The notes under the pieces: model-generated
Told to the model about the DNA's origin: nothing
Seen by the model: only the letters and a program-made list of their open reading frames with translations
The model's database searches: none
Assembly (NCBI GenBank): GCA_964016885.1
Contig: OZ024745.1
Coordinates: forward strand, 95,852,001-95,916,000
Reading direction: 5' to 3'
DNA length: 64,000 nt
DNA from: Eledone cirrhosa
Lineage: Eukaryota
Program-made: the position numbers and the translations under genes
Part shown: in pieces, positions 1-64,000 of the stretch
How positions within the stretch are numbered: the stretch's first letter is position 1
Layout of the letters: each line of letters starts with the position of its first letter

Positions 1-572
1 ATCTGAGGTCTGTTCTCACCACCTCCACCCATGTTTTTCGTGGTCTACCTCTACCATGTCTTCCTTCAACTGGCATTTCCTGGCACTTCTTCACCCATCG
101 GTCATCCTCCATGCGCATCACATGTCCATACCACCACAGTCTCCTCTCTCGCACACTACATTCTATCGCTCTCAAACACAGTTTCTCTCTCAACACATCC
201 ATGCTGGGTCGTTCACGCACATTGACATTGCACATCCAATGGAGCATGCTTGCCTCATTTCTCTCCAGCTGTCGCATATCCTCTGCAGTTGCTGGCCACG
301 TCTCACTACCATGCAGCATCGCGCTCCTCACACAGTCATCATATAACCGGCCTTTTGTACACAGGGAGAAACCCTCCTTCGTCAGCAGAGGAAGCAGCTC
401 CTTAAACTTCTTCCAACCCATCCTTATTCTAGATACTATGGCCTCGGAACACCCCCCCCCCCCCCCTCCCATGCTAATCTGCTCTCCTTGGTACCAGAAG
501 CTATCCACCACTTCTATAGCACCCGCCAGCATTTGAAAAATGTGTCTATCAATTTGACTTCTACTGTCTAAT
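1..572 (-). mobile_element. RTE-clade LINE fragment (RT C-terminal region), 5' end truncated at a (TA)n tract and running off the window edge
   Basis: Reverse complement closely matches 23600-23905 of the long RTE copy (motifs of the type LYDACVRSAMLHGSETW, GWKKFKELLPLL) and continues into the segment deleted from that copy. Confidence 0.9.
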
Positions 573-659
<87 letters not shown>

Positions 660-663
<4 letters not shown>

Positions 664-1262
664 CAGGTCACCAGTTGGTGCTACTGGTAACATGTATCCC
701 AGTACAACCTGTCTCATTGCGACTAAACTGGCAACCCCACCAAGGTTTCTTGGTGAGGAGGGTGACTTTGGACATCCTGCAGGACTAAAAACAAAACCTG
801 TCAAAGGGCAAAGGAGCTCTTAAGAGTCAATGGTCATCCAAAATCACCGGGAGAGATGACCCCTTAGCCTTTGTCAAGGCAGAATTCTAGGAGAAGGAAA
901 ACTCTGATATAACACCTGCAACCCTGATGGTATCCAATGATGTTGACTTGTTCTTCTTTTTAGTAAATATCATCTTGGTTAAGAGAGTGGGACTGGCTTT
1001 GTGCAGTGCCTTGGCTCACTATAAAAGCTTCACGGCACAGGCATTGCTTTATATCTGGAGATCTCTCTGCACTTGTCCTCACATGGTACCATGGGCCCAG
1101 CACTATGTGTCAATAATTGTCACAAGTGTAGTGTTTGTACCAGAGTTTTCAATATGCTGGCTGGACTAAAAAGTCACACTCGTTCAGCGCATCGGTAGGG
1201 GTTCTCCTACATGGATATAAAGTAGTGGCCGTACTCGAAAACGAGTTGGCAGCCACCATATA
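660..1262 (+). mobile_element. Non-autonomous bipartite RTE derivative (5'UTR-like part plus 3' end encoding a C2H2 finger remnant)
   Basis: 1120-1198 translates as NCHKCSVCTRVFNMLAGLKSHTRSAHR*, like the last finger of the RTE at 25.5-26.7 kb. The terminus tggccgtactcgaaaacgagttggcagccaccat resembles 27270-27305. The 5' part has an RTE-5'UTR-like gaaggaaaactctga motif. Confidence 0.6.
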
Positions 1263-2916
1263 TATATGTATCTATGTATGTATGTGTGTGTGTGTGTGAG
1301 AGAGAGTGTGCGTGTGTGTGTGTGAGTGTGTGTGTGTAAAATCCTGGCTGTAAGGCCAAGTGATTTCGGGTTGTGTGTTCAACAAGCCTTTTCAAGAGTG
1401 TAGTGAAACTGCTTGTGTGATTGGTACCGCAGTCAGGATTTTACATATCTCTATACCCACTCTACATTTCCCCATGCATTGAGTACTCCCATGATTAGTA
1501 GTCTCCTCTGTCTCAGAACTGCACACTCTCTCTCTATATATATAGGTATATATTCAAACATATATGCACTCTATATCAATGGTGTATAACCAAGGTCTGC
1601 TAACAATACATTTTTATACTATTTCTATATATTTTGCATTTTGTTAATAGTTTATAAATATATTGTACTATCATCTAAATATATTTGACATTTATCTTTT
1701 AATGTCATATTCATTTTAACCATATTATAATGTTCAACTTATTCTGTTTAACCATAGACTATATGAAATATCCATGAAATGTTCAAAGTTATTATTGTTA
1801 TAGTTGTAGTTGTAGAGTGTTGGTGAATCATTCATTGCCAATGAGATGAAATACTTATTTTGTACTAATGCAGTAGAACCATCCTTTCTCTATCTTGAAT
1901 CTCTTTCCTTTGTTAACCATTCAATTACTAACCCAGCCAAAACCAGCTCTGGTTCTATGAAATAAAGTCACTCATTTTAAAGGTTTCCAATTTATACCAA
2001 AATCTTCCAGCATAATTTTATATAAGAATCTTACATTAAGTTACTATCTAGTAATGAAATAATTAATGATTTTAGTAACTCCCTCAAAATTCTTCATTAA
2101 TTAATTAAAATAGATTGTATTTCATGAGAGATGCAGTCATGAAAGGACTAATGACCACTAGTTCTGCTTTCCTAAAGTTAGTTTTACCTAACCCAGTTCT
2201 ACTTAAAGCCAGTTCTACCTAAGGTTAGTTTTACCTGAGTTCTTCACTCGTGATGATCTCCAATACCCTAATAAACTGACATAATATCCCTAAAATAAGT
2301 TTCATCAAAGCTGACCCTCTACTAAACTCAAGATAACATAGGTCTGCTCAAATATGTAGGACTTTTTAAATATAGTTTTTAGTCTGATCAAACAGGCCTT
2401 AGACTAAATGTATTACAGCTATGATCATCTCCTTCAATTTTTTCCCCAAGTTAATATACACAGGAATACATTATTTAATGTGTCCTGTTTATTAACAAAG
2501 GGTGTAGCTATCAAGAGATTTGGTTGCTATTTCTAGTAAGCTGAGTGACGACATAGAGGTTTGTTTATTTGCTTGTCTTTCTTGTTGCTTCAGTGGGAAC
2601 ATTCAACAAATACAATAACAACATGCATGGATATATCCAGCCAGTACATTGTATTGGTCCGACATATATTAAAACATGCTAAAAACATGTGCATCTGGTT
2701 TGTGGAAAATTTCCTTATGCTGTTTTATACAGTGAGTATAAAGTAAAACCCATATTTTAATGGGAAATTATGGGATGTTATCTTATACAACAAGATATAT
2801 GGTATCTCTATATATATATATGTGTGTATGTAAAAGGTAATCAGAAATAACAACACAATCGGTACAGTATATGGAAGGGATATATTAGGTTAACGCTTGA
2901 TATAGCAGGAAGAGGG

Positions 2917-2952
2917 TCTTAACATTTCGGACGCTAGTCTTTCATCAGAAGA
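2917..2952 (-). ncRNA. Minimal type I hammerhead ribozyme motif (decayed), Penelope-pLTR type
   Basis: Minus strand reads TCTT-CTGATGA-A-AGAC-TAGC-GTCC-GAAA-TG-T-T-AAGA: stem I TCTT/AAGA, intact core boxes, short stem II. Confidence 0.6.
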
Positions 2953-3315
2953 AAGAATGAGAAATAAGATAGATTGAGGGGATGGGCGGAATGGAATTGG
3001 AAAAAATGTCTTTAGATAAAAATAACAGGTCCATTTATGTTGACATCTCTTGCAAAACTGTTGGTCGTGGCGTTTTGTGTATGATTTAGTTTATAGAAAA
3101 GTGGATGATGGAGTGCATCTACCTGAAATGGAAAAAAACGTTTTGTAAAAAGAGCTATACTTATACATATATATATATTTCCTTCGAATGAAACAGTTCT
3201 AGTCCTGTAGAAGCCATTTCTATATTTTATATATATATATATCCATATGTGGTTAGTGGCTGAGAAAGGAGTATTCAATACTGAAGTAGAGTTTTTATGT
3301 TCATTTTATTAAAGA

Positions 3316-3443
3316 TGAATAGTGAGTCTTGTTACTCTGGAGTTTCACTTGTTCATCACAAGGTCATTAGACAAGATATTAAGATGTCTGATGACCCCTG
3401 TGATAAACAGGTGAAACTCCAGAGTAACAAGACTCACTACTCA
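3316..3443. mobile_element. Imperfect palindrome containing two head-to-head type I hammerhead motifs
   Basis: Plus strand 3385-3432: TGT-CTGATGA-CC-CCTGT-GATAA-ACAGG-T-GAAA-CTCCAGAG-TA-ACA. The minus-strand copy at 3327-3376 has a 6-bp stem I (TCTTGT/ACAAGA) and a CTAATGA core variant. Confidence 0.75.
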
Positions 3444-3451
3444 GCCTTAAT

Positions 3452-3752
3452 GTATATATGGTGGCTGCCAACTCGTTTTCGAATACGGTCACTACTTTAT
3501 ATCCATGTAGGAGAACCCCTACCGATGCGCTGAACGAGTGTGACTTTTTAGTCCAGCCAGCGACTTGAAAACTCTGGTACAAACACTACACTTGTGACAA
3601 TTATTGACACATAGTGCTGGGCCTATGGTACAATGTGACGACAAGTGCAGAAAGATCTCCAGATATAAAGCAATGCCTGTGCCGTGAAGCTTTTATAGTG
3701 AGCCAAGGCACTGCACAAAGCCAGTCCCACTCTCTTAACCAAGATGATATTT
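3452..3752 (-). mobile_element. Inverted, 5'-truncated copy of the 965-1262 RTE-derived element
   Basis: Near-identical reverse complement of 965-1262, with TA-rich flanks. Confidence 0.85.
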
Positions 3753-4848
3753 AATGTATATATAAATATATACATACACACACATATACATAAACATATG
3801 TACGCATGCGTTATGTCGAACATTAATAATGTTCGATTTGTTTGTATATATATATCTATACATATCCCTGCATGTCATAAAAGGCAACTAAAATGCTAGA
3901 AGGGCAGTCAGCCATAAAAAAACTGCCTGAGAAAACCCATCAAACCCATGCCGTTATAGAAAAGTAGACAAAAAACAATGATGAGGATCATAATGATATA
4001 GATATGTATTATGTATGAATGAATATATATATATATATATGTAATTTAATATAGAAATGGCTTCTACAGGACTAGAACTATTTCATTCGCAGGAAATCAT
4101 TAGGAAAGCCTATATATATGTTAGCATGGAAGATGGACTTTAAACGATGATGATGATATATATAAGTATAAAAAAAGTGCTCAACCACAGAAATGCTATA
4201 GAGATCGCTTTGAAATAGGGCAAAGACCATTAAAAGATGCAAAAAGAAGTTACCATTGATCCATATATATACATATATTCTCAGCACTCCAAAGCCGAAA
4301 AATCAGCTTAATACATTGTTTATATATGTATTAATGCATGTATGTTTATCTTTTGCTGACATATATAAATAAATAATGTAAACAGTACAAAAACTAAAAA
4401 AAGACAGGTTCTTATTGAATGAACTCTCTTGTAATATTTGGTCTGCACTGAGTTACACATTGGTTCCTGTTTTATTCTTGATTGTCTTATTGGAAAACTG
4501 TAATAAATGATATTATTGTTTACAAGCTGCAATATAAAATAGTTATATAACTACTGGAGGCAAGATTTAGTAAAAGTAGTTTTCAGTTTAAAAAACCTGG
4601 TATTTTTTGTTAAGAGAATATATATTTAAATAATTGTAGTTGATTGGTTAGTTGGAATATATGGGTGAAGAAGAAATTCCAGAAAAATGATATTCTAAAA
4701 GAGACAGATCAAGAAAAAATATTTACTGTGTAGACTCTGAAAGGATGATCTAATATGGCTGGTGTGAGAATTAGATATGGGTGTAACTGTTATATTTTTT
4801 CTATACAGCAAAGATAGTTAGAGTAACATGTAAGTTCAGAAGAGTTCA

Positions 4849-5023
4849 TCTATATATCTAAAACAGAGAATGTCTGTCTGTCTGTCCAATCACTAAAACT
4901 CGAGAACCACCCAACCAATTGTTTTCAAACTTTACACATGTAATACTTATGGTCCTGTGAGTGTTTTGAGCAAAAAACATTGCAAATTTTCAATGCCCTA
5001 GAGACTGCATTAGGCGATTTAGC

Positions 5024-5064
<41 letters not shown>

Positions 5065-5531
5065 GTCTTTCTCTTTTTAGATAGATACATAGATATAACG
5101 TTGCGCCCTTATAATATCTGTCTGTATGCCTGGCTGTCTGCATTACGACATTATGACGTAGCTGTGTGTGTTTATATATGTATATATAGTGTGTGTATAT
5201 ATATATATATAGTGTGTAACGTTTTTCAAAATATTTACATCTGCGTTCACAGATTAATTTTTTTATTTTAGTTTCAGAAGATCCTGTTAAGGGTGAAAGC
5301 AGCGATTCTTTGCTTAAACTTTAATCTGTTATTTTAATAGATATATATATATAATTATATATTCGTATATTTTGCATACACAATAACAAAATATAAACAA
5401 AAGTATTTATTTCGCGATAAAATATTGATTTTCTTCGCATGGAAAAAAACCCTGGTAATCTACTACAAATTTTTTTTATAAGCACAAACTGTAGACACCA
5501 CCCCAAGACCGAGGTATTTTGTACTTCTCTG

Positions 5532-5566
<35 letters not shown>

Positions 5567-5703
5567 TGTACAGATATGTTTGCATACACAATAACAAAAT
5601 ATAAACAAATGTTTTATTTCACGAGGCTCGATAAGGATAAATATATATCAAATATATAAGAACCCTAGAGCAAATCCCGAGCAGCACCAGGTCATTCTGC
5701 TAG
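4849..5703 (+). mobile_element. Non-autonomous Helitron-like element
   Basis: Starts A|TC-tatatatctaaaa followed by a tgtctgtctg repeat. Ends in a GC-rich imperfect hairpin (cccgagcagcaccagg) then CTAG|T, with no TSD. Same 5' motif as the minus-strand element at 47478. Confidence 0.65.
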
Positions 5704-6018
5704 TTACTCATAAATTTCAAATTCTACTACATTTGAGTAATGCCAGCAAATTTAATTCCTTCCTTCCAGCAGGCTGAATGCTTAAGGATTTCGTTTTGCA
5801 ACCAGCTGGTTCCAGTTTTAGTCATTCGGCACAACACCTTGAGCAAGTGTCTTCTACTCTAGCCTTGGGTTGACAGAAGCTGTAAAAGCATGTTGTATAT
5901 ATATGTATGCGTCTGTGTTTATATCCAACGGATTAGCAGTTCAACAAAAAGATGATTGATAAAATAAGTACGAAACTTTAAAAAATAAGTACTGGGTCAA
6001 TGCAATCAAGTAAATAAT

Positions 6019-6205
6019 TGTTTCTACTTTTGGCACAAGGCCAGCAATTACCCAGTGCATTACTGGTACTTTATTTTATTGACCCCGTAAGGATGTAAGG
6101 CAAAGTTAACCTCGGCGGGATTTGAACTCAGATCATAAAGGGCCATAACTCTATGCTACAAAGCATGGTGTTCGACCCTCAGCCGACACTGCCAATCCAC
6201 CGCCC
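6019..6205 (-). mobile_element. Full-length tRNA-derived SINE (family 1) with 11-bp TSD, nested in an older SINE (~5770-6270)
   Basis: A-box-like TGGCAGTGTCGG and B-box GAGTTCAAATCC on the minus strand. TSD aagtaaataat at 6008-6018 and 6206-6216. Confidence 0.85.
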
Positions 6206-6790
6206 AAGTAAATAATAGTAGTGCTCCAGCATGACTGCAGTCAACTGACTCAAACAAGTAAAAGGATATTGGTGAGCTCAAATCTCATTTGGTGCCTATT
6301 CAGAGCAATTCCTGGTTCTTGAGACAGAGTATGCACTTTTAAAAATTATAACAGTTATCCCATATATAAATAAAAGATGTATATTAAAGAATAACATCCA
6401 TTACTTGCATTTATTTCTATACGTTAGCCATGCACTGCATGCCTAACATCCATGCAGAAAACACAACTGATTTTGGCCATGCTATGAATAAGTTTCTTTA
6501 AAATGTCTTTCAATTAAATATTACCTGACTAGTTTGTAATTGTCATCATTGTCATCCTTATTATCATTGTTTTTACATTCACCTTGAGTTGTACAGGTCA
6601 TTTAGACACCTTTTACAACATGGAAGGTTATGGTGTAACTATTCTAAAAACCAGGATGTACACATGGATCCCATTGTTAGACTGTATTCCTTTTCTGTCT
6701 GTTCTGCTGATGTGTCAATAGTTTTTTCTCCTGTTAACTTGCTGACTAAATGGCATCTATCATATACACAATACATTCATCTATCCTCTG

Positions 6791-7070
6791 TCCACCCACT
6801 AAACCTTATACAAAACACTTTACTCAATCTGTCTTTCTCAAGAGTATATCCACCCACTAAAACTGATACAAAACACTTTACTCAATCTGTCTTTCTCAAG
6901 AGTATATCCACCCACTAAAACTGATACAAAACACTTTATTCAATCTGTCTTTCTCAAGAGTATATCCACCCACTAAAACTGATACAAAACACTTTACTCA
7001 ATCTGTCTTTCTCAAGACTATATCCACCCACTAAAACTGATACAAAACACTTTACTCAATCTGTCTTTAC
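6791..7070. repeat. 58-bp tandem minisatellite, ~4.8 copies
   Basis: Unit tccacccactaaaactgatacaaaacactttactcaatctgtctttctcaagagtata, repeated at 58-bp spacing. Confidence 0.95.
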
Positions 7071-7912
7071 TCAATCAATCTTTCTCAAGACTATATCCTT
7101 TACAACTGCTGTAACAATTCAAACTGAACATCCATTATCTCTATCTACTGTATATATAAAATGGCATATGAAAACTATTGGTTCTTCCTCCCTGCTTTGA
7201 ATAATCAATAATATTTTTATTTCTTAAAATGAACTAATATATGTAATTTTTATAAATGAAAGGTAACCTGAAACTTTTTAAGAATTCATATATTTATATT
7301 GTCAGTTAAACATGGCATTTACTTTTGAAAATCATGTTCACATTTATCTTACTTTAAAGTTTAGTACAGTGCATTTTCAGTACATAGTGTAGCCTATTGA
7401 AATATCTAGCTTTACCAAGTGTTCGCTTTCTGCTAATGGCAATACAACTCTATTTTATTGTTGATTCAATGTTATATAGCTGATTACAATGAAAATGGAA
7501 TGCTTTTTATATATTTCTCAATGGCTTATTAAGAATTCAAACAAATTTGAAACACAAATTTAATTTGACATATTCATTAGTTTAAAATTTTTCGATTAAT
7601 TTTTTTTTTTAACTTTCAAAATTGCTTTTGATACACTTCGTGTGTGCTGAAAATATTTTATCTATATTTATGCACTAGAATAATTGTTTTTCCATATCAA
7701 AAATAGACTCTTTCTTCATAGATTCAAATTTAGATTCTATTATATCATAATAATGTATTTTATTAAGTAAATATTGCAAAAAATTTTCTAATAGTAAAAT
7801 AGTTTATGAAAAAATAATAATCATATGCAAAAATCTGTAAGGTCTACTCTAAGTGCCATTTCAATCTGTCATTTTAAATTAAATTCAGAAAGAAACTCAG
7901 AAACAGTTATAT

Positions 7913-8182
<270 letters not shown>

Positions 8183-8597
8183 GAACTAGGACTATAAGTA
8201 AGAATTGTTTCATTTGACAATAGATTTCACTTTATGCAAATCTTTTACATTTTAAACTGAAAAGGTTTCTTTGTTAAGTTTTGTTATCTCAATCAAATAA
8301 ATAACATTTCTGTAATTCAATAAACCTACCACCATCTTTATTTCAAAGGGTGTAAATCCATATTTATGTTGTGAGCAATATTGATCTCTGTTTGCAATGG
8401 CCCTATTTGTAAAGGATGAGTTATAACTAATTGCCATCAAGACTAGTATATTTATTGGTACTTAATCTATTGACTAAGGAAAGGTGGATAACAAAGTCAA
8501 TTACAGTTAGATTTACATGTAGAAGAAACCTAAAATATATAAAATGTTTAATTAAACATTCCAATATTTTGATCATTTTCAAACCCTGGAATATTAA

Positions 8598-8801
8598 CTC
8601 TTTAGCATAAAACTGACCAGATCCGGCCAGAATTCTCTCACCTCTTTCTGTTCATGCTGGCTGTAACTGGCCACTCATAGTGATGTTAAGGTATTGTTCT
8701 TAAAATAAATATCAAAATCTCATAGATTCGGTATTATGTGAGATAAAGCCTTTACCACAAAAATACAATAGTATATATAGAGTAATGTAAATGCTAGAGG
8801 G
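8598..8801. mobile_element. piggyBac-type MITE (TTAA TSD), family A
   Basis: ttaa|ctctttagcat...atgctagaggg|ttaa. Homologous to 30296-30516 (opposite orientation) and to a partial copy at 18418-18550. Confidence 0.75.
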
Positions 8802-9698
8802 TTAAAGAAATAATATCTAACAGCTTTCAGATAGCATCTGAATATATTTCTTTCTTACTTTCTATGGTGTGTATCCAGTTTAGAATAAGTACACTGTATC
8901 TCTGCACATTGTAAGAAGCAATTAATAGGGTTAGTGCAAAGAAGGGCATCTGGCTGTAAAACATTGCACAATAAAGTCCTACCCAACAAATGACAGCTTG
9001 AAACTGTCAATGTAAAAATGATGATGAAGTTGAGGAGAATAATTAGTCAAAATAAGAAGGGCAATACCTGTGACCTTTTTTATGCCTGCAAGACTGGTGG
9101 AGCAGTATTCCTTAAGGAGAGAAGGAATCCCTAAATTAGAGAGACCTGGTTCAAATACTTCTAGTAGAGTGGACATCTCTAATGGAATCCAAAGTTCAGG
9201 TGGTTATATTAAGCCAGGCAGCTTATTATGTATACTATACAAATAAACTATAGCAGCATTTGAAAACGGAATGCAAGGATCCAGAACAAATACGGCAAGA
9301 AATTCTATTTGAGGCACTAACAATTTCACCAGCCAATCATCTAAGGCTGGGACTTTATATATTAAACTCACAAGGATGAAAGAGAAAGTTCACCATGATG
9401 GAACCTGAACTCAGAACATGATCAGCCAAAATAAACACTGCAAGGCATTTCAGCTAATACTCTCCATAAAGGCATTGACACTCCTTTCCTTAGATGTCTA
9501 ATAATAGTAGCAGAGTTGGTACTGTTGTTGTTAGAAAGCTTTGGTCAATATTGATTTAAAATCTCAGTTGTGATCAAGAAATTCAATACTAGTTTTCAAT
9601 TAGATTTTTTTTTTCTAATGAATTATTCCACTATATCAAAGATGACTGGGTAGATAATCATATCATCAAATCGATAATTGGTGCTCAAGTCTTAGGTC

Positions 9699-9757
<59 letters not shown>

Positions 9758-9759
9758 AT

Positions 9760-10132
9760 AATAATAAATTTGAAGACTAAAATCCAAAGAGGGCTCGATA
9801 AGGATAAATATATATCAAATATATAAGAACCGTAGAGCAAATATTTATTAAAATAACAGATTAAAGTTTAAGCAAAGAATCGCTGCTTTCACCCTTAATG
9901 GGATCTTCTGAAACTAACAAAGTCAATCTGTAAACGCAGAAGTGGATATTTCAAAAAACGTTGCAACTGGAGGAAGACAGGAAGACGATACTTTGGTTCG
10001 TGGAAACGTTCTCTGGCAAAGGACGGGAAAAAACGAATATAATGCGTCATTAATAGGAGCGGTGAAAAACAATTACGGGCAAAGACAGAACCATGTTTAT
10101 GGTATAAAAGAAGTCGTAGACTAATGTTCTCT
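9760..10132 (-). repeat. Unclassified dispersed repeat 'X'
   Basis: Homologous blocks at 5215-5340, 5625-5675, 24560-25035, 46490-46835 and 57010-57275 (e.g. gcaacgtttttcaaaatatttacttctgcgttcacagatt). Confidence 0.75.
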
Positions 10133-10409
10133 TAGGTGGTTCATAATTAAGTTAAATTCAGTCTGCTAGAAGTAGATTGTGTTGATGGTGCTCTCTCTGT
10201 CCCACATTCTATCAACTATCATGGTCCCCAGGGTTTGATTCTATCCCCCACACTCATCTTACACTACATCAAAGGCCTACTAGCCATAACATCCAACAAA
10301 ATTCATTTTTATGCAAATGAAACCACCATTTATTCATCCATAACCTTCTTCATTAATATTCAATCTTAACACCTCATACCAAGCTTGCACTGATTCCATG
10401 AACAAAGAC

Positions 10410-10960
10410 TGAATAATCTCAATAGAACTCCCGCCCCCTTATACATAAATGACCTCAATAGAACCCCCTCTTCCTCATATATGAATAACCTCAATAGAAC
10501 CCCCTCCTCCTCACACATGAATAACCTTAATAGAAACGCCTCCTCTTCATGCATACATGACCTCAATAAAGCCCCCCTCCTCCTCATGCATTAATAACCA
10601 CAATAGAACCCCCTCCACCTCATGCATGAAGAGCCTTACTAGAGCCCTCACACCCACTCCAAATACCAAGCCTCACTAGAGCCCTCACAACCACTCCAAA
10701 TACCAAGCCTCACTAGAGCCCTCACAACCACTCCAAATACCAAGCCTCACTAGAGCCCTCACAACCACTCCAAATACCAAGCCTCACTAGAGCCCTCACA
10801 ACCACTCTAAATACCAAGCCTCACTAGAGCCCTCACAACCACTCCAAATACCAAGCCTCACTAGAGCTCTCACAACCACTCCAAATACCAAACCTCACTA
10901 AAGCCCTCACAACCACCCCAAATACCAGACCTCACTAAAGCCCTCAGAATCACTCCAAAT
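10410..10960. repeat. Two adjacent minisatellites: 36-bp unit (~6 copies) then 37-bp unit (~9 copies)
   Basis: ctcaatagaacccc... at 36-bp spacing, then cctcactagagccctcacaaccactccaaataccaag at 37-bp spacing. Confidence 0.9.
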
Positions 10961-10999
10961 GCCATTGAAGATCTCTCATAGAGAACATACATTCTTAAT

Positions 11000-11510
11000 A
11001 TAGCCAGGAAAATATGCCAATGACTAGTTCTTCTTTTCAGGCTCAGAAACAACTCCCAACATCCAATGACATTCTACAATGCTCATGTGCCACTCACAAA
11101 GAAGTACTACATCCACATCTGGATTGAGGCTGCTGTTGCTCACACTGGCAATCCAATGACTGCATTCAGAAAAAAACACTCAGCTAATCACTTGAAATTG
11201 ATTGTCTGACACTCTTCAGCTTCTAGCCTGTAAAGTATTGTCTCCTCTGTCTGCCTTTACTGCCATTACTACAATAGTCTCTGATCCTTGAAGCTTGCTA
11301 AATTTATATCACCTCCACTTCAGCACTCTTGACTAACTCATTTCTCCTTCCCTCATCACTCATGCTGTGTCCATTCCCCATCACTTGCACTAACCAGTAT
11401 TCTTACCTAGAATGTCAGCCCTCAGGAATTCTCCCCCTGTTTGTATTCCCAAATTAGTTGATCTGCAACAATTTAAACAGAACGTAGACAACATAAGGCT
11501 CTTTGGTCTG
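11000..11510 (+). mobile_element. Highly decayed CR1/L2-group LINE remnant (3' end)
   Basis: The frameshifted translation resembles the CR1-group C-terminus (cl.Y.yYn...ELA...PR.S.L.NS.P...LQQFK..V). Confidence 0.4.
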
Positions 11511-12588
11511 AGAGGGCCTGTGAAAGCCATAGGTATTGCTATAGATGCTGCTGCTATTTTGTGTACATGTGTTTTTAAAATGATTTAAAACATCTTTTTT
11601 AAATGTTTATTGTCATTCTTGTCTATGTGGAAAGAATAATATTTTTTAGGGAAGAGTAGTATTTATAGTGTTGTTGACATGTCTAGTTGTCTGAAAATTA
11701 TTGTACATATAGAAGTAAGGATTGTAAGGGTTGTAGTTTGCTGGAGCAAACAAATGAAGCACTCATCAATTATAGTGTGCTCCTACTGTTTCCAATAGAC
11801 CCTATACATGGTTACACATTGAACAATACAGTCAAAGATACAATACATCTTAAATCATTTTGATCATAGTTACATTTAATTGGGGCTGACCTGGGGCTAA
11901 ACAACAGTATCAACCTCAAGGATGAACTTTATAATGATAAATATTCTTTTTACATGAATTTAGCTATTGAAATCTAAACTTTCTTGGCAAGGACACAATG
12001 CATCACTAGTAATAATTTATATATTTAACTCAATATCAGCAACTCTCTACCAAAGATAACTTGCCTTAACAAGTGAGAAGTCAATTTAGCAAAAATTCAA
12101 AATTGGTCAGCTTGATAGTTATACAGAACAGAATAACATTTTAAAGTCCCATGTGGTAAGTTAACTTCAATAATATTGCTATATGTCTTTCTAGACATGA
12201 ACATCGTTATTTTACACTCAGAATGGTTCTTTAAGACATTGGGAAAATGTGGTTCTAAACTTTAAAATAAATATCTGTTAAAGAGAAATTTGTAGCAGCA
12301 AATGGTATAAAGTTAGGAGAAGCCTCTGCCACACTCTAAGTCTTGTTTTGGATTCCTGTTGAAACCATTACATTTTTCATTTATGCAACTAATATTTTAG
12401 AAAAAATATGAACATCTGCATTTTCATATACACTTTTGACTGAAAATATATGACCTGTTGCTTACCTATAAAAGGTAACAGGAAATAAATTTTTAGAATA
12501 CTATGACAATGACACAGAAAGATATACCTTGAAACAGATGAACTACTTTCACAGAAAAATGAGAGAATGGGAGAAGTAAAAAGATAAT

Positions 12589-12722
12589 TGTTTCTACTTT
12601 AGGCACAAGACCAGCAATTACCCAGTGCATTACTGGTACTTTATTTTATCGACCCCGTAAGGATGAAAGGCAAAGTCAACCTCGGCGGGTTGACTTTGCC
12701 GAGGTTGACTTTGCCTTTCATC
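12589..12722 (-). mobile_element. 5'-truncated SINE (family 1) with fold-back 5' end and 8-bp TSD
   Basis: TSD aagataat at 12581-12588 and 12723-12730. 12698-12722 is the reverse complement of 12662-12686. Confidence 0.85.
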
Positions 12723-13609
12723 AAGATAATGATGATGACGACAGTGATGATGATGAGGACGATGGCAACGATGAGGAAGAGGGGGGGGGGATAAGTATTT
12801 GTATAATCCATTCTGCAGATTGACCACAGAATTCTTGTATTCATCATCATCGTCGTTTGTCCCACTGATTTAGTTTTCGGAGAAATGATCTCATCTGAAT
12901 TTTTATACTTCATTATAATCATTAGATTTACACCTACATTTTTTTCATGCTTTGGAACATTTGTAATGTGTTTCAATTCTTTCTCATGTCTTATGTGAAG
13001 ACCACAAAACTTGCTGTACATTTTCAAACAGCATTTATAATCCATTCATTTTTATGTTAAAACCTACTAGTCAGCCAAATCATTTTATGTCTAGCTGTTT
13101 TTCCAGTCTTCATTGTTATTTTCCTCATTATTCTCACTATCATCATTTTAACACCTATTTTTTGAAGCTGCCATGACTAAATCAGGTTTTCCATTCAGCA
13201 TTTTGGCATCCTTAAAGAAAGTGATTTAGTTCTTGGCAGATTTCTTTCCTGGTGTTTCATTCTCGATGGAAGGTTCTTTTTATTATTGTCAACTAACAGA
13301 CTGAAGTGAATATATTTATTGAGACAGGAACACAGGAGAAATCACCTTGCAGCATAAAAGCTCTATATATGAGTTTTATTCTATACAACAAGTTCGATTA
13401 TCTATGCTTCATAGGTACTGAGAGGTTTCCATTGATTGTAGTAAACCTTTACCAGGCCAGTATAGTCACTAAAGTAAAAGATAAGGGCATATAGAGAACA
13501 AGGTTGGGATAATAACACTGCCATGAGAGTTAGCAGTGTATATCCAACAGATTTATATAAATCATATTTTATGCTTTGTTAGTAAAAGATAAAATGTAAG
13601 AAAAACCAA

Positions 13610-13787
13610 CGAGGGTTAGTTGAAAAGTTCATAGGCTGCCCAAGATTCTCATAGAATGTAACCAAATGAGACTTATTATTCAACATAGACCCCCCTTGCA
13701 GTCCACACACTTCTTCTATCGACGTTGTAGTGCTTGGATCCCATTGGGGAAGAAACTCACACCTATGAACTTTTCAGCCCACCCTCG
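13610..13787. mobile_element. Mariner-type MITE
   Basis: TIRs cgagggttagttgaaaagttcatagg / cctatgaacttttcagcccaccctcg, with TA on the right flank. Confidence 0.8.
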
Positions 13788-13965
13788 TAAATCCACAATT
13801 TTTACTCTCAAAATACAGCACATGATGTTTGAGCCACCCCTTAGACACTTTTATTCAATTTTAAGCCAAAACATATTATACTAGCTGACTGTGGTTCAAT
13901 TAGAAACAAGCACCCAGCTTTAAAGTTCAATACAACATTTTAAATGTTTTATTTATAAGTTATAT

Positions 13966-14005
<40 letters not shown>

Positions 14006-14275
14006 CTGTTTTAAGTCAATATTTCCATGCTAGCATGAGTTAGACTGGTTGTCCTTGTGGGCAATGCTAGGTCAGGTGACTGTCTCTTGCGCATACAGAA
14101 CTGATTTTGGCTTGGTTTCTACAGCTGGATGCCCTTCCTAACAGCAACCTCATTTACAGTGAGTACTGGGTGCTTTTGTCATGTCACCAATATGACCACT
14201 TTACAGTGTGGACTGGGTGCTTTTGTTGTGTCACCAGCACGACCACTTTACAGTGTGGGCTGGGGGCTTCACTAG
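13966..14275 (-). mobile_element. RTE 3'UTR module (~41-bp tandem units, tgttaggaagggcatccagc core, (GAT)n tail)
   Basis: The same module occurs at 17205-17497, 20195-20565, 25260-25410, 36590-36810, 48270-48592, 55395-55597, 55645-56035 and 59880-60153. Confidence 0.8.
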
Positions 14276-14857
14276 ATGCATACTTCATACTGCCCTCATG
14301 GGAGATGTATGGGAGGGTGTATATACCGTATATATATTTCAGCTTCTGCCTGTGCCTGTGGGAAGTCTGGTCTTCTGTATCACTGCGAATATGTATATAT
14401 ATATATATATAAATATATACATACATACATACATATATATAAATATGTATATAAGGGATAACAAATTATCGTTAGAGATAATCCAGTTAGAGGTTGTGAA
14501 TACTTCGTATTGTGGATAGTTTTAGCGTACGGCATTGTTTGACTCAACAAGAGGTTTCCTTAGGTATCGAGTATATAAGTTCTTGGGAGTTCCTATGTAA
14601 GTTAATCTTGGAGTAATAAAAGTGAAAGAGTGAAGAATAACATGGTCAACAGTACAAAAAGGGTTTTATTTACAGTATTAACAATTGTTTCATTGGTTAA
14701 GTTGTCTTAAAATTGCTAATCACAAAAAAATAAATCAAATAAATTTAACAAATGGCTGAAACTATCAAAATAGAATATCTTTATTTATAATTTGAGGATA
14801 AATTATATTTAGGGAAAATGTAATTCTCTCTATCTATCTCTCTATCTATCTATCTAT

Positions 14858-16370
14858 TTGGGCGCCTGGCACCTCGAGTGCCTTCAGGCGCTCACAGCCC
14901 TCTACCAAGCAGAAACGGCAATCAGCGGAGACTCCACTTCGACATTCTATAGGGGATTAGTGGAGGATAAGTTCTCAGGGAAACTCTAGGCATCGAGGAA
15001 GATGAACTGACCTGTCTGTTCCAGAGGACTTTCCGTCCAAGGCCTATGGATAAATGGCAGTGCTACCGAGGAGCTCTACCAGTTCGAGACAAAATCTACA
15101 GGCACGGATGCTCTGGCAGAGATCCTGCCAAAAGGACCTGTCCAAGATACGAGCAGGACATCAAAACCGTTCTACATGCAATTGTTCAGTGCCCTGGGGT
15201 GACTGACCTGTGGAATTATGTTGAACAGTTACTGTCACGTGTGGGACGCATCCAGTTGTCGGCCGAGTCCATCGTGAGGATCACCCCGCCGCCTTCATTT
15301 AAGAATGAAGGAGAGGTGGTTTTCCTCTGTCTGGTGTCTATGACGAAAGAAGTAATAGGATGGACGAGGTTAAAAGGACTGAGGGCAAACACCTTTCTCT
15401 CCGGACAACAACTTATCACCTTCTTTAAGTACCACTTCAGAAGGAAGGTGAGAATGGAGAGAAAGGTGCTATACCCCAGTAAATTCACTGAAAGGTGGGT
15501 GAATGTGGCGAAAATGGCCTCTGTATATAAACTTGTAGGTTGATGAAGATAAACAGAGGGAAGACAGGAACACCTACAAAACGTGTTCCTGGTGTTGAGG
15601 GTTGTTCTATCCACGGGGTGTAAAACAAGCCCGCAGTAGCGTTGCCCCCCCCCCCTCTCCCCTAATGGGGATTTCATTTGTTTTATTTTTATATAGTTTA
15701 TTGTTATTTATCATTGTTAAAGATTTCATGTAAAACCCCCGCCGTCACGTCTTGTAATGTCCCATTTATTTGCGCCCCTGTGGCAAATAAAGAAAGATAT
15801 CTATCTATCTATCTATATCTATCTATATCTATCTTGGCTCGTGTAAATGGGCCTTCTCTGTATACCATCCTGTAGGTAAAGAAGTGAAGGAGAGGGGAGC
15901 ACCTTCTCCATGTGCTCCCCGGGCAAAGGATTGCACACTTTTTCGGGGGTGTGTGCAACCCCCATCACGTCCCCTCCCTTTTGAGGTTGTTTTCGATTAT
16001 TTTCATTTTATACCCTTTTTACTCGATTGTATGTAAACTCCCCCTTTGTATTTGTCCCTTCTTTTTATGCCTTTATGGTAAATAAAGAAATATATCTATC
16101 TATATCTATCTATCCTGTATATAATCCTGTAGGTTGAGAAAGATTAACCGAGGTAAGATGGGAACACCTACAAAATGTGTTCCTGGTTTTGAGGGCTGTT
16201 CTATCTATGGGGTGTAAAACAACCACGCAGTAACGTTCCCCCCTATTGGGGATTTCGATTGTTTTATTTTATATATAGTTTATTGTTATTCATTATTGTT
16301 AAAGATTTTATGTAAAACCCATTTTGTATGCCCCTGTGGCAAATAAAGAAATCTATCTATCTATCTATCT
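14858..16370 (+). mobile_element. L1/Tx1-clade LINE 3' fragment (zf-RVT region) plus two further 3'UTR copies in a (CTAT)n tract
   Basis: ORF 15046-15543 has W..YRGALPVRDK...CP....TVLHA..QC..V..LW, typical of the L1/Tx1 C-terminus. Three ends of the form ggcaaataaagaaa (one ggtaaataaagaaa) are each followed by (tatc)n at ~15795, ~16090 and ~16350. Confidence 0.75.
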
Positions 16371-18750
16371 TTCCCCCTCACTCTCTGAAACCATGTGATT
16401 GGGAAGTGAACTCCTTAACCACAGAGCCATGTACTTATCTTATTGTATTAACACCAACTGTAGTAATCGCATTCATAAATTTCTGATTGATTTCCAACAT
16501 TGAGATAACAGCTAGAACAATAAAACCACTGTCCAGTTTTGCTCATAAACTCTTTAAACTCTATACCAAGTTGTCTGCCTATCCTATGTGAATGCCAATA
16601 ACACTGTAAAACGTTCATTGGTTATACCCAATTCCAAACCAATAAGAACAGAAATAATAGAATTATATCAAATGATATAACTCTATTGCGTTTTTGTATT
16701 TAGTCCTCTGTTTGTTTTGTTTGTATGTTTTTTGTCTTTGTTTCTTCTATAAACTCAAGAAGTCTGGTTCATGACAGAATGAGAGATCTATGAACCATTG
16801 TAAAACAAAATCAATTTAATCGATGTCAGATTACAAAGTATATTTGTAAAACAAAACAAAATCCAAACACAAATTTAATTTCTCTTGTTCTCTACACAGC
16901 TTTAACTCAGAGAAAAGCCTTTTTTGTATCCTCAAATAAGAGCAAAGTAGCTGTCTAGATGATGACCTGTGGCAGAAATTTATAGGATAAGACTATTGAG
17001 AAAGATTCTTCCTATTTTTAATCTTTAGCTCAATATATTTTCTTTGTTTCTTTCTGTTTCTGTATCTATTTTACCAAACTCAGATGACTTGGATGGTTCT
17101 AGAATTTTGTAAATTTATAACTAATACGTTATAACTTGATATTTCCCTTAACCCTTTTATGGCCAAATTTGTAATAAGACATTGTTAAGTGATTGTGTAG
17201 GTGAGATGACAAAAAGCACCCAGCCCACACTGTAAAGTGGTTTTTCAGGTGTCATGATAAAATTCACCCAGGCCACACTGTAAAGTGGACGTGTAGGAGT
17301 CAACAAAAACCACCAAGCACACACTGTAAATGTGGTTGGCATTAGGAAGGGCATCCAGCTGTAGAAATCTTGCCAGAAACAGTTCTATATGAGCAAGACC
17401 CAACTTGCCTCAAATGGGACAAACTATCTAACCCATGCTAGTGTGGAAAATGGACATTAAATAAATGTTCATGTTGATGATGATGATGATGATGATACTG
17501 CCTATAAGTGACAAAGTATGGAAATTGGTAGATTAAAACTGCCTTAGTATTTGTTTCAGCTTAGTTTCAGCTCTTAGTTTAAATCTTGCTGAGGTCAACA
17601 TTGACTATTATATTTCTTTTAAGATCAATAAATAAAGTAACTGCCCAGTACTGGACAGTCGATTCTTTCTCTGAAAGATATCAGCTGTGTTTCAACCAAG
17701 AGAGGGATGGGTTTTGCCAGGCTTAAAATGCCTAAGACATGCTGTGTGTCAGGATAGCACCCTTATGACTGCACCACAAGTTAAGGGCTCTTTACTATAC
17801 CTATATATTACAACTCATTAACAATATAATCTAAAACTTGGAAGAGAGCTAGTTAATTGATTAAGCATATTTCAATCATTGATGGTTGTTTATCCTCAAG
17901 TCAGCCCTGATTGTCCAAACAGATGAACAAAGGAGTCTGACCATCCTCACTTTTTGTATATCAAGGTTTACATTGTCCAATATGCCAGGTGAGATTATAA
18001 GGAGGTTTAGCTGCTATTTCTAGCATGTCAAACAACCCTGAGCTGTTCCTTCATTATTTACCTATTCTGATAGACAGAGAATTATCCCTTTTCTAATGAA
18101 TATTCTTAAAAACAATTTTGAGTGTTGAGATTTATATATCTTTGATAATGTAATACTTCGGGTAAGGTTAGGTTTGAACATGGACCCTGTGGATTCAGTA
18201 GCTATTCATTACCTTCGTAATTGAGATCAATTTCCTTTCATTTTTTCACAAGGATCTTTCTTCTTCAGCTAACTCAACAGCAAAAATATGCCAGTTGGTT
18301 GTGTGGGTGTAGGTTCTAATCCAAAGTAAAAAGCAATTTCCAATTTGAAGAGAAAATCAAAACAACCCTTTTGAATAATGTTATTATAAGGAAACTAGAA
18401 GTGGATTAATCATTTAACCCTCTAGCATATAAACTGGCCGTGTCCAGCCAGAATTTTCTCACCTATTTCTGTTAAAACTGGCCATAACTGACCCCTCATA
18501 CTGATGTTAAGGTATTGTTCTCAAAATAAATAATATCAAAATCTCATAGTCACATCAGCTGATGTGACTATAATTTTTGCAACTATCTCTAGCGGAATAA
18601 ATGTCCACATTTGTTACTATCCCTTGCCTAGGGTTTCACATCATCACACCATGTTTTTTTCCATGCGGTTTTCCATGCGGATATCCGCAACTATATTGTT
18701 CTATGTACTATTTTTGCTCCTATATTTCTATTAGAATGCTGTAGACTATA

Positions 18751-18871
18751 CCCCTGATGAATATTCTGAGTCTACTGTAGTTTGATTATAATTGATACTT
18801 TGAGATTGATAACTGATTACATAGATTGGTTTTAAACTACAGTCTTCAGAATACAAAATAGTGCTATAGGG
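18751..18871 (+). ncRNA. Type I hammerhead motif with ~95-nt extended stem II (core G12 mutated)
   Basis: CCC-CTGATGA-A-TATTCTGA..ACTGTAGTTT...AAACTACAGT..TCAGAATA-C-AAAA-TAGTGCTA-TA-GGG. The stem II arms and the CCC/GGG stem I pair. CGAAA>CAAAA fits CpG decay. Confidence 0.7.
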
Positions 18872-18949
18872 TCTCTAATGATTCCATCCTGAGTAAATAT
18901 TCCTCTCTGAAATATGTATTTAGTATATATACAAAGAAAAGAATCCCCA

Positions 18950-18992
18950 GTCACTGAAGAGGTGACAGAATGTGTGACGAAAGAACTTTGAC
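18950..18992 (+). ncRNA. Minimal type I hammerhead motif
   Basis: GTCA-CTGAAGA-G-GTGACA-GAATG-TGTGAC-GAAA-GAAC-T-T-TGAC. Confidence 0.7.
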
Positions 18993-19904
18993 AATATATA
19001 AACAACCATCTGGTTGTGGAACCAACCAACCAACCGGAAATTTATAAATTCCTAAATTTATAAGTTTATTATAATAAATTGAAGTGAAAGCAACTGGTGT
19101 GTGTGTTTCTTATTGGCAACATGACCCTCCCAAAGTATAACAATATCGGTTTCAACACACGTTTTCAGATAAAGAATCTTGCTAAACAAATTCAGAAACG
19201 AAATATATACAATATTCTGTGTTTACTCTGGATTCTTCGGGATTATTCTGGTTCTTTCTCTCTCTATATATACATATATCTACATTTGACTTTTATGTAT
19301 ATATATGTATGGTGTTAGGAAGGGCATCCAGCTGTAAAATTCTCAACCAAATTTACAGTCCCGTCAAAGCAAGGTATGGTGTGTACAATTCTGGCCACAC
19401 TTGTCTCTCGACATGGACGACCCGTCTAACCCATGCAAGCATGGAAAAAGGATGATATATACCCAGTGACAAAGTGGTCTACTGCAATACCTGGAAAATC
19501 TTTGAGTGGACCTCTTAGTTTAAACCCTTCATTTGTGGTTGGCATGTTCACTTAGAAAGAAAAGATGCTCCTTAATTTTACTTATTTACTGAAACATCAG
19601 TTACAATTTTTACCAATTATATTTATTTATTCATTTATTCATTTATTTACATGCAATTGTTTATTGTCATTATATTAATCTTATTTTAGTTTCATATTTG
19701 GTTCTAGAAAAAGGACATCGATGTGTAAACGACTTGATAGAACTCATTAAATTTTAAATTGTTTATACATTAATTTTTAAATAAAGGCAACATTATGTTA
19801 AGAAATAACAAATATTAATCAAAATACAGGGAAATATGTATATACGGTGCAATTACTATGGTAAAATATTCAAATTATGATAATATTTTTATGAATAATG
19901 TAAT

Positions 19905-19976
19905 TGTTTCTACTTTTGGCACAAGGCCAGCAATTACCCAGTACATTACTGGTACATTATTTTATCGACCCCGTAA
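19905..19976 (-). mobile_element. 5'-truncated SINE (family 1) with 20-bp TSD
   Basis: atttttatgaataatgtaat at 19885-19904 and 19977-19996. Confidence 0.85.
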
Positions 19977-20638
19977 ATTTTTATGAATAATGTAATATCA
20001 GATAATCTGTTTAGTTGTTGAATTAAATAGTTTAAAGCTTTAAATAAGCTGCTAATTAAATGAGTTATTGCTGTCATATACTAAGCCTATAAGATATGTT
20101 ACACACTAGTACCAGAAAGTAAGAGGTATGTTGTATAAGCAGCTGTTATTTACTGCATATTCATATTGTGCAAATCAAGGATGCTGTATTATACAGCCAG
20201 TAGGCATCTCTAACAAAATACACCCCCGTCCCACCACCCACACCCCATCCACACCACCCCCTCCTATGTAAAGTTATGTTGGTGCCACAACATCCAGGCC
20301 GAAACAAATGAGATCGTGTAGGTGTCACGACAAAAAAACACACAGTCCACGCTGTAATGTGGCCGTGTAGGCAACACGGTAAAAACCTCCCAGTCCCACA
20401 CTGTAAATGTGGTTGGTGTTAGGAAGGGCATCCAACTGTAGAAAACCTGCCAGACAGTCCTATGCGAGCAAGACAATCACTCTTGCCTCAAGTGGGACTA
20501 CCCCTGTCCAAACCCATGCAAGCGTGGAACACGGACGTTAAACGTTGATGATGATGATGATGATGATATACATATATGTGTCTGATGGTAGGCAGTATGC
20601 CGGTTGAGCACTCTATGTTCTTACAGAGCAGAGTGTGA

Positions 20639-20900
20639 TATAATATAAAACGAAAAATCAGTGATGCATCTGAACTCAATTTATTGGGTGTTACAACTGT
20701 TTCGCTGGCGGACAGCTCGAGACACGATCATTGTGTGGATCTGTCTGATTCTAGATCTGCAGGTTCGACGGAACATCTGCGGATCCAGAATCAGACAGAT
20801 CCACACAATGATCGTGTCTCGAGCTGTCCGCTGGCAAAACAATTGTAACACCCAATAAATTGAGTTCAGATGCATCACTGATTTTTCGTTTTATATTATA
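20639..20900. mobile_element. ~260-bp palindrome; each arm carries a hammerhead 3' half
   Basis: Arms are reverse complements with a few mismatches. The minus arm reads gccagc-GAAA-CAGTTG-TA-ACAC, the plus arm gctggc-AAAA-CAATTG-TA-ACAC. Confidence 0.75.
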
Positions 20901-21025
20901 CATATATATATTTCGTTCCTGAATTTGTTAAGCAAGATTCGTTATCTGAAAACGTGTGTTGAAACCGATATTGTATATATTGTATATATATTGTGTATAT
21001 ATATATATATATATATTTTTTTTTT

Positions 21026-24013
21026 AATGACCATGCTGTAAAATGGAGGGGTAGAGAGGGCCCTTGAGTCTAGTAAGACATCCTCTCTAGTGCTGGTGGC
21101 ACAAATAAAAGCACCCAGTCCATGCTGTAAAGTAGCGCTGGTGTTAGGAAGGGCATCCAACCAGTGTATCAATGCCAAAACGCTTATCAGCACAGCAACA
21201 AATAGGAACAACAACAAAATATGAACACGTCGCATCTCAGAGTTGCTACACTTAATGTTGGTACTCTCAGAGGTAGATCTGCTGAAATAGCGGAGATGCT
21301 GGAGAGAAGGCATGTGGATGTGTGCTGCATGCAAGAGGTGAGATGGAGAGGTGCCTCTGCGAGACTAGTCATAGGCAAACGTCTTAGCTATAAGCTATTC
21401 TGTGTAGGTAAGGATGATGGGTTAGGGGGAGTAGGCATTTTCCTGGCTGAGAAAATGGATCAATAAGACAATAGAGGTAGTTCGAGTTAGTAATCGAATA
21501 ATTAAGCTTAGATTAGTTGTAGGCAGGAGACTACTGACAATCTCTGCCTATGCTGCCCAAGCAGGCCTAGGCAAAGATGAGAAAGACTGCTTTTACGAGC
21601 AACTTTTACAAACAACCGCAATAACAGAGGACGGAGACATCGTTATACTAGCAGGAGACTTCAATGGTCATGTTGGACAGCTCCAGGATGGTTACACTGG
21701 GGTACATGGTGGGCACGGTTACGGCTCAAGAAATGAAGAAGGAGTGAGACTTCTTGAATTATGTGATGCAGGTACATTGACTATTTGCAACACAAACTTC
21801 CAGAAACCTGCCAATCACCTAATAACCTACAAATCTGGTGAGCAGATTGACTTCTTACTAGTTAGTCAGCGGGACAGGCAGATAGTGTCTAATACCAAGG
21901 CATACCCTGGGGAAGAATGTACCCCACAGCATAGGTGAGTCGTTAGTTAGTGATATCTCAGTAAGCAAGAGATGGAATGAGACATACAGGAAGGTGTGGA
22001 GAAGAAAGGTCTGGAAGCTAAAAGACCTTTCACTAAAATACAAATTTAGGAAAGCCCTTCAAGATGTATATGTCGAAAAAGACGACGATTTAGAGACGTA
22101 TGACATAGATAATAACTGGAATTTCTTACGTGACAACTTGCTGGAGGCTACTGATGAAACTTGTTGCTGGAGCAGAGCTCCAACCAGACAGAGAGTAACC
22201 TGGTGGTAGAACAACACAGTAGATAAGGCCATTAGAGACAAAAGACTAGCATGGAAGGCTTGGAAAAAGGGTGGGAGTAGGGAAGAATATACAGCCACTA
22301 AGAGAGAAGCTAGACGTCAGGTGTACTTAGCACGCAGGGAGGCGGAGAGTAGGAGGTTTGCCAATGTTCTGCGACGGGAAGATCAGAGGTGTGCGGTGTT
22401 CCACATTGCAAGGCAGTGTGTCAATGCAAATCAGGATGTTGTTGGAGATAAATGATGCCGGTGTACTTAGTGTCACAAATGATCAGAAAAAGGAGGCCTG
22501 GAAATGTCATTATGAGAGACTGATGAATGTGGAGAACGAATGGGAGAGAGAGAAATTACCATTAGTAGATCCGACAGAGGGACCAGCTATTGAGATTGAT
22601 GAATATAGGGTCCAAGAGGCGATTAAGGAAATGAAAAATGGTAAGGCTGCTGGAACATCGGGAATAGTTGCTGAGATGCTGAAGGCATCAAGGGACGTAG
22701 GCACTAAACTGGTTGCACGCATCGTAAATCAGGCTATATATGGTGGTGTCATACCCAAAGACTGGTGCAGCAGTATTCTCATAAATTGCTACAAAGGTAA
22801 AGGGGATGCTCTGGAGAGGAGCAATTATAGGGGTATAAAACTGATGGATAAGGGTATGAAAGTGGCAGGAAGGATATTAGCACAACTAATTAGAGAAAGG
22901 GTCAAAGTAGATGAGATGCAGTTTGGTTTTGTGCCCGGGAAGAGTACAACAGATGCCCTCTTCTTGGTGAGACAATTGCAATAGAGGTTCTTAGAGAAAA
23001 ATAAGCCACTATACTTAGCCTTTGTTGACCTAGAGAAGGCCTTTGATAGGGTACCCCGATCTGTCATCTGGTGGTCCCTAAGGAAGCTAGGTGTTGAGGA
23101 ATGGCTTGTGAGGACAGTGCAAAGTTTGTACAGAGGTACTCTCAGTAAAGTCAGGGTAGGAATGGAGTTTAGTGAGGAATCCCAAATACAAGTAGGAGTA
23201 CATCAAGGTTCGGTCCTCAGCCCACTCTTGTTCATTATAGTCCTTCAAGCCATAACAGAGGAGTTTAAGACTGGCTGCCCATGGGAACTTCTCTATGCTG
23301 ACGATCTGGTTCTTATAGCAAAATCAGTAGAGGAGCTAGAGAATAAATTCTGGCTATGGAAACAGCAGTTTGAAGCAAGAGGACTGAGAGTGAATCTAGC
23401 TAAGACAAAAGTGTTGATGAGTAGAAAAGAGGACAAAACTCTGATTCCGTCAGGGAAATGGCCATGTTCGATATGCAGAAAAGGAACTGGCATAAATTCT
23501 ATAAAATGCACACAATGCAGATCCTGGGTACACAAGAGATGTAGCGGGATAGCAGGCAAACTAACAGGTAAGGAGAAATATGTATGCAGTAGATGTACAG
23601 GGAAATTAGACAGTAGAAGTCGCATTGATAGACACATTTTTCAAATGCAGGAGGGCGCTATAGAAGTGGTGGATAGCTTCCGGTACCTAGGAGATCAGAT
23701 TAGCATGGGAGGAGGGTGTTCCGAGGCCATAGTATCTAGAATAAGGACGGGTTGGAAGAAGTTTAGGGAGCTGCTTCCTCTGTTGACGAAGAAGGGTTTC
23801 TCCCTGCATACGAAAGGCCGGTTGTATGATGCCTGTGTGAGGAGCGCGATGCTGCATGGTAGTGAGACATGGGCAGTAACTGCAGAGGACATGCGACGAC
23901 TGGAGATGACGAAGGACCGTGACGAGTGGAGAGATGCTGTGCTGAATAAGACCCGTCCCACCCTTGCAAGCAGGGAAAAGCGGACGTAAAATGATGATGA
24001 TGATGATGATGAT
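21026..24013 (+). mobile_element. Near full-length RTE-clade LINE, pseudogenised: AP endonuclease, RT, PHD-like finger, (GAT)n tail
   Basis: LRVATLNVGTL..DVCCMQEVRW (21221), ILAGDFNGHVG, QFGFVPGKSTTDA, GVHQGSVLSPLLF and LLYADDLVL motifs. Several stops and frameshifts. Ends REKRT* then (gat)n. Confidence 0.95.
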
Positions 24014-24035
24014 ATATTATATATATTGTATACAT

Positions 24036-24071
<36 letters not shown>

Positions 24072-24168
24072 ATATATACAATATATATATATATATTTCG
24101 TTCCTGAATTTGTTTACCAAGATTCTTTATCTGAAAACGTGTGTTGAAACCGATATTGTTATACTTCA

Positions 24169-24211
24169 GTCACTGAAGAGGTCACAGAATGTGTGACGAA
24201 AGAACTTTGAC
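24169..24211 (+). ncRNA. Minimal type I hammerhead motif (intact core)
   Basis: GTCA-CTGAAGA-G-GTCACA-GAATG-TGTGAC-GAAA-GAAC-T-T-TGAC: 4-bp stem I, perfect 6-bp stem II. Confidence 0.75.
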
Positions 24212-25514
24212 AATATATGAACAACCAACCGGAAATTTATAAATTTTTTCTAAAAAATTTTTATTTTTATTTTTAATTCATAATAAATTGGAGTGAAAGC
24301 AACTGGTGCGTGTGTTTCTTATTGGCAACATGACCCTCCCAAATATGTTTTATTTATTTATTTTTATGTGTATTTGGTGTATACGTTTCTATGTGTGCGG
24401 TACAGGCGTTGCGTAGGTTCAGTATGTGCATGTGTGGTGTTTTTTTTTTGTTTTTTTTTTGTGTACGTGCATGTATTTGCATACCCATGTGGAGTGGTTT
24501 CGCATATGCTTGTGTATGTACATATATGGATGTGTGTATGTATATATTTTATTTCAATTACCTCTGTATTTTATTTACTTTATTCTTAACTCTGAAACCA
24601 AGAATCATTCGGTTTCCTAAACGACTAATTTGCGTGTAATTGTTCTCAAGCACCACAAAATGACGTATTATCTTCGTTTTTCCGTTCATTGCTAGAGAAC
24701 GTCTCCATGAACCACCTAATAGAATATTAGTCTACGACTTCATTTATACCATAAACGTGGTTTTGTCTTCGCATGTAATTGTTTTCACTGCACCAAATAA
24801 TGACGTATTATGTTCGTTTTTTTCCGTTCTTTGCCAGGGAACGTTTCCACGAACCAAAGTATCGTCTCCCTGTCTTCCTTCGGTTGCAACGTTTTTTGAA
24901 ATATTTACTTCTGCGTTCACAGATTGACTTTTTTAGTTAATAAATATTTGCTCTATGGTTCTTATATATCTGATATATATTTATCCTTATCGAGCCCTCT
25001 TTGGATTTTAGTCTTCAAATTTATTATTACTATATATATATATATATTTTTATGTTATATATTTTTTTTTAATATATATATTGTATAATTTATTTGCAGT
25101 CTATTGATATGCAACATTCCTAAACCTCCCAGAAAAAAATATATTCTGAGTTGTGTTAACTATATATGTAATTACCACTCACTAGTTGAGTATGTCTGTG
25201 GTTATCTGGAAGCATTGTCTGTGTATTTTGTTACCTAATATACAATACATCATCACCATTTAACTTTTATTTTCTATGTTTGCATAGGTTAGATGAGGTG
25301 TTCCATTCTGATGTTAGACTGGCCAAGTGATCATATTTAACTCATACGTTCCATTTTTGGCATGGGTTCTACAATTGGATATCTTTGCTAACACCAACCA
25401 CTTTACAGCATGTACTCAGAACACGGTGCTAGTATTTCCGCCCAGTAGGGTGAACTGGGTGTTTTTTATCATGGCACCCATACTACAGTATGTGTGTGTG
25501 TGCATATATGTATG

Positions 25515-26744
25515 TATGCTGCGAAGACAAAAGTATTTACATCAATCATAAGAGATCTCTTGTATGCAGATGTTTGCGATCTTGTAGCGCACACAGAGAG
25601 TGATATGCAGCACATTTTGAATGCATTTTCTGACGCGTGCACTGCCCTATGTTTGACTGTCAGTCTCAAGAAAACCGTCGTCATGTACCAACCTGCCCCT
25701 GGTAAGCAGTACACTGAACCAAACATCTATGTGTATGGCAAACGACTTGGAGTGGTTGATCAGTTTGTCTACCTGGGAAGCACTGTCAATCGATACAGCA
25801 ACCTTGACAGTGAAATCTCACTTAGGATTAGGAAAGCAAGTGATGCTTTCGGAAAGCTAGAAAGGCGACTCTGGGGTCGGCGAGACATATGCAGGAGAAC
25901 AAAGGTAAAGGTGTACAGGGCATGTGTGCTCTCTTGTCTTCTTTATGCCTGCGAGACCTGGGTCACATATCGACACCACCTTAAGCAATTGGAGCGTTTC
26001 CATCAGATGTGTCTCAGACGGATCCATGGCGTTCACTGGAGGGACCACATCAGTGATGTCAAGATTTTGGAAAGCTCTATGTGTGACAGTATAGAAGCTC
26101 TTGTGCTTAAGCAACGACTCCGTTGGAGTGGTCACCTTGCCAGGATGAAGGATTCTAGAATACCAAAACAACTCTTTTATGGAGAGTTGGTTAAAGGAAA
26201 ACGACCGCCACATGAACAAAAAAAGAGGTATAAGGATTCCTTGAAAGTCTCTCTGAAAGATGCTAACATCTCTGCTGATACATGGGAAAATATTGCTGCT
26301 GATCGTAATAAATGAAGAAAGACTGTATATGAGGGAAAAGTTGCCTTTGGGGCATCTCGAATCGCATACGAGAAAGTAAAGCAGGATGTGAGGAAGGGCA
26401 TTGCTGTTGCACTTCCAGACGGCGAGGGTCCTCCTATGGTGCTGACATGCAGCGTCTGTATGAGACTCTGCCTAAGCAAAGCTGGACTCGAAAGTCATCT
26501 TCGCAGTCATAAAGTAAGACCAGTGGTTGACTACCAGGCTGCTGTTGGAGATGCTACTCATCATGCTTGCCAAACATGTGGTAGAGAATGTAAATCAGCA
26601 GGAGGGCTCAAGCGACATGCAAAAGTACCCAAACTCCAACCACAGCCGACTATTCCCAGTGAATGTTTTGGTTGCCGACTCTGTGCAAGACATTTTAGAT
26701 CATTGGCTGAGCTAAAAAGCCACATTCGATCGCAGCGGTGTTAG
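25515..26744 (+). mobile_element. 5'-truncated RTE (BovB-like) LINE with three C-terminal C2H2-type zinc fingers
   Basis: LLYADVCDLVA, FVYLGS, LLYACETW, RLRWSGHLARM, RIPKQLFYGEL; then CSVC..L.SHLRSH, CQTC..LKRH and CRLC..LKSHIRS. Premature stop at 26313-26315. A probable 3' terminus lies at 27266-27305. Confidence 0.9.
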
Positions 26745-26925
26745 TTGCTATCGTGTGTATGTGTGTATAGATATGCTTATGTGTGTGCGTGTCTGTGTAT
26801 ATATATATGTATATTATTATTGTTGTTGTCGTTATTATTATTGTTGTTATTATTATTATTATTATTACTGTTATTAATGTATGTGTGTGTATATATGTGT
26901 GTGTGTATATGTGTATGTATGTGTG

Positions 26926-26998
<73 letters not shown>

Positions 26999-27413
26999 TA
27001 GCGAGAATCGTTTTCAGCTCAGGAATTAACGAAAATCAACGTCCGATATGTGTGGCAAGCGCTCGATGAATCATATGAATCAGAGCTACAACATACGTTA
27101 AGGGCCAAACACACTGAGATGATGGTTAAACATATCATCCGCACAGCCAAAACAAAACGACCAAGTAATTCGGGTCAAACAATAAAAATATATATATTTC
27201 CTTTTTTTTCCTTTTTTTTCTTTTTTTTCTCTTTTTTATTTATTTATTAATTTTTTTCTTTTCTCGTGCAATGGCCATACTCGACAACGAGGGGGCAGCC
27301 ATCATATATATATATGTATGTATATATATATATATATATGGAAAAGTGGATGTAAAAACGATGATGATGATGATTATGATATATATACATATATATATAT
27401 AATAAATAAATAA

Positions 27414-27444
<31 letters not shown>

Positions 27445-29529
27445 GAGAGAAGGTGAAATTGGAAATAGCATGGAAAATATATTTAAAAATCTGTTTTTCT
27501 TTTTTTTTTCCTTTCTTTGATTCATCAAAGTAACATTATTGAAAAAAGGATAAGGACAATTCTTTTAAAAAAGAGTTTTATAATGTATATAAAGTATATA
27601 AAATATAACTGGTTTCGATGTATTAGTAAAATCCATCTTATCAAATGTTGAGTATTACAATTAAAAAGAATTGAAAATTCAAAATTAAAGATTTAAAATT
27701 AAGTGTTGAGGCAAGTTTGTTCATCTTTCTTGGGAAAATGGAATCTTGTGTATATAGAGAGAGAGGTAGTCATGATAGTAGCAACAGCAGCAGTGGTGGT
27801 AGTTGTGTTTTTTCACACAGAACAAAATTGTTCTGTGTGAAAAACCATTCCGTGAATGCCGGGGGTACACTTATTACACTACAAAAAGACTAAAATTATT
27901 TACCTTTTTATTGATAACAAACCCCATGCATGGAAACCTGCAAACAAGCTACAAATATGGATTGACAAAAAATTTTTGTTTACAACTGGTAAAATAAAGT
28001 ACTCAATACATAAAGTATAACATGCATATTTCATCAAAAGCCTAAGCTTCATGAATTGTAACTCTAAGCTTTACATTTCCAATTGGTCAAATAAATATCT
28101 TCCATTGGAACAATCAGAATCAAGACACAAGAATACTCAACTTTTAACCTCTTCAGTTTCAAAGATGAGATAACTCATCCTAACGTGTTTGAACTCTTTT
28201 CCAACAGTCATAACTTCAAATTTATGAACTTGTTTCCAACAGTTCATAACTTCAAAGCTAGATGGGGTTACTAGTTTATTGATGTGACGTTTGTCAATCA
28301 TTCAGATATGTGTTGTTAATAAATGTTTGATTAAAAAAATAGTCATTTCACTGAAAAAAAAACGGCACAGCAACTGTAGCTGTGTAAAATATTCATGGCA
28401 GGCAATAGATTAAGTTACTATCTTAGTAAAATGAAATGATTAATGATTTTAGTAATGCCATCAAAATCCTTCATTATTTAATTAAGATAGATTGTATTCC
28501 ATTCGACATGCAGTCATGAAAGGTTTAATGACCACTGGTTCTGCTTTCCTAAACATGTGAATGTGTGCGTGTGTGTGTGTGCATGTATGTGTGTGTGTGC
28601 ATACAATATTTAGTCATGTACAACAGTGTGTAGAACAAATTAACAACGGTTGTGGAATATGTGACAAATCAATATACATTTAAAATGTTACAGTAATTCA
28701 TACAAAAGGGAAGAGAGAATGCGTCATTGTATCATTGTAGTAGAACAAGTCAAGTAAAATGTGAAAAAATTCAACATAAATATTCATTCAAATATTTCTA
28801 TAAACTTTGATGCATTTTAAAGAAAGTGTGTTGACCTTACATTTACATAGAGTTATAGTGGAATGTGCAGGCAATTGGATATTTTATTTCAGTGAGTACA
28901 TTAGCTTTTTATTCCACTTTTATGAGAGATTCAATAGCATCCCAACATCAAATCTTTTAAAAAATTCAAACTGATTAACATGCCAAAATGGCTACTGCTA
29001 ACAGTAGTAAACATTTGCAATCAAACATGTGCCAAACGATATCAAATTCTGGGATGTACTAGTTTAGAAATAAAAAGAAAGAAATTGATAAAATAATGTC
29101 AGAACATAGTCTAGAAGGTCAGCAAGTAAAAGCATCAGCAATTGTTACTGTGAACAATGGCCTAAGAATGATGTTAAAACTCATTTATCAGCTTGTTACA
29201 ATAATTAAATTTTTATCCTGCTGCAATCTCTTCCTAGAGTTATACAAAGGGAATTAACTTGCGGGCATTGATGACTGTATTATTAGACCAAATGACATGT
29301 CTGATGACAGAACTAAACTGAAAGATGAATTTTTGATGAAGAATATTTGTCAGAAACAGAAGACATAAATGGAAGACAAATTATAAAGCAAAGATTGATA
29401 TAACAAAATCTCAATTCTCCAATACATGTGAAATGACATGTAAAAATGAATAAATAGCAAAAATGTTCTCTGCCAAATATATTGTATTTTAGTAAGACTA
29501 AGTTTCTTTGAAATTTCTGTAAGGAACTT

Positions 29530-29912
29530 GAGTGGTGGATTAGCAGTATCAGTAGAGCATCAGATACCATGCTTTGCAGCATGGAGTTATAGTCCTTTAC
29601 GTTCTGAGTTCAAATCTCGCCGAAGTTAACTTTGCCTTCATCCTTACGGGGTCAATAAAATAAAGCACCAGTAATGCACTGGGATAATTGTTGGCCGTGT
29701 ACCAAAAGTAGAAATAATTATTAAAGGACAGTGGATTGTCAGTATTGGTAGAGCATCAGACACCATACTTTGCAGCATAGAGTTATGAACCTTTACAGGT
29801 TCAAATCCCGCCGAGGTCAGCTTTGCCTTTTGACTTATGAGGTCAATAAAATAAAGCACTAGTAATACACTGGGGGTAATTGCTGGCCTTGGGCCAAAAG
29901 TAGAAACAATTA
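29530..29912 (+). mobile_element. Two tandem SINE family 1 copies
   Basis: Two gtggatt..cagta..gtagagcatcaga heads, B-box gttcaaatc, and tails ending ccaaaagtagaaa(t/c)aatt. Confidence 0.85.
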
Positions 29913-30295
29913 TTTACCGCAACAACTAGAATACTGTAAGTATCAGTCACAATATAATGTTCAGCTGTTGGGTCAAGTGCATGGTCATATTTGCTTCAGC
30001 TAACAAGTGTTCTATTTATGAAAACGTGCAGTCAGTAACTGCATTGTTTATTTTTTAGCAAGGGAACAGTAAAGTGTCAAAGGTTCAACAACAGGAAAAA
30101 TTAATTTTATGCAATTTGAATTAAAATAACTCTGGAAGTTAATATATTTTGTAGTTATATTTTTGTGTAGGTTTAGAAAAAGTTTGGGGCGTTGGTAAGT
30201 AACAAAGAAACAACACACTGATCAATTTTATGTCTCAAGTAAGAGAAATTGGAAACATTAAAAATGGTCTTTGAGGAGATTTTTCTGGATCTTAA

Positions 30296-30516
30296 CCCTT
30301 TACCATTCATATTACTCTATATTTACTATTGTATTTTCATGGTAAATACTTTATTTCACATAATTATCTCACATAATATAAAATCTATGAGATTTTGATG
30401 TTATTTATTTTGAGAACAATACCTTGACATAAGTATGAGCAGCTGGTTATGGCCGGTTTGAACAGAAAGAGGTGAGAGAATTCTGGCCGGATATGGCCGG
30501 TTTAAATGCTAACGGG
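30296..30516. mobile_element. piggyBac-type MITE family A
   Basis: ttaa|ccctttaccatt...aatgctaacggg|ttaa. Confidence 0.8.
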
Positions 30517-30918
30517 TTAATAAAATGTCAGAAGGCGAGGCAAATGTTTTTTCCTCTCAAACCATTTGCAATTGTAGCGACTAGCGCCACCTTGCCTGGG
30601 GAGAAAAACTAATTGGAGTTACTTCCGTTAAATTCTAGAGGATTCCTTGAACTTCTGGTCTAGGGATTATAAAGGAGGGAGAAAAGAGACATCTTAGCTT
30701 TATTTGGCGACCAGCTCTCGGACAGTTCACTCATGAGCGAGTTTGTTAACCTTATTATATCTGTATCGAATTAAATTAGTGGTTGGCCTGCAGTGGCGTT
30801 TACCAAAGTAAATAACCCTGTAAATAACGTGATCATATAATTTCTACCGACGTTTGAACAAATAATTTCTACCGACGTTTCGAAAAAAGAAAATCATCTC
30901 TCTCGACCAAATTTCATC

Positions 30919-31683
30919 ATGAGCAACACATCGTTACCAGCGTATTCTGGCGATGCCAAATTGTGGTTCGCCCAGCTTGATGCGTATTTTGCGGTCAACG
31001 GAGTACAGGAAAAACAGCAAAAATTAAACGTGTTAATCAGCGGAATTCCAGCTTCACTAGCGATTACAGTAAAAGACATAATCACGAACCCTCCCCAAGG
31101 CGTTTCCTACGAGTCTCTGAAGACAGAGTTACTGCGTAGGAACTGTAGGTCGCCTGAGAGTAAATTTTGTTCCTTATTAGAGGATGAAAATCTGGGGGAC
31201 AGAACTCCTACAGAGTTTTTACGGCGTATCCGTGAACTCAGTGATGCTGCGCTCGAAGACAGTTCCTTCGTAACAAAGTTATTCTTCTCCCGTTTGCCAA
31301 CTAACGTGCAAACCATATTAGCGAATACGGTTGACACCAGTTCGATAGAACAAATTGCTGCCTCTGCGGACAGAATTATGGAATTTTCTAGAGAACCTAC
31401 TTCGGCTGATTCGGTCATTGCCTCTTCTGCTTTCAAAACCCAGCCTGCTTCACCTCGTGAGGATTCAATGTTGAGAGCCATTGACGCGCTAACTAGACAA
31501 GTAACTAAACTATGTAGGGATCGAACGCCATCTAGACGGCGTTCACGAAGTCGGTCTTCTTCCTTTCACCGTCGCGCCAACCTCCCCGCCAACAACTCGT
31601 CTTTGAGTTGGTATCACATGCGTTTTCGTGAAAAGGCGAAACATTGTATTCAGCCCTGCTCTTTCGAGACCTCAGAAAACTAA
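30919..31683 (+). CDS. gag: Gypsy Gag (CsRn1-type, degenerate CHCC knuckle)
   Basis: LWFAQLDAYF, LGDRTPTEFLRR and (S)WYH.RF.EKA..C.QPC.F motifs; open 254 aa. Confidence 0.85.
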   Translation: MSNTSLPAYSGDAKLWFAQLDAYFAVNGVQEKQQKLNVLISGIPASLAITVKDIITNPPQGVSYESLKTELLRRNCRSPESKFCSLLEDENLGDRTPTEFLRRIRELSDAALEDSSFVTKLFFSRLPTNVQTILANTVDTSSIEQIAASADRIMEFSREPTSADSVIASSAFKTQPASPREDSMLRAIDALTRQVTKLCRDRTPSRRRSRSRSSSFHRRANLPANNSSLSWYHMRFREKAKHCIQPCSFETSEN

Positions 31684-31699
31684 AATTGGAGAGTCTGGG

Positions 31700-34600
31700 C
31701 ACGGCAGATCTCTCCCTCATTAATTCACCTTATCGTGCTTTTTTCATCAGCAACCGAGTTTCAAACAAATCATTCATGGTCGACACAGGATCAAGTTGCC
31801 CTTACGGTTCAACTCTACCAGGCCAACTCTTTCCGGCATTTCTTTGTATGCAGTAAACCTATAAAAACTTATGGACAGATATATTTAACTCTGGACCTAG
31901 CTTTAAGTCGAGATTTCAAAGGGATTTTTGTCATTGTCGACCTACCTCATCCTATTCTCGGTGTGGATTTCTTACAGCACTATTCACTTTTGGTAGATGT
32001 CAGGAACCAGAAACTTGTGGGTAGTACCACATCCTTAGCTACGCCTACTCGTAAATCTACCACTACTGCTATCAATCCGTCATTTTTTGTGTCTGCCGCT
32101 GGAAACCAGTTTCATGCACTCCTTACTTCGTTCCCCGAGTTAACGGATATTTCATTTAAACCTACTCAGGCAGCCCACTCGACTCAACACTTCGTTACAA
32201 CAACTGGTCCACCTGTTTTCTCTCCTCCACGAAGGTTGTCTCCGGATAGACTAAAAAAAGCACGAATCGAGTTCGAACACATGCTCCAGCTCGGTCTTAT
32301 ACGACCGTCCACCATCCCATGGGCATCTTCGCTTCACTTGGCTCGTAAGGGTGAAGCGGATTTTAGGCCTGTGGGAGATTATCGACGACTTAATGCCATC
32401 ACCACGCCGGACTGTTATCCTCTACCAAATTTACAGGATTTTTCATCCGTTCTGCATGGATGCAAGCTATTTTCCAAAATAGATCTAATACGTGCATACC
32501 ACCAGATACCCATGAATCCAGGGAATATACCCAAAACAGCTGTGACCACCCCCTTTGGTCATTTGAATTCCTGTCCATGCCTTTTGGTTTGCGGAATGCC
32601 TCTAGTACATTCCAGCGTTTTATCGATGAAGTTACGCGTGGATTGGATTTCGTGTTTGCTTACGTTGATGATCTCCTGATAGCCAGTGATTCGGATGAAT
32701 ACCATCATCAACATCTATCTCAGTTATTTCAACGTCTCCAATCGTACCAAGTCAGAATCAACCCAGCTAAATGTGTGTTTGGTACAGATTCACTGGAATT
32801 CCTTAGACACCTTATAGATTCAGAAGGCATTCGTCCTTTGCCATCTAAAGTAGAGGCGATTCAGCAATTAGCACCACCAACATCCTTGAGACAATTACGC
32901 CATTTCTTGGGATTAATTAACTTTTACCGTCGCTTTATTCCTAACTGTGCGGGCAAGTTGTTCTCCTTCACACAGTTTTTAAAGGCTGCGAAAAAGAAAG
33001 ATGCTCCTATTTCACTTTCTACCGATGCTTTGCAGTCTTTTGAATCCGTCAAGTCTGAGATAGCTGAAATTTCCTGACTCGCCCATCCTGTTGCAAACGC
33101 GAAACTTTCTTTATCTGTTGACGCATCCGATCGACCACCAGGTTCAACCACTGGCGTTTTTCTCACGCCAACTAAAACCAGCAGAGCAACGTTACAGTAC
33201 TTTTGACAGAGAGATTTTAGCAGTTTATCTTGCTGTGAGACACTGCCACCATCTTCTTGAAGGTCGGGAGTTCACGGTATTCACAGACCATAAACCACTC
33301 ACATTCGCTCTTCAAACCAAGTCCGACAGATACTCTCCGATAGCATACGGATATTTGGATTTCATCTCCCAGTACACCCGTGACATTCGTCATATAGCTG
33401 GAGCTGCCAACATACCCGCGGACGCATTATCTCGACTTTCTGTATGTTCTCTTGCGTCTCCTGCACATATCGATTTGGCTACCATAGCAACTGACCAACC
33501 TACTTTGGATTCGCTGGACATTTCTTCTACTCAGTTTTCCTGCTGTAAATTTGATTATTTACCTCTTCCATCTGCTGAAGGAAAAATTCTTTGCGATATT
33601 TCTACTGGCTCACCTAGACCACTTGTTCCAGATTGCCATCAATGTACCGTTTTTGATGCACTTCATTCCTTGTCGCATCCCGGCATAGCTGCCACGGTGA
33701 AGCTTATTACGGCTCGATTTTTCTGGCCTAATATGTGTCGTTTAATCACCGGTTGGGCACGTTCTTGTTTGTAGTGTCAGCGCTCTAAGATTTATCGGCA
33801 TGTCCGTGCTCCTCTTGGGAAATTCAGCCCGCCAGACGCACGTTTCCGTCATATACACATGGATATTGTTGGTCCATGGCTCGTTAGTCATGGGTTCACA
33901 TACATATTGACTTGTATGGATCGTTTCTCTCGGTGGCCTGAAGCCATACCCCTAGTGGAAATAACAGCAGAGTCCGTTGCCCGAGCTTTCATTTCCAATT
34001 GGATTGCTCGTTTCGGTGTTCCTACTAAAATAACTACGGATCGTGGACGCCAATTTGAGGCTTCCTTATTTCGTGAAATATCACGACTCTTGGGTGCTCA
34101 TCACATTCATACGACCAGCTATCACCCAGCCTCCAATGGAATGGTCGAGAGGTTTCATAGACAGTTAAAAGCTGCACTCCGCGCTACTCCTGATCCGCAA
34201 CGTTGGACCGAATTTTTGCCAATTGTGCTTCTTGGTTGTCGTTCTGCCATTAAGACAGATTTAGGTTTCTCTTCTGCTGAACTTCTTTATGGTACCACAT
34301 TGTCCTTTCCTGGACAAATGTTAGTACCAGTGGATTCATCGCATCTTGACCCAGCATCATATGTCACCAGGATTCGTTCGTATTTCTCGGATCTTCCACC
34401 AATGAACCCTCGTGACCAGTCTATTTCTTCTGCTGTCCCATCGGACATCTCTACGTGGACACATATTTTTATTCGGAATGATTCCGTCAAGGGACCACTT
34501 ACTTCACCTTATAAAGGACCTTTTCGTGTGCTTTCGCACACACCAAAACACTTTACAGTGGCTGTCAATGGTCGAAAAGAAGTAATATCCGTTGACAGAG

Positions 34601-34782
34601 CAAAGAAGGCTTTCTCTGAAAGTCTCACATCATTGCCTGACATACCTCACACATACACTCCCACACAAACACCTTCACCTCCACCGCAAACACCACATAC
34701 CACACAACCATATGTCACACGAAGTGGCAGGACAGTAATATGGCCACGTAAACCCCCAAAACAATATACGTCTAACCCCTAG
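31700..34782 (+). pseudogene. pol: Gypsy Pol (protease, RT, RNase H, integrase), disrupted
   Basis: [79 protein letters not shown] motifs, spread over several frames with stops. Confidence 0.95.
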
Positions 34783-35749
34783 TGGCATTAACTATTTGAC
34801 TTCGACAAATTTTGAACTTATTTTGAGCACTATTTTCCTTGCTCCTTTGTACTGTTTTGAATTGTATTGTTCCAGTTATATTTTTCTGCATGCTTATTTT
34901 CATACTTTGCTTCTGTTACAAACCATTGTAATTTATGCACTTTTTGTTTTTCTTACTCCTTATTCTACGGCTCCTCGCTACAATGACTTTACGGTTATGG
35001 TCGACTATCGTCTGGAGGGGAGCCTTGTAGCGACTAGCGCCACCTTGCCCGGGGAGAAAAAACTAATTGGAGTTACCTCCCGTTGGATTCTAGAGGATTC
35101 CTTGAACTTCCGGTCTAGGGATTATAAAGGAGGGAGAAAAGAGACATCTTAGCTTTATTTGGCGACTGACTCTCGGACAGTTCACTCACGAGCGAGTTTG
35201 TTAACCTTATTATATGTGTATCGAATTAAATTCGTGGTTGGCCTGCAGTGGCGTTTACCAAAGTAAATATCTCTGTGACCAATTCACTAAACAATCAAGG
35301 GATCATCTGGTTAGCACTTCTCAGAGTATTCATAGGGATTTGAATGCACTGTTTCTTATTCATTATCCTAATTCATTCTATATTGTGAACAAAAGCATTT
35401 TTGGCTACAGAATTCCAATGAACTAAAGTAAACTGCATTTTTATTGGTAAAACTGACAAGGGAATGCGATAAACTATTTTGCTAATATACATTGTACACA
35501 TTGTAAATATATTGTCAGCCAGGCACATGAGTAAAAGGGCATGTTTTTTGCCTACATCATATCACAAAATCGGATTTTCATCTGAAGATACCATTCTCTT
35601 AACAATAAATGCATTAATTACATCTTGGATTGCATAAGAGAACCGTTGACATAATTATTATGAACAAACGATTCATGTAACATCAGTATCTTTCTTAATG
35701 TTATTCTTATATGTGTGTATGTGTGACTGGTGTAGCAGCATTATCATTG

Positions 35750-35932
35750 GTGGATTGGCAGTATTGGTAGAGGGTTGGATGCCATGCTTTGCAGCATATA
35801 GTTACGGCCCTTTACGATCTAAGTTCAAATCCCGCCGAGGTTAACTTTGCCTTTCATCCTTACGGGGTCAATAAAATAAAGCACCAGTAATGCACTGGAG
35901 TAATTGCTGGCCTTGTGCCAAAAATAGAAATA
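35750..35932 (+). mobile_element. Full-length SINE family 1
   Basis: A-box tggcagtattgg, B-box aagttcaaatcc, attatcat on both flanks. Confidence 0.85.
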
Positions 35933-35939
35933 ATTATCA

Positions 35940-36810
35940 TCAATTGCTACAAGGGTAAAGGAGATGCTCTGGACAGAAAACTATAAAGGCATCAAGTTGG
36001 TTGACAAGGTCATGAATGTCACAGAAAGAATTATAGCACAGCTGGGTAGTTAACCAAGATGAAATGCAGTTTGGATTTGTGCCAGGTAAAAGTATCATGG
36101 ATGCTCGCTTCCTTGTGAGCCAACTGCAGGAAAGTACCTAGCTAAAAGTAATCCCCTCTACTTAGCTTTTATTGACCTGAAGAAAGCCTTTGCCAGAGTC
36201 CCCCATTCCATTATTTGGTGGGCTCTTAGAAAACTAGGAGTAGATGAGTGGCTTGTGAAAGCATACAAGCCATGTATAGAAGAACAGTCAGTAAGGTTAA
36301 AATTAATAATGACTATAGTGAAGAATTTAGCATGTAGGTAGGTATCTATCAAAGCTCCGTCCTTAGCCCCCTCCTGTTTATTATCTTCTTACAGTCTATA
36401 ACAGAAGAGTTTAAAACTGGTTGCCTCTGGGAACTTCTGTCAGATGATCTAATTTTTATAGTATACATCACTTGACCCCTTCCATAAACCTCCCATACAC
36501 TACTATTACACCCACATCCTAATCACTCCACACACATCCTAGTCACCCCATGCTTATCTCACGCCTTCACTCCCCCTGCCTCAGTCCCCAGTCCACAGTG
36601 TAAAGTGGTTGTTTTGGTGTCAAGGCAAAAAGCACCCAGTCCACACTGTAAATGTGATGAGTATTAAGAAGGGTATCCAGCTGTAGAAATCAAGCCAGAA
36701 ACAGTTCTGTATGAGTCAGACATGATCATCTGACCTGACTCACTTCAAATGGGACAATCCGTCTAATCCATGCTAGCATGGAAAATAGATGTTAAATGGT
36801 GATGATGATA
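35940..36810 (+). mobile_element. Decayed RTE RT fragment followed by the RTE 3'UTR module
   Basis: CYKGKGDALDR, DEMQFGFVPGKS and LAFIDLKKAF remnants homologous to 22780-23310. Confidence 0.8.
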
Positions 36811-37110
36811 TATAAGGGTTGTGTATGAAAGTATAATAAACATGAGAGTCTAGCTATGTATTTGTTTTTAAGCTCTGATATGATCACAGCTATCTCAGTA
36901 AAGTGAGAATGACAGATAGCTGTTTCAGGATCTATATCCATCATTGGTGACATTTACTCACTTGTTACTGAGATGAGAATAGGCTAATGCCTATATGGTT
37001 TTGTAGATGAAATCTCGGCTGGAGATGCTCATTTGCATATAGAGCAAACTTGGCGGGTTAGGATTATATAACAGTGGCACTAACATAGCGTGGTTCATAA
37101 TAGGGCTATA

Positions 37111-37403
37111 CAGGTTCACAATCTCTTATCCGAAAACCTTGGGACAAAATACATTTCGGATTTCGAAATTTTTAGCGTAGATTTTAAATTTTTTAGAGAT
37201 ATTTTCACAGTCTTCAAAGTAAAAAAAATCAGCAAAGATAAAGAATTTTTATGTGAGCAGCAGAGGGGATGTGCGTCTGACTGGTAGGTGCACTGAGACA
37301 CAACTGCGTGATCTGGGTTGACTGTGGGTGGTTTTAGGTCAAGTTTAGTGCCAAACATGAGCTTTTTGGTTTTCAGAATTTTGAATAAAAGATTGTGAAC
37401 CTG
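37111..37403. mobile_element. pogo/Tigger-type MITE
   Basis: TIRs caggttcacaatctcttatcc / gaataaaagattgtgaacctg, with TA on the left flank. Confidence 0.75.
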
Positions 37404-37764
37404 GATATGAAAGTATATATGTTATGTTTATGATTAATGAGTCTTGCTTTTGTTATTTTGTAAAGCTAGGTTATATTTTCCTTACTAATATAGACTTAAC
37501 TATATTCGCAGTTAATTGACTTAATATAAAACCATTTATCACTGAAGAGCCATTCAATAATTTCCTCTGCAGGTAAGTGACAATACAATGAAGAGTAATT
37601 GTTATGCGAGGAACTAAGTTCAGTAATGCAAATCATGATACCTTGATCAGCTATGGTACTCTGCTCTTATAATACTACTTATTATAGTAGTTGTAACATA
37701 TTATATACTACCTTATTTATAGACAAAGTGGTGAATTAACCAAGTTGTTAGGGCATTGGATTAA

Positions 37765-37992
37765 CTCTTTAGTTACCAACCTGGCCAAAACTGGCTCTGG
37801 TGCTATGAAATAAACCACCCATTTTAGAGGTTTCCAATTTAAATTTAAATTTTCCAACATAATTTTATATAAGAACCATTAAGTTACTACCTTAGCATTG
37901 AACTAATTAATAATTTTAGTAAATCCCTCAAAATTCTTCATTAATTAATTAAAATAGAGTGTATCTCATTAGAAATATGGTGATGGAAGAAT
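37765..37992. mobile_element. TTAA-bounded MITE family B
   Basis: ttaa-bounded; homologous to 1913-2151, 44180-44403 (inverted) and 28410-28530. Confidence 0.6.
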
Positions 37993-38954
37993 TAAATGCC
38001 TCCGTGTTTGTTCTAACTCACTACACTCTGTGTTCAAATCCGGCTGAGGTCAACTTTGCCTTTTATCCTTTCAGGGTCGATAAATAAAGTACCAGTCCAA
38101 GGACGGTGGTTTGGTAGAATTCTTAAGCAGTTAGATAAGATGCTTTGTGGTATCTGATCTGGTTTGTGTGTTTTGAGTTCAAATCCTGACTCCTCCTGCA
38201 AGGAGTTGTAACATGCAGATAGTACCAAAAATGGAAATATTGTTTCCTTGGTCTTATCTGATCATAAGCACTTTTTCTTTACCCCTTTTATTACCATATT
38301 TTAATGGAAGACACTGTCTATAATTTTCAAATAGTGAAGAATTTGAAGGGATTTAGTAAAATAATTAATTTGTTCATTATTAAGATGGTATTTAAAGCAT
38401 AGTTTAACAAGGTTTTTATGGTGGAATTGTAATGGAAGGCTTTTAGATAAATATAAACACTTTCAAACAAATAGTTTTATATCTCAAAACCAGGAGTGGT
38501 CTCTGGCAGTTAGGTACCAAAACGATTACTAGACAAATAGACTAGAGGCTTTGAAATATTGGCGTTTTTGTTAAAGCTATGATGCAGCACAAATAAGATA
38601 CAAATTGTTGACATGGCCAGCTCCTACCATCAAAACCTACACCATTTGTTGTTAGTGTTTTTAAAAATTAGTTATTTTTAAAATGTCTTCTATGAGAATC
38701 AGATAGTAAATATTATAGTTTAAAAAACAAAAATATATATATATATAATGTTTCATTAACATGTGATAGCAAAGGAATTATATATACATTAAAATTAATG
38801 GGTTTTTTATGCCATACTTCAAATATAAACTCATATATTATATTATTTATTTATATTCATATATGAACATAAAATAAATAATTTAATATTTCTGCTCTCT
38901 TTCCGATTGAGCACTATTTTCCTTTTTCTTTTTCACATCTCCAGATATTGCCAC

Positions 38955-39280
38955 ATGGCTTAGTGGTTAGAGCATTGGCCTTGCAATCGAAAGGTTGTGA
39001 GTTCAATTCTCAGACCGGGTGATGTGTTGTTTCCTTGAGCAAGGCACTTTATTTCACATTGCTCCAGTTTACTCAACTGTAGAAATGAGATGATAGGGAC
39101 TGGGGTCCCTATCATTCCACTGCAAAGTGGTCGTGGAGGTGCCACGGCAAAAAAGCACCCAGTACCCAGTAAATGAGGTTGGTGTTAGGAAGGGCATCCA
39201 GCTGTAGAAATCAAGCCAGAATCAGTTCCCGTCCCACCCTTGCAAGCAGGGAAAAGTGAACGTAAAATGAAATGATGATA
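38955..39280 (+). mobile_element. tRNA-derived SINE family 2 head joined to an RTE 3' module
   Basis: A-box tggcttagtgg, B-box gagttcaattc, central ccttgagcaaggcactt. The tail cccgtcccacccttgcaagcagggaaaag equals the RTE 3' end at 23952-23980. A related head lies at 49712-49820. Confidence 0.75.
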
Positions 39281-39699
39281 TATAAATAAATAAATAAATA
39301 TATATATATATATATATAAATGACAAGCATTTTTATATAATGTAAGATAAATACATAAATTAATTAATAAAATATAAACAGGATTTCACTGAATGCTGAT
39401 ATTTGGCAATATTGATTTATTTCTTGGGTACAAGGATAGTCTCTACAGAATGAGGTAGGAACCATTAATTGAATCAGTTTTATTTGATGTTTTATGCTTA
39501 TTTTACTAACTCCAGGAGGAATAAATGACAGAGTTGATGACAGAGGGATTTGAATCTAATAAATCTGTAGCTAGAATAAAAACAGGATGAAAAAATTCAG
39601 GGAGCTTCTGCCTCTTTAAAAAAAGAAATTGATACACTCTACAAACAAAATGGCTGCATGTGAAGTGTGATGTTTCATTGTATATATAGTACTAAATAT

Positions 39700-39957
39700 A
39701 GTGTGCAGCAGAGAGGCCTGAAATGCTATAAACATCTCATGCATATGGAGAATGATATTTGAGTTATGAAAGGCCAGGAGTTCCCAGAGGAAGGATGCTG
39801 CAATAGAGGAAAGTGAAGGAAAACCTAGGCAGAAGTGGTGACGGCAAATCTTAAATTACTGAACCTCACAGAAAAAACCGATGAAATAAATGGAGTGAAG
39901 CTGTGCTGGAAACCACTCAACCCATGCTAGCAAGGATGATGATGATGATAATGATGC

Positions 39958-39991
<34 letters not shown>

Positions 39992-40092
39992 AATGATGAT
40001 GATAATGACGATAATGATAATGACAATGATGGTAATGACGATGGTGATAATGACGATCATGATAATAATGATCAAGATAATCATGATGAGAT
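39700..40092 (+). mobile_element. Decayed RTE 3' end with expanded (GAT)n tail
   Basis: aacccatgctagca terminus followed by ~155 bp of GAT/GAC/AAT repeats. Confidence 0.6.
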
Positions 40093-40797
40093 AAAACATA
40101 AATTGGAATAGATGCTACTGAGAATCCAATTTGGTATTTTATCAATTGTCATCTAAAGAATCGTGGATTATAGTGCAGTCAGCATAGAATAAAACAAAAA
40201 TTAGATTGTATTACGTGTGTCTGAATTCGTATCTTGTTGTAGTCAATTTTACATTTTATTCACTTAAGTTTGAAGTTATGACTTTATGGTTAAGAAATTT
40301 GTTTCACAACTATATGGTTTGTGGTTCAATCCTACTGTGTGGCATCTTCAGAAAGTGTCTTTGACAACAGTCTTGGATCAAACAAAGCTTGTGAAAAAAA
40401 CTTTGGTAGATTGAAATTGTGCTCAATTCTGTCCTTTTCTTGAGTGGTAGATTTAAACTGTTGCCCATTTAAACACAACAATCTGGCCTTCTGGTTCCTT
40501 TAGTAGAATCCAACCTGTGGCAAATATCCAAGCAAGGTCTCCAGTCTGAGGATAACTTCCTCCTACAAGTCTTAGGGTCCCCCAAAATAACTTTTTGTGC
40601 TGCCCTTCTTTGTCATACTTTCTAAACCATAAAAATATAACACTGATCTGCATGGACACGATTTTTTTTTTTTTGTACATATTGTTTTAAAAATTCTCTT
40701 TACTTTTACTCACTATATATTTATCAAGACTCAATAAGTAATGTATAATGGTTCAAATTAGTATTTAGTATACATTTTCTATACTTTAAATTATAAT

Positions 40798-40915
40798 TGT
40801 TTCTACTTTAGGCACAAGGCCAGCAATTACCCAGTACATTACTAGTACTTTATTTTATCGACCCCGTAAGGATGAAAGGCAAAGTCAACCTCGGCGGGAT
40901 TTGAACTCAGATCGT
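40798..40915 (-). mobile_element. 5'-truncated SINE family 1 with 10-bp TSD
   Basis: aaattataat at 40788-40797 and 40916-40925. Confidence 0.85.
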
Positions 40916-42314
40916 AAATTATAATGATACTAAATTCTATCCTTTAGATAAGATTATCTTGGTACTGAGCAACACAATTTCAGCAATAATTGACAGCTAG
41001 TAAAAGCAAGATAATTGATAACTAAATAATTTTCTATATAGATGATAAACACAACCACAAGGATATGGTCCGAACGTTGAAGAGCCAAACTCCCACTGTC
41101 ATTGCCTCCATCTCTCTCATTCTCCCCATCTCTCTGTATGGTGAACAATGGGGTCCTGCATGCTGGCCTCCCCACAGCCCCGGCGGACAGAATGGAGAAG
41201 GCATTTCCCTGGAGAATGGTAAGGGATATGCACTGGAAGAGCCATATCTATCTAAAGAATATATAACAACTTAGCACATATATTTTAGCATGCAGTTTTT
41301 AAATCAACTCTAACTTTTTTAGCCTTAGGGATTTTCTTTTTAACATCAGAGATACAGAATCTGCCAATTTTCTTTTTAAAATTGATTATAGTTCAAGGGT
41401 TTACATCTGCAGGACATTTTATTTTTGTACATAAATATATTTCATTTACATTTGAAATGTATAAATATATTTTGTTTGTATTTGTAATTACATTTTCATC
41501 TTTGATAAATTGAAACTGAAATAGTAGCAGTTTAAGTTTTCAGAAAATGAAACAATTAATGCTTTCAAACATAAAAAAAAAATATTTACACACTTCAAAT
41601 ATTAAGGAGATATAATGAGATGTAAAACCTTTAATCCTAATCAATTTCTGTTTTAGAAAAAATAATAATTAAAATCTCTTTTTTAATTACTTTTTAGGAG
41701 ATTCAGAATTTCTGATGCTTAAAACATAAACATCCAAAGACCCTATTATAAAGAAAGTCATATAAAAAAAGTTAAATAGGAGTTTGAAAAAATCACCACT
41801 AAAACAAAAAAGAGCTAAAGCTTGTATATTTTTACATATTTCTAAAACATTTCTTTGGAATTGAGATTAAAGGAAATATACTGCTTTGCAAAAGAAACAT
41901 TTACATAACTCTGTTAAAGAGAGAATTACTTTATAGAATTCTTCAGTAAGAATTCATCTACAATAAAATATTAAAGGCATAATTGAATAAGGTGGAGTCT
42001 TATACAAAGCAAATAATTGGATGTTCTTCAAAGTGAAGCCTGAAAGCTGTATAATAGACCATTTGTACCTTGTAAACTGATAAAATATTCTTTATAGATG
42101 ACTGATACAAATGAAATCTAAGAACATTTGCTATTATTAATAAATTAGCTGATATAGAATTGGTTAGTCTCAGCTAATTTAAAAGTAATTGTACTCATAT
42201 TTTGACTTCAAAGTTGTTATATAAACTATCCATGTTTTTTATGTCTACAGAGTAACAGACTGACACTTCAGGTACAGAGAAATGAAGTTTTGCTAAAATG
42301 TTTTAGTATAGATA

Positions 42315-43064
42315 TTTAACAGCGGTGAAGATTCAAAACTGAATCTGAGCTTTCCCGCCTCTGGGACAAGCCGTGGTAAGTTGTTTACACCCGGGAGACC
42401 AACCCCTTGGGAGATGCTAAACACAGGTCAGATGTTGTTTACACCTGAAAAAAAAGAGGTAAGATATATCCATCCTTCTAAGTTGTTTACGCCTGGCAGA
42501 CCAACCTCTTGGGAGATTGTAACCAAAGGTCAGAGGATATATCTATCCTTCTAACTTCAACCGTTATAAATACAGGGTTGTTTACGCCCCGGCAGAAAAA
42601 GTGTTACCACAGACAAGAATGGACATTTCACCTACTCTATCAATTCTCCCTTCACGAAAAACGTCTGTCCACTATTTCTCACACGCCTTACACCCCTGGC
42701 TGAGTGATTACTACTACTGCTAAAACAAGAAAGTTTACTAATACGCACACACGCACACACAGTAAGTTCACACTGCTTGCATTTTTATACGTACCATTTC
42801 TGTCACATTGTATCTTTCAGATACAATACAAATTATCTTATAATCGTATTCTGTTATACTTGTATTTACGTGGCTCGAAGACCCACCAAATTATTGTACG
42901 AATATTTCATGTTATAAATTTTATCATTCAATATTCAAATTGAATATTGTTATAATAAAATAAACTTTGTAACAACACAATCTTAGTATTATTCTTTGCA
43001 TTGAAACCATCATATCAACAATTCGATCTATTCACTTATCCGTTTAACTTGAATATTCGCTACA
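42315..43064 (+). mobile_element. Probable solo LTR (~750 bp)
   Basis: gata|tttaac (TG>TT?) ... cgctaca|gata gives a 4-bp TSD. Internal U3-like duplications, tataaat at ~42565 and aataaa at ~42955. Confidence 0.6.
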
Positions 43065-45071
43065 GATATAAAAGCATTCAAATAACTTTGCCACTGAAGT
43101 AAAATTGATTTCTAATTTAGGCACAAAGCTAGCAATTTTTGGGGTAAAGGCAAAGTTGATTAAATCAACCTCAATATTTAACAGGTACTGTATTCTATCG
43201 ATCCTGGAAGGTAAAAGGTAATGTTGAACTTAGTGAGATAAACAATTGATATGGCTTCTTTTTTTTTTTTACTGCATAATTAAGATGTAAGAACAATACC
43301 CACAACTCTTTATTTTATCAGGGTCCTGAAGAATGGTGAAAAGAAGGGTCAATGATATCCTCAAAATTGAAAACTTGATCCAAATGCTTACAATAGAGTG
43401 AACTTTGCAAAAGACAGCCAAAGACGAGATGATGTTGTTAATTAATCAATAGATTAAAGTTTACCATTCAAAATAACTCAGAACCCAAAGAAGAGGAATA
43501 AATATTGCAAGGTATTCTGCCCAACACTCTAACACTTCTGCCAATCTGTTGCCCTGCACTGGTACTTCATGTCTAAAGATGAAAAGCACAAGTAACGTTG
43601 ATGAGATTTGAACTCAGAGTATATAGAGCTAGAAGAAAAACTGCAAGATTTATGTCTGCAATGACTATAAATTTGTCACCTTAATAATGTTCAGTATCAG
43701 AAATTAGGAAAGTCTTATGTAAAATACGTATGAAATTCAAGATGAGAAATATAGTGAAAAAATTAAATTTTATTGGCTTTTTATTTTATTTTATTTTATT
43801 TTATTTTATTTTTCTGTAAATATGTTTTTCGTTTTGACACTTTAATTTGAAAATCTAGAGTGTTATATCACACATTAATTTTTTCTTATCACTATTAAGA
43901 ATCCCAAAATTTAGTCGCCCAGTGTATAACTGTTTCTAACATAGACACTAAACCAGATATTTAGCATTAATTGATTAAATCTGGCCTAGTAGTTGAGTAA
44001 TACTTAATTTTATCAAACCTATTAGGATGTAAATTAAAACTGATTTTGGAAGGATTTGAATACATGTAAAGAGCCAGAGAAAATACCACAAGGCATTATA
44101 TCTGTGTTTAATGATTCAACCAGTCCACTGCCATGTGACCAGTAATAATAATTTGATAGTTGGTCTATCTCAATGTGTTTCTTTCTGTTTTGTGACCATA
44201 TTTCTAATGAAATACAGTCTATTTCAATTATCTAATGAAGAGTTTTGAGAGATTTACTAAAATCATTAATTATTTCCTTACTAAGATAATACTTAACACA
44301 TGGTTCTTATATAAAATTATTTTGGAAAATTTAAATCTAAATGGGTAGTTATGTTTCATAGCACCAGAGCCAGTTTTAACTAAGTTGGAATTAAAAAGGT
44401 TAAAAAAATAGCTTGAGCCTCAGAAACAAATTAATATTGATAGAATTCTGAATGCATATTTTGGAGTATTTCATCTTTTTTTAATAGGTCATAGGCATTT
44501 ACAATCAGGGCTGACTTGTGCTTAGGCAACATCACAAACAACAACAGTTCATCATTATAAAAACAAAGGATGATAACATTATCAATTAAAATGAACCTAT
44601 TTTCTCAGTGTTCAAGTATCATATCTTATTTGTAGCAAATGACAACAGAACAATGTCTGAATACATTTGTGTTAGAAAAAAAAAATTAAGGGATGTGACA
44701 TGGTTCTAAAAAATCAACTTGCATTTACTGACAAAGTAGTTGTTTCCTGATATGCTTGAAAAAAAATAATGGTAAACTAAAGTTGTTATTAACTCTTAAC
44801 ATTTGTATCATCAGTAAATGGCATGAATCAGTAGTTAGAACAGTGAGTCTCTCAAACAGGATGAGAACAGTTCAAATTATGCCACTCTAAATCCTATTAC
44901 TAACATTTCCTACTTCCCTTTATTTAAAAAATCAAATTTCTATTTTAGAGCTATATCTTCATATTTATATTGCCTATATCTTCATTAAGAAAAACATTAA
45001 ACTATCACAAATCTGTTTTAAATAAATTCCTTTATTTTTTCTAACTTTAAGGTGGCACATGGATTGTATCT

Positions 45072-45106
<35 letters not shown>

Positions 45107-45185
45107 TAACGAAGGAAATGTGGTAAGGAACCAGGTGGACCATAACGCACCAAAGTACTCAATACTTGAGGTAGTAGAGTGGGTA

Positions 45186-45296
45186 ATAGGAACCAGTAAG
45201 ACCCCGACAGCTGAGCTCAAGCCGTTTCGACGGCTAATTCAGAATTAGCCGTCGAAACGGCTTGAGCTCAGCTGTCGGGGTCTTACTGGTTCCTAT
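45186..45296. mobile_element. Perfect 111-bp palindrome (55-bp arms, 1-nt spacer) made of hammerhead stem II plus 3' half
   Basis: The centre is gacggctaattc-a-gaattagccgtc, followed directly by GAAA-CGGCT-tgagctc-AGCTG-TC-ggggtc on both strands. The left arm extends to ~45105. (TA)n on both sides. Confidence 0.8.
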
Positions 45297-45302
45297 ATAT
45301 AA

Positions 45303-45351
<49 letters not shown>

Positions 45352-45894
45352 CATACATTCTCAGTACATAAAAACCAAAAATTTGTCTTCATTGTTTATG
45401 TTTATATATAAAGCCCGGCGTTGCTCGGGGCTGCTCAGTAGCTGTGTTAAAGTTACAATGTTAAGTTCCTTTCTTAGCTTAAAAACTGTAGAGTCTACAG
45501 TGTAGACTTTCATGTGGTACTTTTGATTAATATTCCCTCAACCAGCAGTATGCCTTATGAAGTTAAGAAAACATAACCATAACTCGATTGTTAAAACAAA
45601 AGAGGATGCTGGGGATAAAAACTGCACTGATAATTATCAGTGCAGTTTTTATAGATTATAATCTATTAACAAAAATCGAAAATGTAAACACTGCAACATT
45701 TGTCTCAGAAAAAAAACATCAGCGTAACCAAACTATCAGTTATTTTGAAACAAAGAAATTGGTTGGACATGAAAAAAAAAAAAATGTAATTTCATCACCT
45801 ATCACCTCTCTGCACGACTGCGACTGCTGTCTGCACAACTTTATCGCCTATATCACCACTCTGCACGACTGTCTGTCTGCACAACTTTATCGCC

Positions 45895-46910
45895 TATAGC
45901 AGTAAAGCCCGGCGTTGCCCGGGGCTGCTTAGTAGCTGTGTTAAAGTTACAATGTTAAGTTCCTTTCACATTCATCTGTAGAACAAACGTAGCCCATGTG
46001 TCAAGTTTTGTGAAAATCGGTTGCGAACTCCAGAAGTTATGACGTTTTGTTGCATTGCACTGCAGTGCTTCAGTCGACTCCAAGGAAGTGGTTAGAGGGG
46101 GTTATCTGCCGGGAGGCCCTATAATCAATATCTGGAAAAATGAAAGTGCTCATGACCATCCGGAGTACAAAAGTAACCTATGTCTTAAGTTTGGTGAAAA
46201 TACTGTAGAAATGCATAAGGTTTACACACACACGCGCGCGCGCGTATGTGTTTGTGTGTGTGTATGTATTTGTGTGTGCGCATGTATATGTATGTGTATG
46301 TCCGTCGGCGCATACGTATGTACTGGCCTAAATCTTCACTATTTACTTCTACTATTTTAAGGCAAAGTTAAAATCCCGTCGAGGTTAACTTTGCCTTTCA
46401 TCCTTACGGGGTTGATAAAATAAAGTACCAGTAATGTACTAGGTGATTGCTGGCCTTGTGCCAAAAGTAGAAACAACTATTTTAATAACCTCTGTCATTT
46501 TTGTTTACAATTTTATTTACATCATTCTTAAACTCAGGGGCTGGAAATCATTCGGTTATTTTAAATAGAATATTAGTCTAACGACTCCATTTATACAATT
46601 AACTTGGTCTCGTCTTTGCATGAAATTGTTCTTCTCGGTCCACATAAAAACGTATTATCCTCGCTTTTTTCCATTCATTACCACGGAACGTCTTCACGAA
46701 CCAAAATATCGTTTTCCTGTTTTCCTTCGGTTGCAACGTTTCACGAAATATTTAATTCTGCGTTCACAGATTGAATTTTTTAGTTTAAGAATATCCCGTT
46801 AATGTTGAAAGCAGCGATTCTTTGCTTAAACTTTCTTTCTTTCTCAACCCTCTCCGTTTTTTCTCATAACCTCTCTCTCTCTCTCACTCATACCCTCCTC
46901 TCTCTCTCTC

Positions 46911-46945
<35 letters not shown>

Positions 46946-47478
46946 TCCTCTACAGAATGGAGAACAATAAAGAACGCACCAATCTCTCTTTCTCTCTACC
47001 TCTCTCTCTCTCTTTATATATATATGTGTTTGTGTGTGTGTGTGTGTGTGAACCAGCGCTCGTCGCCATTCTCTCTCTCTCTATCTGATTATCTTGTACC
47101 TCTCTCTGTATAACGACCTATCTCACACTCTCTCCCTCTACATTTCCCTTTCTCTCTTTAGATGAATATGTATATGCGTGTATGTGATATATATATAGAG
47201 AGAGAGTTGCAACATGTATGTAGTTTCATAGATTTTTTAGGGTAGTAGTGAGAGGAATTAAGCGTGTAAGAGAGAGGGTTACAGCATGTATTTAGTTTTA
47301 TCGATTTTTTTTTCATAGAAGATGGATATATTTGGCAAAGTCTATTACGTGTTGACCATCCTTGGTAAATTTGGAGCACATTGGAAAAAACATCATCAAA
47401 ATCGGTAGAGAAATGTGGAAATGCATAAAAATCATACACACACACAGACAGACATCTTCCGTTTTATATATATAGAGA
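45895..47478 (-). mobile_element. Non-autonomous Helitron-like element with nested SINE, repeat X and (CT)n
   Basis: Minus-strand 5' end tctctatatatataaaacggaagatgtctgtctg. 3' hairpin cccgggcaacgccggg near 45907-45923. A second copy of the 3' end lies at 45411-45472. Confidence 0.55.
46361..46475 (+). mobile_element. 5'-truncated SINE family 1 with short fold-back 5' end and 10-bp TSD
   Basis: actattttaa at 46351-46360 and 46476-46485. The leading ggcaaagttaa is the reverse complement of the internal ttaactttgcc. Confidence 0.8.
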
Positions 47479-48597
47479 TATCATCATCATCGTTTTTACA
47501 TCCTCTAAACAGTTCTGTACGAGCAAGATACGGTCACCCAACCAATCTTGCCTCAAGTGGGACAAACCCGACCAACCCATGCTAGCATGGAAGAGGGACG
47601 TTAAACGATGATGATGATGACATTTATTAATTCATAACTTTATAAAGTTAACTGTCTCTAATATGTAAAAATCCTAATGAAAATATATTAATAAATTCTT
47701 CACTCAGAGAAGTATTAAAATATATTAAACTGATTTGGGAGATATAAATTAAATTGGTTAAAATAATTCTTTTTTTTTATTTATATAATACCCTGACCAT
47801 GGTTTCCGGAACTCAGGATACAAATTGGCAATTTCAAATCATTGAAATAACCAATATTGGAAGAATTTCAATTCCTTCATTGGAAGTGGTGGTTGGGGGA
47901 GGGGGGGGATTCTTTCTTAGGAATAAGAGGATGAGTTCAAACTATATCATACATACCATGCCGTTAGTAGACTACATGGTGAACGTGTTGCAATGTTGAA
48001 TTACTGTATGAATATATTCCTCTTAATATATTAAGACAATACATGGTGCTTATTTATATTGACGCTGGAAAGAGCAGCCAAAACCATCTAAATCAGATAA
48101 ACAATGATGGAGTAGCCAGTATTAATTTATGAGCACAGGCTGAAGCATACACCTAGTGTGCACCACCTTTACCTCGACTCCCTTCCATTTACCTCCCATA
48201 TCCTAACACTACACCACTCACACATGCAAAATACTCACCTCTCCAATCCCCACACACCTCTCCCACAAAATACCCCGCCCACACTGTAAAGTGGTTGTCG
48301 TGGCAACACGACAAAAAACGTCCAGCTCACAGTGTAATGTGGTTGTGTAGATGTCATGAGAAAAAGTACCCAGCCCGCTCTGTAAAATGGTCATGTAGGT
48401 GTCATGACAAAAAGCACCCAGCATACACAATAAATGTGGTTGGCATTATGAAGAGCATCCAGCTGTAGAAACCAAGCCCAAAGCAGTTCATTATGAGCAA
48501 GGCATGGTCACCTGACCTGGCATTTCTCATAACCAGACAACCCGTCTAACCCATGCTAACGTAGAAAAATGGATGTAAAATGGTGATGATGATATAA

Positions 48598-48666
<69 letters not shown>

Positions 48667-48716
48667 ATGGTGGTGGTGACGATGATGATTATATATATAT
48701 ATATATATATATGTAT

Positions 48717-48860
48717 ATCATCATCATCATCATTTTACGTCCGCTTTTCCCTGGTTGCAAGGGTGGGATGGGTCCTATTCAGCACAGTATCTCTCCACTT
48801 GTCACGGTCCTCCGTCATCTCCACCATGAGCTTCAGCGATCTGAGGTCTGCTCTCACCAC
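48717..48860 (-). mobile_element. Short RTE 3' end inserted in a (TA)n-rich tract
   Basis: VVRADLRSLKLMVEMTEDRDKWRD..REKRT* followed by (GAT)n. Confidence 0.9.
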
Positions 48861-48918
48861 ATATACATATACATACATACACATATACATATACATACAT
48901 ATACATATATATACATAT

Positions 48919-48967
<49 letters not shown>

Positions 48968-49159
48968 TGTAATAAACAACATAAGGCAATTATATCATTT
49001 ACCAGTGGTTTCTTAAAAGCAAAAAAAATTTGCTGTCAATCATCAGAATGAGAAAATCCTGGTGTATTTATTGACGTTGGATTTTATTACATAACTATTA
49101 AGCTCTGTTACCTACATAGAGCACTCTTTTTTCCTAGACTTTTCCGACGGAATTACTTC

Positions 49160-49195
<36 letters not shown>

Positions 49196-50944
49196 ATGTA
49201 ATGGTGGTGGTGATGATGACAATGACAACAATGATGATGAGGATTGTTTTCTGAAACGATACAAAGATATATTTCTTCACTACTTTCCTTTTTAAATTTA
49301 ATTCCTTAAACTAAAACAGTAAAATATTTGTGTGATATATGGAAATATTTCTCTTTATGTTCTTGCCAACAGTTTTTCTCACTCTAATATAATTTTCAAA
49401 GTGGAATGAGTTTATCAGCTACAGTTATAGTCTTATATATTTTTAGCTTCATCTTAATCATACATTGAGTTTCTGAGATATCAATTTGCTTTAGTTTGCT
49501 AAATTTTCACTTTGATGTATATATTACTTCAACATTGTTTCCTCTTTCTTTTCTTACACTGTTCTCTTGTACATTTTTATTTTCCATATCTATCCTTCAA
49601 CACTGTAATGTAATGTAGTACAGTGGTATAATATTTTTAATCCTTTTTCCTCACAACTACTCAAATTTCTATTGCCTCGTATCACCCATAATTCTTTACA
49701 TTATTCACATTTAGTGATTGGTTAGAGAATTGGATTCACAATCATAAGGTTGTGAGTTCGATTCACAGACCAGGCGATGTGTTAATGTCCTTGAGCAAGG
49801 CACTTTATTTCAATTTGCTCCTTCTACCTGGAGTTGCGACTGATAGATAGTAATAGCAATTGGAAAGACCAATGGAAACATTGTTTCCTCGGTCCGATTT
49901 GGTGAAAGTCTAAATATTTATATATATTCGTGAGGGAATAATGATAATATTATCATTGTTCACTCACAAATACATTTAAGGTATCCACCACACCATGTTA
50001 GAGTGAAAACAAATTTTGTTTTATTTTTCGGCAAAGTCGGCTGTATGCAAATTAGTATGCAAATTAGGTTAATCAGCCGATGTATACATTTGAGAATACT
50101 ATGTATTCACAGCAGTTCCAGCAGGTAGCAGTGATGAGGATACACAGTCTCTATAAGGAGCAACGATGCTGAGACAATTGTCGACTGTTTTCTTTCAGTT
50201 CTGTATGAGCAAGACATAGTCACCTAACCTAGCCTATCTCACAAGAGTGTGGAAAATGGACATTAAATGGTAATGATGATGTTGATATATATATATATAT
50301 ATATATAATATTTATATTCATGTATATACATAAACATAGGCATATACATACTCAACTTTGCACACATTGTTAATGTTACTATTGCAAGGAAATCAATTTT
50401 TTTTAGACTGGGTCATTTTAATTGACACCTGAATTAATTGTTATTTTCACATTGTTTTTGTTTGCTTCTTACTCAACAGACACAGCGGTGCCTTATTATC
50501 CTGATCATTAGACCATAAATTCTGTTAAAAATATTATTATTTGGTGAAATCTGCAGAAAAATGTTTTAATCAATATTGAAAAATTCATAATTAAATTTTA
50601 GTTCACTAGAAATTGTTCACTTTATTGTAAAATTATTATTATTTGTGTTTTTCCTCTTCATTCAGTTTTGTTTCCATTTCTTGATGAGTGTCTTCTTGAC
50701 ACCCACGACAGAGAAACTCACTGCATAAATTGATAAGCCTTATAATAAACACACCAGATTGTTCATGTCAAGCACTTTACAGTTACAAGTATATCATTTG
50801 CTTTATACATGTGCACATTAAAATCATATTTACAACAGAATAATATTCAATCATATAAGAGTGCTCAATTATTTACAACTTACATGATTATGGAATATAA
50901 TCTAATAAAGTTAAGAAAAAAAATTGCATAGATGATTATCTTTT

Positions 50945-53278
50945 TCACAGAGATAGTGCTCTTCTCAATATGTGTGCTATACCAGTTAAATCAATTTTTT
51001 TGCACTTCTTGCAGTGATAGTAAGCCAGGGATCATTATAAAATAATTTTCTGTTTTTTTTTTGATAATTCTCAGTGCTCCTACAATCATTGGTATTGAAA
51101 CCACCTTAGGTGCCACATTTTTTCAATTTCAATCTGCAAGTCTTTATATTTTCTGAGCATCTCAAATTCTTTTGGTGCAATATTGTGATCACATAGGATG
51201 CTTATATCAACCAATAAATATACTTTGTTATTTTGGTCTTTTACAATAATATCCGGTCTGTTAGCTTTGAAGGTTCTATCTGTATGTACAGGAAAGTCCC
51301 AAAGAATCATTACATTTTCACTCTCAGTTACAACCTCAGGATGATGTCAGCAGTTTTGATTTTATAATGCCAACATATTAACCAGTGTAAATATTGGCCA
51401 ACTTGGTCATACCTTGATTTATACTCAACCGGTGCTAAAAATTTACATCCAGAGATTAAGTGGTCCATTGTTTCAATCTCATCATTGTAGAATCAGTACT
51501 TTGGATCAGCTCTTTGGATCAACTATCAGTTCAGATAGTTCCACGTTTCTTTTAAATCTTGGGCAGCTATGATGAAGCCTTTACTCTCTGCCTTTAGCCC
51601 TGGGATATGTAGCCACTGATGGATGTGCTTCTAGTCAACATCAGCTTGTTTGTTACAGGTCACAAATCGCATATTTACCATGCAGAAGTCTTTGCTCCCC
51701 CTTGATGTTAATTGTTCATGCCCTTTTCCCTTAGCCATTAATTTTACTTGCTTTGCAACAACAGTTGCCACAGTTCCTTCGGCCTGTCCAGTCTGGATAT
51801 TAGTCATGAGATCAGTAGAAAATTGTTTGGTCTCTTTCAAGATCGAATGAAGCTTCTTAATTCTTTAATGTTTTACAACAAATTTCAGCATCTAGTTATT
51901 TGTTGACCCAAGATATTTGACCAGTTCAATTATGGTGGTTTTGTAAGACAGTTCAAATTGAGTCATGCCTCTGCCTCCTTGAGTTCTGGGAAAGTAAAGA
52001 TGATCTGCATCTGCTTTTGGGTGGTGTATATTATTACACGTCAGCAACTTGCAAAATTTTATGTTAATTCGCTTTACTTCACTGTATTTTTCCAGTTCAA
52101 CACTGGCACTGCTAAGGAATTTATGGCTAACACCTTATGTGCATTAAGCTCAGATTTCAGAACTACTTGTACTCTCCTATATCATTCCTTCCTTATCTTC
52201 TCTCTCATGCTTGAATGCTGAATGCAGGAGCCTTCATTTATACCTAGGTATTTATAAGTTTGTCCCTACTCAATTTCTTTTATAACTGTTTCAACATCCA
52301 GTTTGACTGAATTTGAATTTATTCACCTCCCTTTCTTGAAAGTGTCCTTGGCAGATTTATCAAACCCAATCTCAATCCCGATGTCATCACTGAATACTTT
52401 CACAGTACGCAAAAGGCCTTCAAGCTCATCATTGTCTTTGGCATATAGTTTTAGGTCATCCATATAAAATAGATGGCTTATTTTCCTGTTGTCAATTTTA
52501 TGACTATAACTTGTTCTGTTAAGTTTGATTGTAAAAGGTATTAGAGCTATGCAAAATATTAGAGGTGGAAGTGAGTCACCTTGGAAAATTCCAGTCAATG
52601 TTAATATTGTTTGAACTTAGTACTCCATTGGAATGATATAATTGGAGATTCCTATTCCACAATGACATATTATATTTCAGAAAGTTTGAAATTACAGGAG
52701 ATGTCCAGCCACTTCAGAATCAATGAATGTAGTTAGTATACTGTCAAAATCTTAGATTTCTGCACTTGCCACGACAGCTCTGAAGGATCATATGATTAAT
52801 TAAGAATTGATCTTTACATCATCTGATCACTGTTCAATAAGAAAAAGATTGTTCTCTTCCATAAAATAAATGCATGTTTTTTCCATGAGAATAGATGTTA
52901 AAACCTTATAAGTGGTGGATAAACAGGTTATGGTCTGATAGCTTTTTTAATTTTTGGTTTCATGATTCTTTGATAGTAAGTAAGTAATACCACTTGCTAT
53001 CCTGTCAGCTGTTTTTTCAGAATCTTTCATAATTTCATTGAACAGCTGGACTAACTTTTTGTGCGTGTGCAATGAAAGCCAGAAATTTTGTACGCTATCT
53101 TTACCAGGAGATTTCCACTTATACGCCTTTGTGATTGCCATTTTAAGTCTGCTATTGAGGTGTCTTCCCAATACTTGTTCTGGCAAATGTTTGTAAGAGT
53201 CTTCTCTGTGTCTAATCCAATCTATATTTTCTTCTCATCACTCCAAATCTTTCTCCAAAAGTTTTCAATTTCTTCCAT
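50945..53278 (-). mobile_element. R4/Dong-like LINE (RT plus restriction-like endonuclease), decayed and 5'-truncated
   Basis: WKSPGKDSVQNFW, GIFQGDSL.PL, HLFYMDDLKLYA, ILWDFPVHTDRTFKANRPDIIVKD..LVDISI and C-terminal AHILRRALS motifs. Confidence 0.85.
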
Positions 53279-55593
53279 TAGTAGAGGGTCAGATGCCATA
53301 CTTTGTAGCATAGAGTTACGGCCCTTTACGATCTGAGAAGGCTCTCATATGAATGTGGTTTGCTATTGACTACATGATTACAGGTTCAAACCTTACTACC
53401 ACAGCCACTATACTTTATTCCTGGACAAAACATTCAATATAGTAATATACATTGTGTATCTGCAGCTCTCTATATTTTTTTCTGTTGCATAATTTCTTAT
53501 ATAATCTATGTATTTTTGTCTTCTCTCTTTCTCATTCTTATAGTTTTACTATGAAACCCTTTCTTCCCATTCCTCATAGACACTCTGGTGTTGAGCTGAG
53601 AGAGGGAGAGAGAGACAGAGAAACAGGGAGAGATGAAGATGTTGATGGTGATGATGTGTAATGGAATATGATTTTCATGACCAATAAGATCAACTTTGCT
53701 CTTCACCCAAATTTGCTGGCCTTGTGCCTAAATTAGAAATCAATATATACATTTATGTGAATCACCATAAATTTTGACAGCATTATAACAATGCTTGATT
53801 CAGCTTGAATAGCTATCAGCAGATTTCAGTCACATTTTATGGTTCTGTTATTAACACTAGGAAGACCATGCAGTGGTAAAAATGATTGCTGTAGAATTTG
53901 AAAGTGCCCCAAATTCACAAAACCAATCTTACCTATCTCACTATTGAAATACAAATATAAAACAAGACACCCACCAACTAAAAAAAAAAAAAAAAAAAAA
54001 AAAAATACACCAACAACTCTTTCTTATGGATAAAAATAATTGCTCTAGAATTTGAAAGTGCCCCAAATTCACAAAACCAATCTTACTATTAAAATGCAAA
54101 TATAAAACAAGACCCCACCCTCTAAAAAACAACAACTGTTTCTTCATTGAAACATTTTAACAGTAGAGAGTGTGTCAATTGGTCAGAAATATAAAATGTT
54201 ACATTACAAGAATATTTTATAGCCTGTGATTAAAAGCAAAAAAAATTCAAATTTTAGTGTTGCTCTATATGAAAATAATTTGAGGCAGCAATAGCAGTTT
54301 CAGTATATTCATGAAATCAGACAGATCAATTCTCATCAATCATTTGAGTATTCATATTGAAATCACTCAAAATAACCAATATTTTTTCTGGTGGCTGTTA
54401 TTTATTGTCTTCAAGAACAGAAATCAGATAATCATTATTTTGGGTCATCTACTAAAAATACTATTTATAGATGTACAGTGATGACCACTAAAAAAACAGA
54501 TTCTACTACTCTGAAAATATATTATACATTTAAACATACCTAGTTTTGCTTTATAAGCATTTTTAGTTCAAATCCAAATTTACTGTGGAACAGATCGAGT
54601 AGACAAATTCCAAATTATGGTTATTTTAAGTCTGTTCAGATTCAATGTAACCCAGGTAATGTTTTAATGTATAATTTCAACACAGCCCAATTATATTTTC
54701 ATATATGCTTTGGTATGGACCTGCAACTTTAGCGGAAGACATAGAGGTTCCATATTGACATACAGCATTTTGTAGGGAATTTTTAAACCTAGGGGAGCCT
54801 ATCCCCTCTCCAGGTCTGAATACAACAGATTTCTTCAGAGAAGGATAGAGAGCAAAAGAAATAAGGTGAGAAAGAGATATAGAGGAAGAATAGACTTCAG
54901 TACATGCCTGGTACTTTTTATCGACCTTGAATGAATGAAAGGTAAAGTTGACCTTAGCAGGATTTGACTCACTAAGCAGAGAGCCAGAACAAATACCACA
55001 AAGCAATGTATCCAACATTCTAATGCTATTGTATATATATAATTCATAATGAACCACTGAAATATCACAAATATATTGCCATTTATTGTTTCTTAAGAAA
55101 CATTTGCAAACATCTCTTCTTTGACATGCTCTATACACAGAGACTACAGAACCTGGAGAGGGGCTAAAATATTCCATAAAAAATAAACAAGAGGAGCAGC
55201 ATAAAAATAATGTTTGTCAGGTGAAAAGCTTAACATACTACGTGGATTAGAGAATACTAGTTAGACAAAAGTGATGTACCCACACAGCTTGAAGTATAGG
55301 ATGGTTGGTAATATTTAAATATGCTGTGTTGTTTAGCTATATTGGGTGACAGATGGAAAGAAGGAATTCTGTTATTGATTTACATTTCGTTTGTTTCATG
55401 ACAAAAAGCACCCAGCACACATTGTAAATGTAGTAGGTGTTAGGAAGGGCATCCAGCCATAGAAACGAAGCCAGAACCAGTTCTGTATGAGCAAGACACA
55501 GTTACCTGATCTGAATTGTCTCACAAGACAACTCATCTAATCCAAGCTAGGATGGAAAATGGAGATTAAACAATGATGATGATGATGATGATG

Positions 55594-55644
<51 letters not shown>

Positions 55645-55647
<3 letters not shown>

Positions 55648-56466
55648 TCATCATCAACGTTTAACGTCCGTGTTCCACGCTTGCATGGGTTTGGACGGGG
55701 GTAGTCCCACTTGAGGCAAGAGTGATTGTCTTGCTCGCATAGGACTGTCTGGCAGGTTTTCTACAGTTGGATGCCCTTCCTAACACCAACCACATTTACA
55801 GTGTGGGTCTGGGAGGTTTTTACCGTGTTGCCTACACGGCCACATTACAGCGTGGACTGTGTTTTTTTTTTGTCGTGACACCTACACGATCTCATTTGTT
55901 TCGGCCTGGATGGCGCGGCACCAACATAACTTTATATAGAACGGGGTGGTGTGGATGGGGTGGGGGTGGTGGTGGTGGGACGGGGTGTATTTTGTTAGAG
56001 ATGCCTACTGGCTGGAGTAGGTTTTACTATATATTTAGGTAAGGCGGGTCTTCTCTGTTACTGAGTACCGCCAAAGGTCTCGGTCCAGTGACATTGTCTT
56101 GGTGAGGTGTAAGTGTGTGAGGTCGGAGTTTATCAGCTCGTCCCAGGTTTTTCTAGGTCTGCCTATTCCGTGACTACCGTCTATCTTTATTGCCCTGCAC
56201 TTTGTTATACAGCTATCGACTTTCATGCGCATCACGTGTCCATACCAACGTAGCCTTCTCTCGAGTAAACAACATCTGATCCCTCTTATCTCTAATTTTT
56301 TTCTTAGTTCGTTTATGCTTTGCCGTTCACGTATATTACTGTTACACATCCAGCGGAGCATGCAAGCTTCGTTCCTCTCTAGTCTGCGTATATCCTCTGC
56401 ACACAATGCCCAGGTCTCACTGCCATGCAACATTGCTGTTCGTATGCAGGCATCGTACAACCTGCC

Positions 56467-56472
<6 letters not shown>
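55645..56472 (-). mobile_element. 5'-truncated RTE (subfamily B) with long 3'UTR
   Basis: MKGRLYDACIRTAMLHGSETW..RRLRWYGHVMRM..GRPRKTW, stop at 56035-56037, then a 3'UTR nearly identical to 20195-20565 and a (GAT)n tail. Confidence 0.9.
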
Positions 56473-56506
<34 letters not shown>

Positions 56507-56516
<10 letters not shown>

Positions 56517-56848
56517 AGATCAAAAGATGGTTAAAAGAGTTCCATGTATTTTATTATGCGCATTTCAAAAACAAATATCATCATGCAATAACATTTGTGT
56601 TTTCATCAGATAAAATAGGAAGACATGATATGAAGGTTAAAAAACACTTGTGGATAGTTCAGTTTTAAATCAACATATATGTTGATTTAAAACTGCACTA
56701 TCCACAAGTGTTTTTTAACCTTCATATCATGTCTTCCTATTTTATCTGATGAAAACACAAATGTTATTGCATGATGATATTTGTTTTTGAAATGCGCATA
56801 ATAAAATACATGGAACTATTTTAACCATCTTTTGATCTTATATATTAT
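56507..56848. mobile_element. ~340-bp near-perfect palindrome with two complete head-to-head type I hammerhead motifs
   Basis: Centre at 56677/56678, with two mismatches seen between arms. Plus ribozyme 56738-56808: TATTTTAT-CTGATGA-[stem II]-GAAA-TGCGCA-T-A-ATAAAATA. Mirror copy at 56547-56617. Confidence 0.85.
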
Positions 56849-58997
56849 GTATACTCCAGTCCTACAAACTGTAGAGTGCTTCTTATCCGATATCTGCATT
56901 GCTTTATTGTACTACAATAAAACTCACCTCCTACATATATATATATATATCTAGGGCGGGTAAAATTGCCGAGATCCATGGACGAGTTTTCTCCAGTGGT
57001 CTCTGTTCTACTAATTTATTTACTTTATTCTTAACTCTGAAGCCGAGAATCATTCGGTTTCCTAAATAGAATATTAGTCTACGACTTCATTTATACCATA
57101 AACGTAATTTTGTCTTTGCGTGTAATTGTTCTCATCGCCCCACATAATGACGTATTGTCTTCGCTTTTTTCCATTCATTGCAAGGGAACGTCTTCACATA
57201 CCAAAGTACCGTTTCCTGTTTTCCTTTGGCTGCAACGTTTTTCAAAATATTTACTTCTGCGTTTACAGATTAATAAAGATCAATACAGATTAATAAAGAT
57301 CAATAAAGAGAACCCCTCATTTGAAATCAATGTTATTAAAGAAAGATGTTGATGATATCAACAATAAATCTTTGACAACTCAATTTCCAGGAGTTTAAAG
57401 TTTCTCTGAGAAACGCCTCCCTTTGTTGTTTGGTTGACATTGTTAATCATCTGAATATATAATATTAGAGATTTGTAAAATTTGCCAACCTTTACTGGTA
57501 ATTCCTGAACCATCTGATACAGCTGCACACACATTTTCACAAGTAGCATGATTGATGATATGTCTTTCGTCAAGAATGACACAAGAGTGATTAAATTCTC
57601 TGGATATACAATTACATCACAAAGTAGGGAGAGAGAAAACAATCTCATTGCAGTGGCTGCAGAATTTGTGATGTAAAATGACAGTGGGCAAAAGAATTTC
57701 AACAAATTCTGATTGGTTTGATGGGAATTGATTTAACTAATACAGCATTATTATTACAATTACTGTTTCAGTTTTAAAATGACATTGTATAATTATATTT
57801 TGCTATACATAATACATTTCAATTAACACTTTCCAAACCTACTAATTGCAAAATATTACTAGTTGTGGTTGCAAAGTGATCACATACTTTTTCTAGCTTA
57901 TTGTTATGGTTGGTTCATCTTTTAATATCGATTTACATTTAGACATTTAAAAGCATGGATGTTAGCTTGACCCTCTTCACTGCACAACAACACCAATCTA
58001 CATTATCCCAAACCTACCCACACTTGTTACTCAAAAATATCTCTGCAGAGTCTGGCAAAAGAAATTGTGCACTTAACTGACCAATTTGGTTTTGCCATTG
58101 GTGATGTCAGTAGGTTTGCTAAACTTGATATTACATCAGGTTAGATCATCATTAAGGTTCTGTATCACTATTTTTGTGATTTTAATATAGAAACCAGCGG
58201 TATATTTGGTTTTCCCAAATCACGCCCAATCAACTTCATGTAAAATCATGAAAGAGTACAATGTTGAGCATAAATTGATGTTGAAAGTACACCTAGCAAT
58301 TAATTACTATATAGTTATATCATCAAATTTGATTACAGTTATTACATTGTGCCTCTGGGCCAGATACACTACTATGCATACTTCAATATTTCTGGCTGAT
58401 AATAGCTTCCATTTCTACTTCATAGCAGAATGGCTATCAACTGATAAAGTATTCATTTCTAAAATCAATTACTTCAATAATATACAAATGTTTAAATTTA
58501 CAAAAGCACATTCCATGCAATAAAAATATAGGAAAATGGCTGCAAAATTCTTTGAAATGATATATACTATGCTAAATATAAATTTGAAAACAGAGACAAC
58601 TGAAAGTAGTTCCAGCTAAATCCTGTCAATAAAATCTCCATACAGTTTAAATGCACAGCAAATCTCCGATTTCCGAATGACTAGATGTCAGCAGAAGGAC
58701 ACTCAGGAATTGTGACCTGGATGCATTCCAGCCCTCTTACAGGGTAAGAAGTTAAGGGCCAAAACACTCGCTTGAGGGGTGTTTCTTCTCTGAAAAACCT
58801 TCTGCTGTTCAGCTCTCCTGAGAGTATCTTACCACCACTGCTATCATAGAAAACAAAGGAAAATGGATGCAAAATTCTCAAGGAATATGTACTATGGTGG
58901 AAAACATAGTAAAATGGTTACAGAATTCTTATGAAATAATATATACTATGGTAGAAAACAGGAAAATGGTTGCAAAATTATAATGAAATTATGTAAA

Positions 58998-60153
58998 CTC
59001 TAAGGTCCTTGTAAGTAGACGAGAAAACAGAACTCAGATCCCCCAGGGAAATGGCCTTGCTCAGTATGTAGGAAAGGTGTAGGTAGGAACTCCATTCTCT
59101 GCCCCAAATGCAAACAATGGGTACACAAGAGATGTAGCGGGATCTCAGGAAGCTTAATTAAGAATGTGGGCTTCACATGCAGCAGCTGTGCTGGGACAGC
59201 AAGCAGCAAACAGCCACAGGAAACAAGTACCACCAATCTCTGGGAGGGCTCTGTAGAAACAGTAGACAGCTTCTGCTACCTAGGTGACCGAATTAGCAGC
59301 GGAGGTGGGTGTTCAGAAAGTACAATAACTAGGGTAAGAACGGGATGGAAGAAGTTTAGGGAACTACTACCACTGCTAGCTGCAAAAGGCTTCTCCCTCA
59401 AAATGAAAGGCAGACTGTATGATGCGTGTATCCGAACAGCGATGTTGCATGGTAGTGAGACCTGGGCGCTGAAGGTGGAAGACTTACGTAGATTAGAGAG
59501 ATACGAAGCCTCCATGCTCCGATGGATGTGTAATAGTAATATACGTGAACGACAAAGCATAAATGAATTGAGAGAGAGACTGAGCATAAGAGGAATCAAA
59601 TGCTGTGTGCAGGAGAGGCGGTTGCATTGGTATGGACATGTGATGCGTATGAAGGACGACAGCTGCATAAAAAGGTGCAGAGCACTAGAAGTCGATGGAA
59701 ACCGCGGAGTGGGGAGACCCAAGATGACCTGGGATGAGGTGATAAAAGCCGACCTTACCCAATTACACCTCTCAAAGGCGATGACACACGACCGTGACCT
59801 CTCGCGTCACGCAGTAATACAGAGTACCCGACCTCCCATGGGTACAAGCTGAAGCATATAGACAATATGCCCCCACACCCCCCACTGCAAGGTGGTCGTG
59901 GAGGTGCCACGGCAAAAAAGCACCCAGCCCACACTGTAAAGTGGACGTGTAGGCGCCACAAAAAAGCACCCAGCACTCACTGTAAATGAGGTTGGTGTTA
60001 GGAAGGGCATCCAGCGGTAGAAATCAAGCCAAATCAGTTCCTGTATGAGCAAGGCATGGTCAGCCGACCAGACACTGCCCACAACAGGACAACCCGTCTA
60101 ACCCATGCTAGCATGGAAGAACGGACGTAAAACGGTGATGATGATGATGATGA
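58998..60153 (+). mobile_element. 5'-truncated RTE (subfamily B) inserted in a minisatellite
   Basis: PHD-like WPCSVC..CPKC..WVHKRC, then FCYLGD, LHGSETW, RRLHWYGHV. 3'UTR module and (GAT)n tail. Confidence 0.9.
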
Positions 60154-60154
60154 T

Positions 60155-60735
60155 TGTAGAAGGCATGGTAAAATGGTTGCAAAATTCTGAAGAAATTATA
60201 TATATTATGGTAGAAAACAGTAAAATGGGCAAAATTCTTATGAAATTATATATATTGTGGTAGAAAATGTAGGAAGATGGTAGCAAAATTCTTATGAAAT
60301 GATATATATTGTGGTAGAAAACATAGGAAGATGGTAGCAAAATTCTTATGAAATTATATATATTGTGGTAGAAAACATAGGAAGATGGTAGCAAAATTCT
60401 TCTGAAATGATATATATTATGGTAGAAATCAGTAAAATGACTGCAAAATTCTTATGAAATTTTATATATCATGGTAGAAAATGTAGGAAGATGGTATCAA
60501 AATTCTTATGAAATGATATATACTATGGTAGAAAACGGGAAAAAGGTCAAAATTCTTAGGAAATTATATATATTATGGTAGAAAACATAGGTAGATGGTA
60601 GACAAATTCTTATGAAATGATATATATTATGGTAAAAAACACAGTAAAATGGTTGCAAGATTCTGAAGAAATTATATATACTGTGGTAGAAAACTTAAGA
60701 TGGTTGCAAAATTCTGAAGAAATTGTGGTAAAAGA
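60155..60735. repeat. ~50-55-bp degenerate minisatellite (also 58520-58580 and 58845-58995)
   Basis: Unit approximates gtagaaaacataggaagatggtagcaaaattcttatgaaattatatatattgtg. Confidence 0.9.
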
Positions 60736-62574
60736 TGTTAAGCTAAATAAAGCAAAGAAACAACTATTGAAGAATCTATGACAGAAACTATTGATATTGA
60801 TTTCTTATATAGGTTTTAGGTTAATTCTTGAAGTGAAACTTTATGATTGGTGCCTTTCCTATAGGTATCTCTTCATGTTGTAAGAGATGAAAAAAAGAGC
60901 TAGCAGGAAGAAAGAAATCCAGTAGTAAAACATTACCTCAAAAAGCCAGTAAGGAAAAGCAGATGGAAAAACGATGACAACGATGATGAGACTGAAAAGT
61001 TACATGAGAAATAAAATCAGGCTTTATGAAGTTGAAACTCAGAATTAGGCTGAACTAAACTAAATACTGTAAAACCTTTTTAGAAGTATCTAGAATTACC
61101 TTATCTACTTTTTTTACCTTTTCCTTTTTTTAAAGACTGTAGGGTGGGATTTTAAAAAGATTTGGCTGGTAATTCTAGCAGGTCAATCAACCACCTAGAG
61201 GCTCCTTAATTGACTTGATTGATGATAACTATTATCATATTGTGTAATATCCAGAAAACTTCTGCTTGGTGGGTATCTTGACGTATATGTGTGAGAGAGG
61301 GGTTCAGGGAGAGTGAGAGAGACAGAGAGGGAAAGAAAGTGTGTTTGAAATAATATAACTTGTCATTTGTCGATGCTGTGTTATAAAATGTCATACATTT
61401 TTTAAATCATTTTCAGGGTGGGCCTCTGAGAATAATGGAAGAAAGGAAAGAAAGTATCCTTAAACAGGGGACCTGGCTTAAATGTTTACAACAGAATGGA
61501 CTCTGCTAAGAACACTTAAGGTCAGGGAGGTGATGTTAAACTGGGCAATGAATTATGTCTACTAAGTGGGCTTTGGCTATGGGATATTGCTACACAGAAT
61601 GTAAAGATTTGGAACAAATACTGCTAGGCACCTTGTTTGCTGCTGTAAAGATTCCACCAGTCTACCAGTCCACTACTCTAGACTGATACTTTATTTATGG
61701 ATCCCAGAATCAGATTTGATCTCTGTATCACATTTCATCTGACACTTTAGCTTCTGCCAATTTGCTACATGTGTATGTGATAATATGCCAATAGTTCCTT
61801 GTAAGTTCACAAGCCCTTGAAAACAGGACTCTTGTCTATTGATAAGTATAGATTATGAGAAAAATGGGACCTCTTTGTAGACTGAAGAGAGTTGTTTTCA
61901 TATTGTGCCAAAAAGCTAACCACCAGGTTGTCATGAAGTCATACCAACCACAGAGAATTCATACAATTCAAACCTTACAATCTTTATTTGTTTTATCAAA
62001 ATCAACATTGTAGTTGTCATCATAACCATCCCCACTATTGTTATCATTATCAAAAATAACGCTACCCATATCTGCCAGTTTCCCTGCAATCATCTCCACT
62101 ACCAATATTAATAATACTAATTTTGCAACTATTATCACTACCAACATTCATTTGTACTCCAGTTGCTGCTATCAACATCCCTTTGTCTTCATCCATCCCT
62201 ATCACCTCCCTCATTATCACCATAAATATCATCATCATAGTCATCTTCACAGTCATAATCATTTTATCATCATCATGTGATATTCCCTTGAAAATCAACA
62301 TAGTATCCAATCCATTCTATATTTTTCACTCTGCAATTGTAAATTCTTCACTAGCAGATGCTGTTCTTAGCAGATTAAAAAAAAGAAAAAAGTAACTTGT
62401 GCAAATGGGCGTATAATAAAACATGTCTTTAAGGAAAGAAAAAAAAAATTCTAAGATTTTACTTGCATGCATTTAATGGTGCAGTGAGTGCATACAGATT
62501 ATTTTCTTGGAAGTTACTGCACTATGCTAGTTTTGCATAGCTTCCTCAATAAATATAATAATAATAATATTCTT

Positions 62575-63205
62575 GTTGATGCCGTTGTTGCTATTATTAT
62601 GTAGTTGTTACTGTTGTTAATTTTGTAGTGGTTGCTATTGTTGTTGTTTGGTAGTGGTTGTTGTTGTTGCTATTGTTAATTTTGTAGACGTTGTTGTTCT
62701 GTTGTTAATTTTGTAGACATTGTTGTTGCTGTTATTGTTTTTGTAGTGGTTGTTGCTGTTGCTAATTTTGTAGTTGTTGTTGCTGTTGTTGTTTTGTAGA
62801 CATTGTTGCTGTTGTTGTTTTGTAGACGTTGTTGTTGTTGCTAATATTGTAGTTGTTGTTAATTTTGTAGTTGTTGTTAATTTTGTAGTGGTTGTTGCTT
62901 TTGCTAATTTTGTAGATGTTGCTGCTGTTGTTTTGTAGACATTGTTGCTATCATTAATTTTGTAGATGTTGCTGTTGCTACTTTTGTAGTGGTTGTTGCT
63001 GTTGTTAATTTTGTAGATGTTGCTATTGCTAATTTTGCAGGGGTTGTTGCTGTCGTTAATTTTGTAGATGTTGCTGTTGCTAATTTTGTAGTGGTTGTTG
63101 CTGTTGTTGCTTTTGCAGTCACTGTTGCTGTTTTTAATTGTGTAGTTGTTTTTGTAGCAGTTGTCGCTGTTGTTGTTGTTAATTTTGTAGTTGCTTTTGT
63201 TATTT
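62575..63205. repeat. GTT-rich degenerate minisatellite (~27-30-bp unit)
   Basis: Recurring gttgttgctgttgttaattttgtag(t/a). Confidence 0.85.
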
Positions 63206-63721
63206 TATATAGCGTTCTTTTTTCAAATATTTTTCTTTATTTCTGTAAATCAGTAAATGTGCACCAGCTGATACCATCTGTCATGTGTCATATCACTAAG
63301 ACATCTCTGATTTCAAGGATTTTTATTTCTTTTTTATTTCTTTATTCATTTATTCGTTAATTTACTTCATTTGCATTTTTCGTTTTAATTTTAATTTTTT
63401 AATTTTTGTTGTTGTTGAATTATTACAGATTCTGTTTGAAGCAGCACATTCTTATAGCAACCTTTTGCTTCTATGTTAACTTGTATATAACCAATCGACT
63501 TTAAGCATTCCTTTCACAATATTATAGTTTGTTTATCTTTTTGTATTCTTTATATTTTGTTGTTACTTTATGTCTTTCTCTGGCCCAGTAAATGTTGATA
63601 ACAGTAACAACAGCAACAAGTAAATGATGAGAAAAAAAATTAAATTAAATATAAGTATAAAAATTATTTTAAAAAAACAAACAAAAATAAACAATGCATG
63701 AATTAAATATTTGCATAAAAC

Positions 63722-63850
63722 GGCATCATCTTTATCATCACCACCACCATCATCACCATTATCATTATCATCACCATCAACAGCATCACCATCATCATCA
63801 TTACCACCACCACCATCACCATCACCACCACCATAATCATCACCATCATA
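63722..63850. repeat. (CAT/CAC)n microsatellite
   Basis: Direct inspection. Confidence 0.9.
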
Positions 63851-64000
63851 ATTATTTTACATCTATTTTTCTGTATTGGCATGAGTTGGATGAATAATTA
63901 CAGACAAATCCAATACTTAATTGATGCTAGTGTCCTCCTATATCAGTTGATAAGATCACATCTCACTCAATACATTCCAATTTTGTTATGGTTTCTATGG

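Follow-up and report, generated by a model that had tools for sequence, protein, structure and literature searches.

A head-to-head hammerhead hairpin of Eledone cirrhosa is very probably the decayed trace of a Hydra-clade Penelope-like element inserted without its body

Head-to-head arrangements have been described before for Penelope-like elements (PLEs). Insertions in which only one of two inverted pLTRs carries a tail are already published (PMC3846280; PMC8557442), as are pairs of hammerhead motifs lying on opposite strands 100-700 bp apart (PMC4209133), and the available text of two of these papers describes the origin of head-to-head Penelope insertions as unresolved (PMC8557442, PMC3846280). 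Craig et al. (2021, PMC8557442) delimit the Hydra clade of PLEs by canonical hammerheads, insertion at (TA)n, the RWK and DKT motifs and the CxCX5C linker; an endonuclease that lacks a CCHH motif is a further mark of the clade. Minimal PLE hammerheads are reported to be inactive as monomers and weak as dimers (PMC4209133). For PAc, a PLE of Anolis carolinensis, the protein was found in vitro to cut and extend both target strands, with two internal starts that bracket the tail and with mostly uncleaved RNA serving as template (PMC11167929).

The window analysed here is a 64,000-nt stretch of the Eledone cirrhosa assembly (contig OZ024745.1, positions 95,852,001 to 95,916,000), and positions below are those of the window. 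It contains an inverted repeat with 56-nt arms (3308-3363 and 3396-3451) of 89% complementarity, folding at -90 kcal/mol (z -17), a stability reached by none of 200 shuffles. An earlier note had described 3316-3443 as little more than two head-to-head hammerheads. The motif scan on each strand bore out the two motifs, each with a type I minimal-hammerhead layout read outward from the centre; the whole feature, however, is asymmetric and spans 3243-3451, with a tail on the minus arm alone that lies beyond the noted interval. BLAST of a reference copy of the family (L101) places the long arm at positions 4-141 and the short arm at positions 7-72 of the repeated unit. The parts are as follows.

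3177-3237, plus strand, and 4044-4110, minus strand: a second hammerhead family, of higher abundance, represented by two pieces that flank the hairpin tail to tail
3227-3242, no strand: (TA)n microsatellite at the end of the tail, likely insertion target
3243-3376, minus strand: long arm, pLTR plus tail, assigned to a Hydra-clade Penelope-like element (82% in BLAST with L101; alignment to the family majority)
3243-3296, minus strand: tail, unit positions 84-141, on the long arm alone (inner boundary counted from the alignment)
3273-3292, minus strand: small tail hairpin motif ACTC-TAC-loop-GTA-TT-GAGT, one base altered in the window copy (read by eye across families)
3327-3376, minus strand: long-arm minimal type I hammerhead motif, C3 at 3370, stem II CTTGT/ACAAG, 6-bp stem I, predicted cut after 3333
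3377-3384, no strand: 8-nt filler at the head-to-head junction
3385-3451, plus strand: short arm, tail-less inverted pLTR covering unit positions 7-72 (92.5% with L101)
3385-3429, plus strand: short-arm minimal type I hammerhead motif, C3 at 3388, stem II CCTGT/ACAGG at 3397-3411, predicted cut after 3426
3460-3750, no strand: unrelated high-copy repeat of 291 bp, adjoining the short arm on its outer side and bordered by direct repeats of 13 nt (3447-3459 and 3751-3763)

Rfam gave no match in the window at gathering score, and the hammerhead model was not among the 11 weak matches at E<=10. For the small tail hairpin motif the predicted fold in copy L044 amounts to only -2.8 kcal/mol, and none is predicted in the window copy. 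No contig across the hairpin centre was found in the contig search, and such a miss is no proof of absence. The very high-copy 291-bp repeat has a second window copy at 967-1257, inverted relative to the first and 97% alike. Motifs of two further hammerhead families lie at 2900-2960 (minus strand) and at 24173 (plus strand), the latter matching those beside the GIY-YIG loci L070, L123, L136 and L139. Elsewhere in the window there are LINE-like fragments (2-571, 21.4-24.0 kb, 25.4-26.7 kb, 52.3-53.2 kb and 56.0-56.6 kb), a tandem array at 6733-7098 (about six copies of a 58-nt unit) and, at 30841-34779 on the plus strand, a series of open frames that resemble LTR-retrotransposon genes for gag, protease, RT, RNase H and integrase.

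Both arms are damaged. The core CUGANGA / GAAA / UH with three helices is present in the family majority and in the plus arm, and the minus arm fails at G5, its core reading CUAAUGA; G5 to A is a standard inactivating change of the hammerhead core, and this motif is predicted to be inactive. In the plus arm the conserved core letters are intact and stem III is a near-palindrome (ACTC-CA-GAGT), while stem I is down to 3 bp, its 5′ strand having lost half its length, and an extra C precedes stem II. The idea that both arms keep the layout of stems I, II and III is not borne out, given the shortened stem I and extra C in one arm and G5A in the other. One compensatory pair is present in stem II of the minus arm. 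The arms differ from each other by six substitutions and one indel over 67 columns, and each departs from the family majority at its own places; with a within-locus divergence of 10.9% in the family, this agrees with the proposal that the hairpin is old DNA and no fold-back of a read.

The earlier note also held that either transcription direction yields one sense ribozyme. This is correct for the letters, but folding of the whole-hairpin RNA gave every ribozyme pair a probability of 0.000, and forcing either ribozyme inside the hairpin carried a penalty of 59-60 kcal/mol on both strands. The hairpin is thus predicted to sequester the sense ribozyme, and a read-through RNA would form one long duplex. 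As a head-to-head transcript has one sense copy only, the dimeric fold required by minimal hammerheads cannot form within one molecule. The window copy is predicted to be catalytically dead and unable to cleave itself.

The note had required other copies, and these are abundant. A search of the 3.0-Gb genome produced 1,322 plus-arm candidates and, for the extension of the minus arm, 867; 40 of each were scored. Exact patterns matched 469 times for a 27-mer and 81 times for a 34-mer, with no match for reversed controls; from a divergence of about 10%, a rough estimate is 5,900 arms in the genome. The unit is 141 nt long, with the ribozyme at 1-55, a spacer up to 83 and the tail up to 141. For an unselected view of its ends we used the first 70 distinct unfetched places of the 469 27-mer matches, in which the ribozyme was not a selection criterion. 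With arm ends taken as BLAST ends against one reference copy, and with the 27-mer anchor itself ending at position 82, the 3′ ends fell at 82-83 in 31 loci, at 136-141 in 26 and in between in 13. Thirty-eight of the 70 loci were head to head: 27 paired a long with a short arm, seven had an intermediate end, three were short-short and one long-long. An earlier, query-biased set of 84 loci gave 49 head-to-head loci, 39 of them long plus short. Duplicate or triplicate loci were removed from these counts and the others below (six from the 84-locus and pair sets, one from the core counts and three from the 5′-stop set). A microsatellite adjoins 75 of 84 arm 3′ ends against a background of 11%, TA being pooled here with other short repeats. 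Tandem head-to-tail arrays of the unit were absent from the 84 and 70 classified loci. In a separate observation, the same copy recurs nine times about 50-60 kb apart on C1 (143.29-143.75 Mb; L103-L105) and three times on C2, a spacing pointing to large tandem segmental duplications.

Junctions of the head-to-head pairs are spread over unit positions 1-56, and either arm of a pair may be the more 5′-truncated. We rejected ribozyme cleavage as the cause of the 5′ ends, as only two of the 70 unselected loci end at the cut site (positions 47-48), with no excess; in the tail-selected set 4/28 5′ ends lie near it, mostly coinciding with microhomology in stem I. A MITE or other DNA transposon was likewise rejected, given the asymmetric arms, the variable junctions and the more than half of copies without a full partner. 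At other head-to-head loci (L118, L325 and L316) the arms continue into the 3′ UTR for 27-113 nt or more, which shows that inverted, 5′-truncated Penelope-like insertions form a continuum with the window hairpin at its short end.

Evidence for the parent element comes from longer copies. Upstream sequence is shared by eight copies of the first 84, and L141 and L142 have about 1.7 kb upstream in common, including a decayed endonuclease-type domain, with an additional inverted RT piece in L142. Pieces of the ORF are linked to the pLTR in L141, L142, L184, L189 and L194 and are absent in the window copy. By tblastn, the database relatives P0001 and P0002 cover L194, L190 and L182 along the ORF (E 1e-44 to 1e-74), and a profile of such relatives set against the RT plus GIY-YIG proteins of this genome gave 489 columns at 97.9%. 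The relatives fall among clusters with HTH_animal, DUF8422 and partly RVT_1; the Pfam GIY-YIG domain matches only 2 of 28 of them (best E 0.001), Pfam named none of the decayed ORF pieces, and PDB searches gave no matches. Of 20 further endonuclease loci that were extended, three are followed on the same strand by the ribozyme unit, one more has the preceding UTR alone, and 16 have neither within about 3 kb downstream. L194 extends to the ORF start and has no pLTR upstream; a tail running into a 5′ UTR was never seen in the copies, and neither an intact ORF nor a full tandem master copy was found.

Several ORF motifs bear on the clade. The CxCX5C linker is present as CNCRDQTQC in L142 and L190, and both RWK and DKT occur in P0001 and P0002, the decayed copies reading KWK (L194) and NKT (L194, L190). 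From the linker, and from a ribozyme that by eye matches File S2 rows of PMC8557442, the family is very probably a new one among Hydra-clade PLEs; the label 'Nematis' was discarded for Hydra given the clade criteria of Craig et al. (PMC8557442). Neptune-like GIY-YIG elements with long ORFs were tried as parents and rejected, the pLTR of the hairpin being found in none of 50 loci. As a side observation, L131 (C3, 308.74 Mb) carries four tandem hammerhead motifs about 500 bp apart, a retrozyme-like array beside a GIY-YIG ORF.

The family copies give no sign that the ribozyme pair is functional. All core letters are kept in 15 of 57 arms, which were not selected for the ribozyme, and G12 is lost in 19 of 57, mostly by CpG decay. 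Base class predicts 53.8 core changes and 42 were counted; the way in which arms were selected favours this slight shortfall, which does not clearly exceed chance. The covariation proposed as a check on the ribozyme pair did not materialize: the score was 0.093 against 0.095 in shuffles, 291 of 500 of which were as high, in an alignment of 52 arms (seven of the 57 left out as gapped and the two window arms added). A compensatory subfamily in stem II was rejected as well, the double change occurring in two of the 100 matches listed (of 326) against 0.5-1.3 by chance. Helices do vary with pairing preserved between Hydra families (table in PMC8557442), which supports the motif in master elements only.

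In the light of these data, the hairpin is very probably a decayed, body-less insertion of a Hydra-clade PLE in a TA microsatellite. It sets an inverted pLTR (3385-3451) head to head with a pLTR and its tail (3376-3243), is predicted to have no catalytic activity, and likely arose when the enzyme of the element initiated reverse transcription at the two sides of a single DNA break. Family membership, copy abundance, the long/short asymmetry, the discrete 3′ ends, the link to a decayed RT and endonuclease ORF and the lack of covariation we regard as established. For the route, an enzyme would cut both target strands and cDNA would start at two internal sites of the RNA, at unit positions ~83 and ~141. 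Those cDNAs, primed from the two sides of the break, would be the short and the long arm; each would have reached the RNA 5′ end or its vicinity before microhomology or filler joined the 3′ ends. We give this sequence of steps an even chance. That transcription begins at unit position 1, immediately ahead of the ribozyme, and thereby sets the RNA 5′ end is a reading we find plausible, if slightly short of even.

A palindrome made by the same element through self-priming, by fold-back on an antisense template in place of two priming events, is the main competitor and was proposed for head-to-head pLTRs by Arkhipova et al. (2013; PMC3846280). Rare variants common to both arms of one locus speak for it as they do for double priming, being 42 against 17 in shuffles (0/2000 as high); they fit one template or later gene conversion. 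The complementarity of stem I moreover offers a possible fold-back site, near which 4 of 28 tail-selected loci join (L032, L042, L046, L057). Yet self-priming predicts the same outer end for both arms or random stops, whereas the 27 long-plus-short pairs among 38 have two discrete ends, equal arm ends occur in only four of 38 and the greater 5′ truncation may fall on either arm; we consider it distinctly less probable, at perhaps a quarter of the weight. Perfect palindromes are also a known artefact in some libraries, but a sequencing or assembly fold-back is next to impossible for this locus: the arms differ at 7/67 columns, are of unequal length and are separated by an 8-nt filler, and dozens of independent loci share the layout with different junctions. 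The arm differences and the hundreds of family copies together make a read artefact unlikely in their own right.

Two readings would grant the hairpin a role. In one, it is a functional or self-propagating minimal two-ribozyme unit with an active hammerhead from either strand, in line with the full ribozyme being spanned by both arms in 8/70 loci (about 300 such hairpins by extrapolation) and with the compensatory pair in the minus arm. We hold this to be highly improbable: the junctions are widely scattered, both cores are intact in only 1/70 and 3/154 loci, the compensatory double change is near chance and covariation is missing, and the window copy itself combines G5A on one arm and a 3-bp stem I on the other with the ~60 kcal/mol penalty. 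The other reading, of an exapted host hairpin serving as a small-RNA source or ADAR substrate, would draw on the predicted, near-perfect duplex of ~60 bp and on a weak match to the mir-597 model (E 0.036, 25 bits vs. a cut-off of 100). Any long palindrome, however, yields such model matches, the divergence of the window arms (7/59) is typical of the family (10.9% over 45 pairs), and a run of A-to-G changes is absent from both arms, so that there is equally little room for exaptation.

Decayed insertion remains the preferred reading, and one lead concerns the 5′ side of the unit. Positions 1-18 match exactly in 205 arms, of which 57 distinct loci were examined. With counts weighted to 205, ~113 (about 55%) stop at position 1, ~5 end in the 25 nt just upstream and ~87 extend at least 28 nt; because the search pattern requires A at position 1, the first figure also takes in arms that stop at 2-3 and match by chance. 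Copies with a body have the initiator-like word TTAGTT here, its A being position 1, and a TATTTATA-like word with at most one mismatch stands at -26 to -30 in 15 of 19 of them. Arms stopping at an initiator-like site with a TATA-like box suggest run-off copies of an RNA 5′ end, primed at both start sites of reverse transcription, and this sharp 5′ stop may be new. The second hammerhead family, whose loci were taken from the DNA search (exact patterns gave 2 and 4 matches), has an inverted partner in 21 of 30 loci with the same head-to-head long-plus-short layout, and its body-bearing copies L328 and L356 have TAAATA-type boxes ~26 nt ahead of CAGT at the ribozyme edge. That pLTRs can contain TATA and initiator motifs has been reported earlier (PMC3846280), and Penelope of D. 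virilis has an internal, TATA-less promoter (PMC2377424).

We tentatively put forward a wider model, which we think possible but rather doubtful as a whole. Most copies would be run-off cDNAs copied from the 5′ leader of an RNA made by polymerase II, with an initiator directly before the hammerhead and a TATA box 26-30 nt upstream; the head-to-head form would result from twin priming, one side of the break always having the pLTR-end start and the other the tail-end start; and truncated copies keeping ~35 nt upstream would act as promoters for a ~140-nt non-autonomous RNA. If true, such promoter-bearing truncated copies would explain the thousands of ORF-less scars. A cap-derived extra G at the 5′ stop was looked for and rejected (68 purine vs. 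137 pyrimidine; G, at about 42, did not exceed C). The 5′ boundary may possibly be a splice acceptor instead, as YAG stands there in both families and the intron of D. virilis Penelope ends at helix I (PMC4209133); against this, neither shared first-exon letters nor a pyrimidine tract was seen. A literature search on twin priming of PLEs, judged by title or abstract start and with subscription papers outside its scope, returned nothing on Penelope.

Two observations concern the tail. A tail motif ending GTATTGAGT, which pairs with an upstream ACTC, is common to three families of the genome (L005, L014, L029) and to Hydra-2_Amil. The short-arm end lies ~5 nt ahead of the tail motif, and the predicted folding is weak. 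As to significance, the single locus matters little, being one of ~300 extrapolated double-hammerhead scars of a dead family. The family is useful as a data set, as the long-plus-short rule and the sharp 5′ stop make two testable predictions that tie genomic layout to the two start sites observed in vitro (PMC11167929).

Compared with known systems, the arrangement and the clade are known and the family is new; the feature is real but ordinary. With the Hydra clade the family shares the single ORF with RT and C-terminal endonuclease, the CxCX5C linker, the (TA)n targets and a hammerhead near the 3′ end (PMC8557442). Its stem III, ACTC-x-GAGT, is that of Hydra-2_aMil and Hydra-1_aJap, and several File S2 rows have the same unpaired bases on either side of stem II; Hydra-2_Amil also has, as compared by eye, a similar CTCTAC...GTATTGAG motif past the ribozyme. 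Hydra-1_oBim, in contrast, is a different family, its listed ribozyme being unlike the present one in every stem (all PMC8557442). What sets the hairpin family apart within the clade is a ~1.4-kb low-complexity 3′ UTR and NKT for DKT in two decayed copies.

Penelope of Adineta vaga has the same inverted pLTRs with a tail on only one, palindromes at the junction and TATA- and initiator-like motifs (PMC3846280); here, by comparison, the body is truncated to zero, the copies are estimated at thousands and the tail is ~58 nt and not 31. The minimal hammerheads of metazoan PLEs are of the same type I with a short palindromic helix III, have the same extra base past A9 and occur mostly as solitary copies (Cervera and de la Pena 2014, PMC4209133). 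Their published opposite-strand pairs are 100-700 bp apart, whereas the two cores in the window are separated by 18 bp, and at 10.1/11.1 the hairpin family has C opposite C where that paper calls a G-C pair highly conserved (PMC4209133). PAc, Poseidon of Anolis carolinensis (Frangieh et al. 2024, PMC11167929), has the same AT-rich targets but belongs to another clade, and its ORF begins inside the ribozyme, an arrangement without counterpart here. Non-LTR retrozymes (Li et al. 2026, 10.64898/2026.07.22.740005) are likewise non-coding, with a type I hammerhead and an origin from PLE pLTRs; they form tandem head-to-tail arrays, whereas the hairpin unit is head to head.

Follow-up and report, generated by a model that had tools for sequence, protein, structure and literature searches.

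A perfect palindrome in Eledone cirrhosa as one of more than 10,000 head-to-head stubs of a young Penelope-like element

Penelope-like elements (PLEs) are already known to have inverted copies that are truncated, palindromes at their junctions and a tail on one side (PMC8557442; PMC3846280). In the account of the Hydra clade by Craig et al. (2021, PMC8557442), these elements, including Hydra-1_Obim, have a single ORF with RT and C-terminal GIY-YIG domains, a DKT motif, a CxCx5C linker, CxxC and CxH motifs without CCHH, a (TA)n target, a hammerhead in the pLTR, an inverted 5'-truncated copy and a tail at either end. The origin of the head-to-head inverted ends and one-sided tails of PLEs is called undefined in that account. 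The Poseidon element PAc of Anolis, a member of another clade, offers the biochemical counterpart: in vitro its protein cuts and extends both target strands, with two RT start sites that bound the tail, on an AT-rich target and with a hammerhead just upstream (Frangieh et al., 2024, PMC11167929). Ribozyme cleavage was not needed for insertion in that system, no RNA reads are reported to end at the cut site, and the completion of insertion is left unresolved there. Penelope of Adineta vaga (Arkhipova et al., 2013, PMC3846280) shows head-to-head inverted pLTRs, junction palindromes and an optional tail, as found here; those structures were read as self-priming on an antisense template, whereas our counts favour two sense-templated cDNAs joined end to end. 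PLE hammerheads are described as type I ribozymes in the pLTR with a palindromic loop 3, and U3-A8 is a known variant, reported as a covariant in Cercyon of Schistosoma mansoni (Cervera and De la Pena, 2014, PMC4209133). Both PMC4209133 and PMC11167929 leave open the question of in vivo cutting by PLE hammerheads. Non-LTR retrozymes (Li, Clavereau and Pollet, 2026, bioRxiv 10.64898/2026.07.22.740005) resemble the sequences studied here in being short, non-coding, PLE-derived and hammerhead-related, but they are head-to-tail repeats with a complete ribozyme in each unit, whereas the unit here is head-to-head and contains no complete ribozyme. A search of the openly accessible literature listed neither a proposal of two-cDNA joining for PLEs nor a report of genomic ends at the ribozyme site.

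The window, a 64,000-nt stretch of contig OZ024745.1 from Eledone cirrhosa, contains a palindrome whose two arms (45186-45240 and 45242-45296) are 55 nt each and 100% complementary, with a single A (45241) as spacer. Its fold has a z of -23.4, and equal stability was reached in 0 of 200 shuffles. A unique segment of 78 bp (45108-45185) lies on one side of the palindrome only, and arms, spacer and this tail make up a 189-bp unit with 10 CpG inside and TA-rich microsatellite on both flanks. The features are as follows:

45075..45107, no strand: target microsatellite (TA)n on the tail-side flank; 30 of 30 fetched identical copies also lie in TA-rich repeats, and 45105-45107 also fit the next bases of the parent (microhomology)
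45108..45185, minus strand: one-sided tail, 78 bp, 100% identical to L175:3210-3287, where it runs in frame into ORF P0001
45186..45240, minus strand: tail-bearing arm, the hammerhead 3' half (stem II 3' strand, GAAA, stem III, GUC, stem I 3' strand), with a predicted cut on this strand between 45206 and 45205
45240..45241, plus strand: head-to-head junction; the arms end at parent distances 54 and 56, with a 1-nt overlap
45242..45296, plus strand: tail-less mirror arm, with GAAA at 45254-45257, stem III at 45257-45275, GTC at 45274-45276 and GGGG at 45277-45280
45297..45350, no strand: TA/TG microsatellite on the tail-less flank, read from the sequence

An earlier sequence-only reading had described this locus as a perfect palindrome with 12-bp arms around the central A. 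The palindrome exists and its pairing is perfect, but the true arms are 55 bp and the 12 bp are their innermost portion only; likewise, the interval given did take in the 78-bp tail, although the tail was left undescribed. The order of ribozyme elements in the right arm is as that reading gave it: GAAA is followed by a 6-bp stem III (45257-45262 with 45270-45275, one G-U), whose loop (45263-45269) contains GAGCTC, and then by the GTC and GGGG listed above. Reduced-representation reads on the window stop at AATT within the arm, and the flanks are nearly without depth. Two other repeats lie nearby in the window, namely a 65-bp direct repeat (97%) just downstream at 45409-45473 and 45903-45967, which is multi-copy in read sets and belongs to a separate repeat family, and an AT-rich perfect palindrome at 45615-45652 with 19-bp arms and no spacer.

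The full-length parent was reached by following the sequence upstream of related arms. It lies at L175 (G000:C1:11225700-11232600), which consists of an inverted truncated copy, a partial tandem and a full unit; its arm and tail are 100% identical to those of the window and map to the pLTR/ORF-start region. ORF P0001 of L175 is open for 786 aa and carries the RT motifs FDI and YRDD and a C-terminal IYQC..YIG (GIY-YIG), while LRWR, DKT, CxCx5C, CxxC and CxH were identified by eye and CCHH is absent. A Pfam search of P0001 itself gave no match; its homologues number 2,054 at E<=1e-30, the best match being annotated PF01541. Family copies have the tail at either end relative to the ORF. A single ORF with RT and GIY-YIG, a pLTR, a partial tandem, an inverted 5'-truncated copy and a one-sided tail are the features of an EN+ Penelope-like element, and the DKT motif, CxCx5C linker, CxxC and CxH without CCHH, C-terminal EN and insertion in (TA)n are those of the Hydra clade, with which the pLTR hammerhead is also shared. 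Unlike the Hydra clade as described in PMC8557442, the parent has RWR where RWK is expected, a monomer of 3,117 bp where <3 kb is expected and a U3-A8 core, and its tail is 78 bp against the 30–40 bp given there for PLEs; Hydra-1_Obim was compared by its description. On this motif list, the parent is assigned as a young Penelope-like element with Hydra-clade motifs.

Readings as a DNA transposon or MITE, a Helitron-like or a DIRS-like element were dropped once the RT-GIY-YIG parent had been found. The one-sided tail, the 55 junction types in 66 copies and that parent do not fit a MITE or DNA transposon, for which symmetric terminal inverted repeats, a fixed structure and a partner transposase would be expected, and the head-to-tail units with a complete hammerhead each that define a non-LTR retrozyme are lacking. 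No parent ORF was found in the 10-kb stretches upstream of 14 CTGANGA-type matches. Other elements were met along the way. L115:648-6124, an older copy with 585-bp inverted ends at neither of which a tail was found, encloses an RT-GIY-YIG frame that is Hydra-like but more divergent and may belong to a second, nested family. A separate element, at L190:1140-6047, has inverted arms of 1.8 kb (98.8%) that carry back-to-back RT-like open frames.

Upstream of the arm, the parent has CCCC and then UUGANAA in 36 of 41 complete copies or CUGAGAA in the other 5; UUGANAA is the U3-A8 variant core, not CUGANGA. The MFE fold of L175:3070-3215 is a three-way junction with the core unpaired, and across 16 copies 92% of cells agree with the hammerhead pairing. 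The fold is no more stable than shuffles (z=0.44), no pair is changed on both sides in these 16 close copies of 91% identity, and Rfam returned no hammerhead match in the window or L175, only hairpin and microsatellite noise below gathering scores. With its core boxes and three helices, the parent carries a type I hammerhead that is predicted to self-cleave, and the right half of the palindrome is, as the sequence-only reading had it, the 3' half of a real hammerhead, that of a young retroelement. Compared with the hammerheads described in PMC4209133, stem III here has its full 5–6 bp, stem II is long and branched, and the stub keeps the 3' half only. The earlier proposal that a CTGANGA box had been replaced by the mirror of the 3' half is correct in that the unit has no CTGANGA, but the 5' box of the parent is UUGANAA. 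The search suggested with it, for cccc preceding CTGANGA, gave 40 matches with no common cccc stem I; these were flanks, junction inserts or sequence of another family. Nor is the palindrome centred on the stem II loop. In the parent, the corresponding point is on the 3' side of stem II; the native stem II is long, with its 5' strand and apex ~10–45 nt further upstream and outside the window copy, and the 12-bp hairpin at the window centre is a mirror image only. Neither the 5' catalytic box nor the stem I 5' strand was found upstream of the window arm on either strand. Because the 5' catalytic box is missing, the window copy is predicted to be incapable of cis self-cleavage, and in all likelihood it is a dead end of insertion and does not copy itself. 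The CUGAGAA core, in which C3 stands unmatched with A8, marks one subfamily (L139, L147, L156, L157, L373).

The window copy is one of more than 10,000 short head-to-head stubs of this young element. The genome holds 10,487 matches to two-armed stubs of the family, with many different centres, and the exact centre of the window has 483 dispersed matches. The 189-bp unit itself is repeated in at least 42 full-length matches of 100% identity among the matches listed (831 candidates, 40 scored). Opposite-strand joints at d=57-64 (d being the distance upstream of the arm end) are present in the raw reads of three other runs. Because of this dispersal at hundreds of sites and these joints in raw reads, an assembly artefact is unlikely. 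Runs X4, X6, X7 and X8, labelled as other organisms, contain 0.2–0.7 of the sampled words of the parent; X4 reads carry the arm, the tail and TA junctions, and the family is therefore common to at least one other labelled organism. At L005:1289-2120, four 189-bp units stand head to tail with (TA)n between them, and in the last of them the C of the CGAAA box is abolished by a change that both arms carry in mirror image.

The positions at which arms end are far from uniform. The youngest subfamily has 8,183 tail-bearing ends, and of the first 100 of these, 95 were scorable (five had no scorable tail-side arm; one duplicate, L208, was also left out). Tail-side arms end at d=54-64, an interval of 11 nt, in 59 of these 95, never at d=65-136, which spans the native stem II apex and 5' strand, and beyond it in 12. 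About 14 sampled ends have no second arm. Direct, non-inverted jumps reuse the same hotspot, at L415 (d=56 then d=54) and in the 257-bp units of L242 (d=63), and because these jumps use it without inversion, the d=54-64 point acts like the end of a template. Initiator-like TCA/TTA motifs, matched to a short consensus, place their A at d=64, the upper edge of the hotspot, and at d=60, one of its peaks. In Penelope of D. virilis, transcription is described as starting inside the pLTR from an internal promoter (PMC2377424). From its position and these motifs, the hotspot is rather more probably than otherwise an internal transcription start within hammerhead stem II, the other candidate being a hard stop of the RT in that stem. 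L242 (G000:C1:27009447-27010100) comprises three head-to-tail 257-bp units, each running from d=63 to ~115 nt beyond the tail, with an inverted arm as cap, and either repeated template jumps or a small circular template could account for the array.

A second, sharper class of ends lies at the ribozyme cut site. The base that directly follows GUC is at d=19; of the 95 tail-side arms, 5 end at d=18-19 and none at d=20-21, and other copies stop exactly at GGGG. The cut that the sequence-only reading had predicted after 45276 in the mirror arm coincides with these genomic ends. Of the 66 two-armed copies sampled, 3 have both arms ending at the cut site, and none has a single arm ending there. Very short stubs (1,030 matches) have both arms ending at 18-20 in 12 of 29 distinct fetched loci, one duplicate locus having been left out, and by eye ~38 of 100 listed fall into the cut-site class. 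The joint stopping of both arms fits cleaved RNA better than chance stalling, and the class may thus be an indirect record of in vivo self-cleavage of the hammerhead, whereas for PAc no RNA ends at the ribozyme site are reported (PMC11167929). Another 13 of the 29 loci are centred on stem III, and hairpin priming, microhomology joining or slippage could each yield them. The CUGAGAA subfamily is seemingly scarce among the listed cut-site stubs, ~4 of 38 by eye, and could serve as an internal control.

The junctions themselves are heterogeneous. The 66 sampled comprise 27 with microhomology, 17 blunt and 22 with an insert, several inserts being templated from the arm, and they fall into 55 distinct types; that of the window (54/56) is 1 of the 66, and L225 is of the same type. 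Complementary arms are 0–2 nt apart in 34 of 66 copies, and exact zero-spacer palindromes number 6. Relative to the tail, the window centre is A in 252 matches and T in 231 (p=0.36), within each arm variant. The tail side is longer, shorter or equal in 27, 23 and 16 of the 66. Where arms are strongly unequal, the tail-bearing one is the shorter in 7 sampled two-armed copies against 0 for the reverse; the shorter arm bears the tail in 18 versus 6 of 30 loci by script and in 61 versus 19 of 100 listed by eye, with internal-deletion rows left out (6 of 30 and 20 of 100, respectively). The asymmetry is not clean, given the ~14 sampled ends that lack a second arm and L267, where the tail side is long and the second arm has 11 nt. 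A short tail-side arm is expected where tail-primed RT trails the other RT. The arms are usually of the same subfamily, 81 of 102 being identical versus 20 expected, and mixed-subfamily arms occur at L218, L265, L209 and L373; in one comparison of the 66 copies, 3 with indels were left out. At three loci, an arm of the present family meets another hammerhead-bearing repeat family head to head, at the 5' part of the latter and with no TA run between; such chimeras are few, the three inter-family ones came from a biased pattern, and later recombination could also give them. That other family, 'T1', is also abundant (878 candidates), has a canonical CTGAAGA hammerhead (copies L075-L094) and is likewise head-to-head palindromic, with its centre ~125 nt upstream of its ribozyme near CAGTT; its joints to the studied family are at L031, L046 and L054 (L416-L418). 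That the 'T1' stretch is an internal part of the parent was ruled out, as it is a separate repeat family. Substitutions in stubs are one-sided in 111 cases and mirrored in 16; because they lie mostly on one arm, the arms are not being homogenized.

We consider it likely that each stub consists of two short cDNAs, one from each target end and usually of one RNA, end-joined at their 3' ends. In such a scheme, the endonuclease would cut both strands in (TA)n, one target end would prime where the tail ends and the other 78 nt upstream of it, as a rule on a single RNA, and both cDNAs would run to the RNA 5' end, usually 54–64 nt above the arm end and sometimes at the hammerhead cleavage site. The two cDNA 3' ends would then be joined bluntly, through 1–6 nt of microhomology or with short templated inserts, and the gaps filled; the window copy, with its ends at 54 and 56, would be one common outcome. 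The same two starts bounding the tail, with cutting and extension of both strands, are those described in vitro for the Anolis protein (PMC11167929). Against two-cDNA joining, the shared subfamily of arms (81 of 102) is also predicted by fold-back copying, and the stem III-centred loci (13 of 29) could arise by hairpin priming.

The most serious rival, though in our judgement an unlikely one, is that a single cDNA is extended off the 5' end of the RNA, snaps back on itself through little homology, if any, and copies itself, after which the endonuclease opens the hairpin on either strand at the TA-rich border of arm and tail, giving flip and flop isomers. Snap-back would explain why arms share their subfamily and their cut-site end (both sides in 3 of 66, one side in 0) and why the isomers are ~1:1 (252 versus 231); the tandem copy with a mirrored change at L005, four single-copy mirrored variants and the self-priming proposed for such palindromes in PMC3846280 are also in its favour. 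However, the 0–2 nt spacers in 34 of 66 copies leave no room for a loop, symmetric opening predicts 1:1 where an excess of short tail-side arms is found, and neither mixed-subfamily nor mixed-family arms are accommodated.

Propagation of the 189-bp unit by itself, as a non-autonomous MITE-like or retrozyme-like lineage with an inherited centre, is quite improbable. The identical copies (at least 42 at 100% among the matches listed) and the one tandem array of four units are what such an element would leave, but each arm variant is seen with this centre, which stands in either orientation, those variants are also found in long copies, the junction accounts for 1 of the 66 two-armed copies sampled, and the unit has no complete ribozyme.

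Perfect palindromes are unstable, and cruciform breakage or replication slippage could in principle have altered the centres once the stubs were in place, in which case they would be no record of the insertion reaction, or the palindrome could be an assembly artefact. The templated inserts are compatible with repair, slippage between direct repeats could have given the stem III class, and the window locus is not spanned by reads. Reshaping or artefact is nevertheless very improbable given how sharply ends fall at d=64 and d=19, their recurrence in non-palindromic jumps, the 483 dispersed matches of the centre, the opposite-strand joints in raw reads and the 111 one-sided versus 16 mirrored substitutions. 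Least tenable of all is the view of the sequence-only reading that the ribozyme's own hairpin primes the second strand, with the cDNA folding on native stem II: centres do cluster within the stem II region and a stem III-centred class exists, but the predicted junction, between a mirror arm and the native loop, has 0 exact matches in 3.0 Gb (one pattern with four ambiguous positions, from which shifted registers could escape) against 10,487 two-armed stubs, no arm ends at d=65-136, junction types number 55 in 66 copies, direct jumps share the same end point, and arms can be mixed.

A single palindrome of this kind is an ordinary product of a known element class, and its value lies in being one of thousands. 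The present contribution consists of a test that stem II priming fails, a hotspot of template ends, the class of ends at the cut site and the chimeric arms. Taken as a whole, we give an even chance to the reading of the stubs as a fossil record of PLE insertion, in which two cDNAs, primed from the two target ends on one RNA, were end-joined with no self-priming, arms ending at GUC/GGGG would mark in vivo U3-A8 self-cleavage, and the transcription start of the element itself would divide the hammerhead gene. Because this family is young, has an open ORF, shows arm ends clustered within 11 nt and at the cut site, and includes mixed-arm copies, it allows sharp predictions on how Penelope-like elements insert.

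What the first reader, a model, noticed from the sequence alone, without database searches (positions are those of the whole stretch)
56507..56935. Best-preserved double-hammerhead hairpin (two complete ribozyme motifs, 171-bp arms)
Each arm has an 8-bp stem I (TATTTTAT/ATAAAATA), intact CTGATGA and GAAA boxes, a long AU/GU stem II and a self-complementary ATGCGCAT stem III suited to dimeric cleavage. Predicted cleavage is after 56800 (+) and at the mirror site (-). About 85 nt of unique sequence follows the right arm before the next (TA)n. The base of stem II is A-T rather than the usual G-C, so activity may be reduced.
Basis: partly seen in the sequence, partly recalled or inferred. Interest (0 to 1): 0.8.

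Follow-up and report, generated by a model that had tools for sequence, protein, structure and literature searches.

The report
Head-to-head Penelope retroelement stub with hammerheads
The hairpin is two back-to-back stubs of a Penelope-like jumping gene's end, one of at least 1,700 in this genome, and the copies suggest that both stubs were likely written at once from one RNA, starting at two fixed points and stopping at that RNA's predicted start.

Summary
The palindrome and both hammerhead motifs are real (arms 98% alike; 0 such motifs in 100 shuffles). It is not a stand-alone double ribozyme. The motifs lie on opposite strands, and a read-through RNA would bury the sense motif in a 176-bp duplex (104 kcal/mol penalty). 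The right arm plus the '85 nt unique' stretch is the 258-nt end (pseudo-LTR plus tail) of a Penelope-like retroelement with Hydra-clade protein motifs; a full-length relative is 96% identical. The genome holds over 20,000 such ends and 1,746 hairpin axes like this one; 77 of 84 sampled motifs are equally intact, and the A-U base of stem II is the family norm. The added value lies in the population. 45 of 47 two-armed insertions pair one long with one short end, none long with long. Arms break about 60-fold more often at one initiator-like site, often with an extra G, and not at the ribozyme cut. Junctions are remade at each insertion. This points to twin priming on one capped RNA rather than the published antisense self-priming idea. 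The element class is known; the mechanism is inferred and testable.

The parts
56471..56506 (.). (TA)n target, left side; its border with the short arm is blurred because the arm ends in a TA-like run
56502..56678 (-). Short arm: inverted copy of the pLTR from the inferred RNA start (q0) to the short 3' end (q168-176); q1 = 56678 on the right arm
56547..56617 (-). Type I hammerhead motif of the short arm, predicted cut after 56555 on the minus strand
56677..56678 (.). Fold axis: both arms begin at the family's 5' break hot spot (A of an initiator-like TCATATG in the parent) and share a 2-nt AT overlap
56677..56853 (+). Long arm, pLTR part q0-176
56738..56808 (+). Type I hammerhead motif (8-bp stem I, 15-bp stem II with one C-U mismatch, palindromic stem III), predicted cut after 56800
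56854..56935 (+). Tail, q177-258: family sequence between the short and long 3' ends; in tandem parents it continues 79 nt to the ORF start codon
56936..56950 (.). (TA)n target, right side

Best explanation
The hairpin is a single insertion, likely dead on arrival, of the end of a Penelope-like retroelement with Hydra-clade protein motifs, and it was likely made when the element's enzyme nicked both strands of a (TA)n run and primed two cDNAs on the same RNA at two fixed sites. Shown: family identity, parent ORF, (TA)n target, two fixed 3' ends (q168-176 and q258), one long plus one short end per insertion, a 5' break hot spot at q0, and varied junctions. Inferred: q0 is the capped transcription start; a transcript that starts there is primed inside its own first pLTR, both cDNAs run off the 5' end after 176 and 258 nt, and their ends are joined head to head by microhomology. 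The hammerhead is a passenger of the pLTR. It is under structural selection in source elements and probably works as a dimer there, but it would be silenced in RNA read through this hairpin.
For: Parent: the 258-nt end lies 1.1 kb behind a GIY-YIG-type C-terminus in 17 of 20 loci (the query's own locus included) and directly before the ORF in 6 of 25 loci with UTR plus whole pLTR. Full-length partial tandem L242 is 96.1% identical to the right arm plus tail. Ends: of 70 insertions from the first 100 exact hits on contig C1, 47 show two inverted outer ends: 45 long+short, 2 short+short, 0 long+long (p 7e-12); the other 23 show one end only or could not be resolved. One template: arms of 39 hairpins differ at 15 of 768 subfamily-diagnostic cells (2%) versus 38% between hairpins. 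Made anew each time: 29 junction types in 39 hairpins. Not self-copying: in 19 of 45 the short-ended arm reaches more than 30 nt further 5' than the long one (5 the reverse, 21 level), and in 6 of 45 the long arm stops at q160-204, near the second priming site, so the two arms tile the RNA. Hot spot: 31 of 100 arms break at q-1..+2, 0.10 versus 0.0016 per nt; genome-wide only 5,520 of 13,222 arms with q1-21 keep the 6 upstream parent bases. A non-parental G precedes q0 in 2,290 arms versus A or T in 2,482 (48% G against about 21% expected); untemplated G is read as a copied cap in L1 and SVA (PMC4859970, passages). A second family in the window shows the same long+short rule (12+12 arm views, none like-with-like), breaks at an initiator-like TCAGT, and has G 46, A 6, C 48 in the first 100 listed (my count). 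In vitro, a Poseidon protein nicks and extends both strands, starts at two internal sites that bound the tail, and is modelled as a dimer (PMC11167929, parts 1-2 of 4).
Against: No RNA evidence for the start site was available to test it. The extra G has rivals: in 13 of 30 inspected cases it is covered by the partner arm, and many others could be templated from a similar 6-mer at q43-48 or by slippage. In the second family many Gs and Cs are also ambiguous, and that pattern left out T at -1, so read-through copies are undercounted. The 19-versus-5 excess is biased, because very short short-ended arms look like (TA)n and escape detection. The pile-up of long-arm stops near the second site rests on 6 cases and was not tested for significance. 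In 17 of 45 insertions both arms reach the start, so the long cDNA must displace the short one or use a second RNA of the same source; one hairpin (L228) mixes subfamily alleles. Arm likeness could also come from later gene conversion. Two of the 45 (L206) look like a local duplication. The sample comes from the first 35 Mb of one contig.
Confidence: 0.68

Rival explanations
1. Self-priming or snap-back: one cDNA (or an antisense template, as proposed for rotifer Penelopes) folds back at a short palindrome and is copied, and the endonuclease or a template switch at the TA-like site q168-176 makes the short end.
For: The axis is a self-complementary ATAT; arms are near-identical; 21 of 45 insertions have arms of level reach; the model is in print (PMC3846280, passages).
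Against: A self-copy cannot reach further than its template, yet 19 of 45 short-ended arms do, some by more than 1 kb, and several pairs do not overlap at all. Only 4 of 39 junctions are the plain fold-back type.
Confidence: 0.12
2. Two RNAs, one per subunit of an asymmetric dimer, each primed at its own site, with the q0 hot spot being a strong polymerase stop or a microhomology trap rather than the RNA start.
For: Full overlap of both arms in 17 of 45 needs no strand displacement under this model; L228 mixes subfamily alleles; a small stem-loop forms at q1-55; the extra G can be templated.
Against: 2% versus 38% discordance at diagnostic sites requires both RNAs to come from the same source almost always; arm pairs that tile around the second site; initiator-like sequence at the hot spot in two families.
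Confidence: 0.15
3. A self-amplifying, non-autonomous hairpin element or retrozyme whose two hammerheads cleave as a dimer and drive its spread (closest to the first reader's title).
For: 1,746 axes at nearly one position; intact motifs; strong predicted intermolecular stem III.
Against: Motifs on opposite strands; 104.5 kcal/mol against folding in read-through RNA; 29 junction types across several subfamilies; no direct tandem units; only 1 of 100 arms breaks within q120-130 and the junction next to the cut site has 34 exact copies.
Confidence: 0.04
4. Assembly artefact (mis-joined palindrome).
For: No listed contig piece from four public runs spans the whole locus.
Against: The arms differ at 3 sites and have unequal, family-typical ends; 1,746 similar axes with varied junctions.
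Confidence: 0.01

Closest known systems
Hydra-clade Penelope-like elements (Craig et al. 2021, PMC8557442; read: abstract, section 11, passages, supplement rows)
   Same: Single ORF with RT and C-terminal GIY-YIG-type nuclease, DKT, CxCX5C linker, no CCHH, CxxC and CxH around E and N, (TA)n targeting, hammerhead in the pLTR.
   Different: Unit about 3.8-3.9 kb (paper: generally under 3 kb), long N-rich insert before the linker, RWI instead of RWK, over 20,000 ends. The one cephalopod family listed there (Hydra-1_Obim, no pLTR) has a different hammerhead and protein sequence.
PLE insertion unit with inverted 5'-truncated copy and one-sided tail (PMC8557442 fig. 2 legend; PMC3846280, passages)
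   Same: Head-to-head inverted pLTR, tail at one end only, microhomology junctions.
   Different: Tail 82-90 nt rather than 30-40 nt; strict long+short pairing quantified; the most common product is a 430-bp stub that stops at one site.
Poseidon PAc in vitro system (Frangieh et al. 2024, PMC11167929; read parts 1-2 of 4)
   Same: Two internal start sites bounding the tail, AT-rich target, both strands extended, hammerhead dispensable for insertion.
   Different: Other clade; in PAc the start sites lie inside the ORF, here the long end is 79 nt before the start codon. The parts read do not treat inverted products.
Minimal type I PLE hammerheads (Cervera and De la Pena 2014, PMC4209133; read parts 1-2 of 4)
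   Same: Long helix II, palindromic helix III, low monomer stability; dual motifs 100-700 bp apart on opposite strands were already noted in Schistosoma.
   Different: No G10.1-C11.1 pair and no bulged base after position 9; 8-bp helix I.
L1 twin priming (cited in PMC4859970, passages; the original paper was not read and the mechanism is recalled)
   Same: Second target strand primes internally on the RNA and gives an inverted 5' part.
   Different: Here the second site is fixed and used in nearly every two-armed insertion, and the arms often overlap fully.

Membership tests
EN+ Penelope-like element | Single ORF with RT and C-terminal GIY-YIG nuclease in the parent | tested here: met
   760-775 aa open frames with YRDD and a C-terminal LIY/LVY..TYFG/TYLG nuclease-type domain, read by motif. 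Pfam and PDB gave no significant match, so the domain names rest on motifs and on likeness by eye to the Hydra alignment in the paper's supplement.
EN+ Penelope-like element | Pseudo-LTR from partial tandem, containing a hammerhead | tested here: met
   UTR-pLTR-ORF-UTR-pLTR in L242; 6 of 25 loci with UTR plus whole pLTR before the ORF.
EN+ Penelope-like element | Inverted 5'-truncated copy with a tail at one end | tested here: met
   45 of 47 two-ended insertions.
EN+ Penelope-like element | Tail of 30-40 bp | tested here: not met
   82-90 nt between the two 3' ends.
EN+ Penelope-like element | Target-site duplication | tested here: inconclusive
   Both flanks are (TA)n.
Hydra clade | DKT motif, CxCX5C linker, no CCHH, CxxC and CxH around E and N | tested here: met
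   HSDKTNN; CNCRIKNKC; one Cys between the two nuclease motifs; CNLC..E..N..CLH (definition).
Hydra clade | RWK motif | tested here: inconclusive
   RWI in this family, RWR in a sister element, RWK in most database relatives.
Hydra clade | (TA)n insertion preference | tested here: met
   Outer ends run into (TA)n or mixed TA/CA runs in most sampled copies, seen in the listings, not counted.
Hydra clade | Length generally under 3 kb | tested here: not met
   3,940 nt from q1 to q1 in L242; a descriptive trait, not a diagnostic one.
Hydra clade | Placement in the Hydra clade on an RT tree | not tested
   No named reference sequences were held as tool sequences.
Type I minimal hammerhead | CUGANGA and GAAA core, NUH site, helices I and II, palindromic helix III | tested here: met
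   all 8 common stem variants keep the pair (one-sided wobble changes); the other common variants are at N7 and loop 2. Sister motifs change helix II and the palindrome while keeping the fold.
Type I minimal hammerhead | G10.1-C11.1 pair | tested here: not met
   A-U in 71 and G-U in 12 of 84 arms; A-U also in sister families.
Type I minimal hammerhead | Self-cleavage | not testable with these tools
   Needs in vitro assay.
Double hammerhead in cis / non-LTR retrozyme | Two sense motifs on one RNA, in direct tandem units | tested here: not met
   Motifs on opposite strands, one per strand in the window; definition from bioRxiv 10.64898/2026.07.22.740005, part 1 of 5.
Foldback / MITE-like element amplified from a master | Copies share both ends and the centre | tested here: not met
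   Unequal ends, 29 junction types in 39 hairpins, several subfamilies.

The most novel reading that the evidence does not exclude
Hydra-type Penelope elements integrate by obligatory twin priming. A dimeric enzyme primes both target strands at two fixed sites about 85 nt apart on one capped sense RNA. A transcript that starts in the pLTR is therefore copied only back to its cap, giving thousands of 430-bp hairpins, and only tandem read-through RNAs give full copies. This would explain the head-to-head repeats, the one-sided tail and the need for tandems with one rule, and would replace the antisense self-priming model.
Probability: 0.5. Interest if true: 0.65.

Novelty: new member of a known kind. 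Interest (0 to 1): 0.4.

Why it matters
The locus itself is ordinary. How Penelope-like elements make their inverted repeats and one-sided tails is called an open problem in PMC8557442. This young, very abundant family gives sharp predictions (start site to the base, two priming sites, one RNA, ribozyme cut unused) that can be tested with the published in vitro assay. At least 1,746 near-perfect 170-bp hairpins from this family, plus sister families, would also be a large source of double-stranded RNA wherever they are read through; transcription and editing were not shown here.

Tried and rejected
Rfam: no hammerhead hit. Folding z-score uninformative. Pfam and PDB did not name the parent protein; the 19 database relatives carry an unnamed precomputed Pfam accession and no useful names. 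No RNA holder listed; contigs of four runs cannot confirm or deny this locus. A 750-aa ORF beside one copy (L035) was first taken for the parent but belongs to a sister element on the other strand. The idea that ribozyme-cut RNA is the template was rejected: an apparent cluster of junctions at q125/q140 amounts to 34 exact copies, and 1 of 100 arms breaks at q120-130. A striking 'A in the long arm, C in the short arm' pattern at q141 (8 hairpins) is most likely an ascertainment effect of searching with this copy, since about 98% of contig depth has C. My first guess of Naiad or Neptune was dropped after reading the clade definitions. No host gene domain was found among 32 of the 58 longer open frames scanned, so intronic position is unknown. 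Literature searches found no paper applying twin priming or a start-site run-off to Penelope-like inverted repeats; subscription journals are mostly not covered. Earlier scan notes for this genome or sequence: none.

Full report
Observation. The window has a loop-less inverted repeat, arms 56502-56677 and 56678-56853, with 3 mismatches, between two (TA)n runs. A strict descriptor finds these 2 in the window and none in 100 shuffles. Rfam does not detect them. Below, q numbers count along the right arm, q1 = 56678, q258 = 56935.

What it belongs to. The right arm plus the following 82 nt is a repeat end. A genome search returned 60 matches from 40 scored of 283 candidates, and exact patterns count 20,207 arms with q146-165, 13,222 with q1-21 and 1,746 fold axes like this one. 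Walking upstream leads through a 1.1-kb pyrimidine-rich UTR to the end of an ORF (17 of 20 loci, the query's own included). In tandem copies q258 runs on 79 nt to that ORF's start codon. Locus L242 is a complete partial tandem, pLTR-ORF-UTR-pLTR, 96.1% identical to our arm plus tail, with one break near the start of the frame. [quoted passage not shown] RWK is RWI here, the unit is longer than typical, and no tree was built, so I file it as Hydra-like by motifs. It is not the one cephalopod Hydra family in that paper's supplement.

The ribozyme. Among 84 sampled arms spanning the motif, 77 have an intact core and palindrome. All 8 common stem variants keep their pair, and the rest fall at N7 or in loop 2. 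Sister motifs in the fetched loci vary helix II and the palindrome while keeping the fold. So the fold is under selection in source elements, and A10.1-U11.1 is the norm. As a monomer stem III is unstable (probability 0.001, and stem I only 0.07, in a single-arm RNA); two sense copies cofold into the double-hammerhead stems at -34.1 versus -20.0 kcal/mol. In this hairpin the second motif is antisense, and forcing the motif in a read-through RNA costs 104.5 kcal/mol on either strand. The cut site leaves almost no trace in insertions: 1 of 100 arms breaks within q120-130 and the adjacent junction type has 34 exact copies. This fits the report that PAc hammerhead mutants still insert (PMC11167929).

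How the hairpin forms. I took the first 100 exact q146-165 hits on contig C1. They make 70 insertions. 47 show two inverted outer ends: 45 long+short, 2 short+short, 0 long+long; 21 show one end, 1 hit the edge of the fetched DNA, 1 had a partial arm (p 7e-12). 38 arms break at q-14..+4 (31 at -1..+2), 23 inside q5-145, and 39 read into the UTR; the hot spot is about 60-fold. Genome-wide, 5,520 of 13,222 arms keep the 6 upstream parent bases, part of the loss being mutation. In 39 distinct hairpins from the fetched loci (this one and two near-duplicates included) there are 29 junction types, and the two arms disagree at 15 of 768 subfamily-diagnostic cells, against 38% between hairpins. In 19 of 45 insertions the short-ended arm reaches further 5' than the long one, in 5 the reverse, in 21 they are level; in 6 the long arm stops at q160-204. 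A fold-back copy of one cDNA cannot outrun its template, so the antisense self-priming proposal (PMC3846280) does not cover this family in general. Twin priming on one RNA does: each target strand primes at its own TA-like site, and the cDNAs are joined by microhomology. In this copy both arms reach q0 and share two bases.

Is q0 the RNA start? The parent reads TCATATG there, close to an initiator (consensus recalled). A non-parental G precedes the A in 2,290 arms versus A or T in 2,482, 48% against about 21% expected, as a copied cap would give (PMC4859970). Against this, of 30 G cases inspected 13 are covered by the partner arm, 15 are not, and 2 have no partner, one being a point change in a read-through copy; many of the 15 could be templated from q43-48 or by slippage. 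A second family with a hairpin in this window follows the same long+short rule, breaks at TCAGT, and shows G 46, A 6, C 48 in the first 100 listed hits; 27 of 30 inspected arms start at that A, but the pattern excluded T-variant read-through copies and many junction bases are ambiguous. I rate the start-site reading as likely, not shown.

Limits. One contig region sampled; short short-ended arms are under-detected; gene conversion could add to arm likeness; one hairpin mixes subfamilies; full overlap of arms needs strand displacement. No RNA run was listed and contigs cannot vouch for this locus. No host gene domain was seen in 32 of 58 frames scanned.

Comparison and verdict. Inverted pLTRs with a one-sided tail, hammerheads in pLTRs and opposite-strand motif pairs are all in print, and earlier notes of this scan describe similar stubs in other genomes (unchecked). 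The locus is a new member of a known kind. What I did not find in print (searches; open-access library only) is the strict pairing counted, an 82-90 nt tail, and a start-site run-off as the source of the stubs. Interest 0.4 overall; 0.65 if the twin-priming rule holds.

Noticed in passing
window 45107-45296: Very young long+short head-to-head hairpin of a second family in (TA)n, tail about 80 nt; several fetched copies 100% identical, 12,121 exact pattern hits genome-wide; no hammerhead core seen by eye in the read-through copies printed. Parent ORF not sought.
   Followed up: partly
window about 20566-20905: Third family with the same layout: 262-bp palindrome, tail of about 70 nt on the left arm.
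   Followed up: partly
window about 3232-3460: Fourth long+short hairpin, older (84-88%), with a hammerhead-like CTGATGA...GAAA remnant whose 5' stem I is cut off by the fold.
   Followed up: partly
L003 (G000:C12:11137492 region): The inverted tail of the second family is joined directly to q1 of this family's long arm: a chimera between families.
   Followed up: no
L035:2546-6873: Sister Penelope-like element with an open 750-aa frame between direct repeats that hold a related hammerhead motif with an all-AT palindrome.
   Followed up: partly
L242 and L057 ORFs: About 75-residue Asn-rich insert between RT and the cysteine linker, absent from the sister element and the eight database relatives aligned; N-rich inserts were described in rotifer Penelopes (PMC3846280).
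   Followed up: no
fetched loci, e.g. L046:1047, L195:8500, L289, L046:174: Several further type I hammerhead motif families with different palindromic stem III sequences; parents not traced.
   Followed up: no
window 30841-34779: LTR-type retroelement remains with RT, RNase H and integrase domains in several broken frames.
   Followed up: no
L267, L269, L295, L298 junctions: Short tandem re-copies of the first 8-50 bases of the arm at the fold, suggesting repeated re-priming at the RNA end.
   Followed up: no
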